Assembly (NCBI GenBank): GCA_963745075.1
Contig: CAVUWV010000036.1
Location: 32,001-96,000 of the forward strand
Origin: Candidatus Hydrogenedentota bacterium
Lineage (GTDB): Bacteria; Hydrogenedentota; Hydrogenedentia; Hydrogenedentales; SLHB01
Direction of reading: 5' to 3'
DNA length: 64,000 bases
Positions within the stretch are counted from its first letter, which is position 1; every line of letters begins with the position of its first letter. The notes beneath the pieces were generated by a model, which saw nothing but the letters and a program-made list of their open reading frames with translations, ran no database searches and had not been told where the DNA came from. The translations under genes were made by a program, and so were the position numbers. Of the stretch, positions 1 to 64,000 are shown in pieces.

Positions 1-619
1 GCAGCATGTTGACGGGCTGGCGTTGAACTTCTACGGTCCGGGCACGCTTGCGGCGGCGCTGCCGTCGGGCAATCGCGTCACGTTTACGGAAGACACTGAC
101 TACCCGCGCAACGGGCGTGTGCATATCGCGGTCGTAACCAACCAGTTGGAGACCTTCACATTGCGCCTCCGCATTCCGCGTTGGTCGAAGAACACGGAAG
201 TGTCCGTGAATGGCGAACCGGTAAAGGACGTTACGCCAGGAACCTATCTCACGCTCAGCCGCGAATGGAAAACCGGCGATCAGATCGAGCTGTCTCTGGA
301 TTTCACGCCGCGATACTGGGTGGGCGGAGAAGCTTACGACGGCAAGCTTTGCGTATACCGTGGCCCGCTGCTCTACGCCTACGACGCGCGTTACAACAAC
401 GTCAATCCCGGCGCGCTACCGGCGGTGGACTGGAAATCGCTCGTATTCACGCCCGAAACCTGGGACGGTCCCATCGAGCCGTGGAGCCTCATGTCCATTC
501 CTATGTCGGATGGTACGACGCTTCGCGTTTGCGATGTTTCCAGCGCCGGCCAGACCGGCAACCAGTACGTGACGTGGTTGAAATACGAAGGTGCCGCACC
601 GGAGTCGATCTACCCGTGA
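1..619 (+). CDS. Glycoside hydrolase family 127 (beta-L-arabinofuranosidase-like), C-terminal part; 5'-truncated by the window edge
   Basis: Motifs TDYPRNGRV, LRLRIPRWS, YLTLSREWKTGDQIELSL and VYRGPLLYA are typical of GH127/DUF1680 C-terminal domains. Confidence 0.75.
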   Translation, partial: QHVDGLALNFYGPGTLAAALPSGNRVTFTEDTDYPRNGRVHIAVVTNQLETFTLRLRIPRWSKNTEVSVNGEPVKDVTPGTYLTLSREWKTGDQIELSLDFTPRYWVGGEAYDGKLCVYRGPLLYAYDARYNNVNPGALPAVDWKSLVFTPETWDGPIEPWSLMSIPMSDGTTLRVCDVSSAGQTGNQYVTWLKYEGAAPESIYP

Positions 620-674
620 GACGCGTAATGGATTTCGATGCGAAAGTGGACCAAACGTTTGTATGGACACCTTT

Positions 675-840
675 TGGAGTGCGGCCGCTTGCGGCTGCTT
701 TTCTTCGAGTAGGCTTGCCTGCGAGTTCATACCGACCACTGACTAGAACTTCACGTGGTACGACGATTCAGATTGAGAGCATTGGGGTTGTCAGAATAAG
801 CCCAAGAATAGCGGCCACGCCGAGGCGTGGCCGCGCTCCA
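675..840. repeat. REP doublet left of the RAYT (REP-A 675-723 forward, REP-B ~800-840 reverse)
   Basis: tggagtgcggccgcttgcggctgc... at 675 and gcggccacgccgaggcgtggccgcgctcca at 811-840; both are GC hairpins with a TGGAG(T/C)G foot. Confidence 0.8.
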
Positions 841-850
841 AAGGAGCGTC

Positions 851-1408
851 ATGAATCATTATGATTCCGACACGACGTTTTCTGACTGGCCCCACGCCCC
901 TTCGCACTTGTTTGTCCCGCACGCCACGTACTTCGTTACTGCTGGGACGTATATGAAGCCGATGCTGTTCAACACGCCTGAGAAACGGGACTTGCTGTTG
1001 AAGTCCTTGTTCAAAGAAGCGTTATGCTTCAAATGGCGGCTGGAAGCATGGGCCGTCTTGGCAAATCACTACCACTTTGTCGCCTGCGCGCCAGAAGATG
1101 CGGGTAGCCTCAAGCCAATGCTGAACGCGCTCCATTCAAAGACGGCGATCTGGTTGAACAAGCAGGACGGTACGCCCGGACGCAAAGTGTGGTATCGCTA
1201 CCGCGACACGTGTCTCACCTATCAGAAGAGCTACCTCGTACGCTTGAACTATACGCACTACAATCCCGTCAAGCACGGTCTCGTCACTAAGGCCGAAGAC
1301 TATCCTTGGTGTTCCATGGGGTGGTTCCTCCGGGAAGGGGATCCCAAGTTTCGAGACATGGTGCTTTCGATCAAACACGACCGAATCAACGTGGAAGACG
1401 ATTTCTAG
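851..1408 (+). mobile_element. REP-associated tyrosine transposase (RAYT/TnpA-REP, Y1 HUH family)
   Basis: YFVTAGT, HUH motif NHYHF, catalytic-Tyr region YTHYNPVKHGL..DYPWCS; flanked by REP hairpins; RBS aaggag before ATG 851. Confidence 0.9.
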
Positions 1409-1410
1409 TA

Positions 1411-1570
1411 TGGAGTGTGGCCACGCCTTGGCGTAGCCGTCTTTCTTGGGCCTGTTGCAAGAGCTTATAGAGCACTTCATTATGTAACTGGAGATGGCGA
1501 CTTAATTCATTTCAAAACAAACCGCAGGCAAGCCTGCTCTGCAAAAGCAGCCGCAAGCGGCCGCACTCCA
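1411..1570. repeat. REP doublet right of the RAYT (REP-B' 1411-1450 forward, REP-A' 1523-1570 reverse)
   Basis: The reverse complement of 1523-1570 is identical to 675 onward for its first 28 nt; 1411-1440 is a near reverse complement of 811-840. Confidence 0.8.
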
Positions 1571-1621
1571 TATGGTTTTCGCGGCCATACGTGCCAGGTT
1601 TCGATAGGAGGCTTTCCGATC

Positions 1622-2395
1622 ATGACGGAACCCGATCCAGATCACGTGTTGAAAGAAGCCGAGGCCGCGACGAAGGCGAGCCGATACAAAGAGGCCCTGG
1701 AGAAGCACGTCTGGTATCACGAGAATGCGTTGCGCATTGAGCGTTCGCAATTCGGAGTGCGATTGAGTTATGCCCTGTTCGAGTGGCGGCGGCTCGGAAA
1801 GTATTACCCGCCTGCCCTGGCGAAGCTGCGTTCCATCCGAGATGCCTCGATACAACGTATGTACGAAGAAGGCCCAGAATCCGATCTGTTCGCTGATGTA
1901 GCGGCCCTGAACGATGTTTTGGAAGAACCGGAAAAGACGGTGGAACAGTTTCGGTGGCTTGACGCGAACCGGCCGGATGTCGCACGGTTTGCCTACTACT
2001 ATTGCTGGCAGGTGCTCGTCGAATTCCGCGAGTATTGGTTGTGTGGGAAGTACTTGAATCTCCCCCACGATTTTGAGACCGCGATGTCGGCGTATGAGGT
2101 CCACTCCCGCTACGTAGATTCACACGCCTCGCAAGAATCCTCAGACAGGATCAAAGAGGAGATGGAATTCGCCCGACAATCGTTTTCACACCGTGTTTGT
2201 TCGCTGGTCGCACTGCTCGTCCTGAACGATCGAAAACCGGAGGCCGTTGAGTACACGGCTAAGGCGAAAGAGTTTCTGGACGACGCCGAACTTCATGCAA
2301 ACCTGGATAAGGCCCTCGAAGGGGTAGTGCCGGAGCGCTGGCCACCGGTCGATCGGAGACTCTGGGAAGAGGACGATAGTCCAGATGCGGGTTAG
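1622..2395 (+). CDS. Hypothetical alpha-helical protein
   Basis: Open frame with RBS aggagg upstream of ATG 1622 (MTEPDPDH...); co-oriented with the next gene. Confidence 0.7.
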   Translation: MTEPDPDHVLKEAEAATKASRYKEALEKHVWYHENALRIERSQFGVRLSYALFEWRRLGKYYPPALAKLRSIRDASIQRMYEEGPESDLFADVAALNDVLEEPEKTVEQFRWLDANRPDVARFAYYYCWQVLVEFREYWLCGKYLNLPHDFETAMSAYEVHSRYVDSHASQESSDRIKEEMEFARQSFSHRVCSLVALLVLNDRKPEAVEYTAKAKEFLDDAELHANLDKALEGVVPERWPPVDRRLWEEDDSPDAG

Positions 2396-2404
2396 CAAAA
2401 CGAG

Positions 2405-3193
2405 ATGACGGATACCATCCTCGATCAAATCCAAATCCAACTCGATGCCATCGAACGCGACGAGGGCGTGCGGATTGTCTATGCCTGTGAATCGGGGAGC
2501 CGGGCCTGGGGGTTTGCGTCGGAGGACAGCGATTATGACGTGCGCTTTCTTTACGTTCGTCCGCCGCAGTGGTATCTGTCAATCCAGCGGGGACGCGACG
2601 TGGTCGAGCGGCCCATCAGCGAAGGGCTGGATATTGGCGGCTGGGATTTGCCGAAGGCGTTGCACCTGTTCCGGAAATCTAACCCGCCCCTGCTCGAATG
2701 GCTGCAGTCTCCTATCGTTTACCGCGAATGGGGACAAGCCGTCCCGCGACTACGAGCCTTGCTCGATGATTACTACTCGCCGATCTCGTGCATGCACCAC
2801 TACCTGCACATGGCCAGCGGCAACAACCGTGAGTACCTGCAAAGCGACGAAGTCTGGGTGAAGAAGTACTTCTACGTGTTGCGTCCCGTACTCGCCTGCA
2901 TCTGGATCGAACGCGGCCACGGTGTGGTGCCCACTGAATTCGCGAAACTCGTTGAACGTGTCGTCGATGACTCTAAAGTTCGCACCGCCATCGACGATCT
3001 CATGGAGTGCAAACGCGCCGGCCATGAACTCGATCGCGGCCCGCGCATTCCGGTCATCTCCGATTACCTCAATGTCCAACTCGACCGCCTTACCGCCGAA
3101 CACCAGGGCCGCGCCAAAACGCGGGACACGGCGGCGCTGGATCGGTTGTTCCTGGATACGCTGATCGAGGCGTTCGGCGCGGAGTTGGCGTGA
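2405..3193 (+). CDS. Predicted nucleotidyltransferase (DNA pol-beta superfamily, YcgL-like)
   Basis: ACESGSRAWGFASEDSDYDVRF motif, KSNPPLLEWLQSP, KKYFYVLRP. Confidence 0.9.
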   Translation: MTDTILDQIQIQLDAIERDEGVRIVYACESGSRAWGFASEDSDYDVRFLYVRPPQWYLSIQRGRDVVERPISEGLDIGGWDLPKALHLFRKSNPPLLEWLQSPIVYREWGQAVPRLRALLDDYYSPISCMHHYLHMASGNNREYLQSDEVWVKKYFYVLRPVLACIWIERGHGVVPTEFAKLVERVVDDSKVRTAIDDLMECKRAGHELDRGPRIPVISDYLNVQLDRLTAEHQGRAKTRDTAALDRLFLDTLIEAFGAELA

Positions 3194-3196
3194 CGG

Positions 3197-4231
3197 TCAG
3201 GTAACCGGCTTTTCTGCCAGCCATTCCAACGCAGCAGTCGTGACCCGTTCGGGATCGATGCGGGTCATGCAGCGGTGATCGGTGGTGCAGACCGGTTTCT
3301 GGCAAGGGCCGCAGTCGACATCCACCCGAATAACTTCGCCGCGTTCGTAGGGGCCTTCGCTGTAGATCGGTGCGGTCGGCCCCATGATGCAGATCGTCGG
3401 CACCTTGAACGCCACCGCGACATGCCGCGAGCCCGAATCATTGCAGACCAGCAAGTCGAGCAGCGAGATGGTGGCCTTCAGCCCGGCGATTGTCGGCGAT
3501 TCGGGCGGGCGGAGCAGCGGATGTTTCGCGTGAGCGACGACCGCCTCGCGCGTTTTTTCTTCGCCGGGGCCCGTGAGCAGAACACAACGCGCACCACGCC
3601 GATCGTGCAGGGCATCGGCCACGGCGGCATACCGTTCGGCGGGCCAGAGTTTGCTTGGTCCGAACGCCGCGCCTGGCGCAAAACCCACCAAGGGGCCGTC
3701 GCCCGCGAAGTGGTCCCGGTACGATTCCACAAGGGACGGATCCGCGGCCAGTTCCAGGCCCACACCGTCGTCCTCGCACCCCAGGGGAAGCACGAGATCC
3801 AGATATTCCGTCGCCATGTAGACCGGCGTAACCTTACCATTCTCTTGATGAGGTGGCACGCGTTCCGTAAGAAATGCGGAACGGCCGCCGCGGGCGTAAC
3901 CAATCCGCGTGCCCGCGCCCGACAGCCATGCCGTTGCCGCTGCGCGAAACGAGTGGGGAAAGGCAACCGCGATTTCCGGCTTGCGACGGCGCAGTTTCAA
4001 TCCGGACCGAATGACGCCGCTCAATCCGTCCCGCCTCCCGGCCGGCACAGTCTCCGCGATCCAGGGCAGCCCCTCAACCAATGCGCATGCGCCCGCACGG
4101 CCCGCCGCGATCAGCGTCGCATCCGGAAAGCGATGGTGTAAAGCACGCAACGCGGGCGTGCACATGGCCACGTCGCCGATCCAGTTGGGAATCAATGCCA
4201 GGATGGTTTTCACGTTTCGAACGATTTCCAC
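3197..4231 (-). CDS. waaF: LPS heptosyltransferase II (GT9)
   Basis: PNWIGDVAM, PGAAFGPSKLWP, NDSGSRHVAVA, C-terminal CGPCQKPVC..HRCM. Confidence 0.85.
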   Translation of the reverse strand: MEIVRNVKTILALIPNWIGDVAMCTPALRALHHRFPDATLIAAGRAGACALVEGLPWIAETVPAGRRDGLSGVIRSGLKLRRRKPEIAVAFPHSFRAAATAWLSGAGTRIGYARGGRSAFLTERVPPHQENGKVTPVYMATEYLDLVLPLGCEDDGVGLELAADPSLVESYRDHFAGDGPLVGFAPGAAFGPSKLWPAERYAAVADALHDRRGARCVLLTGPGEEKTREAVVAHAKHPLLRPPESPTIAGLKATISLLDLLVCNDSGSRHVAVAFKVPTICIMGPTAPIYSEGPYERGEVIRVDVDCGPCQKPVCTTDHRCMTRIDPERVTTAALEWLAEKPVT

Positions 4232-4279
4232 GCGGTGCGCATTTTGGTCAGCGGGATCGACGCGACGATTCGGGATGGA

Positions 4280-4639
4280 CTACGGCTCGTCGCGCTTTTC
4301 CGCTACCCGTCGGCCAAGTTCCGACACGAATTCGTCCTCGCCGAGGGTCGTGCGGTAGAGCTTGTGCCGTTCCGCGAAATGGGTGCGTGTGATTTCCCCA
4401 AAGTCCACGATTGCGCGCACCATCACCGCGAAGAAGAAGATGAACAACAACGATAACAAGAACGCGAACTGCCGGGGATTGTCCCGCACGTGGACGATCT
4501 GGAGTCCGAGCAACAGCACAACAATGATCGCCAAGAGCAGATAGAAGCTGAACGGCCGCGAACGGTTCGCGTCCTTCCAGGCCTTGCGGAAATGCATGCC
4601 CAGCGTCTTTGCTTCCTTGATCCGGTCGTCGTTACCCAT
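4280..4639 (-). CDS. Small hypothetical membrane protein (2 TM)
   Basis: 119-aa ORF with two hydrophobic segments, in the same-strand gene run. Confidence 0.7.
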   Translation of the reverse strand: MGNDDRIKEAKTLGMHFRKAWKDANRSRPFSFYLLLAIIVVLLLGLQIVHVRDNPRQFAFLLSLLFIFFFAVMVRAIVDFGEITRTHFAERHKLYRTTLGEDEFVSELGRRVAEKRDEP

Positions 4640-4658
4640 GGAAGTTTCCGTCGATGAT

Positions 4659-4835
4659 TAAATTCAAAATCCGAATATCGAAACACGAAACAAATCCAAA
4701 ACTCGAATGATCCAGACAATTGCTCGCGATGGAATACACCCTACACGAAATCGGAACGTCCCCTGCCGTTTTGGTCATTTCCCCACTGGGTCACTCGAAT
4801 TTGTTTCGGATTTCGTGCTTCGAATTTCAAATTTA
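4659..4835. repeat. Palindromic intergenic element with heptamer-periodic arms (CGAAAyy)
   Basis: Arms 4659-4700 and 4795-4835 are imperfect inverted repeats; a related element lies at 37201-37368. Confidence 0.75.
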
Positions 4836-4870
4836 GTTCCGTGCTTCCAACATCAATTCGTAGTCGCCCC

Positions 4871-5095
4871 CTAATTAAGCGGGCATCCGCCACCCTGAAG
4901 CTGGCAGCACGACGACGCGCCGCAGCCCGCAGGCATGTCCCCGCGTGACGGGCCGCCCGACAGGGCCGCGAAAGCGCTCGCCTGTTTTACCAGCTTCTTC
5001 GACCCGCACGACGGGCATTCCGGGACGGTTTCACCGCGGACGAGGATCTCGTTTTCCGCGTGACAATCCTTACATTCAAACACGAACAACGGCAT
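4871..5095 (-). CDS. FmdB-family zinc-ribbon protein
   Basis: MPLFVFECKDC...CPSCGS pattern and Cys-rich tail. Confidence 0.85.
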   Translation of the reverse strand: MPLFVFECKDCHAENEILVRGETVPECPSCGSKKLVKQASAFAALSGGPSRGDMPAGCGASSCCQLQGGGCPLN

Positions 5096-5212
5096 TGCAA
5101 CACTCCACGCCGCAGTACCTTGCGGCAAAAAGACCTACCCCCCAAATGATACCAGACAATGGCGGGGTTCACAACGTTTACGGCCGCGAACGGCCACACA
5201 GCTTGGAATTGC

Positions 5213-5542
5213 CTACTGTAAAAAGACGATAGTCAGCAACAGGTTGGAATCCTCCTTGGCTCGAAGGGCATGAGGCTCGTTCGGCGCGAGATGGATGAGC
5301 TGTCCCGCTTTCAAGGTTTCCGATTTCCCCATAGTGTCGATTTCAATGGTCCCGGAAAGACAGTGAATGACAACCGGCGCGGCGACTTGGTGTTGATCGA
5401 TGGTCTTACCGGCCGAGAGCGCCATCCGAATCAGCTCCATATTGTCCGTTTTCACGACCGCTTTCGTCCCGCCCGAGGGTAAGTCGTCTCCCCAAGTGTC
5501 CAGGTCCACGACCTCGCCCGGGGCCGCATGATGCAATGCCAT
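5213..5542 (-). CDS. Cupin domain protein
   Basis: HQVAAPVVIHCLSG...PNEPHALRA cupin motifs; RBS ggagg. Confidence 0.85.
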   Translation of the reverse strand: MALHHAAPGEVVDLDTWGDDLPSGGTKAVVKTDNMELIRMALSAGKTIDQHQVAAPVVIHCLSGTIEIDTMGKSETLKAGQLIHLAPNEPHALRAKEDSNLLLTIVFLQ

Positions 5543-5725
5543 TGGTCACCTCCCGTTCGTTCGAACTTTTACGTCCTTGCCCGAGTGCTTGCGCCCTCCT
5601 GCTATCGTAACAGGTTGTGGCCGTCCAAGCTTCCATCAGCCGTAGAATTCCCGGAATCGCGCAGTATTCCGCCGTTCATATGGGCGCGCCGGACGAGGGA
5701 CGGGGTGGAGGACTTTGCCTTTGGA

Positions 5726-5741
5726 CCACTATATGTAGGAT
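5726..5741. promoter_or_regulatory. NrdR-box-like motif (second copy)
   Basis: CCACTATATGTAGGAT resembles the NrdR consensus acaCwAtATaTwGtg. Confidence 0.4.
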
Positions 5742-5881
5742 CGGAGATTGTTGCACGCGGTTTACCACAATGGCGCGGATGGCCCGTATGGCATCAATTT
5801 ATAGGGGCAATGTCACATCAAGACACATTTTATGCGAATTTCCGGGATCGGGAATTTTTTTGAAAAACACACTTGACCCTA

Positions 5882-5910
5882 TTGACAACCCCTATATGTT
5901 GTGGTAAACT
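5882..5910 (+). promoter_or_regulatory. Near-consensus sigma70 promoter with extended -10; NrdR-box-like motif in its spacer (5889-5904)
   Basis: TTGACA(5882-5887)-17 nt-TAAACT(5905-5910), TG at 5902-5903; spacer contains CCCCTATATGTTGTGG. Confidence 0.75.
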
Positions 5911-5916
5911 CGCTTC

Positions 5917-6114
5917 AGTGTCTGGAGCCAAACGTGTGGATCTGGTCACGACTTCATCGCACCGTGAAGTCATTCCGCAGCCCAGGCCATATAGGATCCA
6001 CACAAGACGCGAGCTGTCTGAGGCCAACGACCGCAGCCCAATGGTTTCAGAAGATGTACGCTCGAGACCGTGACCCTCTTGCGCCAAGATACACGGAACA
6101 CGGTTTCAGGCACT
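5917..6114 (+). ncRNA. Candidate structured non-coding RNA (~200 nt), family unassigned
   Basis: 5' end 5917-5929 pairs with 3' end 6102-6114; three internal hairpins; repeated CCGCAGCCCA; strong promoter directly upstream, hairpin downstream, no credible ORF. Confidence 0.65.
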
Positions 6115-6123
6115 CCCCGCACT

Positions 6124-6163
6124 GAGCGGCGGGTTCCCAAGGCCCGCCGCTCCCTCCATTTTT
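6124..6163 (+). terminator. Terminator-like GC hairpin
   Basis: gagcggcggg(6124-6133)/cccgccgctc(6143-6152); T5 at 6159-6163 is offset by 6 nt; may also serve the convergent gene. Confidence 0.6.
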
Positions 6164-6232
6164 CAGCCAAGAAGCCCACATGGTCAGAATTCATCGGTTA
6201 ACCGAGTGCAAGCGGAGGCGCCATGCTGCGTC

Positions 6233-8542
6233 TTACCGGCCGAAGATATCCGGGCCGGGGGGGAAGGAATCGTAGGGGCCCGCGGAAAAGCTGAGGATGT
6301 CGGCGAAATTCGGGAGGGCGGGGTCGCTGCGCTGGATGCGCCATTCGCCTTCCTGGTTGGTGAAGGTGAGCCAGACTTCCCCACGCTCCGTGCGGGGGAA
6401 CCACGCCGTTTGCCCGGCAAAGCGGCCGGTCGGGTCGCTGATCGCGGCGCCCGTGAACCGGCAATACAGTAAGACGCGGACTTCCCCCTTCGCGTCGTAA
6501 TCGGCGAAGTCCCATTTCCGAAGTTGGCGCGTCATCTTGCAGGCCGAGTACCGTTCGAAAAACCATTGGTACGCCCGTTTCGCGTACTGGAACTGCCACC
6601 ACTGGGGATCGCGGTAGTCGGTGCCGTAGAGGTCCATGACCCCGTCGAGATTCTCGTTGGTGAAGTCGTCGTCCCACTGCTCGATGCGGGCAATGACTTT
6701 TTTGGCGACATCGCGATGGTCGTCGCTGACGCCTTCATAGGTGGGCCACCATGCCTGAGACTCGGGCAGGATACTCATGGGACCTTCGAGGGGGCGGCTC
6801 TGGGCTTGGGCAACCAGATCCGTCAGCACGACTTCTTCATCGATCCGGCTTTCCACCCAACTGAACGCCAGATAGTCGCCGAAATTCACGGTCCCTTCGT
6901 AGGGTTCTCGTTCGTTGGTCAATGCCGTCACGGCATACGCGACGGACTGGGCGGGGTCCACGGACGGGTCGGTCCAGCTTCGCTCGTCGATATTCTTGGC
7001 GACCTCTGTATACTCGCCCGTCGGGTACAACCGCTTGAAGACGTTGTACGACACGTCTCCCTCGCGGAACGGCCACGTCAACGTCACGGTCGTGTCGCGC
7101 CGCTCCGCGTGAACGTCGCGAACGGGCGCCGGGAGCGACGGAATAACAAAAGTCTGTTTCTCGTAGTGGCTCTCGCGCGTGTTCATGACAAACACGCCGC
7201 GTCCGGCCCGCACGATGAAGGCGGAACCCGACCCATCCGGGCCGAGATACTGGTCCAGCAATTCCGTCCAACCCTGGGCCGAAGGCACACTTGCCGGTCT
7301 TACAATTCGGGGCAAGGCCCCGAGCACGTCGGACGGCGCATAGGGTGACATGATAGGCACCCAATAATGACGGCCTGAATTCGGGATAAGTTCCACGATC
7401 TGGCCGGGGCGTTCCATGCCGTAGGCGCCTTTGAGCATAAGCCCCTCATCCCGCACGCCGTCGAGATCGCGCAGGTTGAGCTGGAACTCCTGCGGTGTGC
7501 GCGAAACGCCCAATTGATAGGCCACCCGGATCTTCTCCGCCACGAATTTCTTGTCGGCGATCAACCCGTCCGCGGCAATCTGCCGCAAAACGGGCAAGAT
7601 CGCTTTCGCCCAGTACTGCACGCGGTCCCCGGTCCAGAGATCGCGGTCTTCTGGAAAGGAATAGGCGCAGGCGCCGCCCGACGCGCCGTTTAATACCATG
7701 GCCCGGTACAACGACGGCGGCATCCCCGGTCCGTCGGCCGCGATGCCAAACTCGCCGGGTTCAACCAGGCCGGCGTGCACGTACCATTGCGATGTGGGGG
7801 CGACACCCCACTGTGCGACCGCGCCCTCCAACCACAAGCCCATAAGCGCACCCTGTTGTGCGATGGTCGATCCTTGATCGTGCCCCACCAGTGGGACCAC
7901 GTACGCGCTGCACGCGCGAAACGTATCGAGCAGGGGGCGGCACTGCGCGTTAGCCATCACGTGCAGCCACCCCGTGCCGTCCAGCCGGACTGCGACGAAC
8001 CGGCCGTAACTCGCTGCCAAGTTGGTCGCGCCCGACAGCCACCCTACGTTCGGCGGCATCGCGATGTCATCACCGCCACTGAACGCGTAATACTCGTCAA
8101 ATGCGAGATCGGTGACGTTGATTCCCTTGACGCACGTGAATTGGGCCACCAAATCTTCCAGCAGGTTAAGCGGATAAACTCGCTGCGGATTGGCGTCCGC
8201 AACGTGGACCACCGTGGGGATTTCCGCGTTTTGCAGCGCTTTGAGCAGGTTCGTAAACCGCAGATGGCGCGATTCCGCGTCGGAACCCTGCATGTCGACG
8301 ACGAGCGTTGCGTAGGGTTTCATCCCGTTGGGCAGAGACGCCCACGCGCCGATCACGCGTTGGGTATACACCTCCGTATCGCCCGAACCGCTACCCGGCG
8401 CTTGGAAAAGGAAGAGCGGGTGATAGGCGCTGATCTCTACCGTCAATGGAGGGTAACTCTCTGCACTAACGGTACTTATCGTCAACACAAGAACAAGACA
8501 CACCCCCGCTGCCCGAACGATGAAATCCTTCAAAACCGTCAT
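6233..8542 (-). CDS. Secreted protein with a GH98-like domain, an FN3-like segment and a C-terminal NTF2/SnoaL-like domain
   Basis: Signal peptide (VCLVLVLTISTVSA); YHPLFLFQ, GALMGLWLEGAVAQWG..QWY and IPNSGRHYWVP resemble GH98 segments; LTWP...YNVFKR...YAVTA is FN3-like. Confidence 0.55.
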   Translation of the reverse strand: MTVLKDFIVRAAGVCLVLVLTISTVSAESYPPLTVEISAYHPLFLFQAPGSGSGDTEVYTQRVIGAWASLPNGMKPYATLVVDMQGSDAESRHLRFTNLLKALQNAEIPTVVHVADANPQRVYPLNLLEDLVAQFTCVKGINVTDLAFDEYYAFSGGDDIAMPPNVGWLSGATNLAASYGRFVAVRLDGTGWLHVMANAQCRPLLDTFRACSAYVVPLVGHDQGSTIAQQGALMGLWLEGAVAQWGVAPTSQWYVHAGLVEPGEFGIAADGPGMPPSLYRAMVLNGASGGACAYSFPEDRDLWTGDRVQYWAKAILPVLRQIAADGLIADKKFVAEKIRVAYQLGVSRTPQEFQLNLRDLDGVRDEGLMLKGAYGMERPGQIVELIPNSGRHYWVPIMSPYAPSDVLGALPRIVRPASVPSAQGWTELLDQYLGPDGSGSAFIVRAGRGVFVMNTRESHYEKQTFVIPSLPAPVRDVHAERRDTTVTLTWPFREGDVSYNVFKRLYPTGEYTEVAKNIDERSWTDPSVDPAQSVAYAVTALTNEREPYEGTVNFGDYLAFSWVESRIDEEVVLTDLVAQAQSRPLEGPMSILPESQAWWPTYEGVSDDHRDVAKKVIARIEQWDDDFTNENLDGVMDLYGTDYRDPQWWQFQYAKRAYQWFFERYSACKMTRQLRKWDFADYDAKGEVRVLLYCRFTGAAISDPTGRFAGQTAWFPRTERGEVWLTFTNQEGEWRIQRSDPALPNFADILSFSAGPYDSFPPGPDIFGR

Positions 8543-8812
8543 ATACCGAATTGTATGCAACCTGCTAATCACTTCACAAGTGGACTGTATACGCCGTTCC
8601 GAATGCCGAGGCGCCGATCCATGGGGCGGTCGTTCCACCTAAGGTAAATGTCCGAAACCATTGAAAAAGATGCAGTTGAAACATCGTTTTGCGCGTTTGT
8701 AAGCCGTTTGTTGGGTCGAACCAACCTTGAATCATCCCGCAACCCTCTACTACAATGCGCCCTTCCTACTCGTCTTTTCTCGCACTCCAACTGACGGAGA
8801 CGTTCGATCAAC

Positions 8813-10067
8813 ATGGCAGAGGTATGCGGTTTCCGCGCTTTTCGGTACAATCAGGACCGTGTCAGCGATTACACCAACGTGGTGACGCCGCCGTTTGACG
8901 TCATCACTCCCGAGGAGCGGACCGAGCTGTTCGCTCGCAGTCCCCACAATTACGCTCGTCTGATCCTGCCAGACGAGCGGGAAGGCCGGTCGAAGTATGA
9001 AACCTCGGCCGCGGATCTCGAGAGTCTGGATCGCCCAAGGCGTTATGCAACAGGACGATGAAGAATCGTTCTACCTGCTGGAACAGCGGTTTCGAAGTCT
9101 TGACGGGACAGGCTGTGTGCGCCGAGGCTTCTTTGCGGTGACCAAAATCCCGGAGCCGGGAGAGGAAACCGTTCTCGGCCACGAGCGCACTTTCGAATGG
9201 AAGGTGACCGACCGACTGGCCCTGACGGATGCGACGCAAGCCAATCTCGGCGCGGTGTTTGTGCTGTACGACGACCCGAAGCACGCTCTCGGCACTTTCC
9301 TGGCACAAATGGAGCAGCGTCCGGCGGACATGGTTGCCGAGACGATTGACGGCGTGCAGCAGCGGCTCTGGCGCGTGCCCGCCGATCCTGCGGTGACCGC
9401 GTTTTTTGCCGCCAAAAAGCTTTATATTGCCGACGGGCATCACCGGTACCGCACGGCTCACACCTACCGGGATCGGATGCGTCTGAAGGAAAACTCCGAC
9501 GGGCCCCGGGCGTACGATTATGTGCTAATGGGGTTTGTCTCGCTGGACGATCCCGGTCTGTTCGTCTATCCCGCGCACCGGGTACTGGATGAGCCCTCAG
9601 GTTTTGACGAAACCACGTTCCTGAAAAAACTCGAACCGTGGTTTTCAGTCGAAAAAGCGAGCGAACATTTGCCTCGCCAGGTGCAAGCGGAAAAGGACTG
9701 TGTCATCGGCGTCGTCCTGAGAAGCGGCTCGCAGTATCTGCTGCGGCTGCGGGACATGGATCGGGTCGATCTGCTTGGCGATAGTCATGGGCCGGCTTGG
9801 CGGGATCTTGATGTGTCGGTGCTGCACGGCGGAATACTCGAACGCGTGTTAGACCTGCACGCTGATTCCGAGTTTATCTATGAGAAAGACGTTAACGCGG
9901 CGGTGAGTGCCGTACTGAATGGCCAAAAGGGAATGGCGTTCATTCTGCGGAACATGCATCCCGGCCAGGTATGCGCTTGCGCGGATGCCCGAGAATCCAT
10001 GCCCCAGAAAGCCACGTATTTCTTCCCGAAACTGCCTTCCGGCGCAGTGGTGCACCGATTGGTATAG
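8813..10067 (+). CDS. DUF1015 family protein, interrupted by a +1 frameshift near 9021-9026 (likely assembly error)
   Basis: N-terminal FRAFRY..TPPFDVI in the 8813 frame continues as GHERTF, IADGHHRY, MPQKATYFFPKLPSG in the 8997 frame. Confidence 0.85.
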
Positions 10068-10073
10068 CCCAAG

Positions 10074-11570
10074 CTACTTCAGGAGCTTGCGGCCTTCCGT
10101 GCCCTTGATGCCGGTGATAACGCGCTGGAACGCTTCTTCGTCGCTGCACGCGGATACCGCCTCTTCCCGGGTAACCAGGTCTTTCTTGTACAACTCCACG
10201 GCATACTGGTCGAAACTCTTCATCTCCGTATCGACTTCGATGATGTTGTACAGTCGCTGAATGTCGCCCTCGAGAATCGCGTCGCGGACCATTGGAAGGT
10301 TACACAGCAGCAATTCGATGCAGGGGATGCGCCCGCCACCCTTGCGCCTTAGCAGCCGTTGGCAACAGACGCCCTTCAGGGAATACGCCAGTTCCTGGCG
10401 TATGACGTCGCGTTCGTCGTGCGGGAAATAGCTGATGATGCGGTTGACCGTGTCGACCGCGGTCATAGTATGCAAGGTGCTCAGCACCAAGTGGCCGGTT
10501 GACGCGGCGCTGATGGCGGCGCGGATCGTCTCGCGGTCGCGCATCTCGCCGACCAGCACGACGTCCGGGTCTTCGCGAAGGGCGCCGCGCAACGCGTTGG
10601 CAAAGGAGAAGGTGTCTCGCCCCACTTGCCGTTGCGAGACAATGCTCTGCTTGTCCGTATAAACAAACTCGATGGGATCCTCTGCGGTGATAATGTGTGC
10701 GTGCCGCGTCGCGTTGATGTGGTCCACCATGGCCGCCAGGGTGGTGGACTTACCGCTGCCCGTTACGCCGCATACCAGGAAGAGGCCGCGGTGGGCATCG
10801 GAGATGTCGCGGACGTGAATGGGCAGGTCTAACTTCTCGAAAGGAATCGGTTCTTCCGGGATAAACCGGATCGCGAGTCCCATGGCGCCCATTTTGATGT
10901 ACCCGCTGCAACGCAGGTAGGCGATCCCTGCGAGATGGTACTGAAAACTGCTTTCCTTTTCCGTCTCCAACAGATCGACCTGCTGTTGACCCCCGAGCTG
11001 AAAGATGACTTCGCGCATGTCATCTGCGCTGAGCGGCGCCAAATCAAGGGGTTTCAAATCGCTGTCGATCCGCATGTAGGGCGGCGCTCCCGCGCGAAGA
11101 TGGATATCCGAGCCGTTGTGTTTCATCATTTCCTCGATGAGGATATTGATGTTAAATTCGAAACGGTGGAAGGACTGAATGTCCACGTGCCACGACCGGG
11201 ACCGGAGCGTGTGTGCCGCGTTGTCCTGGACGACCTTGTCGACCGGCGCCAACTGCTGCAATTGCGTCCACTCAAAGGGAGGCAGGATCAGGGAGCAGCG
11301 TCCCTCGGTTACCTTGACCTGATTGGGGATTCGCGTTCCTTCGAGTTCGGTGCGGATGGACTCCGGACTTACGCCCTCCTTCAACGGAAATTCGATCCGG
11401 TAGTAGTCGACCCGCTTGCCGAACTCCTTCGACCGGGCCACCATTTCCGTGTGATCGGTTTTGAAGGTTAGCTCGACCGGGACTCCCATTTTGCGGATGA
11501 CTTCATGCACACCGGTGCGGAACACGTCGAGAATCGTGCTCCGGGAATTGGTACCGATAACGAGAGACAT
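10074..11570 (-). CDS. PilT/PilU-family ATPase with an N-terminal extension
   Basis: GSDIHLRAG, Walker A GVTGSGKSTT, EDPIE, LREDPDVVLVGEMRD, TGHLVLSTLH. Confidence 0.9.
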   Translation of the reverse strand: MSLVIGTNSRSTILDVFRTGVHEVIRKMGVPVELTFKTDHTEMVARSKEFGKRVDYYRIEFPLKEGVSPESIRTELEGTRIPNQVKVTEGRCSLILPPFEWTQLQQLAPVDKVVQDNAAHTLRSRSWHVDIQSFHRFEFNINILIEEMMKHNGSDIHLRAGAPPYMRIDSDLKPLDLAPLSADDMREVIFQLGGQQQVDLLETEKESSFQYHLAGIAYLRCSGYIKMGAMGLAIRFIPEEPIPFEKLDLPIHVRDISDAHRGLFLVCGVTGSGKSTTLAAMVDHINATRHAHIITAEDPIEFVYTDKQSIVSQRQVGRDTFSFANALRGALREDPDVVLVGEMRDRETIRAAISAASTGHLVLSTLHTMTAVDTVNRIISYFPHDERDVIRQELAYSLKGVCCQRLLRRKGGGRIPCIELLLCNLPMVRDAILEGDIQRLYNIIEVDTEMKSFDQYAVELYKKDLVTREEAVSACSDEEAFQRVITGIKGTEGRKLLK

Positions 11571-11854
11571 AAAGGACGATTCCTCTATTCGCTGGATTGG
11601 ATAGACGTGCGAAAAATCGCGCGAGTCTAGCATTCGCCGGCGGGACCTGTCAAAAGCAGAATAGTGCGTGCAGGTGAATTCGACGGGTGTGACGGAACGA
11701 TTGGACAAAATCGACTTGGTTCGAGCGCCCGAGTGGTGCGGTTGCTTGTCCGACGCGATATTTGCTACTCTTTTTTGGTTTCGGAAGCAGGCAAACACCT
11801 GCCGTTCCGCGCACTTTTCACACACTTGCGGCGCATTCGTAGGAGTCCCGTTAC

Positions 11855-13900
11855 ATGTTCATCATTCAAGACTTGATGCGTAAGCATCAGCGGCTTTTGC
11901 TCGCGATCATATTGGTCCTGGTCGTGGGTCCCTTCGTGTTGTGGGGAGGCGGCTTTGGCGCCAGCAAACTCGGCGGCGATGAGGCCGGCCAGTCGCAGGG
12001 CATCGTCGTTTCCGGCGACATGACCATCACAGCCGAAGAGTTTCGGGACGCGCTCTATGCGGAACGCGACCGCTTGGCTCAGATGGGCCGAGAACCGACT
12101 ATGGAGAAGATGTTGGCCGACGGGACGGCGCTTCGTGTGCTTGAATCTATTGTAAGCCGCGACATCATATCCAAACAGGCTGCAGCGCAGGGATATGACT
12201 TCGACAAAGCCTTCCTGACCGAGCAGATGAAAAAGATGCAGGAATTTCAGGATCAGAATGGAAACTTCGATCCCCGGGCCTGGAACTCCGTCGTCGAGCG
12301 GGGCGACGTAAACTGGAACGCAATCTATGCCAGTCTTCGCGAGCAGCTTGGCCGCCGGTTGTACATCGAGCGGCTCATGGCCTCCGGGCGCGTTTTGGAT
12401 TCGGAGTTGAAAGAACAGTTCGAGCGCGAAAACACGACATTGAGTCTTCGCTACGTGAAAATCCAGCCGCCCATTGAACCGACGGACGAGCAGATTCAAA
12501 AGACCTACGATGACAATCCCGCTGCGTTCGATTTGCCGGCGAAGCGGAAAGCCGCTTTCGTCACCATCTCGGTTGAAGCCCCGGTTCCGCCGTTAGCCAA
12601 CGAACTGGTGAAGCGCGCGCGCGCCGGTGAAGATTTCGCCGAACTTGCGAAGCAGTATTCGGAGGATGACTCGAAGGAAAAAGGCGGCGATATCGGATGG
12701 GTTACGGAAAGCCTTGCGCTGCCGGAGTATCAGAAGCCCTTGTTTGCGCTGGCTCCGGGTGAAGTCAGCGAACCGGTAAAAGGGCCTGCTGGCTACTACA
12801 TCTTCAAGGTGGACGAGGAACGGACCAGTGAACTGAGCGGACAACGCGACGTGAAGGCCCGCGAAATCGTGCTTCATGCGACCCTGGATCCCGATGAGAT
12901 GAAAGCCCGGCGCGCGAAAGCCGATGAGATTGACACCAAGGCGAAGGAGTCCGGCGACTTGGCCGCTGTAGCGAAAGATTACGGGTTGGACGTGAAGGAA
13001 ACGGACCTGTTCTCCACCGATTCGCTGACCATCGAGAACATCCCCGCCGACGATGCCCGCTCGTTCCGCGTCACCTTGTCGACGTTGGACGATGGCGCCG
13101 TTTCCGACGTAGTTTCCGGTCGCAAGAATCTGTACGTGGCCAAAATCGTTGGATATGAGCCTCCGCAACCCCAGCCGTTGGAAGCGGTTCGCGAAGACGT
13201 GAAGGATCAAACCATTTCGAAGATCCGAAAGTCGCCCGAGTACGCCGCCAAGGTGCAAACCATTGTGAACGAAATCAAGGAAAAAGCCACCGGACTCGAC
13301 GATATTCCCACGATGTTCCCGGACTTGAACGCGAAAGTCGAATCCGTCGACAAATACTCGTTTAAGGACTTCAACTTTGGTAGCGCACCGCCGTGGATGC
13401 CGCGCGATCTGTACGCCGCGGTCGGCGACAAGGAAACCGGGGTGATGACCGGACCTATCAACGATCTTCTTGGCGATGAGTACTTCGTCGAAGTCGCCAA
13501 ACGGACGCCACCGGACGAAAAGATGTGGGCGGATGAATGGCCGGAGGCGGAGAAGTCGATGCGGAAAGTCGCGTACAACATGGCGCGACAGGCCCGCTTG
13601 GACGACCGGCTGCGCGCGCTCCGCGAATCCAGCCCCTATCCGGTCGATCAGGCCGCGTTTATGCAGGCCTTGGGTTTGGGCAATTCGGGCACCGACGCCA
13701 CGACGGCGGAGAAAGAGCTGGAAGGCGACGGGTCCGGCAATGTGCTTCAACTACCAGTCGGCAATGCGGCATCTGCGCCCGCCGAAGCGCCCGCGGAGAA
13801 TGCGCCGGAATCGCCTGCGACCGCCGAACCGGCCGCTCCGGCCGAGGCACCCGCCGGAAATGCGAATACGACCACATCGGAGTCGACGCCGGCCCCGTAG
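11855..13900 (+). CDS. PpiD-like membrane-anchored peptidyl-prolyl isomerase (SurA-N + parvulin)
   Basis: N-terminal TM; GEDFAELAKQYSED..KGGDIGW..GEVSEPVK..GYYIFKV parvulin motif. Confidence 0.85.
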   Translation: MFIIQDLMRKHQRLLLAIILVLVVGPFVLWGGGFGASKLGGDEAGQSQGIVVSGDMTITAEEFRDALYAERDRLAQMGREPTMEKMLADGTALRVLESIVSRDIISKQAAAQGYDFDKAFLTEQMKKMQEFQDQNGNFDPRAWNSVVERGDVNWNAIYASLREQLGRRLYIERLMASGRVLDSELKEQFERENTTLSLRYVKIQPPIEPTDEQIQKTYDDNPAAFDLPAKRKAAFVTISVEAPVPPLANELVKRARAGEDFAELAKQYSEDDSKEKGGDIGWVTESLALPEYQKPLFALAPGEVSEPVKGPAGYYIFKVDEERTSELSGQRDVKAREIVLHATLDPDEMKARRAKADEIDTKAKESGDLAAVAKDYGLDVKETDLFSTDSLTIENIPADDARSFRVTLSTLDDGAVSDVVSGRKNLYVAKIVGYEPPQPQPLEAVREDVKDQTISKIRKSPEYAAKVQTIVNEIKEKATGLDDIPTMFPDLNAKVESVDKYSFKDFNFGSAPPWMPRDLYAAVGDKETGVMTGPINDLLGDEYFVEVAKRTPPDEKMWADEWPEAEKSMRKVAYNMARQARLDDRLRALRESSPYPVDQAAFMQALGLGNSGTDATTAEKELEGDGSGNVLQLPVGNAASAPAEAPAENAPESPATAEPAAPAEAPAGNANTTTSESTPAP

Positions 13901-14123
13901 CGGTTCCGATGGTTGAGATGAATTGGTGTCACGACGCCCCGGTCTCGGCCGGGGCATCGTCTTTCGGGTTGCCCATTTGTATCGACATCGAAGCGCCTTT
14001 GATAGGTCATCTCCCAATTCCGGGGACCATGCTTCGATCGAAACTGGTTGCGTCTTGTTTGCATTGGGTAAATCCGTAAAGGAACCGATCTCTCCCCATG
14101 CTTTGGAGATGAACCTTTTGATA

Positions 14124-14261
14124 GGAGGGCGGGTTTTCCAACCCGCCGTGCCAAGCGCTACGGCACGAAGAAAAGACGCATCAAGCGCGCGATTCTCTAC
14201 CGCTTGGTGTGGTGCTACTCCATCGAGGCTCTTGAATGGCTGGTTGGAAAACCCGCCCTCC
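14124..14261. repeat. Inverted REP doublet (ggagggcgggttttccaaccmgcc)
   Basis: 14124-14147 and 14238-14261 are reverse complements with one mismatch; each is itself a hairpin. Confidence 0.8.
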
Positions 14262-14384
14262 CTGCATCTGTTTAATCGTGGGGACCGTGGGTGGAACGGT
14301 GAATGGCGTCGGGCTTTAGAGCAATGATAGACTGCACCCGGCACAAACATCGCACCGGACGCCTTGCGGGCGAAGGGGGAGTTC

Positions 14385-15401
14385 ATGAAGTCATCGGAAT
14401 CGAGAAGGACGTTTCTGCAATGGTCCACCGCGTCGTTGGGCATGGGAGGACTCGCGGGCATTCTCGGGTGTACGCCCGCGGCTACGCCACCGACCGCGGC
14501 GGAAGGGGGCAAACGCTACAAAGCGGCCTTCTCGAACACGGGGTTGCAGTCTACGTGGTGCGCCCACGGGATCGATACCGTGAAACGCTGGGGCGACTGG
14601 CTCGGAGTCGACATCACGGTCTACGATTCCCAGTTCACCATCGACAAACAACGGCAGGACATCGAAGACATGGCGTCCAAGGATTGGGACTTCGTCGCCA
14701 TCCAGGCCTACGCCATTAAGACCCTCGAGGAACCGGTCAAGCAGCTCATCGAGAAGGGCGTGCCCGTTATCGACTACGACACGCGGATCGTGCCCGAAGG
14801 GGAGGATATCGGGTTGTGGACGTTCATGTCGCCCGACCACGAAGGTCAGGCCGAGCGGGCCACCGAGATCATCATTCAACACATGGGCGGCAAAGGAAAG
14901 ATCGTGCACACCCAGGGCGCGCTTTCGCACACCGGCGCCCAACTTCGAGCTAAAGGGTTCCACAACGTCGTGGCCAAATACCCCGAGGTCGAAGTCATCG
15001 ACGAACAACCCGGCGATTGGGATATCAACAAGGTCAGCCGCATTTGGGACGACCTTCTCGTCAAATTTCCCGAAATCGACGGGGCGTTCTGTCACAACGA
15101 CGACATGGCCATGGCCGCCGTGCAGGCCGTCAAGCGCGCGGGAGGCAATCGTAAGATTGTCTTCGGTAGCATCGACGCCCAGGAACAGGGCATCAACGGC
15201 GTGCTCAACGGAGACCTCATCTGTTCCGCCATGAATGCCGCGGGTCGCATCCATTGGACCGCGCTCATGGTCGGTTACTACGCCTGCGCTGGGGGACAGA
15301 AGAAGGTAGACGTCCCCGATTTCATCCACATCGACAATCCGGTTGTGGTCAAAGAGAACGCGCCCACGTTCAAGTATCTGATGGAGAATTACTTGATCTG
15401 A
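14385..15401 (+). CDS. Sugar ABC transporter substrate-binding protein (RbsB-like), Tat/lipoprotein signal
   Basis: SRRTFLQ twin-arginine and LGC lipobox; GVPVIDYD and HNDDMAMAAVQA; no permease or ATPase genes adjacent. Confidence 0.85.
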   Translation: MKSSESRRTFLQWSTASLGMGGLAGILGCTPAATPPTAAEGGKRYKAAFSNTGLQSTWCAHGIDTVKRWGDWLGVDITVYDSQFTIDKQRQDIEDMASKDWDFVAIQAYAIKTLEEPVKQLIEKGVPVIDYDTRIVPEGEDIGLWTFMSPDHEGQAERATEIIIQHMGGKGKIVHTQGALSHTGAQLRAKGFHNVVAKYPEVEVIDEQPGDWDINKVSRIWDDLLVKFPEIDGAFCHNDDMAMAAVQAVKRAGGNRKIVFGSIDAQEQGINGVLNGDLICSAMNAAGRIHWTALMVGYYACAGGQKKVDVPDFIHIDNPVVVKENAPTFKYLMENYLI

Positions 15402-15573
15402 TCGCACGCCGATTGAAGTGGTCCCAAACCGATCCGTGTCCGTCCGTGTGTGTCCGTGTTCACCCCCCTCGTTGCGGTTTTCCCCGGAAATACGCTAGGC
15501 TCGCAAAAACTGTCACAAGGGCTCTTGGGCGGGACGCCCAAGCCACGGGATACGGTGTAAAGGAGAAACGATC

Positions 15574-17901
15574 ATGGTCATGGTAATTTTAGCCATGCTT
15601 GGCGCGACGTTACAGGGAAACGGCGTGATCTGGGCCGAAGCGGTGGATATCCAGCAGCACGGCGTTACCGTGCCGGCCGACGGCGAGTATACGGTCTGGT
15701 TCTGGGCCAAGGATGGTGCGGGCTATGCGACATCGAGCGCCGGTGAAGTCGAAATCCCCAACGACGAAAAGAGCGGAGGAAAGTTCACCTGGCGCACCGT
15801 CGGTCCCGTCTATTTGAGCGCGGGCACCATGGACGTTTCGTTTTCGAATCCGAGCGCCGTTGCTGCTGTCGCGGGGTCGACCAATCCGGATTTCGATCCC
15901 AGGAAAGCCATGCCGATCGCCCGTGTGTTTGACCAACCTGAAACGGCGGGGGACAAACGTCCCGAGATCGATCGCGGCACCAACAGCCTGTTCTACATGA
16001 CGGATTTCGACGACCTCGATGCGTGGGAGTCGTACGCACGCAGCCTGCGGCGGCGGTTTCTGGTCGCTTGCGGGTTGTATCCCCTGCCCGAACGGACCCC
16101 GCTCAACGCAAAGGTGTACGACCCTGTCGAGCATTCCGACTACATCGTCGAGAAAGCCTATTTCGAAGCGCGCCCCGGACTCCTGGTGACCGGGAACATC
16201 TATCGTCCGGTGGGTGACGGCCCGTATCCCGGCGTGATTTGTCCCCACGGCCATTGGAGTGTTGGCCGGTACGCGGACGATCCGGAACGCGGTTCAGTCC
16301 CCGCGCGCTGCATCACCTTAGCGCGGATGGGCATGGTCGTGTTCACGTACGACATGGTGGGCTACAACGACAGTTGCCAATTCAGTCACGACTGGGGGCA
16401 CGGCGGCATTCCGGAAGCCGACCGTAAACGCCAGGCGTTATGGGGGCTCCATCCCTTTGCGGTGCAGTTGTGGTCAAGCATTCGCGCCCTCGACTTCATG
16501 GAATCCCTGCCCTACGTCGATCCCGATAACCTTAACTGTACCGGCGCCTCCGGCGGCGGCACACAGACTTTCGCGCTCAATGCCGTGGACCAGCGCGTCA
16601 AGGTGTCCGCGCCGGTCAACATGATCTCCCATTCCATGCAGGGCGGCTGCGTGTGCGAGAACGCGCCGCTCATTCGGTTTAACGCCAGCAATATGGAGGT
16701 AGGGGCCCTCGCTGCGCCTCGGCCCATGCTGATGGTATCCGCGACGGGGGACTGGACCCGCGAGACGCCGAATTTCGAGTACCCGGCCATTCGAGGGATT
16801 TACGAACTGTACGGCACGGCGGACCGCGTCAAGAACGTCCCCATCGACGCACACCACAATTACAACAAAGACAGTCGCGAGGCCATGTACCGCTTCTTTG
16901 GCAAATGGGTGTTGGGTGAGGGAGACAGGTACGCGAATTTCACGGAGCCGGGCTACGCGCTCGAATCGCTCGATAAACTGAAGAATTTCCCCGACGGTAC
17001 GCCGCCGGCAGGGTACCCGAAGTATGACGAGCTGGTCACAAACATCATCGACGCAACGCGCGCCAAGTGGGCGGCGGAGTTGCCGGCGAGTTTCGGCGAC
17101 TTCGCGGCATTTCGCACTGAAGCGCGCCCCGCTATTGCGGAGATTCTTGCGGACGAACTGCCCTGTGAGGGCACGGTGACCGCCCAGACGATAAACACCG
17201 CGAAGGAAGACGGATACAGCGTGGAAGGGGTGGTCCTGTCCCACGGCGCGACCAGCGCGGTGCCGGCCCTCATCTTTCGTCCCGCCGACAACAAACCCAC
17301 GGGCGTGACGGTGCTGGTGCATGGCGAAGGAAAGGCGGCGTTGGTGGATTTGGCAACCGGCACACCGGGCGAAACCATTCAGCATTTGATGGACGCCGGC
17401 AAGGTCGTCGTCACAATCGATCCGTTCCTGGTTGGCGAGAACAAATCGCCCCTGACGCCCACCGCGCGCCGCTCCACGGATTACCCCGACACGTTCCTGC
17501 CGACGAATACCGCGTATCGGATTCAGGATGTATTGACCGCGTTGGTCCATGCCCGCACGCTAGCTTCCCCGGACGCGCCGCTTGATTTGACCGGCATCGG
17601 TGACGCCGGGCTGTGGTGCCTCTTTGCAGGCGCTATGGACGACGGTGTACGAACGACGCTGGTCGATGCGAACGGATTCAACGTCGATAGCGATGAAGCA
17701 TGGATTGACCGAGCGTACATGCCATGTATTCGCGGCGTAGGCGATGTCGCAACGGTAGCCGCGCTATACGGACACCGCGCGCTGCAGGTGTACGACCCTG
17801 GTCCCGGCTGGGACCAGGCGATGAGGTCTTACTGCGCGGTTTCAGGTCGCGCGCCGAACGACGTATTGCACAGCGGGATGCTGACGGCAGGAGTCCTGTG
17901 A
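15574..17901 (+). CDS. Acetylxylan esterase-like alpha/beta hydrolase (two hydrolase modules)
   Basis: PGVICPHGH, nucleophile motif TGASGGGTQT, GGCVCENAP. Confidence 0.8.
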   Translation: MVMVILAMLGATLQGNGVIWAEAVDIQQHGVTVPADGEYTVWFWAKDGAGYATSSAGEVEIPNDEKSGGKFTWRTVGPVYLSAGTMDVSFSNPSAVAAVAGSTNPDFDPRKAMPIARVFDQPETAGDKRPEIDRGTNSLFYMTDFDDLDAWESYARSLRRRFLVACGLYPLPERTPLNAKVYDPVEHSDYIVEKAYFEARPGLLVTGNIYRPVGDGPYPGVICPHGHWSVGRYADDPERGSVPARCITLARMGMVVFTYDMVGYNDSCQFSHDWGHGGIPEADRKRQALWGLHPFAVQLWSSIRALDFMESLPYVDPDNLNCTGASGGGTQTFALNAVDQRVKVSAPVNMISHSMQGGCVCENAPLIRFNASNMEVGALAAPRPMLMVSATGDWTRETPNFEYPAIRGIYELYGTADRVKNVPIDAHHNYNKDSREAMYRFFGKWVLGEGDRYANFTEPGYALESLDKLKNFPDGTPPAGYPKYDELVTNIIDATRAKWAAELPASFGDFAAFRTEARPAIAEILADELPCEGTVTAQTINTAKEDGYSVEGVVLSHGATSAVPALIFRPADNKPTGVTVLVHGEGKAALVDLATGTPGETIQHLMDAGKVVVTIDPFLVGENKSPLTPTARRSTDYPDTFLPTNTAYRIQDVLTALVHARTLASPDAPLDLTGIGDAGLWCLFAGAMDDGVRTTLVDANGFNVDSDEAWIDRAYMPCIRGVGDVATVAALYGHRALQVYDPGPGWDQAMRSYCAVSGRAPNDVLHSGMLTAGVL

Positions 17902-18806
17902 CCGATCCAGAAGCAATATCGTCCGAGACGGATACGGCGTTGGACACGTTTCTCCACGTGGCCGATCTGCATTTCTGGAAGGTCGTCTTCAATCCCTTTC
18001 GTCTGCTGAACAAGCGGGCGTTGGGCAACCTCAATGTATGGCTTCGGCGACGCAACGAATTTCCGATGGCCGAGGCGGAACGGTTGATCGACGGACTCGA
18101 TGCGACGGGGGAACGGCAACTCGTGCTTACCGGCGATTTTGCGTCTACCGCCTTGGACGAGGAATTTGCGCGCGCACGGAGCTTTGTCGACACCCTCGTT
18201 CAGCGGGGTTTTGCCCTGCACCTGATGCCGGGCAACCACGACGTTTACACCTTCGAGTCGGTCCGCCAACACCGGTTCGAGCGCCACTTCGCCCCGTACG
18301 TGCCGGAGCAGGGGTATCCGGCCATGACGACGCTTGCCGGAGGAACGCCGCTGCTGCTGGTGCCGACGGTGTGTCCCAACGTCATATCCTCCAAAGGAAG
18401 AATCGCGCCGGCGGCACTCGAAGCGGTGGCGCGATTGCTGAAGCATACAGCTTCCCCCTTGGTGGTGGCGGGTCACTATCCCTTGCTCGACGAAACCCCA
18501 GGCTATACGTTAACTCCTGGACGGCGTATGCGAAATGCAGATCGTCTGCGAAAAATCCTCGGCAACTGCGGTGCGACAGTCCTGTACGTGGCCGGCCACG
18601 TGCACCGATTCAGCTTCGTGCGCGATCCGCAATACAGCACCCTGCACCACCTATGCACCGGCGCTTTTTTCCGGGTCAACCATCGCGAGGACATCACCGG
18701 TGAGTTCTCGCGGGTGACGGTGTATCCCGACCGGTTTGACGTTCATCGCCACGTGCACCGGGACACCTGGTCCCTCGCGCACGCGGCGCCGGATAGGATG
18801 GCCTGA
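17898..18806 (+). CDS. Calcineurin-like metallophosphoesterase
   Basis: ADLH, TGD, PGNHD and GHVH motifs; GTG start overlaps the upstream stop. Confidence 0.85.
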   Translation: MTDPEAISSETDTALDTFLHVADLHFWKVVFNPFRLLNKRALGNLNVWLRRRNEFPMAEAERLIDGLDATGERQLVLTGDFASTALDEEFARARSFVDTLVQRGFALHLMPGNHDVYTFESVRQHRFERHFAPYVPEQGYPAMTTLAGGTPLLLVPTVCPNVISSKGRIAPAALEAVARLLKHTASPLVVAGHYPLLDETPGYTLTPGRRMRNADRLRKILGNCGATVLYVAGHVHRFSFVRDPQYSTLHHLCTGAFFRVNHREDITGEFSRVTVYPDRFDVHRHVHRDTWSLAHAAPDRMA

Positions 18807-18896
18807 CGTTGCCGATTCCCTTGGCGCGAAGTCTTGTGATAGCATTAGCCAATGCCGCGTTTACCCCGAGAACGCAAGGTTCGCGCAATCCTTTTG

Positions 18897-19187
18897 ATGG
18901 ACGCGGACCGAGTAGCCCTTGCCGTGGCGGCGCTGGTCGCCACCGTGGTTCTCGTTTTGTGCCTGTTCTATGCCAAGATCGAAAGCTTCGAGGTTGCGTT
19001 TCGGGTTAGTTTGGCGTTCGCGGTCACGTATGGAGTTTGTTTTCTATCGTTCCGGTTCATTCAGCGGACCACACGCGAGGAAATGAGCGCGCTCGAGGAA
19101 GCGCGCCTGGCCGCCGAGGCCGCACGCCGGGCCGCCGAAGCGGAAGCACATGAAACGGACGAAGAGTTTTCAGGAGAAATGGAATGA
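18897..19187 (+). CDS. Small hypothetical membrane protein (2 TM)
   Basis: Two hydrophobic helices and an acidic tail; ATGA overlap with the next gene. Confidence 0.65.
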   Translation: MDADRVALAVAALVATVVLVLCLFYAKIESFEVAFRVSLAFAVTYGVCFLSFRFIQRTTREEMSALEEARLAAEAARRAAEAEAHETDEEFSGEME

Positions 19188-20293
19188 GACGGGTTTGCTT
19201 TGCAGTCTTTGTAGCTATGGCCGGCTTGGTCGCTTATGCCCAAGCGCCGAATCTGGATTTGATGGACATTGTGTTGAAATCCGTTCCGGATGGTCCGGTG
19301 GCGCTGGTTAACAGTGAACCCATCAGTGCCCAGGAGTTTAAAGATCTCTACATGGGAGAAGTCCTTCGCTGGGCGCAACTTAACCCAGGAAAAGAGGTTA
19401 CGGACGAAGTGCGTCTCGGCATCGCGTTGAACGGTTTGCGCATGCTGATCGAACGCGAAATTCTTTACCAGGAAGCGCAGAAGCGCGAATTTACCGTATC
19501 CGACGCGGAACTGGAAGCGAAGTGGCAGGACGAACTCGACACGTTGAAGAAGTCAGGCTCCGGGGATGACGACGCGAATTTGACCGAATCGGAAATCCTG
19601 AAGCGGGCGGGCGCAACGCGCGAGGAGGCCTTGGCGGAATTGCGCAAAGCGCTGCTTATCGAGAAGGCCCGCCAAGCCATCATGAATGAAAAGGGCGTTT
19701 CCGTTTCGGATCAGGAAGTCAAGGATTGGTATGCGAAGAACAGTGACCGTACGCGCCGCCCCGACATGATGCACTTGAAGCAGATCTTTATTGAGGCTGA
19801 TAAGACTCGTAAAGACGCCCAGAAAGGTGCGAGCCAGAGCCGTGCGGAAGAGGCATACAAACGCATTCAGTCCGGACAGAGTTTCGAAGGCGTCGCCAAG
19901 GCCGTGTCCGACGGCCGGTATAAAGACGACGGGGGGGACTGGGGCACGCGACCGGTCAGCGAATTTCCCCCATTTATTGTGGAAGCCGCCAACAAATTGC
20001 AGCCGGGCGAAGTGAGCAAGCCGATCAAGAGCGAATACGGGTACCATATCCTCAAGCTTGTGGAGATTCTTCCCGGCGAGGAAGTGCCGCTGGACAAGGC
20101 GAAAGAGAATATTCGAAAAATGCTGCTGGCCAGGAAGGGCGACCAGGCCATCCGCGAGTTTACCAGCACGGTCACGGGTGACGAGAAGGCCCTCCACGTG
20201 TATCTGGATCTTGATCGGCAAATCCGCGCCAACCCGGAATTGCGCGACCAATTTACCGAAAACGAACCGGAATCACCCAAATCATCCAAGTAG
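19184..20293 (+). CDS. SurA/PrsA-like peptidyl-prolyl isomerase
   Basis: Signal peptide, VALVNSEPIS, GQSFEGVAKAVSD..GGDWG, GEVSKPIKSEYGYHILKL. Confidence 0.85.
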   Translation: MRRVCFAVFVAMAGLVAYAQAPNLDLMDIVLKSVPDGPVALVNSEPISAQEFKDLYMGEVLRWAQLNPGKEVTDEVRLGIALNGLRMLIEREILYQEAQKREFTVSDAELEAKWQDELDTLKKSGSGDDDANLTESEILKRAGATREEALAELRKALLIEKARQAIMNEKGVSVSDQEVKDWYAKNSDRTRRPDMMHLKQIFIEADKTRKDAQKGASQSRAEEAYKRIQSGQSFEGVAKAVSDGRYKDDGGDWGTRPVSEFPPFIVEAANKLQPGEVSKPIKSEYGYHILKLVEILPGEEVPLDKAKENIRKMLLARKGDQAIREFTSTVTGDEKALHVYLDLDRQIRANPELRDQFTENEPESPKSSK

Positions 20294-20522
20294 CTCCCGG
20301 CCACGGTGGCGAGGCTTCCATTCGGTCTGTGATGTCCCACACCTCCCTGCTGCGGCGCCTGGGAACGGTGTGCATGCTGTCTGGGCGGACCCGATATCTT
20401 GTATATCGCGCGCTCATTACCACCACAAATCCGTAGCTGGATGACCTGCGATTTTTGATAGCGGTTTCTGCTTGTCAAATCGTCAAATTGCTGTCACTAA
20501 ATAGCTTACAGACTGTAAATAC

Positions 20523-20551
20523 TTGACGGACAGCCTTCCGAATGGTACAAT
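20523..20551 (+). promoter_or_regulatory. Sigma70 promoter of the MshEN-DnaA-like/pil operon
   Basis: TTGACG(20523-20528)-17 nt-TACAAT(20546-20551) with extended -10 TG. Confidence 0.7.
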
Positions 20552-20628
20552 TCAGCATGCGTGGGGGGCCCGCCTCACAAGGCTGACGGCGCACGCTGCA
20601 GTTTCCGAATGACTTGGGGTGCGAGTGT

Positions 20629-22935
20629 ATGCTGAATTGGCGTAAAGACAAATCAGAAGAGGATTCTTTGGGGAAGGCCCAAGGGGCCGCCGCGCCTCCA
20701 GCATCACCATCATCCCAACCAAGTTCCGTTACCGGTCCCCCGCCATCGCGACCGCGCGTGAACGCGGGTCGGCTGGGCGAAATCCTGGTCAAAGAAGGGG
20801 TCGTCACACCGGGACAACTGGAGGAGGCGCTCCAGCAACAAAGCGGAAACGGAAGGTTCCTCGGCCAAGTCTTGGTCGAGTTGGGTTTCATCACCCAGGC
20901 GACCCTGGTGTCTTTCCTGGTCAAGCAGTGCAAGATTCCGCACATCAGCCTTGTTGACTACGTGGTCAGCGAAGATCTGTTCAAGCTGGTTCCGAAGGAA
21001 CTTTGCCTGAAACACAATTTGCTTCCCATTGATAAACTGGGGCGGATCCTGACCCTGGCCATGGTGGATCCTTTGGACGTGGAAGCGCTGGAAGAGGTCC
21101 GCAAGTCCTGTCCGGATATCAAAATCAAACCGATTCTTTGTGACTGGAACCACTTCGACAGCGTTGCGCGGAAGGTCTTTCACACGGAGGCGCGGGAAAT
21201 CCAGGAAGTCACCGCCGGGAGTTTCGGGCTTTCCGAACAGAAATCCCGCCCCAAGCCCAAAGAGCCCGACAAACAGGAACGGACCGCGGTGGATGCGGCG
21301 GTGGACGCCCTCGTCAAAGAGGCCGCAGCAACCGTCAAACGGGAGGCCAAGGCGCCTCCAAGAGCCGATGGCGGAAGCCAAAAGGCAGTCGAGTCCAGTC
21401 GGCCGGTGAAACCAGCACCGCCGTCTGCTCCGGCCACACCGGTTGAAGCCGCCGACAGTCAAGTGACGGATAGCATCCGGGCGGTGTTGCACGAGGCGTT
21501 GGCGCCCTTGCTGGCCGCCAGCGCGCGAACGGACGCACCGCCATGGGACGCCAAGGCGTTTCAATCCGGCATTCGCGATTCCCTGCAAGAGGTCATTGCA
21601 CCCCTGCTGGCCGAGCAACAGAAGCTGTCCGCAGCCCGGTCCTCGGACAGTACGCCGCCGCCGGACCCCAAAATGTGGGCGGGGCAAGTCAGCCAGGAGT
21701 TGCGGGACTCGGTATTGGCGGGGCTTGACACCATGCTTCGAGCGCAGCGCGACGAGTCGCCGCGCGGCGCGGCCATGCCGCAACCGGATGAACTGGCCCG
21801 GTTGATTCAAGGCAGCGTCGAGAAACCGCTGGCGGAGCTTGCCAGGGGCATCCACGATGCCTTGCAGGAGCGGGGGGAACAGGGTTCGAGCATCTCGCCG
21901 GAACTCTCGTCCCTTATTGGCGAGAACGTACGCAGTGTGGTCGCCGAACAAGAGAAGCGCTTGGCCGAGATGACCGAGGTGATGGTCAAGACGACGCAGG
22001 CCGCTGAAGCGGCCTTGAGAGCGATCCAGGAGGAGCGCGCACAGACCCAAGGAGCCGTCGAAAACACCACGCGTATCGCCAACCTCGAAATCTTTCCCGG
22101 TACCAGCGAAATTTCGACCGGACAATTGTCGGACGCCGGCGCGCTGGATAGTCCCGGCCTCGGCATGGAATCGGACGAGCGCGTCCGGGAAGCGGTGGAC
22201 AGCGACCGGATTTTGAACGGCTACACGTTTGACGAGTTTCTGGTCGGTCCCGCGAACACCTTCACGCTGAAAGCGGCGCGCGCGCTGGGCGAGCAACTGA
22301 CGCTGGATTTCAACCCCTTGTATGTCTGCGGAGACGAGGGTCTGGGAAAGACGCATCTGCTCAACGCGGTGGGTAATGCGTTGCTCGGGCGAAATCCCGA
22401 TTTGCGGGTGGCGTATGTGTCCACCAGCCACTTTGCCGGCGCCTTTGCGACGGCGCTGAAACACGACGAGCTTTCGGAGTTTCGGGATCGGTTTTGCCGG
22501 TGGGACGTGCTGCTGATTGACGACATCCAGTTCCTTGCCGGACGGACCGAGGCGCAGGAGGAGTTGTTTCACATTTTCAATGCCCTGGTCCATGAGGGCC
22601 GGGTTGTGGTTATCGCGGGTGACCGTTCCCCGGACAAGCTTCCGGAGTTCCAGAAGGGACTTGCGTCCCGGTTCTCGTCGGGGATCGTCACGAAATTACG
22701 GCCACCGGAGATGGATGTGCGTCTGGCCATTTTGAAGCGTTATGCCGAAATGCACCGGGTAGCCGTGCCGGAGGAGATCCTGTCGCTGGTCGCGACCCGG
22801 ATCGCCACGGACGTCCGCAAAATGCGGGGGGCGTTGCGAAAAGTCATCGCATATGCCAAACTTGTCGAGCAAGACATTACGCGCGAGATGGCTAACGAGG
22901 TACTGGATAGCCTCGGTGCCGATGACGCCGCGTAG
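20629..22935 (+). CDS. Fusion protein: MshEN/T2SSE-N domain + long linker + DnaA/Hda-type AAA+ domain (no DnaA domain IV)
   Basis: RLGEILVKEGVVTPGQLEEALQQQ MshEN motif; YTFDEFLVG..N, NPLYVCGDEGLGKTHLL, DVLLIDDIQFL, QEELFHIFN, LASRF, DVRKMRGAL; stop right after domain IIIb. Confidence 0.85.
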   Translation: MLNWRKDKSEEDSLGKAQGAAAPPASPSSQPSSVTGPPPSRPRVNAGRLGEILVKEGVVTPGQLEEALQQQSGNGRFLGQVLVELGFITQATLVSFLVKQCKIPHISLVDYVVSEDLFKLVPKELCLKHNLLPIDKLGRILTLAMVDPLDVEALEEVRKSCPDIKIKPILCDWNHFDSVARKVFHTEAREIQEVTAGSFGLSEQKSRPKPKEPDKQERTAVDAAVDALVKEAAATVKREAKAPPRADGGSQKAVESSRPVKPAPPSAPATPVEAADSQVTDSIRAVLHEALAPLLAASARTDAPPWDAKAFQSGIRDSLQEVIAPLLAEQQKLSAARSSDSTPPPDPKMWAGQVSQELRDSVLAGLDTMLRAQRDESPRGAAMPQPDELARLIQGSVEKPLAELARGIHDALQERGEQGSSISPELSSLIGENVRSVVAEQEKRLAEMTEVMVKTTQAAEAALRAIQEERAQTQGAVENTTRIANLEIFPGTSEISTGQLSDAGALDSPGLGMESDERVREAVDSDRILNGYTFDEFLVGPANTFTLKAARALGEQLTLDFNPLYVCGDEGLGKTHLLNAVGNALLGRNPDLRVAYVSTSHFAGAFATALKHDELSEFRDRFCRWDVLLIDDIQFLAGRTEAQEELFHIFNALVHEGRVVVIAGDRSPDKLPEFQKGLASRFSSGIVTKLRPPEMDVRLAILKRYAEMHRVAVPEEILSLVATRIATDVRKMRGALRKVIAYAKLVEQDITREMANEVLDSLGADDAA

Positions 22936-22951
22936 TTGGTAGGAGTGTCCT

Positions 22952-24676
22952 GTGCCGCCTAAAATAGCCAAACGCCGTTTGGGTGATGTGTTGCTGGAGC
23001 AGAGTCTCGTTACGGAGGAGCAGCTCCACGAATGCATAAACCTTCAGCGCTCGTCGGGCCAGAGCCTGGCCTCGATCCTCGTTTCCAAGGGGTATCTGGG
23101 CGAAGAGGATCTGGTTGTTACGTTGAGCGAACAGTTGGGCATCCCCCACATCCGGGTGGCCAACTACAATATTCCCCAGGAGGTGCTGAACGAGGTGCCG
23201 GAGTCGCTCGCGCGTCAGTACCAGATGCTTCCGGTATCGGTCACGGGCGACGTCCTCACGTTGGCCATGGCCGACCCCCTCAACATTATGGCGCTGGACG
23301 ACCTCCGCATGCTGACCAGCTACGAAATCGAGCCAGTGGTAGCCGTCCAGTCCGAACTGAATGATGCCATTCATAAACACTACGGCGGTCAGACCAGCTC
23401 GAACCTCTTTGACGAACTCATCGGCGGCGAAAGCAAGCAGGATGGAATCGAGGTCGTCGACGAAGAGGAGCAGATCGAAGACATCGCGCACATGCAGGCC
23501 GAGGCGCAGGATGCGCCTGTCATCCGCCTGGCGAATCTCATTCTGCTGAAAGCCCTCGAGGCCCGCGCGAGCGATATTCACATCGAGCCCTTTGAGAAGG
23601 TTTTGCGTGTGCGGTATCGCGTTGATGGTGTGCTCGAAGAGACGAAGAACCCGCCGAAGAGCGTACAGTCGGCATTGATCTCACGCTTCAAAATCATGTC
23701 GGGCCTCGATATTGCCGAACACCGTCTGCCCCAGGACGGCCGGTTCCGTACCCGGTTCAAGGGGCACGACATCGATTTCCGCGTTTCGATTCTTCCGTGC
23801 TACCACGGCGAGAAGATCGTGATGCGCGTGCTCGACAAGAGCAGCCTGACGCTGGACCTCGATGGCTTGGGCTTTGCGGTTCAGCCGATGCAGGCATTTC
23901 AAGAGGCGCTGGCCCGGCCCTTCGGGATGATTTTGCTCACCGGACCCACCGGTAGTGGTAAGACCACGACATTGTACAGCGCGCTCCATAAACTCAATAG
24001 TCCGGATACGAACATCATCACGGTTGAAGATCCCATCGAATACGAATTGTTCGGCGTCAACCAGGTTCAGGTGCGGGCGGAAATCGGCCTTTCGTTTGCG
24101 GCCGGTTTGCGCAGTATCCTGCGCCAGGACCCGGACATTATCATGGTTGGTGAGATTCGTGACGAAGACACGGCCGATATCGCCGTGAAAGCGGCACTGA
24201 CCGGTCACTTGGTGTTGAGCACGTTGCACACCAACGATGCATCCAGCGTCTTTACCCGCCTAATCGATATGGGAATGGAACCGTTCCTGGTGCAGTCCTC
24301 CGTGGCCTTGGCGGCGGCCCAGCGCCTGTTGCGCCGCGTGTGCCCCGACTGCAAAGAGAGCATTCGCGTGCCGCCGGATGTGTTGGAGCGAATTCAGTAC
24401 ACGGCGTTGCCCGACGCGCCAGCCCCGAATTTCGTGCGTGGCCGCGGCTGCGGCAAATGCAAAGACACGGGCTATCGAGGCCGTCTCGCGGTCATCGAAG
24501 CCATGACCAACTATCCCGAGTTGCAGGATTTGATCATGACGCGGAAGCCGGCCAGCGACATCAAGCGGGTGGCCGTGGATTGCGGCATGCGGACCCTGCG
24601 GCAAAATGCCCTCGAAAAAGCGGCTGAGGGCGTTACCACGATTGAGGAAGTCCTGCGCGTATCCGCGATGGACTAG
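22952..24676 (+). CDS. pilB: Type IV pilus assembly ATPase (PilB/GspE family)
   Basis: ASDIHIEP, RLPQDGR, GPTGSGKTTTLY, LRQDPDIIMVGEIRD, tetracysteine CPDC..CGKC. Confidence 0.9.
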   Translation: MPPKIAKRRLGDVLLEQSLVTEEQLHECINLQRSSGQSLASILVSKGYLGEEDLVVTLSEQLGIPHIRVANYNIPQEVLNEVPESLARQYQMLPVSVTGDVLTLAMADPLNIMALDDLRMLTSYEIEPVVAVQSELNDAIHKHYGGQTSSNLFDELIGGESKQDGIEVVDEEEQIEDIAHMQAEAQDAPVIRLANLILLKALEARASDIHIEPFEKVLRVRYRVDGVLEETKNPPKSVQSALISRFKIMSGLDIAEHRLPQDGRFRTRFKGHDIDFRVSILPCYHGEKIVMRVLDKSSLTLDLDGLGFAVQPMQAFQEALARPFGMILLTGPTGSGKTTTLYSALHKLNSPDTNIITVEDPIEYELFGVNQVQVRAEIGLSFAAGLRSILRQDPDIIMVGEIRDEDTADIAVKAALTGHLVLSTLHTNDASSVFTRLIDMGMEPFLVQSSVALAAAQRLLRRVCPDCKESIRVPPDVLERIQYTALPDAPAPNFVRGRGCGKCKDTGYRGRLAVIEAMTNYPELQDLIMTRKPASDIKRVAVDCGMRTLRQNALEKAAEGVTTIEEVLRVSAMD

Positions 24677-24701
24677 CACGATCGCGAACCGAGGGGGAAT
24701 C

Positions 24702-25775
24702 ATGGTCGATATCAGCATCAAAGAATTGCTCACCAAAACCATCGAAAAAGGCGCCAGCGATCTGCATATCGTCGTTGGTTCGCCGCCCATCATTCGGCTT
24801 AACGGCAACCTCGAGGCCATGCACGAATACCCGGTCTTCAAGCCGGACGAGACGCAGGAAATCATCTATAGCGTCATGAGCGAAGAACAGATCGCGATGT
24901 TTGAAACGGACCGCGAGTGCGACCTCTCGTTCGGGATTGAAGGACTTAGCCGGTTCCGTCTCAACGTCTACCGCGACCGGGGATCGGTGGTGGCGGCGTT
25001 TCGCGCGATCCCCTTTGAAATCCGGGGCTTTGAAGAATTGGGGCTGCCCCGGGTCGTCGCGGATTTTGCCTACCGCCCGCTGGGGCTTATCCTGGTTTGC
25101 GGCCCGACGGGTAGCGGAAAATCGACCACGCTCGCCTCGATCATCGATAAAATCAATCGCGAACGTCCCGTGCACATCATAACCATCGAGGATCCCATCG
25201 AATATCTGCACAATCACAATGTGGCTACAATCAACCAGCGGGAAGTCAACGCGGACACCAAGTCCTTTGGCGCAGCGTTGAAACGTGTGCTTCGTCAGGA
25301 TCCCGACGTGATTCTCATTGGTGAGATGCGCGATCCGGAGACAATCGCCGCTGCTTTGACCGTGGCGGAGACGGGGCACCTCGCCTTTGCCACGCTGCAC
25401 ACCAACGACGCGCTCCAGTCGATTAACCGTATCGTGGATGTGTTTCCCTCGAACCAGCAGGATCAGATTCGCACGCAGTTGTCGTTCGTGCTGGAAGGCA
25501 TCGCAGTGCAGCAGCTCATCCCGCGCGCGGACGGTATGGGGCGGGCCCTCGCCCTGGAGGTGATGCTACCCAATACGGCTATCCGTTCGCTCATCCGCGA
25601 GCAGAAGCTTCAGCAGATTCCGTCCATGATCGAGATTGGCGCGGGCGAAGGCATGATGACCATGAACCAGTCCCTCTACCGGCTCATGCGGCGCAACGTG
25701 ATTACGAGCGACATGGCGTTCAAGCGCAGTGCCGATCCGGAAGGCCTGCGGCGCCTGATGGAAAAGGGGCTGTGA
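24702..25775 (+). CDS. pilT: Type IV pilus retraction ATPase
   Basis: GPTGSGKSTTLA, LRQDPDVILIGEMRD, AETGHL, PilT signature AIRSLIRE. Confidence 0.92.
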   Translation: MVDISIKELLTKTIEKGASDLHIVVGSPPIIRLNGNLEAMHEYPVFKPDETQEIIYSVMSEEQIAMFETDRECDLSFGIEGLSRFRLNVYRDRGSVVAAFRAIPFEIRGFEELGLPRVVADFAYRPLGLILVCGPTGSGKSTTLASIIDKINRERPVHIITIEDPIEYLHNHNVATINQREVNADTKSFGAALKRVLRQDPDVILIGEMRDPETIAAALTVAETGHLAFATLHTNDALQSINRIVDVFPSNQQDQIRTQLSFVLEGIAVQQLIPRADGMGRALALEVMLPNTAIRSLIREQKLQQIPSMIEIGAGEGMMTMNQSLYRLMRRNVITSDMAFKRSADPEGLRRLMEKGL

Positions 25776-27400
25776 CCACTTCCGGCCTTCCCATTCCCGT
25801 CCGGCCATCGCTGAGCGCGTTCGGTCCGTGGCAGTTCGTCATCGGAAGCGTCCGGGTGGCGGCTGTCTGCGTCATCGCGGCGGGCACGCTTTCTTTTGGT
25901 GAATACGCGGGGAGTGAGTCGATCTATCTTTCCGCGTTCTACCTTTTCGGGCTGGTGTGCAGCGCCGGGTACCTGCTGGCGCTGCGGCGGGTGCACTACG
26001 TGACGCCCTTGTTCACCTGGGCGCAGGTGCTTGTCGATCTCGGCGTCGTCGCGGCGGCCGTCAGTTTCACCGGCGGTCTTGGCAGTCTGTACACCTTTCT
26101 GTTCGTCATCGTGGTTCTGGAAGCGGGCATACTGCTCGGACTGATCCAGGGATTTATCTTCGCAACGCTGTGCACGGGAATTATGGGGGTTCTGGTGCTC
26201 ATGCGGACAGTCCCGGCCGAGGGCCTGCCGATTGCAGAGCAATGGTACAACCAGGATCGCTATACCCTTTGGTACGGCTACCTCATCCAGGTGCTTGCTT
26301 ACTATCTTACCGCATCGATCAGCGGGTATTGGAATCAGCAACTGCACCGTCTGCAGCAATTCCAGCGGGAAATCCTGGACAACATGAACAATGGATTTCT
26401 GATCGCCGATCTCGCCGGCCGGATCACGGTGGTGAACAAGGCGGCGGAACGCATTCTCAATTTGCGGGAAGACAAAGCCATCGGCAAGCCGGTGCAGGAC
26501 ATCCTGCGCGTCGCGTCGGGCGAAGAATGCCCGGTGATTACCGCGTTGCGGTCGGAGCGTGATTTTACACGCTACGAATACACCGGTCTTGTCAATCCGG
26601 GCAAGACCATGCTTCTCGGCTTGAGCACCAGCCGCATCTACGACTGGCGCGGGCGCATGACGGGGATCATCGCGTCCTTCAGCGATCTGACGGAACTGGA
26701 GCAGATGCGGCAAGAACTCAAGCGGCAGGATCGCCTATCCATCGTAGGCGAACTGGCCGCCGGTTTGGCCCACGAGATCCGGAACCCGGTGGCAGCTATC
26801 CGCGGCGCAGTAGACGAACTTACCACGAGCCTGGATCACCCGAAAGTCGCGGAGAAACTACTCTCCATCGCGCTACGGGAATCGGACCAACTCAACGCGA
26901 TCGTCTCCGATTTTCTTGACTTTGCACGAAAACCCCGTATGCGTCGCGACATATTCGACGTGCGCGGGCTCATAGATGAAGTAACCGATTTCATGCAACG
27001 GAAATGCGAGGGGAACACGGAATTCTCGATCGAAACAGAGATTCCTGATGCGATCTGCCCTGTGTCCGGCGACCGGTCTCAGATCCGTCAAGTCTTTGTG
27101 AATCTCGCGAAGAACGCCGCGGAAGCCATGGACGAGCGGGGGCGTCTCCTCATCGCGGTTGTCCTGGGACCGTCCTCCGTCGAGGTCCGTTTCGATGACG
27201 AGGGACCGGGTATCGATCCCGACAAGGTTGCGCGCATATTCGAGCCTTTCTATACTACGAAGGACACCGGTGTTGGCATGGGGTTGGCTATCTGTCTTCG
27301 GATAGTCTCTGCCCACGACGGCACCATCCGGGCCGCGTCGCGCGAAGGAGGCGGCGCGACGATGAGCGTGAGGCTCCCCAGAGCGGGAACGGAGGAATAA
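25772..27400 (+). CDS. pilS: PilS-like membrane sensor histidine kinase (TM-PAS-HisKA-HATPase)
   Basis: Multi-TM N-terminus with TGG.S, LAHEIRNP, FEPFYTTK..GVGMGL; lies between pilT and the sigma54 regulator. Confidence 0.8.
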   Translation: MTTSGLPIPVRPSLSAFGPWQFVIGSVRVAAVCVIAAGTLSFGEYAGSESIYLSAFYLFGLVCSAGYLLALRRVHYVTPLFTWAQVLVDLGVVAAAVSFTGGLGSLYTFLFVIVVLEAGILLGLIQGFIFATLCTGIMGVLVLMRTVPAEGLPIAEQWYNQDRYTLWYGYLIQVLAYYLTASISGYWNQQLHRLQQFQREILDNMNNGFLIADLAGRITVVNKAAERILNLREDKAIGKPVQDILRVASGEECPVITALRSERDFTRYEYTGLVNPGKTMLLGLSTSRIYDWRGRMTGIIASFSDLTELEQMRQELKRQDRLSIVGELAAGLAHEIRNPVAAIRGAVDELTTSLDHPKVAEKLLSIALRESDQLNAIVSDFLDFARKPRMRRDIFDVRGLIDEVTDFMQRKCEGNTEFSIETEIPDAICPVSGDRSQIRQVFVNLAKNAAEAMDERGRLLIAVVLGPSSVEVRFDDEGPGIDPDKVARIFEPFYTTKDTGVGMGLAICLRIVSAHDGTIRAASREGGGATMSVRLPRAGTEE

Positions 27401-27406
27401 CACGGA

Positions 27407-28798
27407 GTGGCTGTCCAACACCGAATCCTCGTGGTAGACGACGAGTCGGGCATGCGCGAACTGCTGGAAATCGTGCTCGCCAAAGACGGGTACGACGTGG
27501 TAACGGCTTCCAACGTCGATGATGCCCAGAGACTTCTCGAGGACCAGAGTTTTGACGTGGTGCTGACCGATCTCCGCATGGGCAGCGACCGCGACGCCGG
27601 GATGACGCTTCTCACGTGGTTGAATGAAAACAGCCCGTCCACACCATCGATCATGATGACGGCGTACGGTTCCGTGGAAACGGCCATCGAGGCCATGAAG
27701 CGGGGCGCGGCCGACTACATCATGAAGCCGTTCAAGAATGAGGAAGTCCGCATTCTTATTCAGCGGGCGATCGAGCAGACGCGAATCAAACGCGAAAACA
27801 TCGCGTTGCGAAAAGAACAGGCCAAGCGCGGCAACCTCGACAACATCATCGGCAAAAGCAAGCCCACCGAAGAATTGCGCGAGATGATTCGCCGCGTTGC
27901 GGATTTACCCAGCACGGTCGCCATCCACGGCGAGAGCGGAACCGGCAAGGAACTCGTTGCGCGGGGCATCCATCAATTGAGCAGCCGCACCGGCAAACCG
28001 TTCGTGGCCGTCAATTGCGGCGGATTCCCCGAGAATCTGTTGGAAAGCGAGCTGTTTGGCCACAAGAAGGGGTCGTTCACGGGCGCCTATGAAGACAAAG
28101 AAGGGCTGTTTGTGGTAGCCGATGGCGGTTCACTGTTCCTCGACGAGATTGGCGAAATGCCCATGGCCCTGCAAGTGAAACTGCTCCGCGTGTTGGACAA
28201 CAGTATCGTCCATCCAGTCGGCGGCACGGTGGGAAAGAAGGTCGACGTCCGGATTATTTCCGCGACGAACCGCGACCTCGCCGCCATGGCTCAGGAAGGT
28301 TCATTTCGGGAAGACTTGTACTATCGGCTCAACGTCATCCCCATAACCGTGCCGCCCTTGCGGGAGCGCGCCGATGACATCCCTCTGTTGATCCGGCATT
28401 TTGTGCGGGTCCACGGCGAGAAGATGAATCGCGGTGAATTGCAGGTTTCCAACGACGTCGAGGATCTATTGGGGGGCTATCCCTGGCCGGGGAATGTGCG
28501 CGAGCTGACCAATCTGCTCGAGCGGGCCGTGGCGCTGTGCCGGGGCGACGTTATCGAGATTGGCGACCTTCCCCCGAATATCCGCGATCACGTGGCTACT
28601 CCGGGAGAAACCGCCAAGAAATTGCCTCAAGGCGGTCTCGATCTGGAGGAGTACGTGGCCGAAATCGAAACCAGCCTCATCAAACAGGCGCTCCAAAGTA
28701 CCAAGTATTCCCAGAAACGGGCCGCCAATCTTCTGGGGCTCACCGCGCGGTCGCTACGCTATCGGTTGAAGAAGTACGGGCTGGCCGACGACGACTGA
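27407..28798 (+). CDS. pilR: PilR-like sigma54-dependent response regulator
   Basis: REC domain, GESGTGKE, ESELFGHKKGSFTGA, WPGNVREL, Fis-type HTH RSLRYRLKK. Confidence 0.82.
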   Translation: MAVQHRILVVDDESGMRELLEIVLAKDGYDVVTASNVDDAQRLLEDQSFDVVLTDLRMGSDRDAGMTLLTWLNENSPSTPSIMMTAYGSVETAIEAMKRGAADYIMKPFKNEEVRILIQRAIEQTRIKRENIALRKEQAKRGNLDNIIGKSKPTEELREMIRRVADLPSTVAIHGESGTGKELVARGIHQLSSRTGKPFVAVNCGGFPENLLESELFGHKKGSFTGAYEDKEGLFVVADGGSLFLDEIGEMPMALQVKLLRVLDNSIVHPVGGTVGKKVDVRIISATNRDLAAMAQEGSFREDLYYRLNVIPITVPPLRERADDIPLLIRHFVRVHGEKMNRGELQVSNDVEDLLGGYPWPGNVRELTNLLERAVALCRGDVIEIGDLPPNIRDHVATPGETAKKLPQGGLDLEEYVAEIETSLIKQALQSTKYSQKRAANLLGLTARSLRYRLKKYGLADDD

Positions 28799-28822
28799 TA
28801 GACTCGCGTCGTTCGTTGCAGA

Positions 28823-29431
28823 TTAGGCCATCCGTTGTTTGCGCCGTTCGATAAAAGCATTGAGCACGGCAATGCGCATCCGCCCGCCCATCTTTTCCCC
28901 GGTGTAGCCATCCAGCACGGCCAAGTCGATCTTCTGGCCGAACCGGCGAAAGTAGTAGACCCAGATTGGCGTGTGATAAGTGCAGTGTTCTTCGATCCGG
29001 ACCGCACTCGGTTTGGGACCCCGCTTCCGGAGGCAGTAACGAATTAGTCCGTCGCGCGCGTGTTGTTCCGCTTCCGAAACGTCGAGAACCGGATCGAACG
29101 TCTCGCCCTCCGGCGCGCGTTCTTCCAGAACGTCCAGTCGCTCAAAGAGTGCGAACCCGCCGAAACTAGCATCAACGGAAACCCAGAGGCTGCTTTCCAT
29201 TTTTCCTCGGGTAAGGACCATTCGAAATGCATAGACCGGCATCCACACCAGTTCCACTGAGGAGGGGAGTCCGCTTTCGGAAGTTCTGACTGGTCGCGGA
29301 CGCAGGAGACCAAATAAATTGCGGGCGCGGGGCCTCCAGAAGACCCGCGCGGCGTCCGTGAGTTCTAGCCGCGGCGGGAGGACAAGGCTGCTCACGAAAC
29401 GATTGTCTTGGACCGCTTGAATAGTCTCCAT
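28823..29431 (-). CDS. Hypothetical protein
   Basis: Last ORF of the SSS operon, overlapping the previous gene. Confidence 0.6.
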   Translation of the reverse strand: METIQAVQDNRFVSSLVLPPRLELTDAARVFWRPRARNLFGLLRPRPVRTSESGLPSSVELVWMPVYAFRMVLTRGKMESSLWVSVDASFGGFALFERLDVLEERAPEGETFDPVLDVSEAEQHARDGLIRYCLRKRGPKPSAVRIEEHCTYHTPIWVYYFRRFGQKIDLAVLDGYTGEKMGGRMRIAVLNAFIERRKQRMA

Positions 29432-29649
29432 CCGTACGCGATGGCGCCCGAGCCGAGGACGCCGAGGATGAGGCCGGCAATGACGTTCACCACGGCGGCG
29501 TGGGTTCTGGTTGCCCAAAACGTTGCGATTAATACGGGGACGGCCAAGGCGAACACGAAGAGTCCGACGGCCATATACGTTTCGCCGTCGCGCTTCATCA
29601 TTTCGGCCCGAGTATGTCGCTCGGCTTTCTTATTAATCGTACTGGTCAT
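29392..29649 (-). CDS. Small membrane protein (2 TM)
   Basis: RBS gagga before MTSTINKK; two hydrophobic helices. Confidence 0.65.
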   Translation of the reverse strand: MTSTINKKAERHTRAEMMKRDGETYMAVGLFVFALAVPVLIATFWATRTHAAVVNVIAGLILGVLGSGAIAYGWRLFKRSKTIVS

Positions 29650-29653
29650 GGGG

Positions 29654-29986
29654 CTATCCTCGTCCGTAGAAATAGAAATACACAAACACGTGTGGGAGCA
29701 TGGAAACAACGGTCCAGATGCGAAGGTCAGTCCAGATCGATTCTTCACGGCGTCCCAGATTTACATAGGACTTGCCAAGGTAGAACCACACCCACAACAT
29801 CGTACCCAGAAAGAAACCGATGGCGGCAATGGTTGCCCACGGTTGGTAGATAGGGGCCAGGAATGAGTTGATGGGACCGAAGAACTTGATCAGAATTGGA
29901 TAGCAGAAGGTGGTGCAAAATGCATCCACCATTTGCGCGATTTGAGCGTATAGTGTGACGAGTGCTTCACGGACGGGAGCAAACAT
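29654..29986 (-). CDS. Small membrane protein
   Basis: TGATG coupling with the symporter stop; hydrophobic segments, DLRIW motif. Confidence 0.7.
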   Translation of the reverse strand: MFAPVREALVTLYAQIAQMVDAFCTTFCYPILIKFFGPINSFLAPIYQPWATIAAIGFFLGTMLWVWFYLGKSYVNLGRREESIWTDLRIWTVVSMLPHVFVYFYFYGRG

Positions 29987-31548
29987 CAGGAATTCCTTTC
30001 TTCAAGTGCGTCTTGCGCCGCAGTGTTCTGCACGACCGAACTCCAAACCAAACCCCGGAGCTTCTCTTCCGATTCCTTCTTCGTAAGCAGGCTGACTACG
30101 ATAGTGACAATTACTGCAAAGACGAAGGACCACCATGCTACGAAGAGGAAGGGGTCTTCTGACGTAAAAAGACCCGGCGTATTCTTTAGTATAAAGCAAA
30201 ACATGACGCCCAGTACGAGCCCGGCCAGTCCGCCCCAGCGGTTGGCGCGGGGCCAAATAATCCCCAGCAGCAGAATGGCGAGCGTGGGGCCCTGGAACAT
30301 GCTGAGAATCGTCTGTGTGAATACGTAAATGCTCTCACGGTCGGCGATAGGTTTGGCAAGAATTGCCGAGGTAATAATCAGAAAAGCGGTAAACCCACGA
30401 CCAAGTTTCAGCGCTTGTTTCTCGGACAAGGCCTTCTTGCCAAACCAGTTTCGCATCTGTCCGTATATGTCGGTAATAAAGATCGTCGTAGCTGAATTGA
30501 GCGTACTTGAAATGCTGGACATCAATGCCGCGAACAGCGCCGCGAACATGAGTCCGCGAAGCCCCGCCGGAAGCAACAGGCGAATCATCTCCGGTACGGC
30601 GCGGTCGGCTTCTTCCATGGGAAGGTGGGGCACCAATACGATGGCACACAACCCGGGCAGAGCGACCATCAGGGGAATCATCGATTTTAAGAAACCACCC
30701 AACAACATACCGCCCTTGGCGTCCCACTCGCTGCGGGCACCCAAGGTGCGTTGCACGATCACCTGGTTGCCGCTCATGTACGCAATGGCAAGTACAATGC
30801 CCAGCCCGAACACAATCCCGGTCCACGGGAAAGGACCGGTTGTGTTGTGGGGAAGTAGGATGGTGAAATGGTGCGCATACTGGTCACCCTTGGCCAGGAC
30901 CTGCTGCTGCAAGGCCGTCCATCCGCCGACTTCCCACAACGCGAGGGTCAGCAAGCTCAATCCTCCGACGTACATAACGACGAGTTGCACGACATCGGTG
31001 AAGACTACGGCCGTCAGCCCGCCGGAGAATGTGTAAAGCCCCGTAACGATCGCCATGAGCCAAACGGACCGCATGGCGTTCCAGCCGAGAATCGTGTGCA
31101 TCAGCTTGTCGGCGGTAACCCACAGCATGATCGCCAAGCCCAGGAACATCACGATAGCCCAGATCATGGCTTGGATAAACTGGACCGCGGTGTTATAGCG
31201 CATGCCCAAGAATTCGGGAATCGTAAACACGCCCGTGCGCCAGAAATAGGGCACAAAGATGAACGCCGCGAATGCCATGGCCGGCATCGATCCGATCCAG
31301 TCAAAGTTCGCAGCGGATATGCCGTATCGGAAGGACGCCCCGGCCACGGCCACGAAGTCCGTTGCGCCGATATCACTTACCACAATGGAGAATCCGATGG
31401 CCCAGAAGGGGAGAGCCTTACCGGAAATGAAGAAATCTTCTGCATTCCCCACGTACCGGGTACAGAAGAAACCCAGAGCGAGCGTGCCGATCATGTACAC
31501 AGCAATGATGACGATGTCGACACCGGCAAGACCAATAATGTTTTCCAT
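29986..31548 (-). CDS. Sodium:solute symporter (SSS family, sugar-type)
   Basis: FTIPEFLGMRY, YTFSGGLTAVVFTDVVQ, NQVIVQRTL, AALMSSISSTLNS; many TM helices. Confidence 0.92.
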   Translation of the reverse strand: MENIIGLAGVDIVIIAVYMIGTLALGFFCTRYVGNAEDFFISGKALPFWAIGFSIVVSDIGATDFVAVAGASFRYGISAANFDWIGSMPAMAFAAFIFVPYFWRTGVFTIPEFLGMRYNTAVQFIQAMIWAIVMFLGLAIMLWVTADKLMHTILGWNAMRSVWLMAIVTGLYTFSGGLTAVVFTDVVQLVVMYVGGLSLLTLALWEVGGWTALQQQVLAKGDQYAHHFTILLPHNTTGPFPWTGIVFGLGIVLAIAYMSGNQVIVQRTLGARSEWDAKGGMLLGGFLKSMIPLMVALPGLCAIVLVPHLPMEEADRAVPEMIRLLLPAGLRGLMFAALFAALMSSISSTLNSATTIFITDIYGQMRNWFGKKALSEKQALKLGRGFTAFLIITSAILAKPIADRESIYVFTQTILSMFQGPTLAILLLGIIWPRANRWGGLAGLVLGVMFCFILKNTPGLFTSEDPFLFVAWWSFVFAVIVTIVVSLLTKKESEEKLRGLVWSSVVQNTAAQDALEERNS

Positions 31549-31839
31549 AAGAAACCTTCCGCGGCTCGATCACTCATGAAGGGAACAAACGCACTTCCCC
31601 GTAGGTCAGAATGCCGCTACTTTACCCGTGATTAACTTTACCGGTCAAGTTTTTGCCGTATTTCCCGGAAAACAACCATTCCGGGTACCTCTTGCGGTGC
31701 TACTCAGGCGTGTACTATCATTCGAAATCGCGCTGGGACACGCGAGGGAGCGCGGTTTGGAATATTGTTTAGCGGATGGGCGACGGGCGTGGCGCGACGG
31801 CAATCGATGTGTGCAACGGGAGTGTAAGGGGCTAGTGAT

Positions 31840-32568
31840 ATGAGCGGTGCTATTCGGGTGACGGTGTGGAACGAAGGCGTTCACGAGAAGGAAATCGAAG
31901 AAGTCCGGAAGCTCTATCCCAACGGCATGGGCGCCCAGATTGCCGGGTATTTGTCGGGAAAAGACGGGATTGCGACGGTCCAGGTGTCGGAGTTGGATCA
32001 CAAGGACCAGGGCCTGCCGGATGACGTATTGAATTCGACGGATGTAATGACATGGTGGGGGCACACCGCCCACGATAAAGTCAGCGACGAAAACGTCGCC
32101 CGGGTGCATCAGCGCGTGTTGGATGGAATGGGCCTCGTCGTGCTGCACTCGGGCCACTACTCGAAGATATTCAAAAAACTTATGGGCACGACGTGCGAAT
32201 TGCGCTGGCGCGATATCGGCGAACGGGAACGCATCTGGGTCGTCGATCCGGCCCATCCCATCGCGGAAGGACTGCCGGAGTATTTTGAACTGCCGCGCAC
32301 CGAGATGTACGGAGAACACTTCGATATCCCCCAGCCGGATCGTCAGGTGTTTCTCAGTTGGTTCCAGGGAGGGGAAGTGTTCCGCAGCGGCTGTTGCTGG
32401 CATCGTGGGAAAGGGAAGATCTTCTATTTCCGGCCGGGCCACGAGACATTGCCCATCTACTACGACGAGCACGTGCTCCGCGTCATCTATAACGGCATCA
32501 AATGGGCGGCGCCGTCCGGCGTGAAGGAGATCCATCGCGGCAACGTCGAACCCTTGGAAAAGGTGTAA
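31840..32568 (+). CDS. thuA: ThuA (trehalose utilisation) domain protein
   Basis: VTVWNE..HE, YPNGM, WWGHTAH, GLVVLHSGHYSKIF, EMYGEHFDIP, YFRPGHET. Confidence 0.88.
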   Translation: MSGAIRVTVWNEGVHEKEIEEVRKLYPNGMGAQIAGYLSGKDGIATVQVSELDHKDQGLPDDVLNSTDVMTWWGHTAHDKVSDENVARVHQRVLDGMGLVVLHSGHYSKIFKKLMGTTCELRWRDIGERERIWVVDPAHPIAEGLPEYFELPRTEMYGEHFDIPQPDRQVFLSWFQGGEVFRSGCCWHRGKGKIFYFRPGHETLPIYYDEHVLRVIYNGIKWAAPSGVKEIHRGNVEPLEKV

Positions 32569-32594
32569 CCGCACGCATAATCGATGTACGGATT

Positions 32595-32782
32595 CCACTG
32601 GAAACGCTAGGCACCAGCGTGGCTGTCTCGGGCAGTACCGGCGAGAAGCAGTACAACGACTGCTTGAATCCCGTCCAAGAGGACGCGTCTCACGAATTCG
32701 TGACCGGTTCGATATTCATTCTCTGGCCCTTGCGTTCAGTCCTGGGTTGAAACGCCAGGCTGGTGCCAGGCGCTCCCAGTGG
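32595..32782. repeat. Inverted REP-like doublet between convergent genes
   Basis: ccactggaaacgctaggcaccagcgtggc (32595-32623) is an imperfect reverse complement of gccaggctggtgccaggcgctcccagtgg (32754-32782). Confidence 0.7.
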
Positions 32783-32829
32783 GGCTTCACCTCGATGACG
32801 GGTGGAGGACCGCTTTCACCTCGTGGTGA

Positions 32830-33912
32830 CTACTTTGCAGCCGCCTCGGCCACTAGTCTGAAGGCCGTGTTCAACGGCTCGGGCTTCTCCGGCATGTCGC
32901 CGATAGCCGAGTCGTTCCAGGAGACGATTATGTCAAGCGATGGAATGACGGCCATGCCGCGCATGCCGTTGGCGTGCCCCAATGCGGAAAAGATGTCCGG
33001 AGGACCGTCCGGCCAGAGCCGTTCACCGTCCGCGTTCACGCCGTTGAGCCACCAGAGCCAACTGTAACTTCCCTCATGGTTGGCCTGATTGTCCGGGACA
33101 CGCTGCGATCCGATGGTCCGTTGACCGGGGCACATTTCTGCCTCTTCGCCCGTCGTGCGGGGGATGGTGTTCGGGACGGGGCTCGTCGTAATTTGTTTGA
33201 CGTGCTCCTCGCTGATAAGTTGTTGACCGTCCCAACTACCGCCGTGCAGATAGAGGAGACCGAATCGGGCGAAATCTCGTGGCGACACCGCAATGCGGCC
33301 TGCCCGGTCGCCGGTTCCGAAGGCGAGGAACGACGGATTGTCCTGGCACTGAATCTTGTCCGTGAGACGCGCGTGCAACACGGTGTCGTCGACGGTGTCC
33401 ATGGTCACGCCATAGACCTTGAGAAACACGGTGTCCCACAGTAGGGCCATCTGCCAATCGTTGTAGTCGTAGGCCGTCCCGGGATCTTCACGAACGCCGT
33501 AGCAGGAGATTTGATTGGCCATGTGGCGAAAAGTCATCTTTCGGTCTTTGTACCCGAGGCCGGCGTTCAAGTCCTTGAGGCAGGGCACATAGTCCGCGAC
33601 GTGCGCGTCTACGCTCGGCAATATTCCGTCTTCGACGGCGAGGAAGAGGAAGTGGGTGATCCACGGTTTCAACGCGGAGGCCACGTCGCTCGCTTTCGTG
33701 ATGTCGCCCCACGAATAGACCAGGTACCCGTGCCGCACGACGCAGCCCCGGCCTCCCATAAAGTCGCGCAGCGCATCGAGTTCCTCGCTCTTGAGTCCAA
33801 CTTCCTCCGGGGAGCGCGTGTCCCATTTCCCCGTCGGAAACACACTCTGTGCGTTGGCGGAAACCAGGGTCGTCAATAGTAAGGCCGTCAAACCTGCAAA
33901 TTTGATGCGCAC
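32830..33912 (-). CDS. Secreted serine hydrolase (beta-lactamase/AmpC-like fold)
   Basis: SALK (SxxK), YDYND, SPRDFARFGLLYLHGGSWDGQQLI. Confidence 0.8.
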   Translation of the reverse strand: MRIKFAGLTALLLTTLVSANAQSVFPTGKWDTRSPEEVGLKSEELDALRDFMGGRGCVVRHGYLVYSWGDITKASDVASALKPWITHFLFLAVEDGILPSVDAHVADYVPCLKDLNAGLGYKDRKMTFRHMANQISCYGVREDPGTAYDYNDWQMALLWDTVFLKVYGVTMDTVDDTVLHARLTDKIQCQDNPSFLAFGTGDRAGRIAVSPRDFARFGLLYLHGGSWDGQQLISEEHVKQITTSPVPNTIPRTTGEEAEMCPGQRTIGSQRVPDNQANHEGSYSWLWWLNGVNADGERLWPDGPPDIFSALGHANGMRGMAVIPSLDIIVSWNDSAIGDMPEKPEPLNTAFRLVAEAAAK

Positions 33913-33974
33913 GGCATTATCTCCCTTCGTAAACGTAATCCACTACTTCCCGTGAGGCTTTGTAACATCACGGT

Positions 33975-34583
33975 TTATTCGCGCCGCGTGTCCAGCAAGG
34001 CGTGCACGCGTTTTCGTAGCGCCGGTATGACTTCTGCTTCGAACCAATTGTTTTGTTGCAGCCAGTAGGTATTCCTCGGCGACGGGTGCGGCATGGGGAC
34101 GTATTCCGGGAAGTACTCCCGCCAGGCGCGGACGGTCTCCGTCAAGGTCTTCTTCCGTTTTTCCGCGAGGTAATAGCGCTGCGCATATTGCCCGGCGAGG
34201 ATGGTGAGTTTCACATTCGGTAACTGCGCCAGGAGCCGTGCGAACCAATGCTCGGCGCACTCGGGCCGGGGCGGTAAATCGCCGCCGCGCGGATTCCGCC
34301 CCGGATAACAATAGCCCATGGGAATGATCGCAACGCGCCGCTCGTCATAGAACGTATCGCGGTCCACATCCATCCACGCGCGCAACCGGTCACCACTGGG
34401 ATCGTTCCAGGGGATGCCGGTCTCGTGTACCCGCGTGCCGGGGGCTTGCCCCACCACGAGAATTCGCGCCGTCGCCGCTGCACGCAGCACGGGCTGTGGG
34501 CCCAACGGCAGCATGTCTTCGCAGATTCGGCACGCTCGAACTTCGGTTAGCAAGGATTCGAGCGTTTCTCGGTGGGCTTTCAT
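33975..34583 (-). CDS. Uracil-DNA glycosylase superfamily protein
   Basis: CRIC, GQAPGTRVH, WNDPSGDRLR, PHPSPRN. Confidence 0.9.
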   Translation of the reverse strand: MKAHRETLESLLTEVRACRICEDMLPLGPQPVLRAAATARILVVGQAPGTRVHETGIPWNDPSGDRLRAWMDVDRDTFYDERRVAIIPMGYCYPGRNPRGGDLPPRPECAEHWFARLLAQLPNVKLTILAGQYAQRYYLAEKRKKTLTETVRAWREYFPEYVPMPHPSPRNTYWLQQNNWFEAEVIPALRKRVHALLDTRRE

Positions 34584-35536
34584 CACGACGCGGGACGCGA
34601 CGTGGTTTCCATCTTTCCGGAAACTTCGATCGGGGAACTGGCGCCTCCTTTTGCGGCGGCAGTCCCGGACGCCGTCATCGTAGAAACCGACGTCCGCACC
34701 CAACCGGTCGCTTCCTCATATTCGGCCGTGCCGCTTCCCTTTCCCGTGATGGCCGCATTCTTCGGATTGGGGTTCGACGCGCCACCCGTCGGGCTCTTAC
34801 TCATTTCCACCGTGTATGCATAGTCGGTGTCGATCGTGGCGATGCCGTCTTCACGCTTTTCCAGCGTGTTGGTGGATTCCACCTTCGTTGGCATCGGAAG
34901 GCCTTCAAACTCCGAGTTGTTTCGCCAGGCGTCGCCGGGTTTCAGTGCCTTGTCGGGCACGTTCAGAAAGACGCGCCGCATCTGCTGCTTCATGGCCGCG
35001 TTGTCCAGGCCATGGCGAATCTGCTGCTTGACCTGTTCACCCGGAATATGGCCGGGCGCCTTGTAGGCATCCACCGCTTTGTCCGCGCAGGCGTCGGCGC
35101 CATCGACGCTCAGCACCTCGCCCAAGCAGCTCACGCGAATCGTGAATCGTTCGCCTTTCAGAACATCCAGCGCTTCTTGCTTCGACTTGTTGCCGAAAAG
35201 GTCGTCGATTCCGGGCGCATCTCCGCCGGGCAGACCCTCGGGAGCCGACATTTCCTCGTGAACGCTGTCGTACACCACGTCGAGGGTTACGGTACCATCG
35301 TCCGTCACCGCCGTCGGCGTCATGCTGTACGTGGCTTCCCGGACATTCCCGAAGGTGATGTCGCGCCCATTGAGCTTCATTTTCGTCGTTGTATTGTCCG
35401 ACGTATGGACCGACCGTGGTGCGTTCAGATCCGGGCGAAACAGCAGTTTGCCGTCATCAGCACTGTGACAACCGGTCGATAGAATCGCGATGCCGACCGC
35501 GAGAATCGCTGTAAGATGCTGAGGTTGGTGTGTCAT
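34583..35536 (-). CDS. Lipoprotein, DUF6263-like (paralog 1)
   Basis: Lipobox STGC; PDKALKPGDAW and YEEATGW; aligns by eye with the 35645-36610 product. Confidence 0.7.
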   Translation of the reverse strand: MTHQPQHLTAILAVGIAILSTGCHSADDGKLLFRPDLNAPRSVHTSDNTTTKMKLNGRDITFGNVREATYSMTPTAVTDDGTVTLDVVYDSVHEEMSAPEGLPGGDAPGIDDLFGNKSKQEALDVLKGERFTIRVSCLGEVLSVDGADACADKAVDAYKAPGHIPGEQVKQQIRHGLDNAAMKQQMRRVFLNVPDKALKPGDAWRNNSEFEGLPMPTKVESTNTLEKREDGIATIDTDYAYTVEMSKSPTGGASNPNPKNAAITGKGSGTAEYEEATGWVRTSVSTMTASGTAAAKGGASSPIEVSGKMETTSRPAS

Positions 35537-35644
35537 GAACTCCTTTGTCCTGGGGTTGTACTAATTCCTACGGGGCGCCGCACCATAGCCGGGCAAGTCT
35601 CAGGATACCCGTGACGTTGTCGTAATTGCGGCGTTTGAGTGCGC

Positions 35645-36610
35645 CTATTGCTTCGGATATGACGTGATTTCGTTCTTGGCCGAGAACTCCATTGTCATGT
35701 TCATTCCCTTCATGGGGGAAATGGTTCCCGTGCCCTTGGCCGTGATGACTGCTTTGCGGGGCCAGCCGGTTGCATCCTCGTACTCGGCTGTGCCACTGCC
35801 CGACCCTTCCATGGTACCGCTGCCACCGCCGGATTTCATGGCCTCCCCCATGGGGCCCTTGCTGAAGTCCACCGAGTACTGGGTTGCGATGTTTAGATTA
35901 AGAATGCCGGCATTGCGCTCTCCGGCCGTAATCGTCATAGTCATATCGATCGGCATTCCGAGATCTTCGCGGGTCAGGTCTTCTTGCCAGGAGTCTCCGG
36001 GATTGAGCGCCTTGTCGGGCACTTTCATGAAGATTTGCTTCATCTGCTCCAGGGTTCCCTCATTTCCATATCCCTGGCGGAGTTGGGACTTGAGTTGATC
36101 GGCGGGAATGTGCGCCGGTCCCTGGAGGGCGTCGGCCACCTTTCCGGCCACCTCGTCTGCCCCTTCTACACCGAGCACGTCGCCGAACTTGCTGACCCGC
36201 ACCGTAAAGCGTTCGCCCTTGAGGGAATCGAGGGCTTTTTGCATCGCTTTGGTCCCGAACGGATCGTCCATGCCCGGAATCTGCGCCGCCCCCGCGCCGC
36301 CGAGCAACGCATCAAGACCTGTCACTTCCGTATCCACGTAATCGTAGACGACGTCAACGGCCACCGTGCCTTCGTCGTCTACCGCAGTCGGCGTCATCAC
36401 ATAGGTGACGTCCTTGGACGTGCCGAAGGTCATGTCCATCCCCATCAACTTGGACGTGTTCGTAAACGCTTCGGAAGTGTTTACCGTCCGGGCGACGTTG
36501 AGTTCTGGCTTGAACAGCAATTTGCCCTGGTCCGGATTGCCGCAGCCGTTGAACAGGATCGCGGCGCACAGCAACAGAGTCGCAATGAAACACACGCGCT
36601 TGGTTGTCAT
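35645..36610 (-). CDS. Lipoprotein, DUF6263-like (paralog 2)
   Basis: Lipobox FNGC; PDKALNPGDSW and YEDATGW; start at MTTKRV. Confidence 0.7.
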   Translation of the reverse strand: MTTKRVCFIATLLLCAAILFNGCGNPDQGKLLFKPELNVARTVNTSEAFTNTSKLMGMDMTFGTSKDVTYVMTPTAVDDEGTVAVDVVYDYVDTEVTGLDALLGGAGAAQIPGMDDPFGTKAMQKALDSLKGERFTVRVSKFGDVLGVEGADEVAGKVADALQGPAHIPADQLKSQLRQGYGNEGTLEQMKQIFMKVPDKALNPGDSWQEDLTREDLGMPIDMTMTITAGERNAGILNLNIATQYSVDFSKGPMGEAMKSGGGSGTMEGSGSGTAEYEDATGWPRKAVITAKGTGTISPMKGMNMTMEFSAKNEITSYPKQ

Positions 36611-36851
36611 GTCGGGACCCATCCTATAAGTTGCGCCGCCCCCGCAGAGGGCAGCCCCAAGTGGCTCCAGATAAACCCCACACATGGAGCACCCGAAGTC
36701 TATCACACAAACGGGGACTGATGTACAAACTATGCGTGCGTTGCACCATCGTCTGGCACCTGCCAAGGGCGGTTGCGTTTGCGCGCAAAACGCGGCAGAA
36801 TCTAGCCCATCGGTCCTGGTGAAATGGCGTTCCCAAAACGAATGGCTCTTT

Positions 36852-37184
36852 ATGGAAACGAATACGTTACCCTTTGAGAAGATCATCTTTGTCTGCACGA
36901 ACGAACGCGCGGAAGGCGAGCGCGTATGTTGCCGGGGCGGTGGCGGAGGCGAATTGCGCGACAAACTCAAGGCGATGGTGAAGGCGCGGCAAATGCGCTC
37001 GAAGGTGCGGGTCAGCCAGTCCGGCTGTATGGACAAATGTGAAGACGGTCCGAATATCATGGTTTTTCCGGATAATGTCTGGTTTTCGCACGTGACCGAT
37101 GCGGACCTTGAACCGCTCCTCGATGCGGTGACTCGTTCGCTGGAAACGGGTGAGCGCCTTGTCCCGCCCGAGGCGATGACGTAA
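36852..37184 (+). CDS. Thioredoxin-like [2Fe-2S] ferredoxin
   Basis: FVCTNER..CC, SGCMDKCEDGP..VFPDNVWF. Confidence 0.88.
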   Translation: METNTLPFEKIIFVCTNERAEGERVCCRGGGGGELRDKLKAMVKARQMRSKVRVSQSGCMDKCEDGPNIMVFPDNVWFSHVTDADLEPLLDAVTRSLETGERLVPPEAMT

Positions 37185-37200
37185 GGTATAGGGGGCGTGC

Positions 37201-37368
37201 GAAATCCGATGCACGAAATTCGAAACAAATTCCAATGACCAAAATCCAAATGACTGAAACGTAGCAGTCCGGAGACTGATTGATGCAAGCCGGCATGTCC
37301 GTTTTCCCCATTTGGGATTTCGAGCATTAGAATTTGTTTCGAATTTCGGATTTCGTGCTTCGGATTTC
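37201..37368. repeat. Palindromic intergenic element with heptamer-periodic arms (second copy)
   Basis: gaaatccgatgcacgaaattcgaaacaaattc / gaatttgtttcgaatttcggatttcgtgcttcggatttc. Confidence 0.78.
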
Positions 37369-37395
37369 TCTTACATATTTGGAGTCAATCTACCC

Positions 37396-38116
37396 ATGGG
37401 TGTACTCGTTCTTGTCCGACACGGGCAAGCCTCGTTTCATGACGAGGACTACGACAAGCTGAGTCCGCTGGGCGAAGAGCAGTGCCGCCATCTCGGCGCA
37501 TTCTGGGTCCATCATGGGATCGGTTTCGATCGCGTGTGCTCGGGACCGCTGGCACGGCAGCGGCGGTCCGCGGAGATCGTTCGCGACGTGTTTACGGAAG
37601 CGGGCGCAGACCTTTCCGGAAATCGAGATCGTGGACGCCATTGCCGAGATGCCCGTCGAAAAGCTCGCGAAACGGTTCATGCCGCAGCTTTGCGCGGAGG
37701 ACGAGCAGGTCCTGCTCCTCATGCAGCGGTTCACCGAAACCGAGGACAAGCGGGAGAAGGAAAAGACTTTTCAGAAAGCCTTCGAGAAACTCATGCTGCT
37801 TTGGGCGAACGAGCAATATCAGGATTCGGAAATCGAAACCTTCGCGCATTTCCGCGAACGCGTCACGCAGGCCTATCGCGACATCCTTGCCGCGGCGACG
37901 AACGGCGAACGGATTGCCGCCTTCACGTCGGGCGGGCCGACGGCCATCGCCTTGAATATGGCCCTCGGTACCAGCGCGGAAACGACGCTGGAACTGGTGT
38001 GGCAGGTGCGCAACGCGTCCACCACGGAGTTTCTGTTCACCGACGGACGCTTTACCCTGAATTCGTTCAATTCCGTGCCGCATTTGAACGACCCCATGCT
38101 TTGGACGTACCGGTAG
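37396..38116 (+). CDS. Histidine phosphatase (phosphoglycerate mutase family), +1 frameshift near 37613
   Basis: LVRHGQASF..YDKLS in one frame; FTSGG..NAS..FNSVPHL in the next frame. Confidence 0.85.
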
Positions 38117-38146
38117 GCGGGGCCTGCCGTAGAAAGGAAGCCGACG

Positions 38147-39368
38147 ATGGATTTCTCCATTCCCCAGCATATGCAGGACTTGCTCGGGTCCGTGCGCGAA
38201 TTTGTCGACAAGGAAATTATCCCGCTGGAACGCCGGGACCACGCGAAAGGGTTCAGGGCGCTGTTGCCGGAACTGCAGCGCCTGCGCGGCGAGGTGAAGA
38301 AGCGCGGCTGGTGGCTCCCGCAAATCGCGAAAGAGCACGGCGGGCTGGGCCTCAGCCTGGTCGAGCACGGACTCCTCAGCGCGGAACTCGGCCGTACGCC
38401 CATGGGCCACTTCTGTTTCAACTGCCAGGCGCCGGATTCCGGCAACATGGAAATCCTCATCCAGTTCGGCACGCCGGAACAGCAGAAGACGTTCCTGGAG
38501 CCGCTGCTGCGCGGCGAGACGCGCAGTTGCTTCGCCATGACCGAGCCCGAGCACGCGGGCTCGAACCCGGTGTGGATGAGCACGACGGCCGTGAAAGACG
38601 GGCGATGATTACGTCATCAACGGCCACAAGTGGTATACATCGTCGGCCGAAGGCGCCACGTTCACGGTATGCATGGCGGTGACGGATCCGAATCAACAGC
38701 CGCACTTCCGTGCGAGCATGATCCTCGTGCCGCTCGACAATCCCGGCTACCGGCTGGTGCGCAACATCGGTGTCATGGGCGACGCGGGTGAGGACTGGGC
38801 CAGTCACGGCGAGGTGCGTGTTCGAGAATTGCCGCGTGCCGCAGTCGAATCTGCTCGGCGCGCGAGGGCATGGGCTTCGCCATCGCCCAGGAGCGGCTCG
38901 GGCCGGGGCGCATTCACCACTGCATGCGCTGGATCGGGATCTGCGAACGCAGTTTCGACATCATGTGCGAGCACGCGGCCAAGCGCGAAGTCGCGCCGGG
39001 CGTCCCCTCGGGCACGCGGCAGATGGTGCAGCAGTGGATCGCCGACAGCCGCGCGGAGATCAACGGCGGCGCGGCTCATGGTATTGCACGCGGCGTGGGC
39101 CATCGAACAACACGGCGCGAAGGAAGCGCGCGACGAGATCTCGCTGATCAAGTTCACCGTCGCGAATACGATGCAGCGCGTTGTCGATCGCGCGATCCAG
39201 TGTCTCGGCGGCTACGGCGTGGCGGACGATTCGATCCTGCCGTACTTCTACCGTCACGAACGTCCCGCGCGGATTTATGACGGGCCGGACGAGGTGCACA
39301 AGCAGTCGGTGGCGAAACGCATCCTTAAACGGCACGGCATCACGATCAAATCCGGGGCCAATCAATGA
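38147..39368 (+). CDS. Acyl-CoA dehydrogenase with four +1 frameshifts (~38601, ~38819, ~38863, ~39065)
   Basis: FNCQAPDSGNME, CFAMTEPE, INGHKW, FENCRVP, RLGPGRIHHCMR and RIYDGPDEVH are spread over successive frames. Confidence 0.88.
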
Positions 39369-40429
39369 CGGGTCCCCTCGACGGCACGTCGCCCGTTCGC
39401 GAAGGCGAGGAACTGGATGCGGCGGCGTTGGAGCGGTACCTGTCCGACGCCGTGCCGGGCGTCAAGGGGCCGGTAGCGGTCGAACAGTTTCCCAGCGGCC
39501 ATTCGAACCTGACCTACCTGTTGCGCGCGGGCGACCGGGAACTCGTGCTGCGCCGTCCGCCCTTCGGGAGCAAGGTGAAATCCGCCCACGACATGGGGCG
39601 CGAATACACCGTGTTGTCGAACCTGCATCCCGTCTATCCGCCCGCGCCGAAGCCCCTGGCGTTTTGCGAAGACGAGTCCGTCATCGGCGCGCAGTTCTAC
39701 GTCATGGAACGGGTGAAGGGCGTCATCTTGCGTTCGGGAAAGCCGGCTGGACTGGAAACCACGCCCGAACTCGCGCGCGGGTGTTGCCAGGCCTTCATCG
39801 AAAACCTGGCCGATCTACATGCGCTCGATTACCGGGCCATCGGCCTCGACGCGTTGTATAAAGGCCCTAACTACGTCGAGCGCCAGGTGACGGGCTGGTC
39901 GAAACGCTACACGGGATCGCAGACCGACGACATCCCCGAGATTGACCGCGTCATCGCGTGGCTCCACGAACGCATCCCCGCCGACACCGGCGCGGTGCTG
40001 GTTCACAACGATTACAAGTTCGACAACATCGTGCTCGATCCCGACGACCTCACGAAGATCGTCGGCGTCCTCGACTGGGAAATGGCGACCATCGGCGATC
40101 CCCTCGCCGATCTCGGCACGTCGCTCGCCTACTGGATCCAGGCCAACGACGAAGAGATGCAGATCGTCCAATGCTTCCTCACCACCGAACCCGGCGCCAT
40201 GACCCGCATGGATCTCGCCGAAGCCTACGCCGCCCGCACCGGCCGCGACATCACCAACATTTTGTTCTACTACGTGCTCGCCCTGTTAAAACTGGCCGTC
40301 ATCGTCCAGCAAATCTACTACCGCTACAAACAAGGCCTCACCAAAGACGAACGCTTCGCCATGCTCATCGTCATGGTCCACCTGCTTGGGAGAAAAGCCG
40401 TCGTGGCGATTGAGTCGGGGACGGTGTAG
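39365..40429 (+). CDS. Phosphotransferase family protein (APH-like, ACAD10/11 kinase type)
   Basis: GHSNLTY, LRRPP, AHDMGRE, HNDYKFDN, VLDWEMATIGDP. Confidence 0.9.
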   Translation: MTGPLDGTSPVREGEELDAAALERYLSDAVPGVKGPVAVEQFPSGHSNLTYLLRAGDRELVLRRPPFGSKVKSAHDMGREYTVLSNLHPVYPPAPKPLAFCEDESVIGAQFYVMERVKGVILRSGKPAGLETTPELARGCCQAFIENLADLHALDYRAIGLDALYKGPNYVERQVTGWSKRYTGSQTDDIPEIDRVIAWLHERIPADTGAVLVHNDYKFDNIVLDPDDLTKIVGVLDWEMATIGDPLADLGTSLAYWIQANDEEMQIVQCFLTTEPGAMTRMDLAEAYAARTGRDITNILFYYVLALLKLAVIVQQIYYRYKQGLTKDERFAMLIVMVHLLGRKAVVAIESGTV

Positions 40430-40469
40430 GCGGAGCCGAACGAAGGTACCAGCAATCGCCCCGGAGTAT

Positions 40470-40494
40470 GTAGCGCAGGCGTCTCTCGCCTGCG
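40470..40494 (+). repeat. Single GTAG-type REP
   Basis: gtag foot followed by the hairpin cgcaggcg-tctct-cgcctgcg. Confidence 0.6.
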
Positions 40495-41719
40495 GACTTA
40501 ATGAAATGCTCGCTGTAAAACAACAAGACTGCTGTCGTTCAGACTTCTTAAGCTTGGGTACCAAAGGCTCGACTATGTCGAAAAGTCTAAGTCGGAAGAC
40601 TCACCGATTTCGCGAGGAAGAAATACATATCCTTCATCCGAAAAAACTGGTGGAGTTTCTCGATCACGCCCTTGGCAGGCTACTTTTGAGCTTACGCGCC
40701 AGGTGCTTCGTGGATAGTCTGGGCTCCCAGTCAAGACTATTGAAATTCCCAGAAACACCATCGAGGTTTGTTGGAGATTCTGAAGCTAAACGTCCGATAT
40801 GAAAAACCGTCGGCGGAAAAGCTGCCTAGAGAGTGTCAGATGCTCTCCCCAAGGTCAAAGCTCCATCTGAGAATTCTGCGAACGTATCAGCTCTTTGTAA
40901 ACGGCACTTCCCATGTCAACACAGATTCTCTCTGGGCGACGAAGTCGCATATTCAGTGGTCAAGATCAGCCAATAGACTTTCGTGCCTGATTTTCTTGCA
41001 ACTTCTAAGATTGGCAAATCATTTGCCTCATTAATGATCTAATTCGCCCTCGCGCCCAATTGCCCCGCCCTGGTGGAATTTTTCAGTGGAATGATCTCAC
41101 CCTCAAAACGGATGCGATAGCTGGTCGCGTGTCCTTGTTGATTTCATTACCGATGTTTCAACCATTGATACTTCAAAAAAGCTGGTTTCCTGCTGGAATC
41201 TCAACGTAGAGGATACAAACGGACGAGTTTCTTAGTATCGTGTAAAACTCCGCCCGTGCGAGGGTCTCGCGATACTTGCTGCTAATCCGGGCGGTACATC
41301 GCCCCATGATCAAGACATTCGTTCATCCTTTTCCAATTGTAGTCACTTTCATTCAACATTTGTCGATAGGGCGCATAACCAAAGACTTGTGCTCGGATTT
41401 CAGTACAAGAGTATCCTTCGGTGATAGAATTGTTTTGGAGAGGACGTGATCGGTCGAAGGGAGGCGCACGATTCGATGGTCGCGATTAGATCGGATTTCC
41501 CACAGATACCGCATGTGGAACAGAGTAACGTCCCTTTTCTTACGGAAGTCATTCCCTGCCATATGGGTGAAGTCCTAATCGTTCTTTCGTGGCGGTAGCA
41601 CTTGAAGAATCAAAGTTGCAGTCATCGTGAATCTTGGGTATATGGCTTCTACGCTTTTCCGAATTTTTGAGCAATCAACCTGTGGTACCTTCTGCTTTCG
41701 CGTAGTCATCTTGCACCAC

Positions 41720-43807
41720 CTACATGGCCGCCTTTTTCACCCCGCCCCGGTCCACGGTAAACACCACAAACTCCCCATCATCGCCCTGCACGGCGATCCG
41801 CGTCTCACCCCCGACGCGGAGGGAGAAGCCGGGGAGGGAGACGGAGGCGCCGGCGTCCGTGATGGTGGCGTTGGTGGCTTTGACGGGGGCGTCGCCTTCG
41901 AGGATGTGGTAGGCGGCGATGAACCAGGCTTCTTTGCCGTGTTGGCGGCGGAGGAGCATGGGGAGGCGTTCGGGCATGTTGGGGCCGAAGCCTTCGGCGT
42001 AGAAGCAGGTGGAGGCGTCGAAGAAGCGCAGGGCGATGCGTTTACTGTCGTTGACCTCCAGCGTCGCGGCTTCGAAGCGTTCGGGGAACCGCTTCGTGTT
42101 CTTCAACAGCGTGTACGGTCCGTTCTCGCCAATGGCATCGACGGCTTCGGCCTCGGGCACGTCGATCAGTTTCCCGCGAAAATGGAGCGGTAGGTCGAAG
42201 GTGGCGTCTTCTTCGGACGTGCAGTGGATCACGTCTAGGATGACGTTGCCGGTCAGGCACAGAGTGCGATCGAGCACGACGCCGGGGTATGCGCCTTCAC
42301 AGGTGGCACGGACCACGTCGAAATCCTTGGTGACGCCGAAGGCTTTCAATTTGCAAGGTACCTTCTTCTGCGAGGTCTCATTCACGACGACGGTGTTATG
42401 CGCGAGGGTTTGCGTGAACCAGCCGCGGTGCAAGGGATTGCCGTAGGGCAGGCGGCCGGGGTCGACGAAGCGTTCGTCACCGAGGGCATAGAGGATCAGC
42501 CCGAGCTTCGCGGGGTGGACATGGCCGGAGGTGCCGGGACCATAGTCGAAGAACACGGCGGTTTGGCCGGAGGTGTCCCGCAGCACGGCAAGGCCGTCAG
42601 AGGGTTCGTTCGACGACCGCAGCCGCAAACGTTTCGGCCCGTCTTCGGGCAGCGTATCGACGCCCCACAGCAGGGCATCCTCCGAGTCGCGCGGATTCAG
42701 AATGGGCAGGTAGTTCGGGTCACCAAACCGCCGGTACGCGACTTCGTAATGGTTCCGCGCGCCTGTAATGGACGAGCGTGAACTGTCGTTCAGCGCGGGG
42801 TACGTCAAATCCGGGAAGAGTTGTCGCAGCGGCGCATCGAACATCTTCTTGACCGGCGGCAGGGAGTACAGGTCCATGCCCGCCCGCGCAGCGGCTTCGA
42901 GCAGGTAGATGTGCGCGGACAACGCGTACCAGTGATAACTCGGAGCCGCCTCAAACCACATGCCGCTGTCCGTCACGCTTTCGCGCATCTGAAATACGAA
43001 GCCGCTGGGCCCGTTCACGGCCCAGTTCACGAGGTCCTGGTCGCCCATGACGAAGGCTGCCGACGCCACGCCCGCGTTGTGCCAGGATTGCCAGTTCGAC
43101 TTACCGGCGTCGTACAGCCGGATCGTGTCGATCATCGGACGCAGGAAGTGCATCTCGATGGTCGCGTGATCTTCCGGCGTGAAGCACGGCGCGTCGTACA
43201 CGAAATCGTAACCCCGCGCGATGCGGCACAGGGCCACGCCTTCGTTAAGCGTCTGTGCGAAGAGCCGGCCGGCGGATTTCGATTCCTTGCCGTTCTTGTC
43301 ATGGAGGGGCAGGGACTCGTAGAAGGACGCATACTCCAGGAGAATCGCTTTCGCGCGTTCCGCGTACTCGGGTTTAGGGTTCAGTACGTACGCGGTCCCA
43401 AGCGTGTCCAATTCCGAGAAATAGCCGTTGTGCCGGTAGGTGATAATGACTTCATCGTAAGGCCAGCCGGTATAGACCTCGCCGCACACCGCGCACACAT
43501 GCTCCGTCGGCGATTTGGCCTCCAGGCGGCCGCCGTCCTTTTTGCACGTGTACCAGTGCGACCACTGTCCGCCCGCGTGCGGGATATCCAGCGGTTGGGC
43601 GACCAGGGCGTCGGCAGAACTTAGCGCCTTTCCCACGACGGTCTTTGCCCAGTCCTGTTGCCCGGCTCGTTCCCGGACGTGAGCGGCTTCGTCCGGAGTG
43701 AGAAAGGCGTACGGGTGAGCGCCCTCGGCGACGTGTACCGGTACGGACTCGACCGGCCACTGGGATTGTGACAACGCGACAAACAAGGCAGCGATTACTA
43801 TCTGCAT
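41720..43807 (-). CDS. Secreted polysaccharide lyase (alginate lyase-like + heparinase II/III domains)
   Basis: GRLFAQTLNE, SNWQSWHNAG, YHWYAL, GHVHPAKL, QTLAHNTVVVN. Confidence 0.8.
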   Translation of the reverse strand: MQIVIAALFVALSQSQWPVESVPVHVAEGAHPYAFLTPDEAAHVRERAGQQDWAKTVVGKALSSADALVAQPLDIPHAGGQWSHWYTCKKDGGRLEAKSPTEHVCAVCGEVYTGWPYDEVIITYRHNGYFSELDTLGTAYVLNPKPEYAERAKAILLEYASFYESLPLHDKNGKESKSAGRLFAQTLNEGVALCRIARGYDFVYDAPCFTPEDHATIEMHFLRPMIDTIRLYDAGKSNWQSWHNAGVASAAFVMGDQDLVNWAVNGPSGFVFQMRESVTDSGMWFEAAPSYHWYALSAHIYLLEAAARAGMDLYSLPPVKKMFDAPLRQLFPDLTYPALNDSSRSSITGARNHYEVAYRRFGDPNYLPILNPRDSEDALLWGVDTLPEDGPKRLRLRSSNEPSDGLAVLRDTSGQTAVFFDYGPGTSGHVHPAKLGLILYALGDERFVDPGRLPYGNPLHRGWFTQTLAHNTVVVNETSQKKVPCKLKAFGVTKDFDVVRATCEGAYPGVVLDRTLCLTGNVILDVIHCTSEEDATFDLPLHFRGKLIDVPEAEAVDAIGENGPYTLLKNTKRFPERFEAATLEVNDSKRIALRFFDASTCFYAEGFGPNMPERLPMLLRRQHGKEAWFIAAYHILEGDAPVKATNATITDAGASVSLPGFSLRVGGETRIAVQGDDGEFVVFTVDRGGVKKAAM

Positions 43808-43904
43808 GAATCAATTCTCCCCAACGTCTTCGTTTGTCGCATTCTAACAAATCGTGGGATGCTGGCCGGGCATTGAAGAACATCCCCCTTGATCCCCCTT
43901 CAAC

Positions 43905-44920
43905 GACAGGGTCGACAGAAGTGGAAGTCGTTGAGGGGGAAATTCATAGCAGTTGGTGATGTCACCGCGGAATCTCCTGTACATGGTTCGGATCGGGTGA
44001 TGAAGCGAGATGAAATAAGAGATGAACGCGCAGAAACGGCCGAGTACGCCTTGAAGGCGTGCCCGGAAGGTCTCCAATTTGGCCGGTTGGGCGAGGAGTT
44101 CCCGCATCTTCTTGGATTTGGCGGCTTGCATCACGTTCCATCTCGCGGCCTTCAGGCGGATGGCGTTGAAGACGGCGGGCTTTCCGCGCACGCGGGCCCG
44201 CAGGTCCTCGGGCAAGGCATCGTAGCCTTCCCGGTCGTGACGGAGCACCTGGGTCAGGAAACGTTTGACCGTCACCGCCATGAGTTGGGTCCGTCCGAAC
44301 ATCGCCATGTCGCTGAAGACGTGGGTCGAATCCGCGCGCTGTTTGGCCACGGACAGTTCCAAGGCCTCGATCAACGCCTTGGTCACCCGCTCTTGCACGG
44401 CGGCGGCCAAGTCCAATTCCCGGAACAATTGCCGGTAGCGCTCCACCGTGCGCGACGACATGGATTGGCCGCCCGGGTCCAGGTTCAAGGCGTAGTGAAC
44501 CCCGATGTCCAGCATGTAGGCGTCGACGGCCTGTTGGACCGTCCAGTTCTGGAACTCCATGATGAACATCAGTCCCGCCACGGAATACAGTTCCTTGGTG
44601 GGCGCGCCCATCGATTCGTGAAACCGGTCCGCAAGGGCCGTGGCCGGCATCAGATCCAAGATGACCTTGCGGAAGACGCACTGCCAACCGGTATCCAAGG
44701 CCTTACGGGCCAGGGGCGACAGGACGTGCGCGTAGGGGTCAACCAGGGAGATTTGTCGAGGATCCACAATTTTCCGCATAACTGTTGTAAGCCATTTCCG
44801 TTTAAGGGTTTCGGTATAACATGCGCAAAATCCCCTGTCAAGAGGAAAACTCATGCATCTCCTTTGGAAACAATACATTACAAAACAAATAGCAAGCCCC
44901 GGACTTTTGTCGGTCCTGTC
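43905..44920 (-). mobile_element. Internally deleted IS (IS1182/IS5-like DDE transposase remnant) with terminal inverted repeats
   Basis: Transposase N-terminus from ATG 44779 (GAPTK.., QRADSTHV) joined to the C-terminal RVRGKPAV motif; ends gacagggtcgacagaagt / acttttgtcggtcctgtc. Confidence 0.75.
44813..44841 (-). promoter_or_regulatory. Sigma70 promoter of the transposase
   Basis: Minus strand TTGACA-17 nt-TATACC upstream of ATG 44779. Confidence 0.55.
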
Positions 44921-44973
44921 TTTGAAGGGGGATGTTCTTGCGTCGTTCGAAACATTGACCACCAGCCAAAAGT

Positions 44974-45007
44974 CGATTACGAGTACGATAACGATTACGA
45001 TTACGAC
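44974..45007. repeat. Degenerate hexamer tandem repeat (GATTAC)n
   Basis: cgattac gagtac gataac gattac gattac gac. Confidence 0.75.
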
Positions 45008-45042
45008 TTGTGGTCTAGTCGAAGTCGTTAAGGGGGTCATCC

Positions 45043-47718
45043 ATGTTTACCATAAGCAGTTTCGTTCTCGCGGCAACGGTTGCCGCGGCCGGTTTGCCGT
45101 CCTGGTCCTTTGATACGCCGGACGAGCCCAACCCCTGGGTCGCCAACGCGCACCTTGCCAATGTCGCCATGCACGACGGCGTCCTTGCCGCCGACGCCAC
45201 CGATTGGGACCCTTTCTTTACCTGTACCGGGCTCAATGTTCCCGCAACGCCCTGGCAGTACGTGGTCATTCGGATTAAGGCCGACCGCACCGGAACGGGC
45301 GAGCTGTTTTTTACCGGCACGGAGGAAGGGCAGTACGGCGGACTCTCGCAGGACCGCAGCCGAAGCTGGCGACTAGAAGGCGACGGTGCTTTTCACGATG
45401 TCGTCGTGTTTCCCTTCTGGCAGGCGGAAAAACAAATCGTGAAGTTGCGGTTGGACGTTTACGACGGCGCCCACTTCGAGATCGATACCATCCAAATCCA
45501 CAGTTGGGGTGACGCGGACAATCCCATCACCGGCCAATACGATTGGACCTTCGATAGCAACGATACGTGGCGCATAGCCGACAGCACGACGGAACGTTTT
45601 TCGCCGCCACTGCGTCTTCCCATCGAAGATCGCGGCTGGGCGACCGTCGAACTCCAATCCGATACGGACACTGTCGGCACGCTGCTCTGGGTCGTGGAGG
45701 GCGTCCCGGGCGTGCAAACGGAATCCTTTTCCATTCGCGCCGGAGAACAACCGCGTGCCTACAACCTGGAACTCGACGGCAACCGCGTGTGGAAAGGAAC
45801 GTTGCTTACCCTGGGCGTGCAGTTTCCGGAAGACGTGGCGGTAAACTTGCGCAATGTGTCCATCGGCGAGGAACCGGCCGGCCCGCCGGAACTTGCGGTC
45901 ACGTATCTCGGCTTTGAAAACGGGATCAATCGCGCCGGCGCCGAGTGCAATGTGCTCCTGCGTGTATCCAATCTCGGCGGACGCCTCCAGGGGATTCGCG
46001 GTATTGACCTCGACGTGCCGGACGGCATCGAAGTGGTGCACCAACCCGATCAACTGTCGAACGCAGGGTTGGCCTACGAAGAATACGCGGACTACACGTG
46101 GACCGTGCGTGCCAACGCCGCCGGGACGTTTCCGATCCACGTCACCTTCTCGGGCAAAGGCGCCATCCCTGAACCCGCGTCGACGGACCTGACGTTCACG
46201 GAACCGCTGGGGCTGGCTCGCACCGACTACGTACCGGAACCGCACCCCGTGAAGACCGGTATCGAAGTCGCCGCCTACTACTTCCCGGGATGGGATTCCC
46301 CCGCGAAGTGGGATCCCATCCGCCGCGTGGCTCCCATCCGAAAACCGCTGCTCGGCTACTACGACGAAGGCAATCCCGAGTGCGTGGACTGGCAAATCAA
46401 ATGGGCCGCGGAAAATGGCATCTCCGTCTTCCTCGTCGACTGGTACTGGATCAAAGGCAACCAACACCTGACCCACTGGTTCGAGGCCTACAAGAAGTCC
46501 CGCTACCGCGACGAGCTGAAAGTCGCCATCATGTGGGCCAATCACAACCCGCCCGGCACCCATTCCCGCGAAGATTGGCGCAACGTCACGCAGGAATGGA
46601 TCGACAACTATTTCGGGATGGACAGTTACTACCGCATCGGGAACAAACCCGCGCTCTTCCTGTGGGACCCGCGCAACTTGCGCAACGATCTCGACGGGTC
46701 CGAAGGCGCGAAAGCCGCTCTCGATGATTCCCAGCAATTGGCCCGCGACGCGGGATACGAGGGCATCGAGTTTGTTGCGGTGAACACGGCGGAATCGCCC
46801 GCCTTCGTGGAAATGCTCGCGAAGGAAGGCTACGCGGGCGCGACCAATTATCACGAGTGGGGCACCGCCACCGACAACATGATGCGTCCGCAACGCGCGC
46901 AGTACGCGGATGTCGTCGCGACGGCGCCCGAGGAGTGGGTCCGGCGCAACGCCATGTGCCAACCGCTCACCTACTATCCGCTGGTCGATACCGGCTGGGA
47001 CTCGCGTCCCTGGCACGGCGACCAGTCGCTCGCCATCGAAGGGCGCACCCCCGCGCTCTTTGAAGATCTGTTACGCGAAGCCAAGACGTTCTGCGAAGCG
47101 AACGGCAAGCACACGGTCATTCTGGGCCCCGTCAACGAGTGGGGCGAAGGCAGCTATATCGAACCCTGCACCGAGTTCGGCTTTGCCATGCTGGAAGCCG
47201 TGCGCAAGGTTTTTGCCGAGGGCGATCCGGCCTCGTGGCCGGTGAACGTCGCGCCGTGCGATGTCGGCCTGGGCCCCTACGATTATCCTCCCGTCCAACC
47301 ACGTTCCGCGTGGGAGTTCAACGACGGTCCCGACGGATGGCAGGCCATGATGAACGTGGGCGACTTTCGCGCGGAGGACGGCGCGCTGCGGATGAAAGCC
47401 TTGGGCCGCGACCCCGCCATCGTCGTGCCGCTCACCGGCATCAACGGCTCCGAGTATTCAACGGCGGTCGTGACCATGCAGGTGACCGGCGACCTGCCGC
47501 CCGCCATGCGCGCCCAACTGTTCTGGGCCCGCGGCGGCAACGCCACCAGCGAAACGGCCAGCGTGTCCGTGCCCCTCGAAACGGACGGCGCCGTGCACAG
47601 CTACACCTTCGACTTACGCGCCAACCCGCGCTGGCGCGGCCCCATAACCATGCTGCGTTTCGACCCCTGCGACGCCGCCGATACGGACGTGGTTATCGAC
47701 ACTTTTGAGTTGCGTTAA
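45043..47718 (+). CDS. Secreted GH99-like/WbsX-type glycoside hydrolase with repeated CBM-like domains
   Basis: AAYYFPGW, PLLGYYDE, VDWQIKWA, DWYW, GWDSRPW, NEWGEGSYIEP; related N- and C-terminal modules (DP..LRLD / LRFDP). Confidence 0.8.
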   Translation: MFTISSFVLAATVAAAGLPSWSFDTPDEPNPWVANAHLANVAMHDGVLAADATDWDPFFTCTGLNVPATPWQYVVIRIKADRTGTGELFFTGTEEGQYGGLSQDRSRSWRLEGDGAFHDVVVFPFWQAEKQIVKLRLDVYDGAHFEIDTIQIHSWGDADNPITGQYDWTFDSNDTWRIADSTTERFSPPLRLPIEDRGWATVELQSDTDTVGTLLWVVEGVPGVQTESFSIRAGEQPRAYNLELDGNRVWKGTLLTLGVQFPEDVAVNLRNVSIGEEPAGPPELAVTYLGFENGINRAGAECNVLLRVSNLGGRLQGIRGIDLDVPDGIEVVHQPDQLSNAGLAYEEYADYTWTVRANAAGTFPIHVTFSGKGAIPEPASTDLTFTEPLGLARTDYVPEPHPVKTGIEVAAYYFPGWDSPAKWDPIRRVAPIRKPLLGYYDEGNPECVDWQIKWAAENGISVFLVDWYWIKGNQHLTHWFEAYKKSRYRDELKVAIMWANHNPPGTHSREDWRNVTQEWIDNYFGMDSYYRIGNKPALFLWDPRNLRNDLDGSEGAKAALDDSQQLARDAGYEGIEFVAVNTAESPAFVEMLAKEGYAGATNYHEWGTATDNMMRPQRAQYADVVATAPEEWVRRNAMCQPLTYYPLVDTGWDSRPWHGDQSLAIEGRTPALFEDLLREAKTFCEANGKHTVILGPVNEWGEGSYIEPCTEFGFAMLEAVRKVFAEGDPASWPVNVAPCDVGLGPYDYPPVQPRSAWEFNDGPDGWQAMMNVGDFRAEDGALRMKALGRDPAIVVPLTGINGSEYSTAVVTMQVTGDLPPAMRAQLFWARGGNATSETASVSVPLETDGAVHSYTFDLRANPRWRGPITMLRFDPCDAADTDVVIDTFELR

Positions 47719-47817
47719 TGGGCCGTCGGTGATATAGCATAAGAAGGAGATGGCATAAATATCGTGGGCTGCGGTCTCGGTCAGAATTCCATGGCTACAT
47801 CCAGAGGAGTGCGGGCA

Positions 47818-50463
47818 ATGATACGGCGAAGCCGACTCGTCCTATGCGTAATTCCGTGGTTGTTCACGACGGCTTACGCCGCCGAACACATCGTTCCCAG
47901 GGACTTCGAAACCATCCAGGCCGCCATCGACGCCTCCCAGCCCGGCGACGTGATCCACGTCAACGCTGGCACGTATAGCGAGGCCCTTGTCCTGAAGAGC
48001 GGCATCCGTATCGAAGGCGCGGGCGCAGAATCGACCATCGTGCAGTGCGAGCCGTTGAAGGATTCCGCGATATTTGCCAGCGACGTCTCCGACACATCCA
48101 TATCCGGCCTTACCTTCCAGCAGTTGCCGCTCGCCGGGGATCCCGACAGGGTGTTGTTTCCCAACTCCGTCGTAATGCTTTTCAATAGTAACGTGCTGTT
48201 TTCGGATTGCTCGATACGAGACGGTGCCTGTCACGGTGTTTACATGAGCGGCGGTGCACCAACCTTCAATAACGTGCGCATCGAGAACAACGGATGGTCC
48301 GGCGTATACGTTAGCGCCGGAGAAGCGCAACCGGAATTCATCGGATGCACGATGCGTAACAACAAAGGTTCGGGCGTTGTCTTGAGCGGGCCGGACGTGC
48401 ACGCGACGGCGCGGAACTGTGTCATGGAGGACAACGAGTGGTATGGGATCTACGTGGGCAAAGACGCTTACGTCGGCGGTTTGGGAAATGATTTTACACG
48501 GAACGGCATGATCGACCGTGATGAAGTGTCGTATCTGTGGAATACGAAAGACTACACCGAACTCGAGGAACTCGCCAAGCGACTGCGTTCCGAAAAGTCC
48601 CGGTTTCAATCCGGGGAGTGGCAGTTGAAACCGTTTTACAATTGGCTGGAAAAATCCGGTGACTTCAGGAGCGATGAAGAGGAGGAGGCCTTCCTTGCGC
48701 AAATCGACGAATGGAAGGCCAAGTATCCCGATTCGTTAACCTGGCGGATTATCTTGGCGGATTCCTACTACGATCGCGCCTGGGACTACCGGGGATCCGG
48801 ATATTCGAATACCGTCACGCAGGAGGGATGGCGTGGCTACGGTCAGTACATGGACAAAGCATGGGCCGTCATTGACGAGGCAGCGGCCATTCCAGAGAAA
48901 GACCCTGAGTATTACTTGCTGCGCGCTACGCTCACCATGGAATCGCCTCGCAGTGACTCCACACCGCGATCCTTTATCGGTGCGCTCGCCAGCCTGTTGA
49001 TGCCTTCGCTAGTGGGCGATCGGGAGCGCGCGCCCTTCCTGGAAGGGGTCGCATTGGAACCCCTGTACTATCCCCTGTACTACGCGCGCGTGCGACACCT
49101 GCTGCCCCGCTGGGGCGGCTCCCAAAGCGAGATGCTGCGGTTTGCCGAACGATCCGCCGACGACACCAAGGAACTTGCCGGAGACACGTTGTACGCCGTC
49201 ATCGCGACGCAAGTTGTCGTGTACGAAGGCAAAGAAGATTTCCGTTCCTATGGCTTTTCATGGCCCCGCATCCAACAGGGATACGAGGACATTCTGAACG
49301 CGTATCCGAAATCGGGGTGGAGGCTGAACAAGTACTGTTGGCTCGCCTGCGTGCATGACGACCGAGCGAAGGCCGCCGAGCTTTTCGAACGGCTGGGCGA
49401 TGCCTGGGATTCTTCCGTATTGGATTCGCAGACGCGGTACGAAGCCTATCGTGAATGGGCCGCGGAGGGGAAACCCTACCCAGGCCCCTCTCCCCTCGAA
49501 ACGGCCATCCGGGAAGGCGCGTATTTGAAGGTGGTCCAACTGCTTGACACGGGCACGGACCCGAACTCGACCGATCTTGACGGCGATCCCCTTCTCCAAA
49601 TTGCGATTGCCCAAGATGAGCCCGCGATCTTTGAACGCCTGTTGGAGGCCGGCGCAAATCCGGACAGCAAGGACGAGGACGGAAAGTACACACTCGAGTA
49701 CGCGTTGGGCCAATCCGATAGCGAGTTCGTCGAACTGCTTTTTGAACATCAGGCAAATCCGGAACCCGACGGCGATGCGACCTGGACGCCGTTGGCCGAG
49801 GTCGTTGCGTGGGAAAACTATGAGTACGTCAAACCGTTGCTCGACGCCGGCGCCAATCCGGATGGCGGAACGCGTTACCCCGGCGGTCCCCTCGATCAGG
49901 CCACACGAAACGGCAGGGCCGATGTGGTCCGTGTTTTGATCGGTCACGGGGCCGATGTGAATCTGAAACTTCCCGATCAATCGTCCATCCTAACCACCGC
50001 CGTGGAACTGAAGAATGTCGAAATCGCCAAAATCCTTCTGGACGCCGGCGCCGACCCCAATCTCGCCAGCACTCAGGGGTGGACTCCGCTTTTCGCCGCG
50101 GCGGATGTGGGCGACCTCGAACTGGCCAAACTCCTGGTCGAGCACGGCGCCGACGTCAATGCGAAGGAATTTGACGGCTGGTCGGTTTTTCACATGGCGA
50201 CCATGTCGGGCGCGACCCCGGTGGTCAAGTACCTGCTGGAACGCAGTCCGGAAGGCGCACTTTTCGTGGCGGACGTCAGCGGCCGCACGTTACTGCATCA
50301 GGCCGCCAAGAGCGGGTACCTTGACCTCGCGCGGATCTACGTCGATTGCGGGGTCGACGTCAACGCCGTCGAGACCGAATCCGGCAAGACGGCCCTCGAC
50401 TATGCCGTCGAAGGCAACCACCGGGCCATCGCAGAGCTGTTAAGGGAACACGGCGCTGAGTAA
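47818..50463 (+). CDS. Secreted multidomain protein: right-handed beta-helix + DUF4034-like + ankyrin repeats
   Basis: TIQAAID..GDVIHV..GTY beta-helix; AWDYRGSGY and PRWGGS; multiple GWTPL / GADVN repeats. Confidence 0.8.
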   Translation: MIRRSRLVLCVIPWLFTTAYAAEHIVPRDFETIQAAIDASQPGDVIHVNAGTYSEALVLKSGIRIEGAGAESTIVQCEPLKDSAIFASDVSDTSISGLTFQQLPLAGDPDRVLFPNSVVMLFNSNVLFSDCSIRDGACHGVYMSGGAPTFNNVRIENNGWSGVYVSAGEAQPEFIGCTMRNNKGSGVVLSGPDVHATARNCVMEDNEWYGIYVGKDAYVGGLGNDFTRNGMIDRDEVSYLWNTKDYTELEELAKRLRSEKSRFQSGEWQLKPFYNWLEKSGDFRSDEEEEAFLAQIDEWKAKYPDSLTWRIILADSYYDRAWDYRGSGYSNTVTQEGWRGYGQYMDKAWAVIDEAAAIPEKDPEYYLLRATLTMESPRSDSTPRSFIGALASLLMPSLVGDRERAPFLEGVALEPLYYPLYYARVRHLLPRWGGSQSEMLRFAERSADDTKELAGDTLYAVIATQVVVYEGKEDFRSYGFSWPRIQQGYEDILNAYPKSGWRLNKYCWLACVHDDRAKAAELFERLGDAWDSSVLDSQTRYEAYREWAAEGKPYPGPSPLETAIREGAYLKVVQLLDTGTDPNSTDLDGDPLLQIAIAQDEPAIFERLLEAGANPDSKDEDGKYTLEYALGQSDSEFVELLFEHQANPEPDGDATWTPLAEVVAWENYEYVKPLLDAGANPDGGTRYPGGPLDQATRNGRADVVRVLIGHGADVNLKLPDQSSILTTAVELKNVEIAKILLDAGADPNLASTQGWTPLFAAADVGDLELAKLLVEHGADVNAKEFDGWSVFHMATMSGATPVVKYLLERSPEGALFVADVSGRTLLHQAAKSGYLDLARIYVDCGVDVNAVETESGKTALDYAVEGNHRAIAELLREHGAE

Positions 50464-52732
50464 GACGGCGCGACACGATGCTTTCGCGGCTGCCGGCATT
50501 GTTGCGCTCGGTCTCGCCGTCTTTATCGATGTATTCATGCACGGTGGCGATACCGTTGCCGGGTTCGCCTCGTCGGACGTGCTCGACTACTTCGGCCCCG
50601 TGCGCGGGTTCGCGTTCGGCGAAATCGCCCGCGGCAATTTTCCCCTGTGGGACCCGCACATCTTTGCCGGCAAACCGTGCTTCGGCGCCTTTCAAGCCGG
50701 GCTTCTCTACCCCCTGAACGCAATCTACCTCGTCCTGCCACTGGCAATGGCCGTAAACGCCGATCTCTGGCTTCACGTGACGCTGTTCGGACTCGCCATG
50801 TATGCGTGGGCGCGCAATGCCCTCTCGCCCCTTCCGGCGTTTTACGCCGCGATCGTCGCCATGTTCGGGCCGTACTTCCTCCACGTCATGTGCGGGCACC
50901 TGCCGATGCTCGCCTGTCTGGCGTGGACGCCGCTCCTCTTTCTCGCCTACGACCGGTTGCGGGCGGGCGGGGGATTAGGCTGGGTACTGGTCGGCACCGG
51001 CAGCGCGGCAATGCAGGCGCTGGCCGGCTGGCCCCAAGGCATCTTCATGACTACCGTCGTGTTCGGCCTGTACTGGGCGCTGACCGTCCCCTCCGCAACG
51101 CATCGCCTCCGCGTCACCGGACTAGTCATCATCATCGCGGTGTCCGCTGCCCTGATGGGCGCCGCACAACTGTGGACCGGCATAGAAACCAGCGCCGAAA
51201 GCGTGCGTGGGTCCGGGTTGCCCTACGGCTTTGTGATGAGCTTCAGCCTGCCGCGCGAAAACCTCCTCACCTTCTTGGCCCCCGGTGTCTTCGGCGACGA
51301 CCACCATGTCCCCTACTTCGCGTGGAACCACTTCTGGGAGGCCTGCGCATTCGTGGGGATTGCCACGCTAGTCCTGGCGGCCTTCGGTACCCTCACCGCG
51401 CCGTGGTCGCGAAAATACGTGTTGCTTGCCATGGCGTTCGTGCTGCTCGTGTTGACGCTGGGCGCGTATACTCCGCTCTTTCGCATCCTCTACACCTGGG
51501 CACCCGGATTCGACCGCTTGCGCGCCATGGGCCGGTTTGCCATCTTCTTCTCCATGTTCGCCGCCTTGCTCGCGGGCGAAGGCATCCGAATGCTCCTCAC
51601 TGGGCGTCGCGACCACCTCGGCCCGATCGCGGGCGGTCTCCTCCTACTGGCTGCGGCGCTCGCCTTTGCCGGCCTCGTGACCGCCGCGCCACTGATGTCC
51701 GGCGCGCCTGTCCCCGCATGGATCGGCGCCATGCGGCAGTCCTTTATCGACACCTGGCCCTCCCGTTTTCCGGAGATGCGCGCGCAGGTGGCGTATTCCG
51801 CCTACGCGTTGGAAATCGCCGCGATGACCTGCGTCGTTCTATCCGTCCTTTGCCTGATCGCAAAGAAACGCGCGTGGGCGATTAGCGTGTTGATCGCGTT
51901 TGGCGTCATGGAGATCGGGGTCTTCGCGCGAACACACCGGGGAATGGCACATCTGAACGACACGGCCGCCGCGACGGTTGCGCAAATCTACGCCAGAGAT
52001 CCCGGCGACTATCGCGTCCTCATGCGCGCGGACTACGACGCCCCCATAACCGCCGGCGGGTACGGCGTCTGGGGGTACGATGCGCTCATCCCCGATCGGT
52101 ACGCCCAGTTCTTTGGCCATAGTCTGGGACTCGAAGAACGTGTTGTCGACACGGTCGTGCCCCGCCTTCGGTACCGCCCCATGCACCGAATCGTACGATG
52201 TAAATATGTGGTACCAAACCCGAAATCCAACAAGCCCCCACACGAAGTGCCCGACCCCATGCCCCATTACTTCGTCGTGCACGAGTACCACGTCGCTACA
52301 GGCCAGGAGTCCGTCTTCGCGGCCATGGACCAGGAGACCTTCGACCCGGAACGGACGGTCATACTCGAACAAGAACCCGAACCAAAACCCCAATCCGCTC
52401 CCGGCGAAGACTCCATTCGCATCATAGCCGGCGACACGGATCACACGGTCCTCGAAGCGGTTCTGGCAAGCCCGGGCATTCTCGTCGTCACCGACAGCTA
52501 CGCGAAAAGCTGGCGGGTGCGCCCTGCCGGCGTCGACCCTCCCCAGGAACGGTACGACCTGTTGCCCGCGAATTACGCGCTTCGTGCCGTACCGCTTGCC
52601 GCCGGCGATCATCGCATCGTAATGGAATATGCACCACCCGGTTACGTCTACGGGCGGTGGATCACGCTCGCCGCATGGATTGGATTCGGCCTGGCCTGCA
52701 CGTCTTGGCTGCTTCGTTATAAAGCGTTCTAA
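50456..52732 (+). CDS. YfhO-like polytopic membrane protein (putative GT-C glycosyltransferase)
   Basis: PLWDPHIFAGKP, LYPLN, many TM helices, C-terminal DSY..W..ANYALRAVPL.AG.H.I.MEY.P; start possibly CTG 50456 (first ATG is 50537). Confidence 0.8.
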   Translation: MSKTARHDAFAAAGIVALGLAVFIDVFMHGGDTVAGFASSDVLDYFGPVRGFAFGEIARGNFPLWDPHIFAGKPCFGAFQAGLLYPLNAIYLVLPLAMAVNADLWLHVTLFGLAMYAWARNALSPLPAFYAAIVAMFGPYFLHVMCGHLPMLACLAWTPLLFLAYDRLRAGGGLGWVLVGTGSAAMQALAGWPQGIFMTTVVFGLYWALTVPSATHRLRVTGLVIIIAVSAALMGAAQLWTGIETSAESVRGSGLPYGFVMSFSLPRENLLTFLAPGVFGDDHHVPYFAWNHFWEACAFVGIATLVLAAFGTLTAPWSRKYVLLAMAFVLLVLTLGAYTPLFRILYTWAPGFDRLRAMGRFAIFFSMFAALLAGEGIRMLLTGRRDHLGPIAGGLLLLAAALAFAGLVTAAPLMSGAPVPAWIGAMRQSFIDTWPSRFPEMRAQVAYSAYALEIAAMTCVVLSVLCLIAKKRAWAISVLIAFGVMEIGVFARTHRGMAHLNDTAAATVAQIYARDPGDYRVLMRADYDAPITAGGYGVWGYDALIPDRYAQFFGHSLGLEERVVDTVVPRLRYRPMHRIVRCKYVVPNPKSNKPPHEVPDPMPHYFVVHEYHVATGQESVFAAMDQETFDPERTVILEQEPEPKPQSAPGEDSIRIIAGDTDHTVLEAVLASPGILVVTDSYAKSWRVRPAGVDPPQERYDLLPANYALRAVPLAAGDHRIVMEYAPPGYVYGRWITLAAWIGFGLACTSWLLRYKAF

Positions 52733-53135
52733 GGCTTCTCGTAGCCGCCGCCGTCCTTTCGTACTCGGATCCGGTAACCCGAAGAGAATGCAATTCGCTT
52801 TGCCCTGCACACCATTTCTCGACCGTGTCAGAACGTCTGCTCTTGTCGAGTACGCGTAGGTAGTACGAGACCGAGTGCGGTTGAAGGGAGATAAAAGAAG
52901 TTAGAATGCTCCCGCTACGACCGATTTACCACCACCCAACCCGCCAATACCGCGGAACTCGGCGATTTCCGGGAAGTCCAGGATGCAAAGGGGTGTTAAC
53001 ATTAGGTATGATACGGTAGAATGGCTGCGCGAAGCGGCCAATTTGGCACAGCCAAGGCACAAACGAAGCCGAGGACTTCTTCCCCCCATGCGGGATGGTG
53101 GGCCCGCTCCCTAAAGACGGGCACACGAGGTAGTT

Positions 53136-56006
53136 ATGGATTCCAGCGGGAGTTCAACGCCCGAAGCAGGCAACGAACCCAATAGCCTGAGCCTTACCTT
53201 TATCGAGGGCCTGTACGAAGATTATCTCCGCGACCCCGCGCTGGTTCCGGATGAGTGGCGGACCTACTTTCGATCTCAGAACGGCGGCAATGCGACCGTT
53301 TCCAAGGCCGCTCCCGCCGCCGTGCTCGCCCCCACACCCCCGCGTCCTCACCGCGTCGTGCGTTCCCGGAAGAAGCGAACGCAAATCTGCAGCGTGTGCG
53401 GGCGCGAACGCGAGATCGGGTCCCTCCAACATCGCGTGGACATGCTAATCCGCAATTACCGCGTGTTAGGGCACAAGATCGCGCGCATCGATCCCCTGGG
53501 GATGCCGCGGCCCCGTAAACCGGAGTTGGACCCGGCCTATCACGGATTTGGCCCGGATGATATGGACCTCGAATTCGACGCGGACGCCCTGTCCACCACG
53601 GGCATCCTGCCGCTCCGCCAGATCATCCAACGGCTTCGCGCCACCTACTGCCGGTCCATCGGCGTGCAGTTCATGCACATCGAGGATTTATCCATCCGCG
53701 AGTGGTTGTACGACCGCATGGAGGGGTCCTGCAACCGCATTTCGCTGACCCGCGAACAGCAATTGCGCATTCTCACGCGGCTCACCGACGCGGTCATTTT
53801 CGAAGAGTTCATCCAGAAGAAATTCATTGGCGCAAAGAGCTTTTCACTCGAAGGGGCGGAAAGCGTCATCCCGCTGCTGGACCTGGCCATCGAAAAAGCC
53901 GGCGAACAAGACATCGACGAAATCGTCATCGGGATGGCCCATCGCGGCCGCTTGAATGTGCTGGCCAACATCATGGGCAAGAGCCCGAGCCTCATCTTCC
54001 GCGAGTTTGAAGACAAGGACGGCGAAATCAACCAGGGCCGGGGCGACGTGAAGTACCACCTCGGGTATCACACCGAGTGGATGACCCACAGCGGCCACAA
54101 GGTCCACATCGCCTTGGCGTTCAATCCCAGCCACCTCGAGTTCGTGAACCCCGTCGTGTTGGGCCGCGTACGTGCCCAGCAGGACCGCATCGGCGACCGG
54201 GAACGGGCGCGCGGCATGGCCCTGTTGATTCACGGCGACGCCGCCTTTGCCGGCGAGGGGATCGTGCAGGAGACCCTGAACCTGAGCGAGTTGGAAGCCT
54301 ACTCGACGGGCGGCACATTGCACGTCGTCATCAACAACCAGATCGGGTTTACCACCACGCCCGCCGAGTCACGCTCCAGTGTGTACGCAACGGACGTCGC
54401 AAAGATGCTGCAAAGCCCCGTCCTCCACGTGAACGGCGAGGATCCCGAAGCGGTGGCGCAGGCTGTCAATCTGGCGATGGAATTCCGGCGGTCCTTCCGG
54501 CGCGACGTGGTGATCGACATGTACTGCTATCGCCGGCGCGGCCACAACGAAGGCGATGAGCCGGCGTTCACGCAACCTGTGTTGTATCGAGCCATCGAGA
54601 AGCGCAAGCCGGTGCGCGAAGCCTACCTGGAACACCTGTTGACCTTGGGTGGCGTCACGCGCGCGGAAGCCGAAGAAATCGCCGTGCGGCGCCGCGAGAT
54701 TCTCGAAGAAGAACTGGCCGTGGCGCGTCGCGAGGACGGGCCGCGTCCGCCGAGCGCGTTGCGCGGAATCTGGGCCAACTACAAAGGCGGCGCCGACCGC
54801 GAAGTCCCCGACGTGGATACGGGCATCGACAAGGCGCGTCTTTCCGCGCTGCTCGAATCCACCACGCGCTACCCTGAAAACTTCCATCCGAACCCGAAGC
54901 TCGTTCGGCAACTGGACCATCGCAAAAAGATGGCCGCGGGCGAGGCCCCGCTGGACTGGGCCGCTGCCGAAGCCTTGGCATTGGGTACCCTGGCGACGGA
55001 AGGCGCGCGTATCCGACTCACGGGGCAGGACAGCGAGCGCGGCACGTTCAGTCATCGTCACGCAGTACTGCATGATGTCGAGTCCGGTCAGGGATATATG
55101 CCTTTGCGGCACCTGTCCAAGGATCAAGCGCCCGTCGAGATCTATAACAGCCCTCTGGCCGAGGCGAGCGTCCTCGGGTTCGAGTATGGATACAGCATTG
55201 CGTATCCCGACGGTCTGATCATGTGGGAGGCCCAGTTCGGCGACTTTGTGAACGCAGCCCAAGTGATCATCGATCAGTTCATCTCCAGCGCCGAAGATAA
55301 GTGGCGCAGCCTGTCCGGACTCACCATGCTGCTCCCCCACGGCTTCGAGGGCATGGGTCCGGAACATTCCAGCGCGCGTATCGAACGTTTCTTCTCATTG
55401 ACCGCGGAAGACAACTTCCAGGTCTGCATCCCGTCCACCCCCGCGCAGTTGTTCCATTGCCTGCGCCGGCAGGTGGTTCGACCCTGGCGCAAACCGCTCG
55501 TCGTGTTGACCCCGAAAAGCTTGCTGCGCCATCCAAAGTGCGTATCGACCCTGGATGAACTCGCGGAAGGCGGGTTCCGCCGCGTGTTGCCGGACGCCAA
55601 CGGCATCTGTGGCGACGTGGAACGCGTCCTTCTGTGCAGCGGCAAAATCTACTACGATTTGGTGGAGGAGCGCGAGCGCCTCGACCGGGACGACGTGGCC
55701 ATCCTGCGCGTCGAACAAATGTACCCGCTGCAGCCGGAAGACTTGCAGGCCGCCCTCGAACCGTATCCCGACAACACGCCGGTCTTCTGGGTCCAGGAAG
55801 AACCGGAGAACATGGGCGCCTGGCGCCGGATGCGCGGCAAGTTTGGCTATATCTTGCTGGGCCGGCTTCCGTTCTACGGCGTATACCGGCCCGCGTCGGC
55901 GAGTCCCGCAACAGGATCATCCGCCAGCCATAAGATCGAGCAACGGGCGCTGTTGGACGAGGCTTTCGGAGAACCAGTCGGTTTCTCCTCGAAGTACGAC
56001 TCCTGA
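53136..56006 (+). CDS. sucA: 2-oxoglutarate dehydrogenase E1
   Basis: [45 protein letters not shown]. Confidence 0.97.
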
Positions 56007-56106
56007 TTTCTGGCGATGCAAGTACCGGCGTTTCGAAAAGCAACTATGCGGACGGTCCACGCGGCCCGTGGCCCCGTCCTCAATCGACTCAGGGAGACCA
56101 GACGGA

Positions 56107-57471
56107 ATGGCCGTTGAACTGAAAGTCCCCACGGTAGGCGAATCCATCACGGAAGTGCATATCGGCCCGTGGAAGAAAGGGTCCGGCGACTGGGTCGACC
56201 GGGACGAAGCCGTGGTCGAACTGGAATCGGACAAGGCGACCGTCGAGCTACCCGCGCCCATCGCCGGCACGATCACCGAGATCCTGAAAAAGGAAGGGGA
56301 CATGGCCGGCGTCGGCGAAGTCATCGGCTACATGGAAGAGTCCGCCAAGCCCTCCGACGGCAAACCTGCGAAGAAATCCGAACCCAAGAAAGAAGAAACG
56401 CCGGCAGAGCAACAAAAGGTCGAGAGTAGGGAAGAAGCTGAGACGGAACATAAGGAGGAGAAGCCCGCCGAAAAGAAGGCTACCCCGCCGCCCCCTGCGG
56501 AATCGAGAGACGAAACCGGGCGGAAAGCCGCTGACGAGGAAGAACCCGATACCGCCAAAGACGGGTCCCGGGTGGCGCCGGCGGCACGCCGACTTATGGC
56601 GGAACATGAATTGTCCGCCGACGACGTCGAAGGCAGTGGTCCAGGCGGGCGCATCTTGAAAGAAGACGTCATGCGGGCCGTGTCGAGAGACCGCCTGCGC
56701 GACGAACAAGAAGAAGAGGCGGCGCCCAAACCCGAAGCAGCCCCGCAACCGGCGAAGGCCCCGTCGGGGACGCGCGACGAAGAAAGCGTTCCCATGACGC
56801 CCATGCGGCGACGTATCGCCGAGCGTCTGGTCGAGGCCCAGCACACGGGCGCGCTGCTCACCACCTTCAACGAAATCGACATGGGCGACGTGATGGCGTG
56901 GCGCGAGGAGCACAAGGCCGAGTTTCAGGAGAAGCACGGCGTCAAGCTCGGCTACATGTCATTCTTCGTGAAGGCGTGCGTCGAAGCGCTCAAAGCCTAT
57001 CCCAAAGTCAACGCCGAAATCCGCCAGGAAGACATCATCTATCACCAGTACTGCGACATCGGGATCGCGGTGAGCAGCGGCAAGGGGCTGGTCGTGCCGG
57101 TCCTGCGCAACACCGAAAATATGTCTTTCGCAGATATCGAAAAGCAGATCGCCGATTTCGGCGCGCGGGCGAAGGAAAACAAGATTAAACTCGAAGAACT
57201 CGAGGGCGGCACCTTCACCATCAGCAACGGCGGCGTCTTCGGATCGCTGTTGTCGACCCCGATCGTCAACCCGCCGCAAAGCGGCATCCTCGGCTTGCAT
57301 GCCATCCAGGACCGCCCGGTGGCGATCGACGGGCAGGTGGTCATCCGCCCCATGATGTATGTGGCGCTCACCTACGATCATCGCATCGTGGACGGGCGCG
57401 AAGCGGTCACTTTTTTACGGCGCATCAAGGAATCCATCGAGAAGCCGGCGCGCCTGTTACTCGAACTCTGA
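56107..57471 (+). CDS. sucB: Dihydrolipoamide succinyltransferase E2
   Basis: Lipoyl motif ESDKA, E3-binding [21 protein letters not shown]. Confidence 0.96.
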
Positions 57472-57480
57472 GAGGCACGC

Positions 57481-58014
57481 ATGGTTCAGTTCGTATCAGG
57501 CCCCAGAATAGCCAGCATCGGAAGCATCATTGTCGCGACGGTGGGCATCGACCAGTCGACGAAGTTCATCGCCCACGCCACGCTGCGACACAACCACGGA
57601 TCCATCCCGATTCTCGGCCAACTCTTCGAGTTGCGCTACGCGGAAAACACCGGGGGGTTTCTGAGCCTCGGCGCGTCGCTCCCCGACGGCGCGCGGTTCT
57701 GGTTGCTGACGGTATTTACTGCGGTCGTCCTGACGGGCATCGCGTACGTCCTGCTCACGAACCGCGGACTTCCGCGACCCGACGTCGTGTCGCTCAGTCT
57801 GTTGCTGGGCGGCGGCGTGGGGAACCTCATCGACCGCGTCTTCCGCGACGGGACCGTGGTGGACTTCATGGTCATGGGAATCGGGCGGCTTCATACCGGC
57901 GTGTTCAACGTGGCGGATACGGCGGTGATGGCCGGGATCTTTTTGTTGTTTGCGAGCAAGCTGTTCGCGCCTGCCGGAGAGGAAGGAGTGGCCCATGGAA
58001 CGCAAGACTCATGA
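57481..58014 (+). CDS. lspA: Lipoprotein signal peptidase II
   Basis: DQSTK, NTGGFLS, GGVGNLIDR, VVDF, FNVAD. Confidence 0.92.
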   Translation: MVQFVSGPRIASIGSIIVATVGIDQSTKFIAHATLRHNHGSIPILGQLFELRYAENTGGFLSLGASLPDGARFWLLTVFTAVVLTGIAYVLLTNRGLPRPDVVSLSLLLGGGVGNLIDRVFRDGTVVDFMVMGIGRLHTGVFNVADTAVMAGIFLLFASKLFAPAGEEGVAHGTQDS

Positions 58015-59383
58015 CCTCGTCGTGATCGGCGCCGGCCCGGGCGGCTACGTTGCCGCCATCCGTGCCGCGCAACTCGGCATGAACGTGGCCTGTATCGAGA
58101 AGGAGAAACCCCTCGGCGGTACCTGCCTGCGCGTCGGCTGTATCCCCAGCAAGGCTCTCCTGGAATCCTCGGAACAATTCGTGGTCGCCCATCACGAGCT
58201 CAAGGGCCACGGCGTCAAGGTGAGTTCCGTCGAACTCGATCTCGCGACGATGCTGAAGCGGAAAGACGGCGTCGTTCGCACGTTGACCCAAGGCATCGCC
58301 GGGTTGTTCAAGAAGAACCAGATCACCCGTTACGAAGGTACCGGCCGCATCGCCGGACCCGGACGCATCGTTGTCGAAGGCACGGATAACGTCGAAATCG
58401 AAGCGACGCGCATCATCATCGCGACGGGTTCCAAGTCGGCGCCCTTGCCGGGTGTGGAAGTAGACGGCGACTACATCGGCACGAGCACGGAGGCGCTGTC
58501 CTACCCCGAGGTGCCGGAACATCTGGTCGTCATCGGCGCGGGCTATATCGGTCTCGAACTCGGCTCCGTGTGGCGGCGGCTCGGCGCGAAGGTAACGGTC
58601 CTCGAATATATGGACCGCATTCTTCCCGGCATGGATCGGGAACTGTCCCAGGAAGCAGAAAAGATCTTCAAGAAACAGGGCCTCACGTTCCAACTGGGAT
58701 GTAAGGTTACCGGCGCCCACGTGAAAGACGGCGTGTGCACGGTCGAGGTCGATGGCCAGGATCCCATCACCTGCGACCGCGTGCTCCTCGCGGTCGGCCG
58801 CGTGCCGAACACGGACGGCCTTGGACTGGAAACGGTCGGCATCGAATTGGAAAAGCGCGGGACGATCCCGGTGAACGAGTATTTCGCCACAACCGCCGAC
58901 AACATCTACGCTATCGGCGACGTGATTCGCGGTCCCATGCTCGCCCACAAGGCGGAAGAAGAAGGCATGGCCTGCGTGGAACACATCGCCACCGGCTACG
59001 GCGAAGTGAACTACGACGCCATCCCCGGCGTGGTCTACACCCATCCGGAGATCGCCTCGGTCGGCAAAACGGAAGAGCAACTCAAAGAGCTGGAGGTGGT
59101 TTACACGAAGGGCGTCTTTCCCTTCATCGCCAACGGCCGCGCCCGTGCCCTCGGCCAGACCGAAGGCCGCGTCAAGATCCTCGCCGACGCCTCCACCGAC
59201 CGCGTGCTCGGCGTCCACATCATCGGCCCCCGCGCCGGCGACCTCATCGCCGAAGTGACCCTCGCCATGGAATTCGGCGCCAGCAGCGAAGACATCGCCC
59301 GCACCTGCCACGCCCACCCGACCCTGGCCGAAGTCGTCAAAGAAGCCGCCCTCGCCGTCGCCAAGCGCGAGATTCATATCTAG
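57995..59383 (+). CDS. lpdA: Dihydrolipoyl dehydrogenase E3
   Basis: GAGPGGYVAA, GGTCLRVGCIPSK, HAHPTLAE. Confidence 0.96.
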   Translation: MERKTHDLVVIGAGPGGYVAAIRAAQLGMNVACIEKEKPLGGTCLRVGCIPSKALLESSEQFVVAHHELKGHGVKVSSVELDLATMLKRKDGVVRTLTQGIAGLFKKNQITRYEGTGRIAGPGRIVVEGTDNVEIEATRIIIATGSKSAPLPGVEVDGDYIGTSTEALSYPEVPEHLVVIGAGYIGLELGSVWRRLGAKVTVLEYMDRILPGMDRELSQEAEKIFKKQGLTFQLGCKVTGAHVKDGVCTVEVDGQDPITCDRVLLAVGRVPNTDGLGLETVGIELEKRGTIPVNEYFATTADNIYAIGDVIRGPMLAHKAEEEGMACVEHIATGYGEVNYDAIPGVVYTHPEIASVGKTEEQLKELEVVYTKGVFPFIANGRARALGQTEGRVKILADASTDRVLGVHIIGPRAGDLIAEVTLAMEFGASSEDIARTCHAHPTLAEVVKEAALAVAKREIHI

Positions 59384-59395
59384 TTCATTCCAGAT

Positions 59396-60385
59396 CTAAG
59401 CGCTCCGCGGCAGCCTCCGGTTTCTTGCGGCCTGGATTTGCCGGACAAGGTCACCGAAGGTACGGGTGCGCGAATTCTTCCAGCAGTTGGCTCTTTGCAC
59501 AAGCCGGCGGCAGAGGGACCACAGCAACCCCGCGAACGTCAACGCGAAAAAGAAAAACACCAAGAACATCCCTGTGGAAAGAATGTCCCGCAAAGTCTGA
59601 AGCCAAGTCCAAACACCGGAATCAGGGAACTGGAAACCGTAGAAAACGGAACCGGCGACCAGCCAGAGGGCGCACAGGAGGGCCGCAATCAGCCCTGACC
59701 ACAAGGCGGGTAGCGCCGTTCCCCGGACTTCCGGCCCGAGGAACCCTTCTCTGTCGAAGCGCTGGCGGACATAATGGTCCAGGGTCGTCACCCCGCGACG
59801 GGACAAGACATCGTGGAGCTTGATCGAAGGACGCACCGCTCTTCGCAACAGTCCCGGCGAAGACGATACGACGCTGTTCCGCAGGTCGAGGAATATTGCC
59901 AGACTGGGGCAAGGTCGATTCTCCGGGGCGCCAGGCCCGACCAAAGGCAGGGCCTGTTCGGTCCGTGTTCGCTCGAGCAGCGTATCGACAACTTCGCCAA
60001 ACGTTTTGTCAAGCAGGCCCAGAGCTCCTTCGTCCACATCCCACCCGAGAAGAGATTCTGTTGCCATGAGGATCGTGTTCAATTCGAAGTCATCTTCTCC
60101 GTTCGGCAAGGCGAATGTCACCAAGCCAAACGGGTCTTCAGGGATGAAGTGCGCGTTCGGCCACGGGATGGTGTTCGCGATGATCCTGCTGATGGCGGCG
60201 GCAAAGCGCTGCCGATCCCTGTCGGGACCCCACACGTCGGGCGGGATAGAGTCCCTTGCGTTAAGCTGGGCCACCAGGCTTTTGCCTTGCTTCACTCCGC
60301 ACCCGCCATTGAGGAATTCCCATAGCCAACTTTTCCGCTTCGGCTCTTCCGGCGGCAGATGAAGCGGTCTGTAACCTGGTGTCAC
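59396..60385 (-). CDS. Hypothetical membrane protein with ACP-like segments
   Basis: Probable GTG start 7 nt after the zinc-finger gene; two TM helices; TFGEVV / TFGDLV repeats. Confidence 0.55.
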   Translation of the reverse strand: MTPGYRPLHLPPEEPKRKSWLWEFLNGGCGVKQGKSLVAQLNARDSIPPDVWGPDRDRQRFAAAISRIIANTIPWPNAHFIPEDPFGLVTFALPNGEDDFELNTILMATESLLGWDVDEGALGLLDKTFGEVVDTLLERTRTEQALPLVGPGAPENRPCPSLAIFLDLRNSVVSSSPGLLRRAVRPSIKLHDVLSRRGVTTLDHYVRQRFDREGFLGPEVRGTALPALWSGLIAALLCALWLVAGSVFYGFQFPDSGVWTWLQTLRDILSTGMFLVFFFFALTFAGLLWSLCRRLVQRANCWKNSRTRTFGDLVRQIQAARNRRLPRSA

Positions 60386-60392
60386 GGCGCAC

Positions 60393-60605
60393 CTACCCCG
60401 CGGGTGCGAGCTTCTTTGCGCACCGGTCCACCGCGTGAAAAATCGCTTGCATCGCATCCACTTCCTTCTCTTCGAAGTAAGCTTCACCGCACTGCGTGCA
60501 AACCCACGCGGGGACCTCATCAAGACTGATGTGTACGCCTTTTCGATCCAAATGAAACGGGGACGTTCCACGGATCATATCCCCTTGGCAGTACATACAC
60601 TTCAT
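60393..60605 (-). CDS. YgiT-type zinc-finger protein (MqsA N-terminal-like)
   Basis: MKCMYC...VPAWVCTQCGEAYF. Confidence 0.88.
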   Translation of the reverse strand: MKCMYCQGDMIRGTSPFHLDRKGVHISLDEVPAWVCTQCGEAYFEEKEVDAMQAIFHAVDRCAKKLAPAG

Positions 60606-60919
60606 TTCTCAACCCTCGTCCGATAGTTGTTCGTCCATTGCTTCGCGTCTGGAACATACGAAGTAATAATCGCCAAGTAATCGTCTTTTGGCGAGCAAAC
60701 CACATGCAGCGGTCTTCCATCCTTTCCCTGCCCGAGCATCAAACAACTGCGACCGCGCACATCCTCTGGATAGTCCTCAACAATCTCTCCGCACTCGACA
60801 ACTCCGCGCACATCAGCGGTAGAAATCGTTCGTTCGGGCCGCGACATCTGGCGAATTGCGTGAGGCAAGAATAAGAGACGCTGGGCGGCACTCTTCTTGA
60901 CAGTTTCACGAAACTCCAA
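60602..60919 (-). CDS. DUF4258 domain protein (putative toxin)
   Basis: HAIRQM, GEIVEDYPED.RG.SCL, RPLHVVC, IITSY.PD..W; ATGA overlap with the zinc-finger gene. Confidence 0.85.
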   Translation of the reverse strand: MEFRETVKKSAAQRLLFLPHAIRQMSRPERTISTADVRGVVECGEIVEDYPEDVRGRSCLMLGQGKDGRPLHVVCSPKDDYLAIITSYVPDAKQWTNNYRTRVEK

Positions 60920-61065
60920 AGTGTCTCAACTCCCAGATTCCATCACTCCAACACAATCCCGTCGAGGTATACTCCTTTGGCCGCTGCAAAACCGGAAATC
61001 TACGCATATCACAAGGCAACCATCATAGCATGTTCGGGACGCCCAGAATGAAAAGCAGCGTTTGT

Positions 61066-62994
61066 TTACTCCTTCGGCCAGCTAAACCGCACCAGTTCCG
61101 CGCGGTGGCCGAAGTAGATGCCGTGGTCGTCCATGGCGAAACCGCAGCGGATTGCTTCCGGGTACTCCGCCAGGACGGTGACCTCGCAGTTTTTGGGGTC
61201 AAGCCGGAACACTTTCTTCGCGGACAGTCCGTACAGCATGCCGTCCTTCCACAGTCCGAGACTGCAATCCAACACGGAACCCACGCCCAGCTTTGACCGC
61301 TGCACGATGGCGCGCCGGTCGATGTCGTAGACGAACAGGTCGTCTTCGTTGGACACGCCGAAAATGCGGCGGTCCACCCGGCAGAGTGTGCGGATGGCCG
61401 GTGAACCGGGGTACGGCACTTCTTCCGACGCGACCCGTTGCATCTTCGTGTCGAAGACGAAGAACTTCGCTTCCGGTTCCAGCGGTTTCGTGCCGCCCCC
61501 GCCCTCGATGCTGGAGCCGCCAAAGATAAACTTGGTCTCCGGGTCGTATACCAGGCTGACGATGGATTGATTCTTGATGAGTGGATGATAGTTCTCGATA
61601 AGGCGGTCCTGTTCCGGATTCCAGACGCCGAGCGAGCCGCCGTACATGCCGTATTCCGGGTAGCTGCCGATGTAGATCATCTCATCGGGCCCGTAAATCA
61701 TGGCCCGCGGCCGCAAGTGCCCCGGACCGAGCGGGCCGAACCCGCGCGGATTGCTGTCCGCGTCGTGACCGTAGTTCCACGGCTTTGACGGGTCCCATTT
61801 CGACAGGAACGAACCCGGATAGGCGCAAACATAGAGCGTCCCGTGGTGGTCGAGCATGGAGTAGATTTCGCCGCCGACTTCCGTCGGATTGCCGGGGTTT
61901 TCCATCTCGCCCGTCGCGGGGTCGTACCAGAAGAGTTCGTTGGGCATGTAGGTACCGCCGTAAATGCGATTCAACGGTCCCGTGCTGACCATGAAGATGC
62001 CTGAACCCGCGCCCGCGTATTGGAACGTCTCGTGCGTCACGTTGCCGTCCGGACTCACCAGGTCGTAGGTGCCGTCCAGGGTCGGATTGTTCACGCGCCG
62101 CCCGTCTTTCAAGGTGAGATGGTTCACGGCCGTGGGCGGGTTCACCACTTCCTGGACGCTGAGATCGTCCTTCACACGAAGCGTCACGCTCTCGGGACGC
62201 GTGATTTCCCCGTTCTGCGGATCGCCGTTCAACACTTCCATTCGAATGGCCGAGATGTAGACTTTCCCGTCCACGCCGCGCCAGACCGTCGCTACGGTCT
62301 GCTTGGGATCGTTGCGGTACTCCTCGGGCAGGATGGACTGATGCTCGCCCGTCGCGGGGTCGTAAACGACCGCGTTTGCCTGACCGTAGCCGACGCCCAA
62401 GTAGATCTTGCCCTTGGGCCCCGTGCAGATGCTCCGGGTGTACATCTGGGTATCGTCCATCTTCCCCAAGTCGGCGAGCGCTCCGGTCGACGGGTTGTAC
62501 GAAACCAGTCTTGCCCCGGGATACGTGCAGGCGTAAATCGTACCGTCGTCCCCGAGAGTGAACATCCACAAATAGGTTTCCGATTCGGCCGGACGGCCCA
62601 CCACCTGAATCTGTTTATCCGGCTGTTTGGGATCGAACACGAGAATTTGACCGCTGTCTTCCGGATCGGGTCCTTCGTGCGTGCCCAGATAGATCTTATT
62701 GTCCGGTCCGACGATGAATCCCCACGCCCCGGTCCCCGCGGGCGACTGAAACTGCTGCGATTCACCGGTGTCGGGATCCACCGCCACGAGAAAGAGCTTG
62801 CCCCCGTCCTGGCGGAAGTTGAAGTAGATGCGTTCGGACCCCTGGGTGGGACCGGGTCCGACGATAGTCCCCATAAGCCCCGCCTTCGTGACCGGCGTTC
62901 CCAGCGATTCAAACGCGGACGTGTCCTGCGCTGCTGCCGTCATCACGGCCGTTCCCATAATGCAACCCAACAACACGCGAATCCATGCTGCCAT
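61066..62994 (-). CDS. Secreted beta-propeller repeat protein
   Basis: Signal peptide; repeated GPD.KIY.GT / YDP.TG blades. Confidence 0.75.
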   Translation of the reverse strand: MAAWIRVLLGCIMGTAVMTAAAQDTSAFESLGTPVTKAGLMGTIVGPGPTQGSERIYFNFRQDGGKLFLVAVDPDTGESQQFQSPAGTGAWGFIVGPDNKIYLGTHEGPDPEDSGQILVFDPKQPDKQIQVVGRPAESETYLWMFTLGDDGTIYACTYPGARLVSYNPSTGALADLGKMDDTQMYTRSICTGPKGKIYLGVGYGQANAVVYDPATGEHQSILPEEYRNDPKQTVATVWRGVDGKVYISAIRMEVLNGDPQNGEITRPESVTLRVKDDLSVQEVVNPPTAVNHLTLKDGRRVNNPTLDGTYDLVSPDGNVTHETFQYAGAGSGIFMVSTGPLNRIYGGTYMPNELFWYDPATGEMENPGNPTEVGGEIYSMLDHHGTLYVCAYPGSFLSKWDPSKPWNYGHDADSNPRGFGPLGPGHLRPRAMIYGPDEMIYIGSYPEYGMYGGSLGVWNPEQDRLIENYHPLIKNQSIVSLVYDPETKFIFGGSSIEGGGGTKPLEPEAKFFVFDTKMQRVASEEVPYPGSPAIRTLCRVDRRIFGVSNEDDLFVYDIDRRAIVQRSKLGVGSVLDCSLGLWKDGMLYGLSAKKVFRLDPKNCEVTVLAEYPEAIRCGFAMDDHGIYFGHRAELVRFSWPKE

Positions 62995-63062
62995 CGTTCT
63001 GTCTCCATCAGGTAATCCTCGAAAAGGTCCATCCTACTCCACAAACGTCGCTGAGGTCGAGA

Positions 63063-63168
63063 GGGGCACGGGCGTCTCGCCCGTGATAGGTGTTTGCATT
63101 TCATGAGGACGCAATTGGCCGCACCGTTGGTTGGCATCATCGATTCACGGGCGAGACGCCCGTGCCCC
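63063..63168. repeat. Perfect inverted REP doublet (ggggcacgggcgtctcgcccgtga)
   Basis: 63063-63086 is the exact reverse complement of 63145-63168; each is a hairpin. Confidence 0.85.
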
Positions 63169-63279
63169 AGAGGCCTCCTTCCGTTATCGCGTAGCGGTGA
63201 GACAACGCGAATCGAGCAACTGCTATCCGATGCTCGTATCCGGTACACTGGACGCGGGCTTTGTTGAGGGAGATTCGTC

Positions 63280-64000
63280 ATGAGCAGAAAGAAGACCGTC
63301 CTGGTGGTCGTGGCTCACGCAGACGACATGGAATTCCTCGCGGCGGGGACCGTCGCGCGCTTCGTCTCGGAATTCGGCTACAACGTCTACGAATACATAC
63401 TGACCGATAACGGCAAGGGGTCGTACCGCTTGCCGCCGAAGGAACTCGTCGCCGTGTCCGCCCGGGAAGCCATCGAAGCCGGTAAGATTCTCGAACTGAA
63501 AGACGTACGGCTCGAAGGCTATCCGGATGGCTGCCTCAACGAGACGCACCCCAACGTCCTCCGGGACAAAATCATGGCCTTCATTCGCGAGGTGAAAGCC
63601 GACATCGTCATGAGTTGGGATCCCTTCGCGCCCTACGAGGAGCACCCCGATCATCGGATGGTCGCCATGGCCACCCTCGAAGCCGCAAGCTTCAGCGGCA
63701 ATCCCCTGTTCCATCCCGAACATGCCCATCCGCCTTACGCGGTGACGGAGGCCTACTGGTTTGCCAAAAGCCCATGGAACGCGGAACTGTTTGTAGACAT
63801 CTCATCCACCATCGACAAGAAGATCGAAGCCTTGCTCACCCACGACTGCCAAATGGCGTTAACCATAGACATGCTGGTGCAAGAAGCGAAAACCCTGGGA
63901 GTCGAGGTGCCCGCGCTGGAAAATCTGGACGCCGAAGGTCACAAAAACGTCATCGCAGCCGGCATCCGATCCTATTGTGAAACCATCGGCCAAGAGGCAG
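63280..64000 (+). CDS. PIG-L family deacetylase, 3'-truncated by the window edge (absent from the ORF track)
   Basis: MSRKKTVLVVVAHADDMEF..GT, EHPDH, VDISSTIDKKIEAL..H. Confidence 0.88.
   Translation, partial: MSRKKTVLVVVAHADDMEFLAAGTVARFVSEFGYNVYEYILTDNGKGSYRLPPKELVAVSAREAIEAGKILELKDVRLEGYPDGCLNETHPNVLRDKIMAFIREVKADIVMSWDPFAPYEEHPDHRMVAMATLEAASFSGNPLFHPEHAHPPYAVTEAYWFAKSPWNAELFVDISSTIDKKIEALLTHDCQMALTIDMLVQEAKTLGVEVPALENLDAEGHKNVIAAGIRSYCETIGQEA

What the first reader, a model, noticed from the sequence alone, without database searches (positions are those of the whole stretch)
5917..6163. Stand-alone ~200-nt multi-hairpin RNA candidate with a duplicated loop motif
Seen in sequence: the predicted TSS (~7 nt after the -10 box) coincides with the first base of a 13-bp closing stem (agtgtctggagcc 5917-5929 / ggtttcaggcact 6102-6114, with G-U pairs). 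Arm 1: gtgtggatc 5934-5942 / gatccacac 5995-6003, enclosing gacttca/tgaagtc. Arm 2: cgagc/gctcg plus tctgaggcca 6017-6026 / tggtttcaga 6042-6051. Arm 3: ccgtg/cacgg plus tcttg/caaga. The 10-mer CCGCAGCCCA occurs unpaired in both arm 1 (5975-5984) and arm 2 (6031-6040). An alternative rod fold is possible (ggtcacg/cgtgacc; tgaagtcatt/aatggtttca). A GC hairpin follows and the next gene is convergent, so this is not a 5' UTR. G-U pairing argues for RNA-level rather than DNA-level structure. Inference: a trans-acting ncRNA, perhaps a protein sponge or an sRNA with twin seed loops. A divergent 6S RNA is the main mundane alternative given its length and rod option.
Basis: partly seen in the sequence, partly recalled or inferred. 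Interest (0 to 1): 0.75.

Follow-up and report, generated by a model that had tools for sequence, protein, structure and literature searches.

The report
New NrdR-linked RNA of Hydrogenedentota
This is a real, apparently undescribed non-coding RNA gene kept by nearly a whole order of uncultured bacteria; its promoter carries the kind of DNA site used by NrdR, the repressor that senses DNA building blocks, and it displays repeated C-rich loops whose partner is still unknown.

Summary
The element is a stand-alone structured RNA gene (about 5917-6163, + strand) with no Rfam match; a canonical 6S gene lies elsewhere in the genome. A covariance model finds it in 115 of 135 genomes of the phylum, almost always once, with changing neighbours; named hits are mostly Ca. 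Hydrogenedentota. The multibranch fold is backed by compensatory changes; the rod fold is not. Homologs (150-258 nt) rearrange their arms, but 69 of 69 keep single-stranded AGCCC. A motif learned only from thyX/RNR upstream DNA scores it in 64 of 69 homologs, and also marks nrdR and the mraZ division cluster (24 of 30 each): an NrdR-type box. Its canonical partner box is missing, so NrdR control is likely, not shown. RNA-library contigs from three studies lie inside the gene (weak hint). No conserved base-pairing target was found. Best reading: an NrdR-repressed RNA that titrates a C-rich-RNA-binding protein; a base-pairing sRNA is nearly as likely. The scan noted what appears to be the same RNA and boxes before, in another genome (e1-6584389).

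The parts
5726..5741 (.). Upstream NrdR-type box (163 bp upstream of the spacer box)
   Evidence: 12.8 bits with the motif learned from thyX/RNR upstream DNA; 43 of 69 homologs have an extra box above 10 bits within 250 nt upstream, none had one in the downstream control
5792..5807 (.). Weak NrdR-type box (97 bp upstream of the spacer box)
   Evidence: 5.8 bits; offsets of 94-99 bp recur in homologs
5882..5887 (+). -35 hexamer TTGACA
   Evidence: present in all 30 aligned close homologs
5889..5904 (.). NrdR-type palindromic box filling the -35/-10 spacer
   Evidence: 15.4 bits; above 10 bits in 64 of 69 homologs at a fixed position; genome background 1.6e-5 per position
5902..5910 (+). Extended -10 (TG, then TAAACT)
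   Evidence: conserved TG.TA...T
5917..6163 (+). The RNA gene (start predicted; end at the U-tract)
   Evidence: model R1 matches 115 of 135 genomes of the phylum; RNA-library contigs of runs X1, X4, X5 lie within 5927-6159
5917..5929 (+). Closing stem P1, 5' strand (pairs with 6102-6114)
   Evidence: 95% of cells paired, 7 of 13 pairs with two-sided change; forms in 66 of 69 single-sequence folds
5934..6003 (+). Arm 1 with inner hairpin and an unpaired CCGCAGCCCA at 5975-5984; present only in the long form (families f1, f3, f6)
   Evidence: 9 of 9 outer and 6 of 7 inner pairs with two-sided change; long/short split
6010..6064 (+). Arm 2 with CCGCAGCCCA in its terminal loop at 6031-6040
   Evidence: 11 of 14 pairs with two-sided change; AGCCC invariant in the 31 short forms
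6068..6096 (+). Arm 3: short stem with a conserved CCCUCUUGCGCC loop at 6074-6085
   Evidence: stem 98% paired but nearly invariant in close homologs, 3 of 5 pairs two-sided in the wider set; TTGCGCC in 52 of 69 homologs
6102..6114 (+). Closing stem P1, 3' strand
6115..6123 (+). Conserved single-stranded C-rich linker (CCCCGCA)
   Evidence: mean unpaired probability 0.84; conserved in long and short forms
6124..6163 (+). 3' hairpin with a CCCAA loop, then C-rich and U-rich tail; probable intrinsic terminator that is also sequence-conserved
   Evidence: 99.6% paired, 5 of 9 pairs two-sided; 60 of 69 homologs have 4 or more T in the last 11 nt
5213..5542 (-). Divergent neighbour, cupin protein (not part of the element)
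   Evidence: PF07883; neighbours differ between genomes
6233..8638 (-). Convergent neighbour, GH98-like protein (not part of the element)
   Evidence: weak PF08306 match

Best explanation
A stand-alone, trans-acting RNA gene of the Hydrogenedentales, transcribed from a sigma-70 promoter that NrdR shuts when dATP is plentiful, so the RNA rises together with ribonucleotide reductase and thymidylate synthase when DNA precursors run low. A long closing stem holds two or three hairpins that expose one to three copies of a short C-rich word, (C)AGCCC(A), plus related C-rich loops. The RNA most likely binds and titrates a single-strand RNA-binding protein, in the manner of CsrB/RsmY but with another word and another protein; the four stand-alone RRM proteins of the genome are candidates only. 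Shown by comparison: gene, fold, exposed repeated word, independence of neighbours, promoter box shared with nrd, thyX, nrdR and mraZ. Inferred: transcription (0.9), NrdR control (0.7), protein titration rather than base pairing (about 0.5). The confidence is for the whole chain.
For: Conservation: 115 of 135 genomes, one match in 111 of the 115; neighbours vary. Fold: 38 of 68 pairs with two-sided change on a sequence-only alignment, 0 of 500 shuffles as high; + strand folds better than - in 21 of 23 homologs tested. Word: AGCCC in 69 of 69 homologs, 142 copies, 1-3 per RNA, mean unpaired 0.78 against 0.42 for other 5-mers with four G/C; flanks and host hairpins differ between families, as expected of a protein-read word (inference). 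Box: motif learned from 29 thyX and 4 RNR upstream regions alone scores the spacer box above 10 bits in 64 of 69; nrdR present in 30 of 30 genomes with the box in 24 of 30, control 1.5-2.1% of G000 genes. No conserved complementary mRNA found. Hfq not found in G000; four RRM proteins found.
Against: No partner protein was identified or tested. CAGCCCA hairpin loops are not enriched in intergenic DNA of G000 (4 of 157, permuted words 0-8 of 125-199), so no natural mRNA targets of such a protein are visible. The 9-nt CCGCAGCCC is kept in 9 of the 12 family groups examined, longer than one small RNA-binding domain usually reads (recalled). NrdR needs two boxes 31-33 or 41-43 bp apart for tight binding (PMC12051234), and single-box genes did not respond to nrdR loss in E. 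coli and P. aeruginosa (10.1101/2025.03.28.645925); the spacer box has such a partner above 5 bits in only 2 and 4 of 69 homologs, and the offsets of the extra boxes show no significant helical phase (p about 0.2). Expression rests on contigs, without strand, ends or a DNA control. G000 is 89.7% complete, so Hfq absence is not shown.
Confidence: 0.38

Rival explanations
1. Same gene and control, but an Hfq-independent base-pairing sRNA: the C-rich loops are seeds that pair with G-rich sites in replication or division mRNAs, as EcpR1 and CcnA do in Alphaproteobacteria.
For: Large unpaired C-rich loops; a 9-10 nt word kept across most families and a second conserved loop word; precedent for GC-rich or CCCC loop seeds acting on dnaA, gcrA, ctrA (PMC4414408, PMC8959179; passages). 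One weak lead: the arm 3 loop is complementary to early dnaA codons in some genomes, Stouffer Z 2.3-2.5 against synonymous-codon controls with realistic codon use, 3.4 with uniform use.
Against: Complement upstream of a ribosome site: 174 matches against 241 for the reversed control in 54 genomes; in early coding sequence 161 against 202 in 30 genomes; the genes hit differ. Cognate RNA against mraZ, nrdR and thyX start regions: median p 0.54-0.58; ftsZ shows no shared site by eye. Top predictions among 4836 G000 genes are unrelated in function (19 annotated). The dnaA lead was seen by eye first, kin are not independent, the AGCCC loops give Z about 1 with realistic codon use, and several genomes with the invariant loop lack the dnaA match.
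Confidence: 0.33
2. The RNA is real but the palindrome is read by another, cell-cycle-type regulator, or by NrdR too weakly to matter; the RNA then belongs to a division or growth-phase regulon, not a dNTP-sensing one.
For: No canonical partner box; many top sites in G000 lie before envelope, division and flagellar genes such as ftsK, mreB, murC, an amidase and fliQ, which are not in tested NrdR regulons.
Against: The same motif emerges de novo from thyX/RNR upstream DNA, sits at nrdR in 24 of 30 genomes with 33-bp pairs in 5, at mraZ with 41-42-bp pairs in 6, and at thyX in 31-32-bp pairs in several genomes. Upstream boxes of the RNA pair at 41-46 bp in 21 of 69.
Confidence: 0.17
3. A second RNA-polymerase-binding RNA (6S-like or Ms1-like) that has lost sequence likeness to known families.
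For: Length 150-260 nt, long closing stem, single copy, near-universal in the order, frequent in RNA libraries.
Against: A canonical 6S gene exists; the fold is multibranched with no support for the rod; no Rfam match for the window stretch or 14 divergent homologs; repeated loop words are not a 6S feature (recalled).
Confidence: 0.08
4. Not a functional RNA: a promoter and terminator with a DNA-level element or a leader of a neighbouring gene.
For: Transcription is not directly shown; one laid run (X2) has a contig that includes the promoter, so it may be DNA.
Against: Compensatory and G-U changes, strand bias, variable and often convergent downstream genes, a ribosome-site-led open frame of 10 or more codons in only 13 of 69.
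Confidence: 0.04

Closest known systems
CsrB/CsrC and RsmY/RsmZ protein-titrating RNAs
   Same: Stand-alone RNA, repeated short word shown on loops, variable copy number and hairpin layout, terminator hairpin (family features recalled). CsrA is present in G000.
   Different: The word is AGCCC, not GGA; 61 of 69 homologs have no unpaired GGA; only 1-3 copies; a long closing stem; an NrdR-type promoter box.
EcpR1 of Sinorhizobium (PMC4414408; passages seen)
   Same: Conserved GC-rich unpaired loop (UCCGCCGCAUCU there, UUCCGCAGCCCA here), Hfq-independent, tied to replication control.
   Different: No Rfam match; EcpR1 has two hairpins and validated dnaA/gcrA targets; here a multibranch fold, another phylum, and only a weak post hoc dnaA signal.
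CcnA of Caulobacter (PMC8959179; passages seen)
   Same: About 180-nt RNA with C-rich loops whose promoter carries the box of a replication-linked regulator.
   Different: CcnA lies at the origin under CtrA; this RNA has no fixed location and an NrdR-type box; no target shown.
6S RNA (RF00013)
   Same: Length, closing stem, single copy.
   Different: No match; branched fold; a separate 6S gene scores 61.7 bits at G000:C21:117505-117690.
NrdR regulons of E. coli, P. aeruginosa, S. coelicolor, Listeria, Streptococcus
   Same: 16-bp palindrome over the core promoter, shared with RNR, thyX-nrd and nrdR promoters in these genomes.
   Different: Tested targets are RNR operons (and nrdR) with paired boxes. 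Here the target is a non-coding RNA, the spacer box mostly lacks a 31-43 bp partner, and the mraZ cluster also carries the box.

Membership tests
6S RNA | Match to RF00013 | tested here: not met
   No match at E up to 10 in 4500-7500; the family matches another locus
6S RNA | Long rod with central bubble | tested here: not met
   Rod-only helices 69-76% paired, 3 of 17 pairs two-sided; branched fold supported
6S RNA | Binds RNA polymerase holoenzyme and templates pRNA | not testable with these tools
   needs biochemistry
Any Rfam 15 family | Score at or above gathering threshold | tested here: not met
   Window stretch: best 17 bits, E 4.6; 14 divergent loci: only a neighbouring tRNA
Csr/Rsm RNAs | Several unpaired GGA motifs | tested here: not met
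   0 unpaired GGA in 61 of 69, 1 in 7, 2 in 1
Csr/Rsm RNAs | CsrA in the genome | tested here: met
SRP RNA / tmRNA | Family match, and no other copy in the genome | tested here: not met
   SRP at G000:C8:30781-30881, 60.4 bits; tmRNA found elsewhere
NrdR regulon | nrdR gene in the genome | tested here: met
   TIGR00244 201.9 bits, cut-off 124.65; 30 of 30 genomes
NrdR regulon | 16-bp palindrome of the type found at RNR promoters, overlapping the core promoter | tested here: met
   64 of 69 above 10 bits with an independently learned motif
NrdR regulon | Second box 31-33 or 41-43 bp away | tested here: not met
   2 and 4 of 69 above 5 bits; more distant boxes in 43 of 69, paired among themselves at 41-46 bp in 21 of 69
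NrdR regulon | dATP/ATP-dependent binding and derepression without NrdR | not testable with these tools
   needs EMSA or a reporter
Base-pairing sRNA with C-rich seeds (EcpR1/CcnA type) | Conserved unpaired C-rich loop | tested here: met
Base-pairing sRNA with C-rich seeds (EcpR1/CcnA type) | Conserved complementary site in an mRNA | tested here: inconclusive
   None found; weak dnaA lead; only one whole genome and a few orthologous genes could be examined
Cis-acting leader or riboswitch | Conserved same-strand downstream gene | tested here: not met
   Downstream frames differ in orientation and length among 30 loci; convergent in the window

The most novel reading that the evidence does not exclude
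In the Hydrogenedentales NrdR has become a cell-cycle regulator: besides RNR and thyX it controls the mraZ division cluster and this RNA, and the RNA is the post-transcriptional arm that passes the dATP/ATP state on to replication or division by binding a C-rich-RNA-binding protein or the dnaA message. It would be the first non-coding RNA under NrdR and a new link between nucleotide pools and the cell cycle.
Probability: 0.22. Interest if true: 0.85.

Novelty: new variant of a known kind. Interest (0 to 1): 0.68.

Why it matters
It adds an order-wide structured RNA family to a phylum with no described regulatory RNAs in the library searched. If NrdR controls it, the view that NrdR regulates only ribonucleotide reductases fails, and whether NrdR can act through lone or widely spaced boxes becomes directly testable with one promoter and one purified protein. 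The conserved box at the mraZ cluster suggests a route from DNA-precursor supply to cell division.

Tried and rejected
6S and rod fold: rejected. Xoo2 match to the 3' hairpin: 17 bits, E 4.6, treated as chance. SRP-like reading of GGUCA...GCAGCC: rejected, SRP lies elsewhere. Csr-type sponge: no unpaired GGA. Small protein: no common frame. Targets by GGGCTG in RNR, thyX and nrdD leaders of G000: not conserved. mraZ, nrdR, thyX, ftsZ as pairing targets: no signal. dnaA early coding sequence: weak and post hoc, kept only as a lead. Complement of the 9-mer near starts: below the reversed control; the only recurring hits are Gly-Cys-Gly codons of oxidoreductase starts. tRNA, tmRNA, 6S, SRP, RNase P as partners: only scattered 5-6 nt matches. 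Phages, plasmids and one promoter pattern in viral contigs: no match. 29 genomes reached through non-matching loci and the 2 genomes of the phylum outside the order: no full-length match; two hits of 21-26 bits, of which the one inspected is a bare terminator-like hairpin. The promoter pattern found nothing in 5 genomes, including G042, which does hold the RNA, so that pattern is too strict to show absence. Helical phasing of upstream boxes: not significant. Literature searches showed no paper on this RNA or on an NrdR-controlled non-coding RNA; subscription journals and supplements were not searched.

Full report
Observation. The + strand of 5917-6163 folds at z -4.5 and the - strand at z -1.0; 5917-6114 alone gives z -3.5 and the three-arm fold. 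A repeated 10-mer arises in 19 of 2000 shuffles. A sigma-70-type promoter (5882-5910, 10 of 12, extended -10) precedes it and a 12-pair hairpin with a C- and U-rich tail follows. The left neighbour is a divergent cupin gene, the right one a convergent GH98-like gene.

It is not a known family. Rfam 15 gives nothing better than E 4.6 for 4500-7500 and nothing at threshold for 14 divergent homologs except a neighbouring tRNA. The genome has its own 6S, SRP and tmRNA elsewhere.

Distribution. A DNA search matched 47 of 61 related genomes. A covariance model from 29 homologs matched 115 of 135 genomes of the phylum: 115 of 133 in the order, 0 of 2 outside it, with one match in 111 of the 115. A second model added G042 among 10 re-tested negatives. 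An arm 3 pattern over one genome per prokaryotic species gave 102 stretches, 80 of them shown. Of these 80, 36 hold the RNA at 107-258 bits: 29 titled Ca. Hydrogenedentota or its lower ranks, 3 titled Nitrospiraceae, 4 with broad or no labels. The three score like close family members, so their labels are probably off (inference). A metagenome pattern scan gave 11 full-length matches among 80 loci fetched. Phages, plasmids and viral contigs gave none. Flanking frames differ in size and orientation among 30 loci, so the element does not serve a neighbour.

Structure. On a sequence-only alignment of 29 close homologs, 38 of 68 proposed pairs change on both sides and 89.9% of cells pair; 0 of 500 shuffles reach this and slid partners give 31-43%. 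The tool warns that relatedness inflates such controls, but the pair-counting measures are the stricter ones. On 62 homologs fitted to the model the figure is 55 of 63, which leans to the model. The closing stem forms in 66 of 69 single-sequence folds, and the + strand folds better than the - strand in 21 of 23 tested. The rod alternative and the inner helix of arm 3 are not supported. Long forms (families f1, f3, f6; 38 of 69) carry arm 1; short forms (31 of 69, 150-193 nt) do not. What stays is the closing stem, at least one AGCCC, a C-rich linker and the 3' hairpin. AGCCC is in 69 of 69 homologs, 142 copies, mean unpaired probability 0.78 against 0.42 for control 5-mers. The longer CCGCAGCCC is doubled in most f1 members, single in most other families and absent in f11, f13 and f4. 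These 69 were picked from the hits to cover genera; they are not all hits.

Expression. 23 of 24 listed runs hold part of 5700-6300, all with under half of the words. Four were laid on 5600-6500. X1 has one 174-nt contig, 99% alike, at 5949-6119; X5 one at 5947-6118; X4 three within 5927-6159; none of these touches the flanks. X2 has a contig that includes the promoter and another in the neighbouring gene, so it may hold DNA. Contigs show no strand or ends, the runs were found through this stretch, and no DNA run was laid: a weak hint only.

The promoter box. The -35/-10 spacer is a palindrome in nearly all homologs. A matrix from these boxes ranks a site before the class I RNR gene second in G000 and also hits nrdR and thyX-nrd. 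To avoid circularity a palindrome was learned only from 29 thyX and 4 RNR upstream regions; its consensus is ACACAATATATTGTGT and it scores the spacer box above 10 bits in 64 of 69 RNA promoters at a fixed position, against 1.6e-5 per position in the genome. nrdR is in 30 of 30 genomes and carries the box in 24 of 30, as does mraZ; 1.5% of G000 genes, and 2.1% of those with a long upstream gap, do. Its likeness to the published NrdR consensus letters is recalled; the papers seen describe 16-bp palindromes over RNR promoters that bind dATP/ATP-loaded NrdR (PMC9110341, passages; PMC12051234, abstract and sections 1 and 2.7). Against: those papers require two boxes three or four turns apart, and a preprint found that only RNR operons respond to loss of nrdR in E. 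coli and P. aeruginosa (10.1101/2025.03.28.645925, passages and section 2.1). The spacer box has a partner at 31-33 bp in 2 and at 41-43 bp in 4 of 69. More distant boxes occur upstream in 43 of 69 and were not seen downstream; they pair among themselves at 41-46 bp in 21 of 69 but show no significant phase to the spacer box. I put NrdR control at about 0.7.

Mechanism. Two readings fit exposed, repeated C-rich words. Base pairing was tested as far as one whole genome and a few orthologs allow. The complement is not enriched near G000 starts; it falls below the reversed control before ribosome sites (174 against 241) and in early coding sequence (161 against 202), and the genes hit differ. An accessibility-weighted scan of 4836 G000 start regions gave unrelated top genes. 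Cognate tests on mraZ, nrdR and thyX gave median p 0.54-0.58. One lead remains: early dnaA codons complement the arm 3 loop in some genomes, with Z 2.3-2.5 against realistic synonymous controls in 26 genomes, but this was seen by eye first and fails in several genomes that keep the loop. Protein titration fits the short core, its changing flanks, copy number and host hairpins, and the lack of a visible target. It is not the Csr system. G000 has four stand-alone RRM proteins and no detected Hfq; an RRM protein binds single-stranded parts of sRNAs in Bacteroides (PMC11697453, passages). No partner was tested, and such loops are not enriched in leaders. I favour titration narrowly (0.38 for the whole chain, 0.33 for pairing). 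By established NrdR biochemistry the RNA would rise when dATP is low, together with RNR and thyX (inference).

Comparison and novelty. It works like a Csr/Rsm-type decoy or an EcpR1/CcnA-type loop-seed RNA (PMC4414408 and PMC8959179, passages) and is a member of neither. Eight searches of the held library (listings and abstract starts) showed no report of this RNA or of a non-coding RNA under NrdR; PMC4898720 was checked by passages. Subscription journals are missing from that library, and motif catalogues or NrdR-box tables in supplements, which I did not open and which are closed for preprints, could list it. It appears to be the same family; I saw it after my reading was recorded and it is not independent evidence.

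Verdict. A real, order-wide, apparently undescribed structured RNA with an NrdR-type box in its promoter and an unknown partner. New family, new variant of a known kind; interest 0.68.

Noticed in passing
G000:C15:3750 and loci L320-L349 (mraZ upstream): The NrdR-type box lies about 140-240 nt upstream of mraZ, head of the division and cell wall cluster, in 24 of 30 genomes, with 41-42 bp pairs in 6. In G000 it also sits before ftsK (two boxes), mreB, murC, an amidase and fliQ; these were not checked in relatives. It was found at 0 of 30 dnaA and 1 of 30 ftsZ upstream regions.
   Followed up: partly
G000:C10:407553 and 407842: Two NrdR-type boxes flank an AT-rich stretch with DnaA-box-like words just downstream of dnaN, a possible replication origin (DnaA box recalled).
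   Followed up: no
window 20614-22935 (+): A 773-aa protein joins an MshE-type c-di-GMP-binding domain (65 bits, cut-off 38) to a DnaA-like ATPase domain (279 bits, below the DnaA cut-off), directly before pilB- and pilT-like genes. Canonical dnaA was not found in G000 but is in 30 of 30 relatives, probably an assembly gap.
   Followed up: partly
G000:C8:302145 onward (L399:2146-4101): A second DnaA-like ATPase domain, here at the N-terminus of a long coiled-coil protein.
   Followed up: no
L242 and L243 (RNR upstream in G051, G039): These two RNR genes have no box within 520 nt but a leader that looks like a cobalamin riboswitch by eye (motif recalled, not scanned).
   Followed up: no
L552 (G043:C43:27244-27345): A truncated form: one hairpin, the C-rich linker and the 3' hairpin, with no promoter or AGCCC loop in the 108 nt before the stretch ends.
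   Followed up: partly
L195, L197-L199, L201-L203 (family f11): In these homologs the UGCGCC word pairs as a stem that closes the AGCCC loop, while in other families it lies in a loop of its own.
   Followed up: no
window 4920-4929 (+): CCGCAGCCCG, one base from the duplicated word, inside the FmdB-like zinc-ribbon gene on the - strand; probably chance.
   Followed up: no

Follow-up and report, generated by a model that had tools for sequence, protein, structure and literature searches.

Locus organization

The window, a stretch of 64,000 nucleotides from a Candidatus Hydrogenedentota bacterium, contains an open reading frame that runs from an ATG without internal stops and joins a predicted MshEN-type c-di-GMP receptor head, a long linker and a DnaA-type AAA+ domain; it is followed on the same strand by pilB, pilT, and genes for a PilS-like histidine kinase and a PilR-like response regulator (Table 1). 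The gap between the stop codon of the fusion and the GTG of pilB is 16 nt, as given in an earlier reading made from the sequence alone (the sequence-only reading), and PilB scores 660.8 bits with its profile, slightly below the cut-off of 675.65. The description of the fusion as the head of a type IV pilus operon holds for these four downstream genes; pilC and pilM are not among them.

Two sigma70-like sites were found, compared with 0.2 expected in shuffled sequences. Both hexamer regions of the site upstream of the fusion are conserved in the genus genomes aligned (5/5), and this site is the one piece of evidence for the single promoter that had been proposed. The adjoining candidate operator contains an inverted repeat, TTAC-N5-GTAA, at 20506-20518 (perfect in 3/5 genus genomes, one mismatch in 2/5). 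No DnaA box was found in the promoter region of the fusion at two or fewer mismatches.

Table 1. Features of the fusion gene and the adjoining pilus genes, with positions counted from the first nucleotide of the window
Feature	Position	Strand	Basis
Conserved upstream element, candidate operator	20478..20522	+	Block kept in 5/5 aligned genus genomes
Sigma70-like promoter TTGACG-17-TACAAT with TG extension	20523..20551	+	10/12 match
MshEN-linker-DnaA domain III fusion, 768 aa	20629..22935	+	ORF and domain profiles
Tandem c-di-GMP motif (RLG...Q / FLG...Q), residues 48-100, both Gly intact	20770..20928	+	NF053729 above cut-off
MshEN_C / ND1 subdomain (PF05157), candidate docking domain	20932..21195	+	Profile match and conservation
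Linker, Pro/Ala-rich, then helical, poorly conserved	21196..22173	+	Comparison with relatives
DERVREA helix, conserved, N-terminal to AAA+ core	22174..22200	+	Conservation and AlphaFold model
DnaA-type AAA+ domain (IIIa and IIIb)	22219..22917	+	Profiles, alignment, structure model
Walker A GDEGLGKT	22330-22353	+	Alignment to B. subtilis DnaA
Walker B LLIDD	22510-22524	+	Alignment to B. subtilis DnaA
Arg finger (SRF), Arg681 = B. subtilis Arg264	22669-22671	+	Gapless alignment
Sensor 2, Arg730 = B. subtilis Arg313	22816-22818	+	Gapless alignment
C-terminal Ala-Ala, candidate ClpXP degron	22927..22932	+	Conservation vs background
pilB, degenerate MshEN motif, second Gly to Ala at 23069-23071	22952..24676	+	TIGR02538
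pilT retraction ATPase, start codon inferred	24705..25775	+	TIGR01420 above cut-off
PilS-like PAS histidine kinase	25772..27400	+	Weak 6TM_PilS match, PAS, HisKA, HATPase_c
PilR-like sigma54 response regulator	27407..28798	+	Response_reg, Sigma54_activat, HTH_8

Domain architecture

The NCBIfam c-di-GMP motif (65.2 bits, cut-off 38) is built of two 24-residue motifs with a 5-residue spacer, each with Gly at position 3. The Pfam MshEN profile follows at residues 102-189 (56.3 bits, above 23.1); this MshEN_C/ND1 part represents a strongly conserved, lineage-specific subfamily, and in the fusion family it is better conserved than the nucleotide motif. The linker measures 159-780 aa among relatives, and a loose V..F motif lies 30-40 residues N-terminal to the ATPase in 69/83 fusions, as counted with a permissive pattern without background control.

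At the C-terminus, Pfam Bac_DnaA (PF00308) matches residues 531-688 (E 1.6e-51), and the reading frame stops 5 residues past the ATPase lid, with domain IV absent. The scan returned no match of the fusion to Bac_DnaA_C (domain IV), which bears out the profile content predicted by the sequence-only reading, and none to DnaA_N (domain I). The T2SSE ATPase domain (PF00437) matches the neighbouring PilB and was not found in the fusion. By these profiles the protein is a member of the MshEN receptors, and not of the DnaA, Hda or PilB families.

The view that this architecture is uncharacterised held up in literature searches, which returned no paper on an MshEN-DnaA protein from a coverage that left out most subscription journals and bioRxiv supplements. 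For the MshEN study PMC5013675, the word 'DnaA' is absent from both supplements and the architecture is not in Supplementary Table 4; a term search of PMC10866078 gave no mention of pilus, DnaA or c-di-GMP.

Distribution and synteny

A total of 109 genomes of the phylum, each at least 85% complete, were searched, and a fusion-type ATPase that scored above the canonical DnaAs was found in 95 of them, related genomes being non-independent observations in these counts; the architecture was read directly in 83 distinct complete sequences. Both PF05157 and PF00308 are present in all 120 homologs among the matches listed, and the source names of the homologs as well as 57/80 records indicate Ca. Hydrogenedentota, the other 23 carrying other labels. 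An assembly chimera is refuted by this distribution, the fusion being intact across the phylum.

The 90 loci classified comprise 76 complete fusions, eight cut by contig ends, three with the head only and three with the head joined to a cNMP domain. The gene directly after the fusion is pilB at 75 of these 76 complete loci (73 distinct sequences), a synteny that the sequence-only reading had proposed to look for across genomes, and the remaining locus ends 291 bases from a contig edge; wherever the next gene is readable the fusion adjoins pilB, not dnaA or dnaN. Further, proteins that bear the names Ca. Abyssubacteria or Poribacteria include a short form of about 450 aa. A metagenome scan with the short-form alignment yielded fusions at 3/80 loci, all three before pilB, and 65 of the other 77 passed the DnaA pattern and were used as outgroup.

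The loci of the 14 genomes without a fusion-type ATPase were inspected singly. At a contig edge, two (G090, G068) show the tail of the ATPase ahead of pilB; one (G078) has a head that runs off the contig, two (G063, G064) a head and linker without the ATPase directly before pilB, and one (G026) a closed head-only reading frame close to the contig end. Three others (G055, G056, G065) keep a degenerate PilB with an unrelated gene upstream and the fusion absent there, and in the remaining five neither fusion nor pilB was found with the queries used.

The AAA+ domain

The known roles of the AAA+ domain of DnaA lie in the control of replication (DnaA, Hda). In the fusion, the domain III hallmarks recognized by the sequence-only reading (Walker A and B, SRF finger, sensor 2) align gaplessly to B. 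subtilis DnaA, the numbering of which is used here for the ATPase (offset 417); residue counts refer to 83 distinct complete long fusions and 36 short forms. The AAA+ fold is that of the initiator clade and includes Walker A/B, the sensors and the arginine finger, and Lys157, Asp214, Asp215, Gln226, Ser263, Arg264 and Arg313 are invariant in the long (83/83) and short (36/36) forms.

Eight filament-interface and two single-strand-binding residues are essential in B. subtilis DnaA (part of PMC6669920). Among the filament residues, Arg202 (82/83), Arg264 (83/83), Gly317 (82/83), Phe218 (70/83) and His231 (67/83) are kept in the long fusions, and positions 269 and 321 are changed conservatively (Leu269 to Ile/Val, Arg321 to Lys); the likewise essential Arg206 is not retained (Cys in 65/83), so that a DnaA-like filament of the fusion is not assured. 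Two of these positions separate the fusions from the cognate DnaAs: 321 (Lys in 83/83 fusions vs Thr in 18/19 cognate DnaAs) and 206 (Cys vs Arg). Of the two single-strand-binding residues, the fusion has lost Ile190 and has mostly Arg in place of Lys222. The base-capturing residues of DnaA include Glu183, Asn187, Arg202 and Glu228 (part of PMC10721633), the first two of which are lost in the fusion and the last two kept. The full ssDNA/DnaA-trio set (Ile190, Asn187, Glu183, Ile193, Lys222, Arg202, Glu228) is incomplete in the fusion; Ile190, Asn187 and Glu183 are each kept in 19/19 or 18/19 cognate DnaAs and not in the fusion, with Asn187 as the weakest marker because it is also missing in the unrelated DnaA set. 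Judged from this residue pattern, the ATPase probably binds ATP, can use the arginine finger of a neighbour, and does not unwind DNA. Specific to the fusions are three residues of the lid, Asp311 and Lys321 (83/83) and Arg320 (72/83).

In an AlphaFold model of the ATPase domain (pLDDT 92.1), the best structural match is DnaA domain III (rmsd 1.5-1.8 A; 8bv3/8btg/2z4r), and Hda is a poorer match (3.6-5.1 A). For a 454-aa short form, a pTM of 0.67 was obtained, with pLDDT 62-78 over five models, inter-domain error not shown. Sequence identity of the domain to the cognate DnaA is 38.4%, compared with 36.9% for unrelated DnaAs. A quick tree (34 rows) separates all 16 DnaAs from all 18 MshEN-fused domains by a branch supported at SH-aLRT 96, and one clade of long forms and cognate DnaA is rejected (p-AU 0.001); outgroup loci L176 and L177, without the domain-IV pattern, had been dropped from this tree, and outgroup proteins P0227, P0229, P0241 and P0243 were assigned to DnaA on their length instead of a Pfam match. 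A 76-row tree concurs (support 93), with two other proteins without domain IV on the fusion side; both are quick trees with SH-aLRT support only. By this phylogeny, which had been suggested as a check, the AAA+ domain is an old DnaA paralog and no copy of the cognate dnaA.

The sequence-only reading had offered a c-di-GMP-gated Hda-like regulator, which in its strict form would be an Hda equivalent that, controlled by c-di-GMP, carries out RIDA on the sliding clamp loaded on DNA. Domains I and IV are indeed absent, the finger is invariant (Ser263-Arg264), and no other Hda-like gene was found in the assembly except for a degenerate AAA-coiled-coil protein. Hda is defined by an N-terminal sliding-clamp motif (part of PMC5397184); however, a QL[SD]LF or QLSLPL-type motif was detected in 0/38 loci and in 0/120 homologs among the matches listed, and looser clamp patterns in 5-9 of the 38 loci only. 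The fusion also stays below the Hda profiles (TIGR03420, 102.7 vs cut-off 194.8; NF005982, 56.4 vs 268). Its ATP site has an invariant Walker A Lys and an invariant Walker B Asp-Asp where the ADP site of Hda has Arg56/Asn103 (part of PMC5397184), and the modelled fold is nearer to DnaA than to Hda. With clamp motif, ATP site and model all pointing elsewhere, we consider a true Hda equivalent very improbable.

Canonical DnaA of this genome

A search for domain IV gave no match in this 89.7%-complete assembly, so that the separate canonical dnaA expected by the sequence-only reading is found in genus mates, whose DnaA is complete with domains I, III and IV, and not here. In one genus mate, the gene that lies upstream of dnaA corresponds to sequence in the last kilobase of contig C2 of the present assembly, the end of which looks like the start of an insertion sequence, and the AT-rich region upstream of dnaN has four DnaA boxes (one mismatch or less) in 803 bp, compared with a background of 0.11 per kb. 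The missing dnaA is likeliest an assembly gap. An explanation of the fusion as a chimera, a pseudogene or the rearranged initiator of this genome could appeal to the missing gene, but deserves next to no credence given the intact fusions across the phylum, the full DnaA of genus mates, the contig end and the box cluster; the fusion as the only initiator was rejected on the last three of these grounds. Databases often label the fusion proteins 'DnaA', which misleads dnaA counts in these genomes.

The predicted c-di-GMP head and the adjacent PilB

The sequence-only reading had described a canonical MshEN motif. This is right as to the profile match from nt 20770 and both glycines, which are conserved in the fusions (first 30/32, second 31/32) and the short forms (28/36 and 36/36), and needs amending for the second half-motif, which begins with Phe instead of Arg (30/32). 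Replacement of the second Arg by a hydrophobic residue goes along with high affinity, as for Leu in Thermus PilF GSPII-B (part of PMC11731258); the Phe of the fusion is a different residue from this Leu.

In the PilB that adjoins the fusion, the second motif Gly is kept in 0/75 and the first in 39/75 (Pro in 29). Mutation of Gly11 in MshE abolishes c-di-GMP binding (part of PMC5013675), and binding is likewise absent from a Thermus GSPII domain in which one motif is good and the other degenerate (part of PMC11731258). The motor hence looks c-di-GMP-blind, with an intact site in the gene before it. Control PilB/GspE proteins have both glycines in 27/28, a set that is biased because it was fetched with a motif-bearing query. 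The head of protein P0231, when used as a query, retrieves PilB/GspE proteins. There are 14 GGDEF matches in the genome.

Away from pilB, the head subfamily of the fusion also occurs joined to cNMP-binding, PAS-GGDEF and FHA-GGDEF domains (Pfam on 5/15 such paralogs), and the first Gly is lost in 12/13 of the cNMP type. The head may, for this reason, be mainly an address label, i.e. a docking tag for the pilus pole with c-di-GMP merely tuning localisation, and the ATPase one of several cargoes that builds a scaffold or acts on a third partner. The higher conservation of ND1 over the nucleotide motif would fit, as would the invariant lid residues, which suggest a dedicated partner of the ATPase. 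However, of the proteins with this head, those encoded before pilB are limited to the DnaA fusion and its head-only derivatives, and these keep both glycines where PilB lost one; we regard the address-label reading as rather improbable.

The C-terminal Ala-Ala

The fusion ends in Ala-Ala, as do 70/83 distinct long fusions and 114/120 homologs among the matches listed, against a background of 28/2704 long ORFs of this genome; the last three residues have a pLDDT below 50 in the AlphaFold model, i.e. a flexible tail. A terminal Ala-Ala is the main element of ClpXP degrons (part of PMC7652416), and the genome encodes ClpX and a tmRNA tag that ends in AA. By analogy with these known families, the long forms may be turned over by ClpXP. 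The short forms and two outlying orders do not have this end, so that the tail looks like a later addition.

Proposed role

The architecture, the linkage to pilB, the motif complement and the residue pattern are read from the sequence itself; all functional steps of the following proposal we infer. We lean, with modest confidence, towards the fusion as a self-assembling, short-lived c-di-GMP relay that serves as an input to the pilus motor. The head would bind c-di-GMP in place of the decayed site of PilB and would dock on the motor or its platform, with PilM, PilB or PilC as the putative partner; ND1 is a proposed PilM-binding surface (part of PMC8389850). The AAA+ domain, as in known families, would bind ATP and self-assemble through the arginine-finger interface without engaging DNA, and such ATP-dependent assembly would cluster several heads and provide multivalency. 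The effect on the motor might be activating or inhibiting, and in long forms the signal would be reset by ClpXP proteolysis through the Ala-Ala end.

This proposal is founded on the pilB synteny, the loss of the second Gly in PilB against its retention in the fusion, the head-only genomes and the Ala-Ala end. The position of the fusion directly before a pilB with a decayed motif makes the pilus motor, not replication control, the likely recipient of the signal. The alternative raised in the sequence-only reading, in which the pilus machine has recruited a DnaA-derived ATPase, agrees with the synteny, the motif decay and the head-only forms. In the three genomes with a degenerate PilB and the fusion absent, the fusion is evidently not strictly needed by that PilB.

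A clamp-independent regulator of DnaA was also considered, in which the AAA+ domain joins DnaA as a DNA-blind subunit and, at the pilus base, would cap, poison or sequester its filaments, so that initiation of replication would be timed by c-di-GMP and the state of the pilus. Both interface faces are largely kept (Phe230 68/83, Asn234 66/83, besides Ser263 and Arg264), where Phe230 and Asn234 presumably correspond to Hda Phe118 and Asn122, and Ser263 and Arg264 match Hda Ser152 and Arg153 (part of PMC5397184). Identity to DnaA domain III is still 38%, a degron would suit a cell-cycle regulator, and a pilus-to-cell-cycle link exists in Caulobacter, with other parts (part of PMC7196804). But a homo-oligomer requires the same conserved faces; the domain is hardly closer to the cognate DnaA than to unrelated DnaAs and forms no clade with it in the quick tree, and filament positions 321 and 206 differ between the two. 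Moreover, two genomes have retained the head before pilB but lost the ATPase, three more have no part of the gene upstream of pilB, and the gene adjoins pilB rather than dnaA or dnaN in all readable loci. We think such a regulator unlikely, though worth keeping in view, and the same holds for its fullest form, a pilus-tethered, ClpXP-cleared, DNA-blind paralog that co-polymerises with the initiator and wires surface sensing into replication throughout the phylum.

An old DnaA paralog that has preserved its nucleotide switch and given up its DNA contacts has been kept at the pilus motor locus phylum-wide. If the relay to the motor is true, there is another route that feeds c-di-GMP to a PilB without a site of its own, and the filament module of the initiator works as a general ATP switch; if the fusion regulates DnaA, pili and replication initiation are in direct physical connection. 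Both readings are testable with purified domains despite the uncultured host.

Comparison with known systems

The closest known systems are DnaA, Hda, the MshEN/GSPII heads and the FimX-PilZ relay. With DnaA domain III (B. subtilis 8BTG/8BV3, T. maritima 2Z4R) the fusion shares the fold, 39-40% identity, Walker A/B, sensors 1 and 2, the arginine finger and most filament-interface residues; it differs by the absence of domains I and IV, by Ile190, Glu183, Asn187 and Arg206 not being kept, by its branch separate from the canonical DnaAs sampled, and by its pilus-operon context. With Hda/HdaA it has in common a DnaA-type AAA+ domain without domain IV and the kept arginine-finger face, but the clamp motif is lacking, the scores are below the Hda HMM cut-offs, and the DnaA-like ATP site, the MshEN head and the long linker set it apart. 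The MshEN/GSPII heads (V. cholerae MshE 5HTL; T. thermophilus PilF GSPII-B) have the same 53-residue tandem motif and ND1, whereas the output of the fusion is a DnaA-type AAA+ domain instead of a T2SSE ATPase, and its second half-motif begins with Phe.

The PilB of Xanthomonas and Pseudomonas has no such motif, and its regulation runs through PilZ and FimX (part of PMC8389850). The resemblance that we propose to this relay would be functional, in that a separate receptor supplies the signal to a PilB without a c-di-GMP motif; no domains are shared, and in the present case a duplicated PilB-type head is placed on a putatively oligomerising ATPase.

Upstream region and pilus genes

A conserved block with an inverted repeat lies just upstream of the -35 hexamer of the fusion gene (see table) and is a candidate operator of the pilus operon. 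The fusion gene is preceded by a membrane ORF, for which no Pfam match was obtained, and a SurA/PrsA-like PPIase gene; this gene order recurs in certain genus mates, and a few further relatives also have the PPIase gene before the fusion. In the source genome (G000), pilM occurs in two clusters and there are several genes of the pilC type, all separate from the fusion-linked pilB.

Features in the window and elsewhere in the source genome (G000)
Feature	Location	Strand	Remark
Membrane ORF (111 aa) and SurA/PrsA-like PPIase gene	window 18852-20293		precede fusion
Conserved block, TTAC-N5-GTAA inverted repeat	window 20478-20522		just upstream of -35 hexamer
Short hydrophobic motif, V/I-x-x-F or F-P-G	window 22081-22113 (fusion residues ~485-495)		in linker
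Degenerate DnaA-type AAA+/coiled-coil protein	G000 C8:302079-304751 = L079:4080-6752	+	second DnaA-derived protein
oriC-like AT-rich region with DnaA boxes	G000 C10:409087-409889 = L260:7087-7889		upstream of dnaN

MshEN domains and linker

MshEN-like domains were found in 17 ORFs of the source genome (contigs C3, C10, C12, C18, C19, C20, C23, C24 and C27), in several of which the domain is stand-alone or C-terminal. Within Ca. Hydrogenedentota, the MshEN subfamily of the fusion behaves as a mobile module. The same subfamily is N-terminal in paralogs with cNMP-binding, PAS-GGDEF or FHA-GGDEF outputs (loci L063, L064, L069, L070, L075 and related loci), and a short S-[FL]-G-L motif C-terminal to the MshEN_C subdomain (ND1) is common to the fusion and many MshEN paralogs. 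The hydrophobic linker motif is present in many long forms, though the rest of the linker is variable.

Other DnaA-derived proteins

In the second DnaA-derived protein of the source genome, the AAA+ domain retains Walker A but has a changed Walker B motif, and is followed by a coiled coil of about 700 aa. On the side of the oriC-like region away from dnaN, a tandem-MshEN secretion ATPase gene occupies the place where dnaA would stand.

DnaA domain III without domain IV was seen repeatedly in further architectures (among proteins P0121-P0243): tandem double AAA+ proteins roughly 650 aa long, one of them named Gemmatimonadota, DnaA-type AAA+ joined to DUF835 (Thermoplasmata) or to a zinc ribbon, an Auribacterota form, and giants of 1876 and 1990 aa with the order MshEN, AAA, long helical region, AAA.
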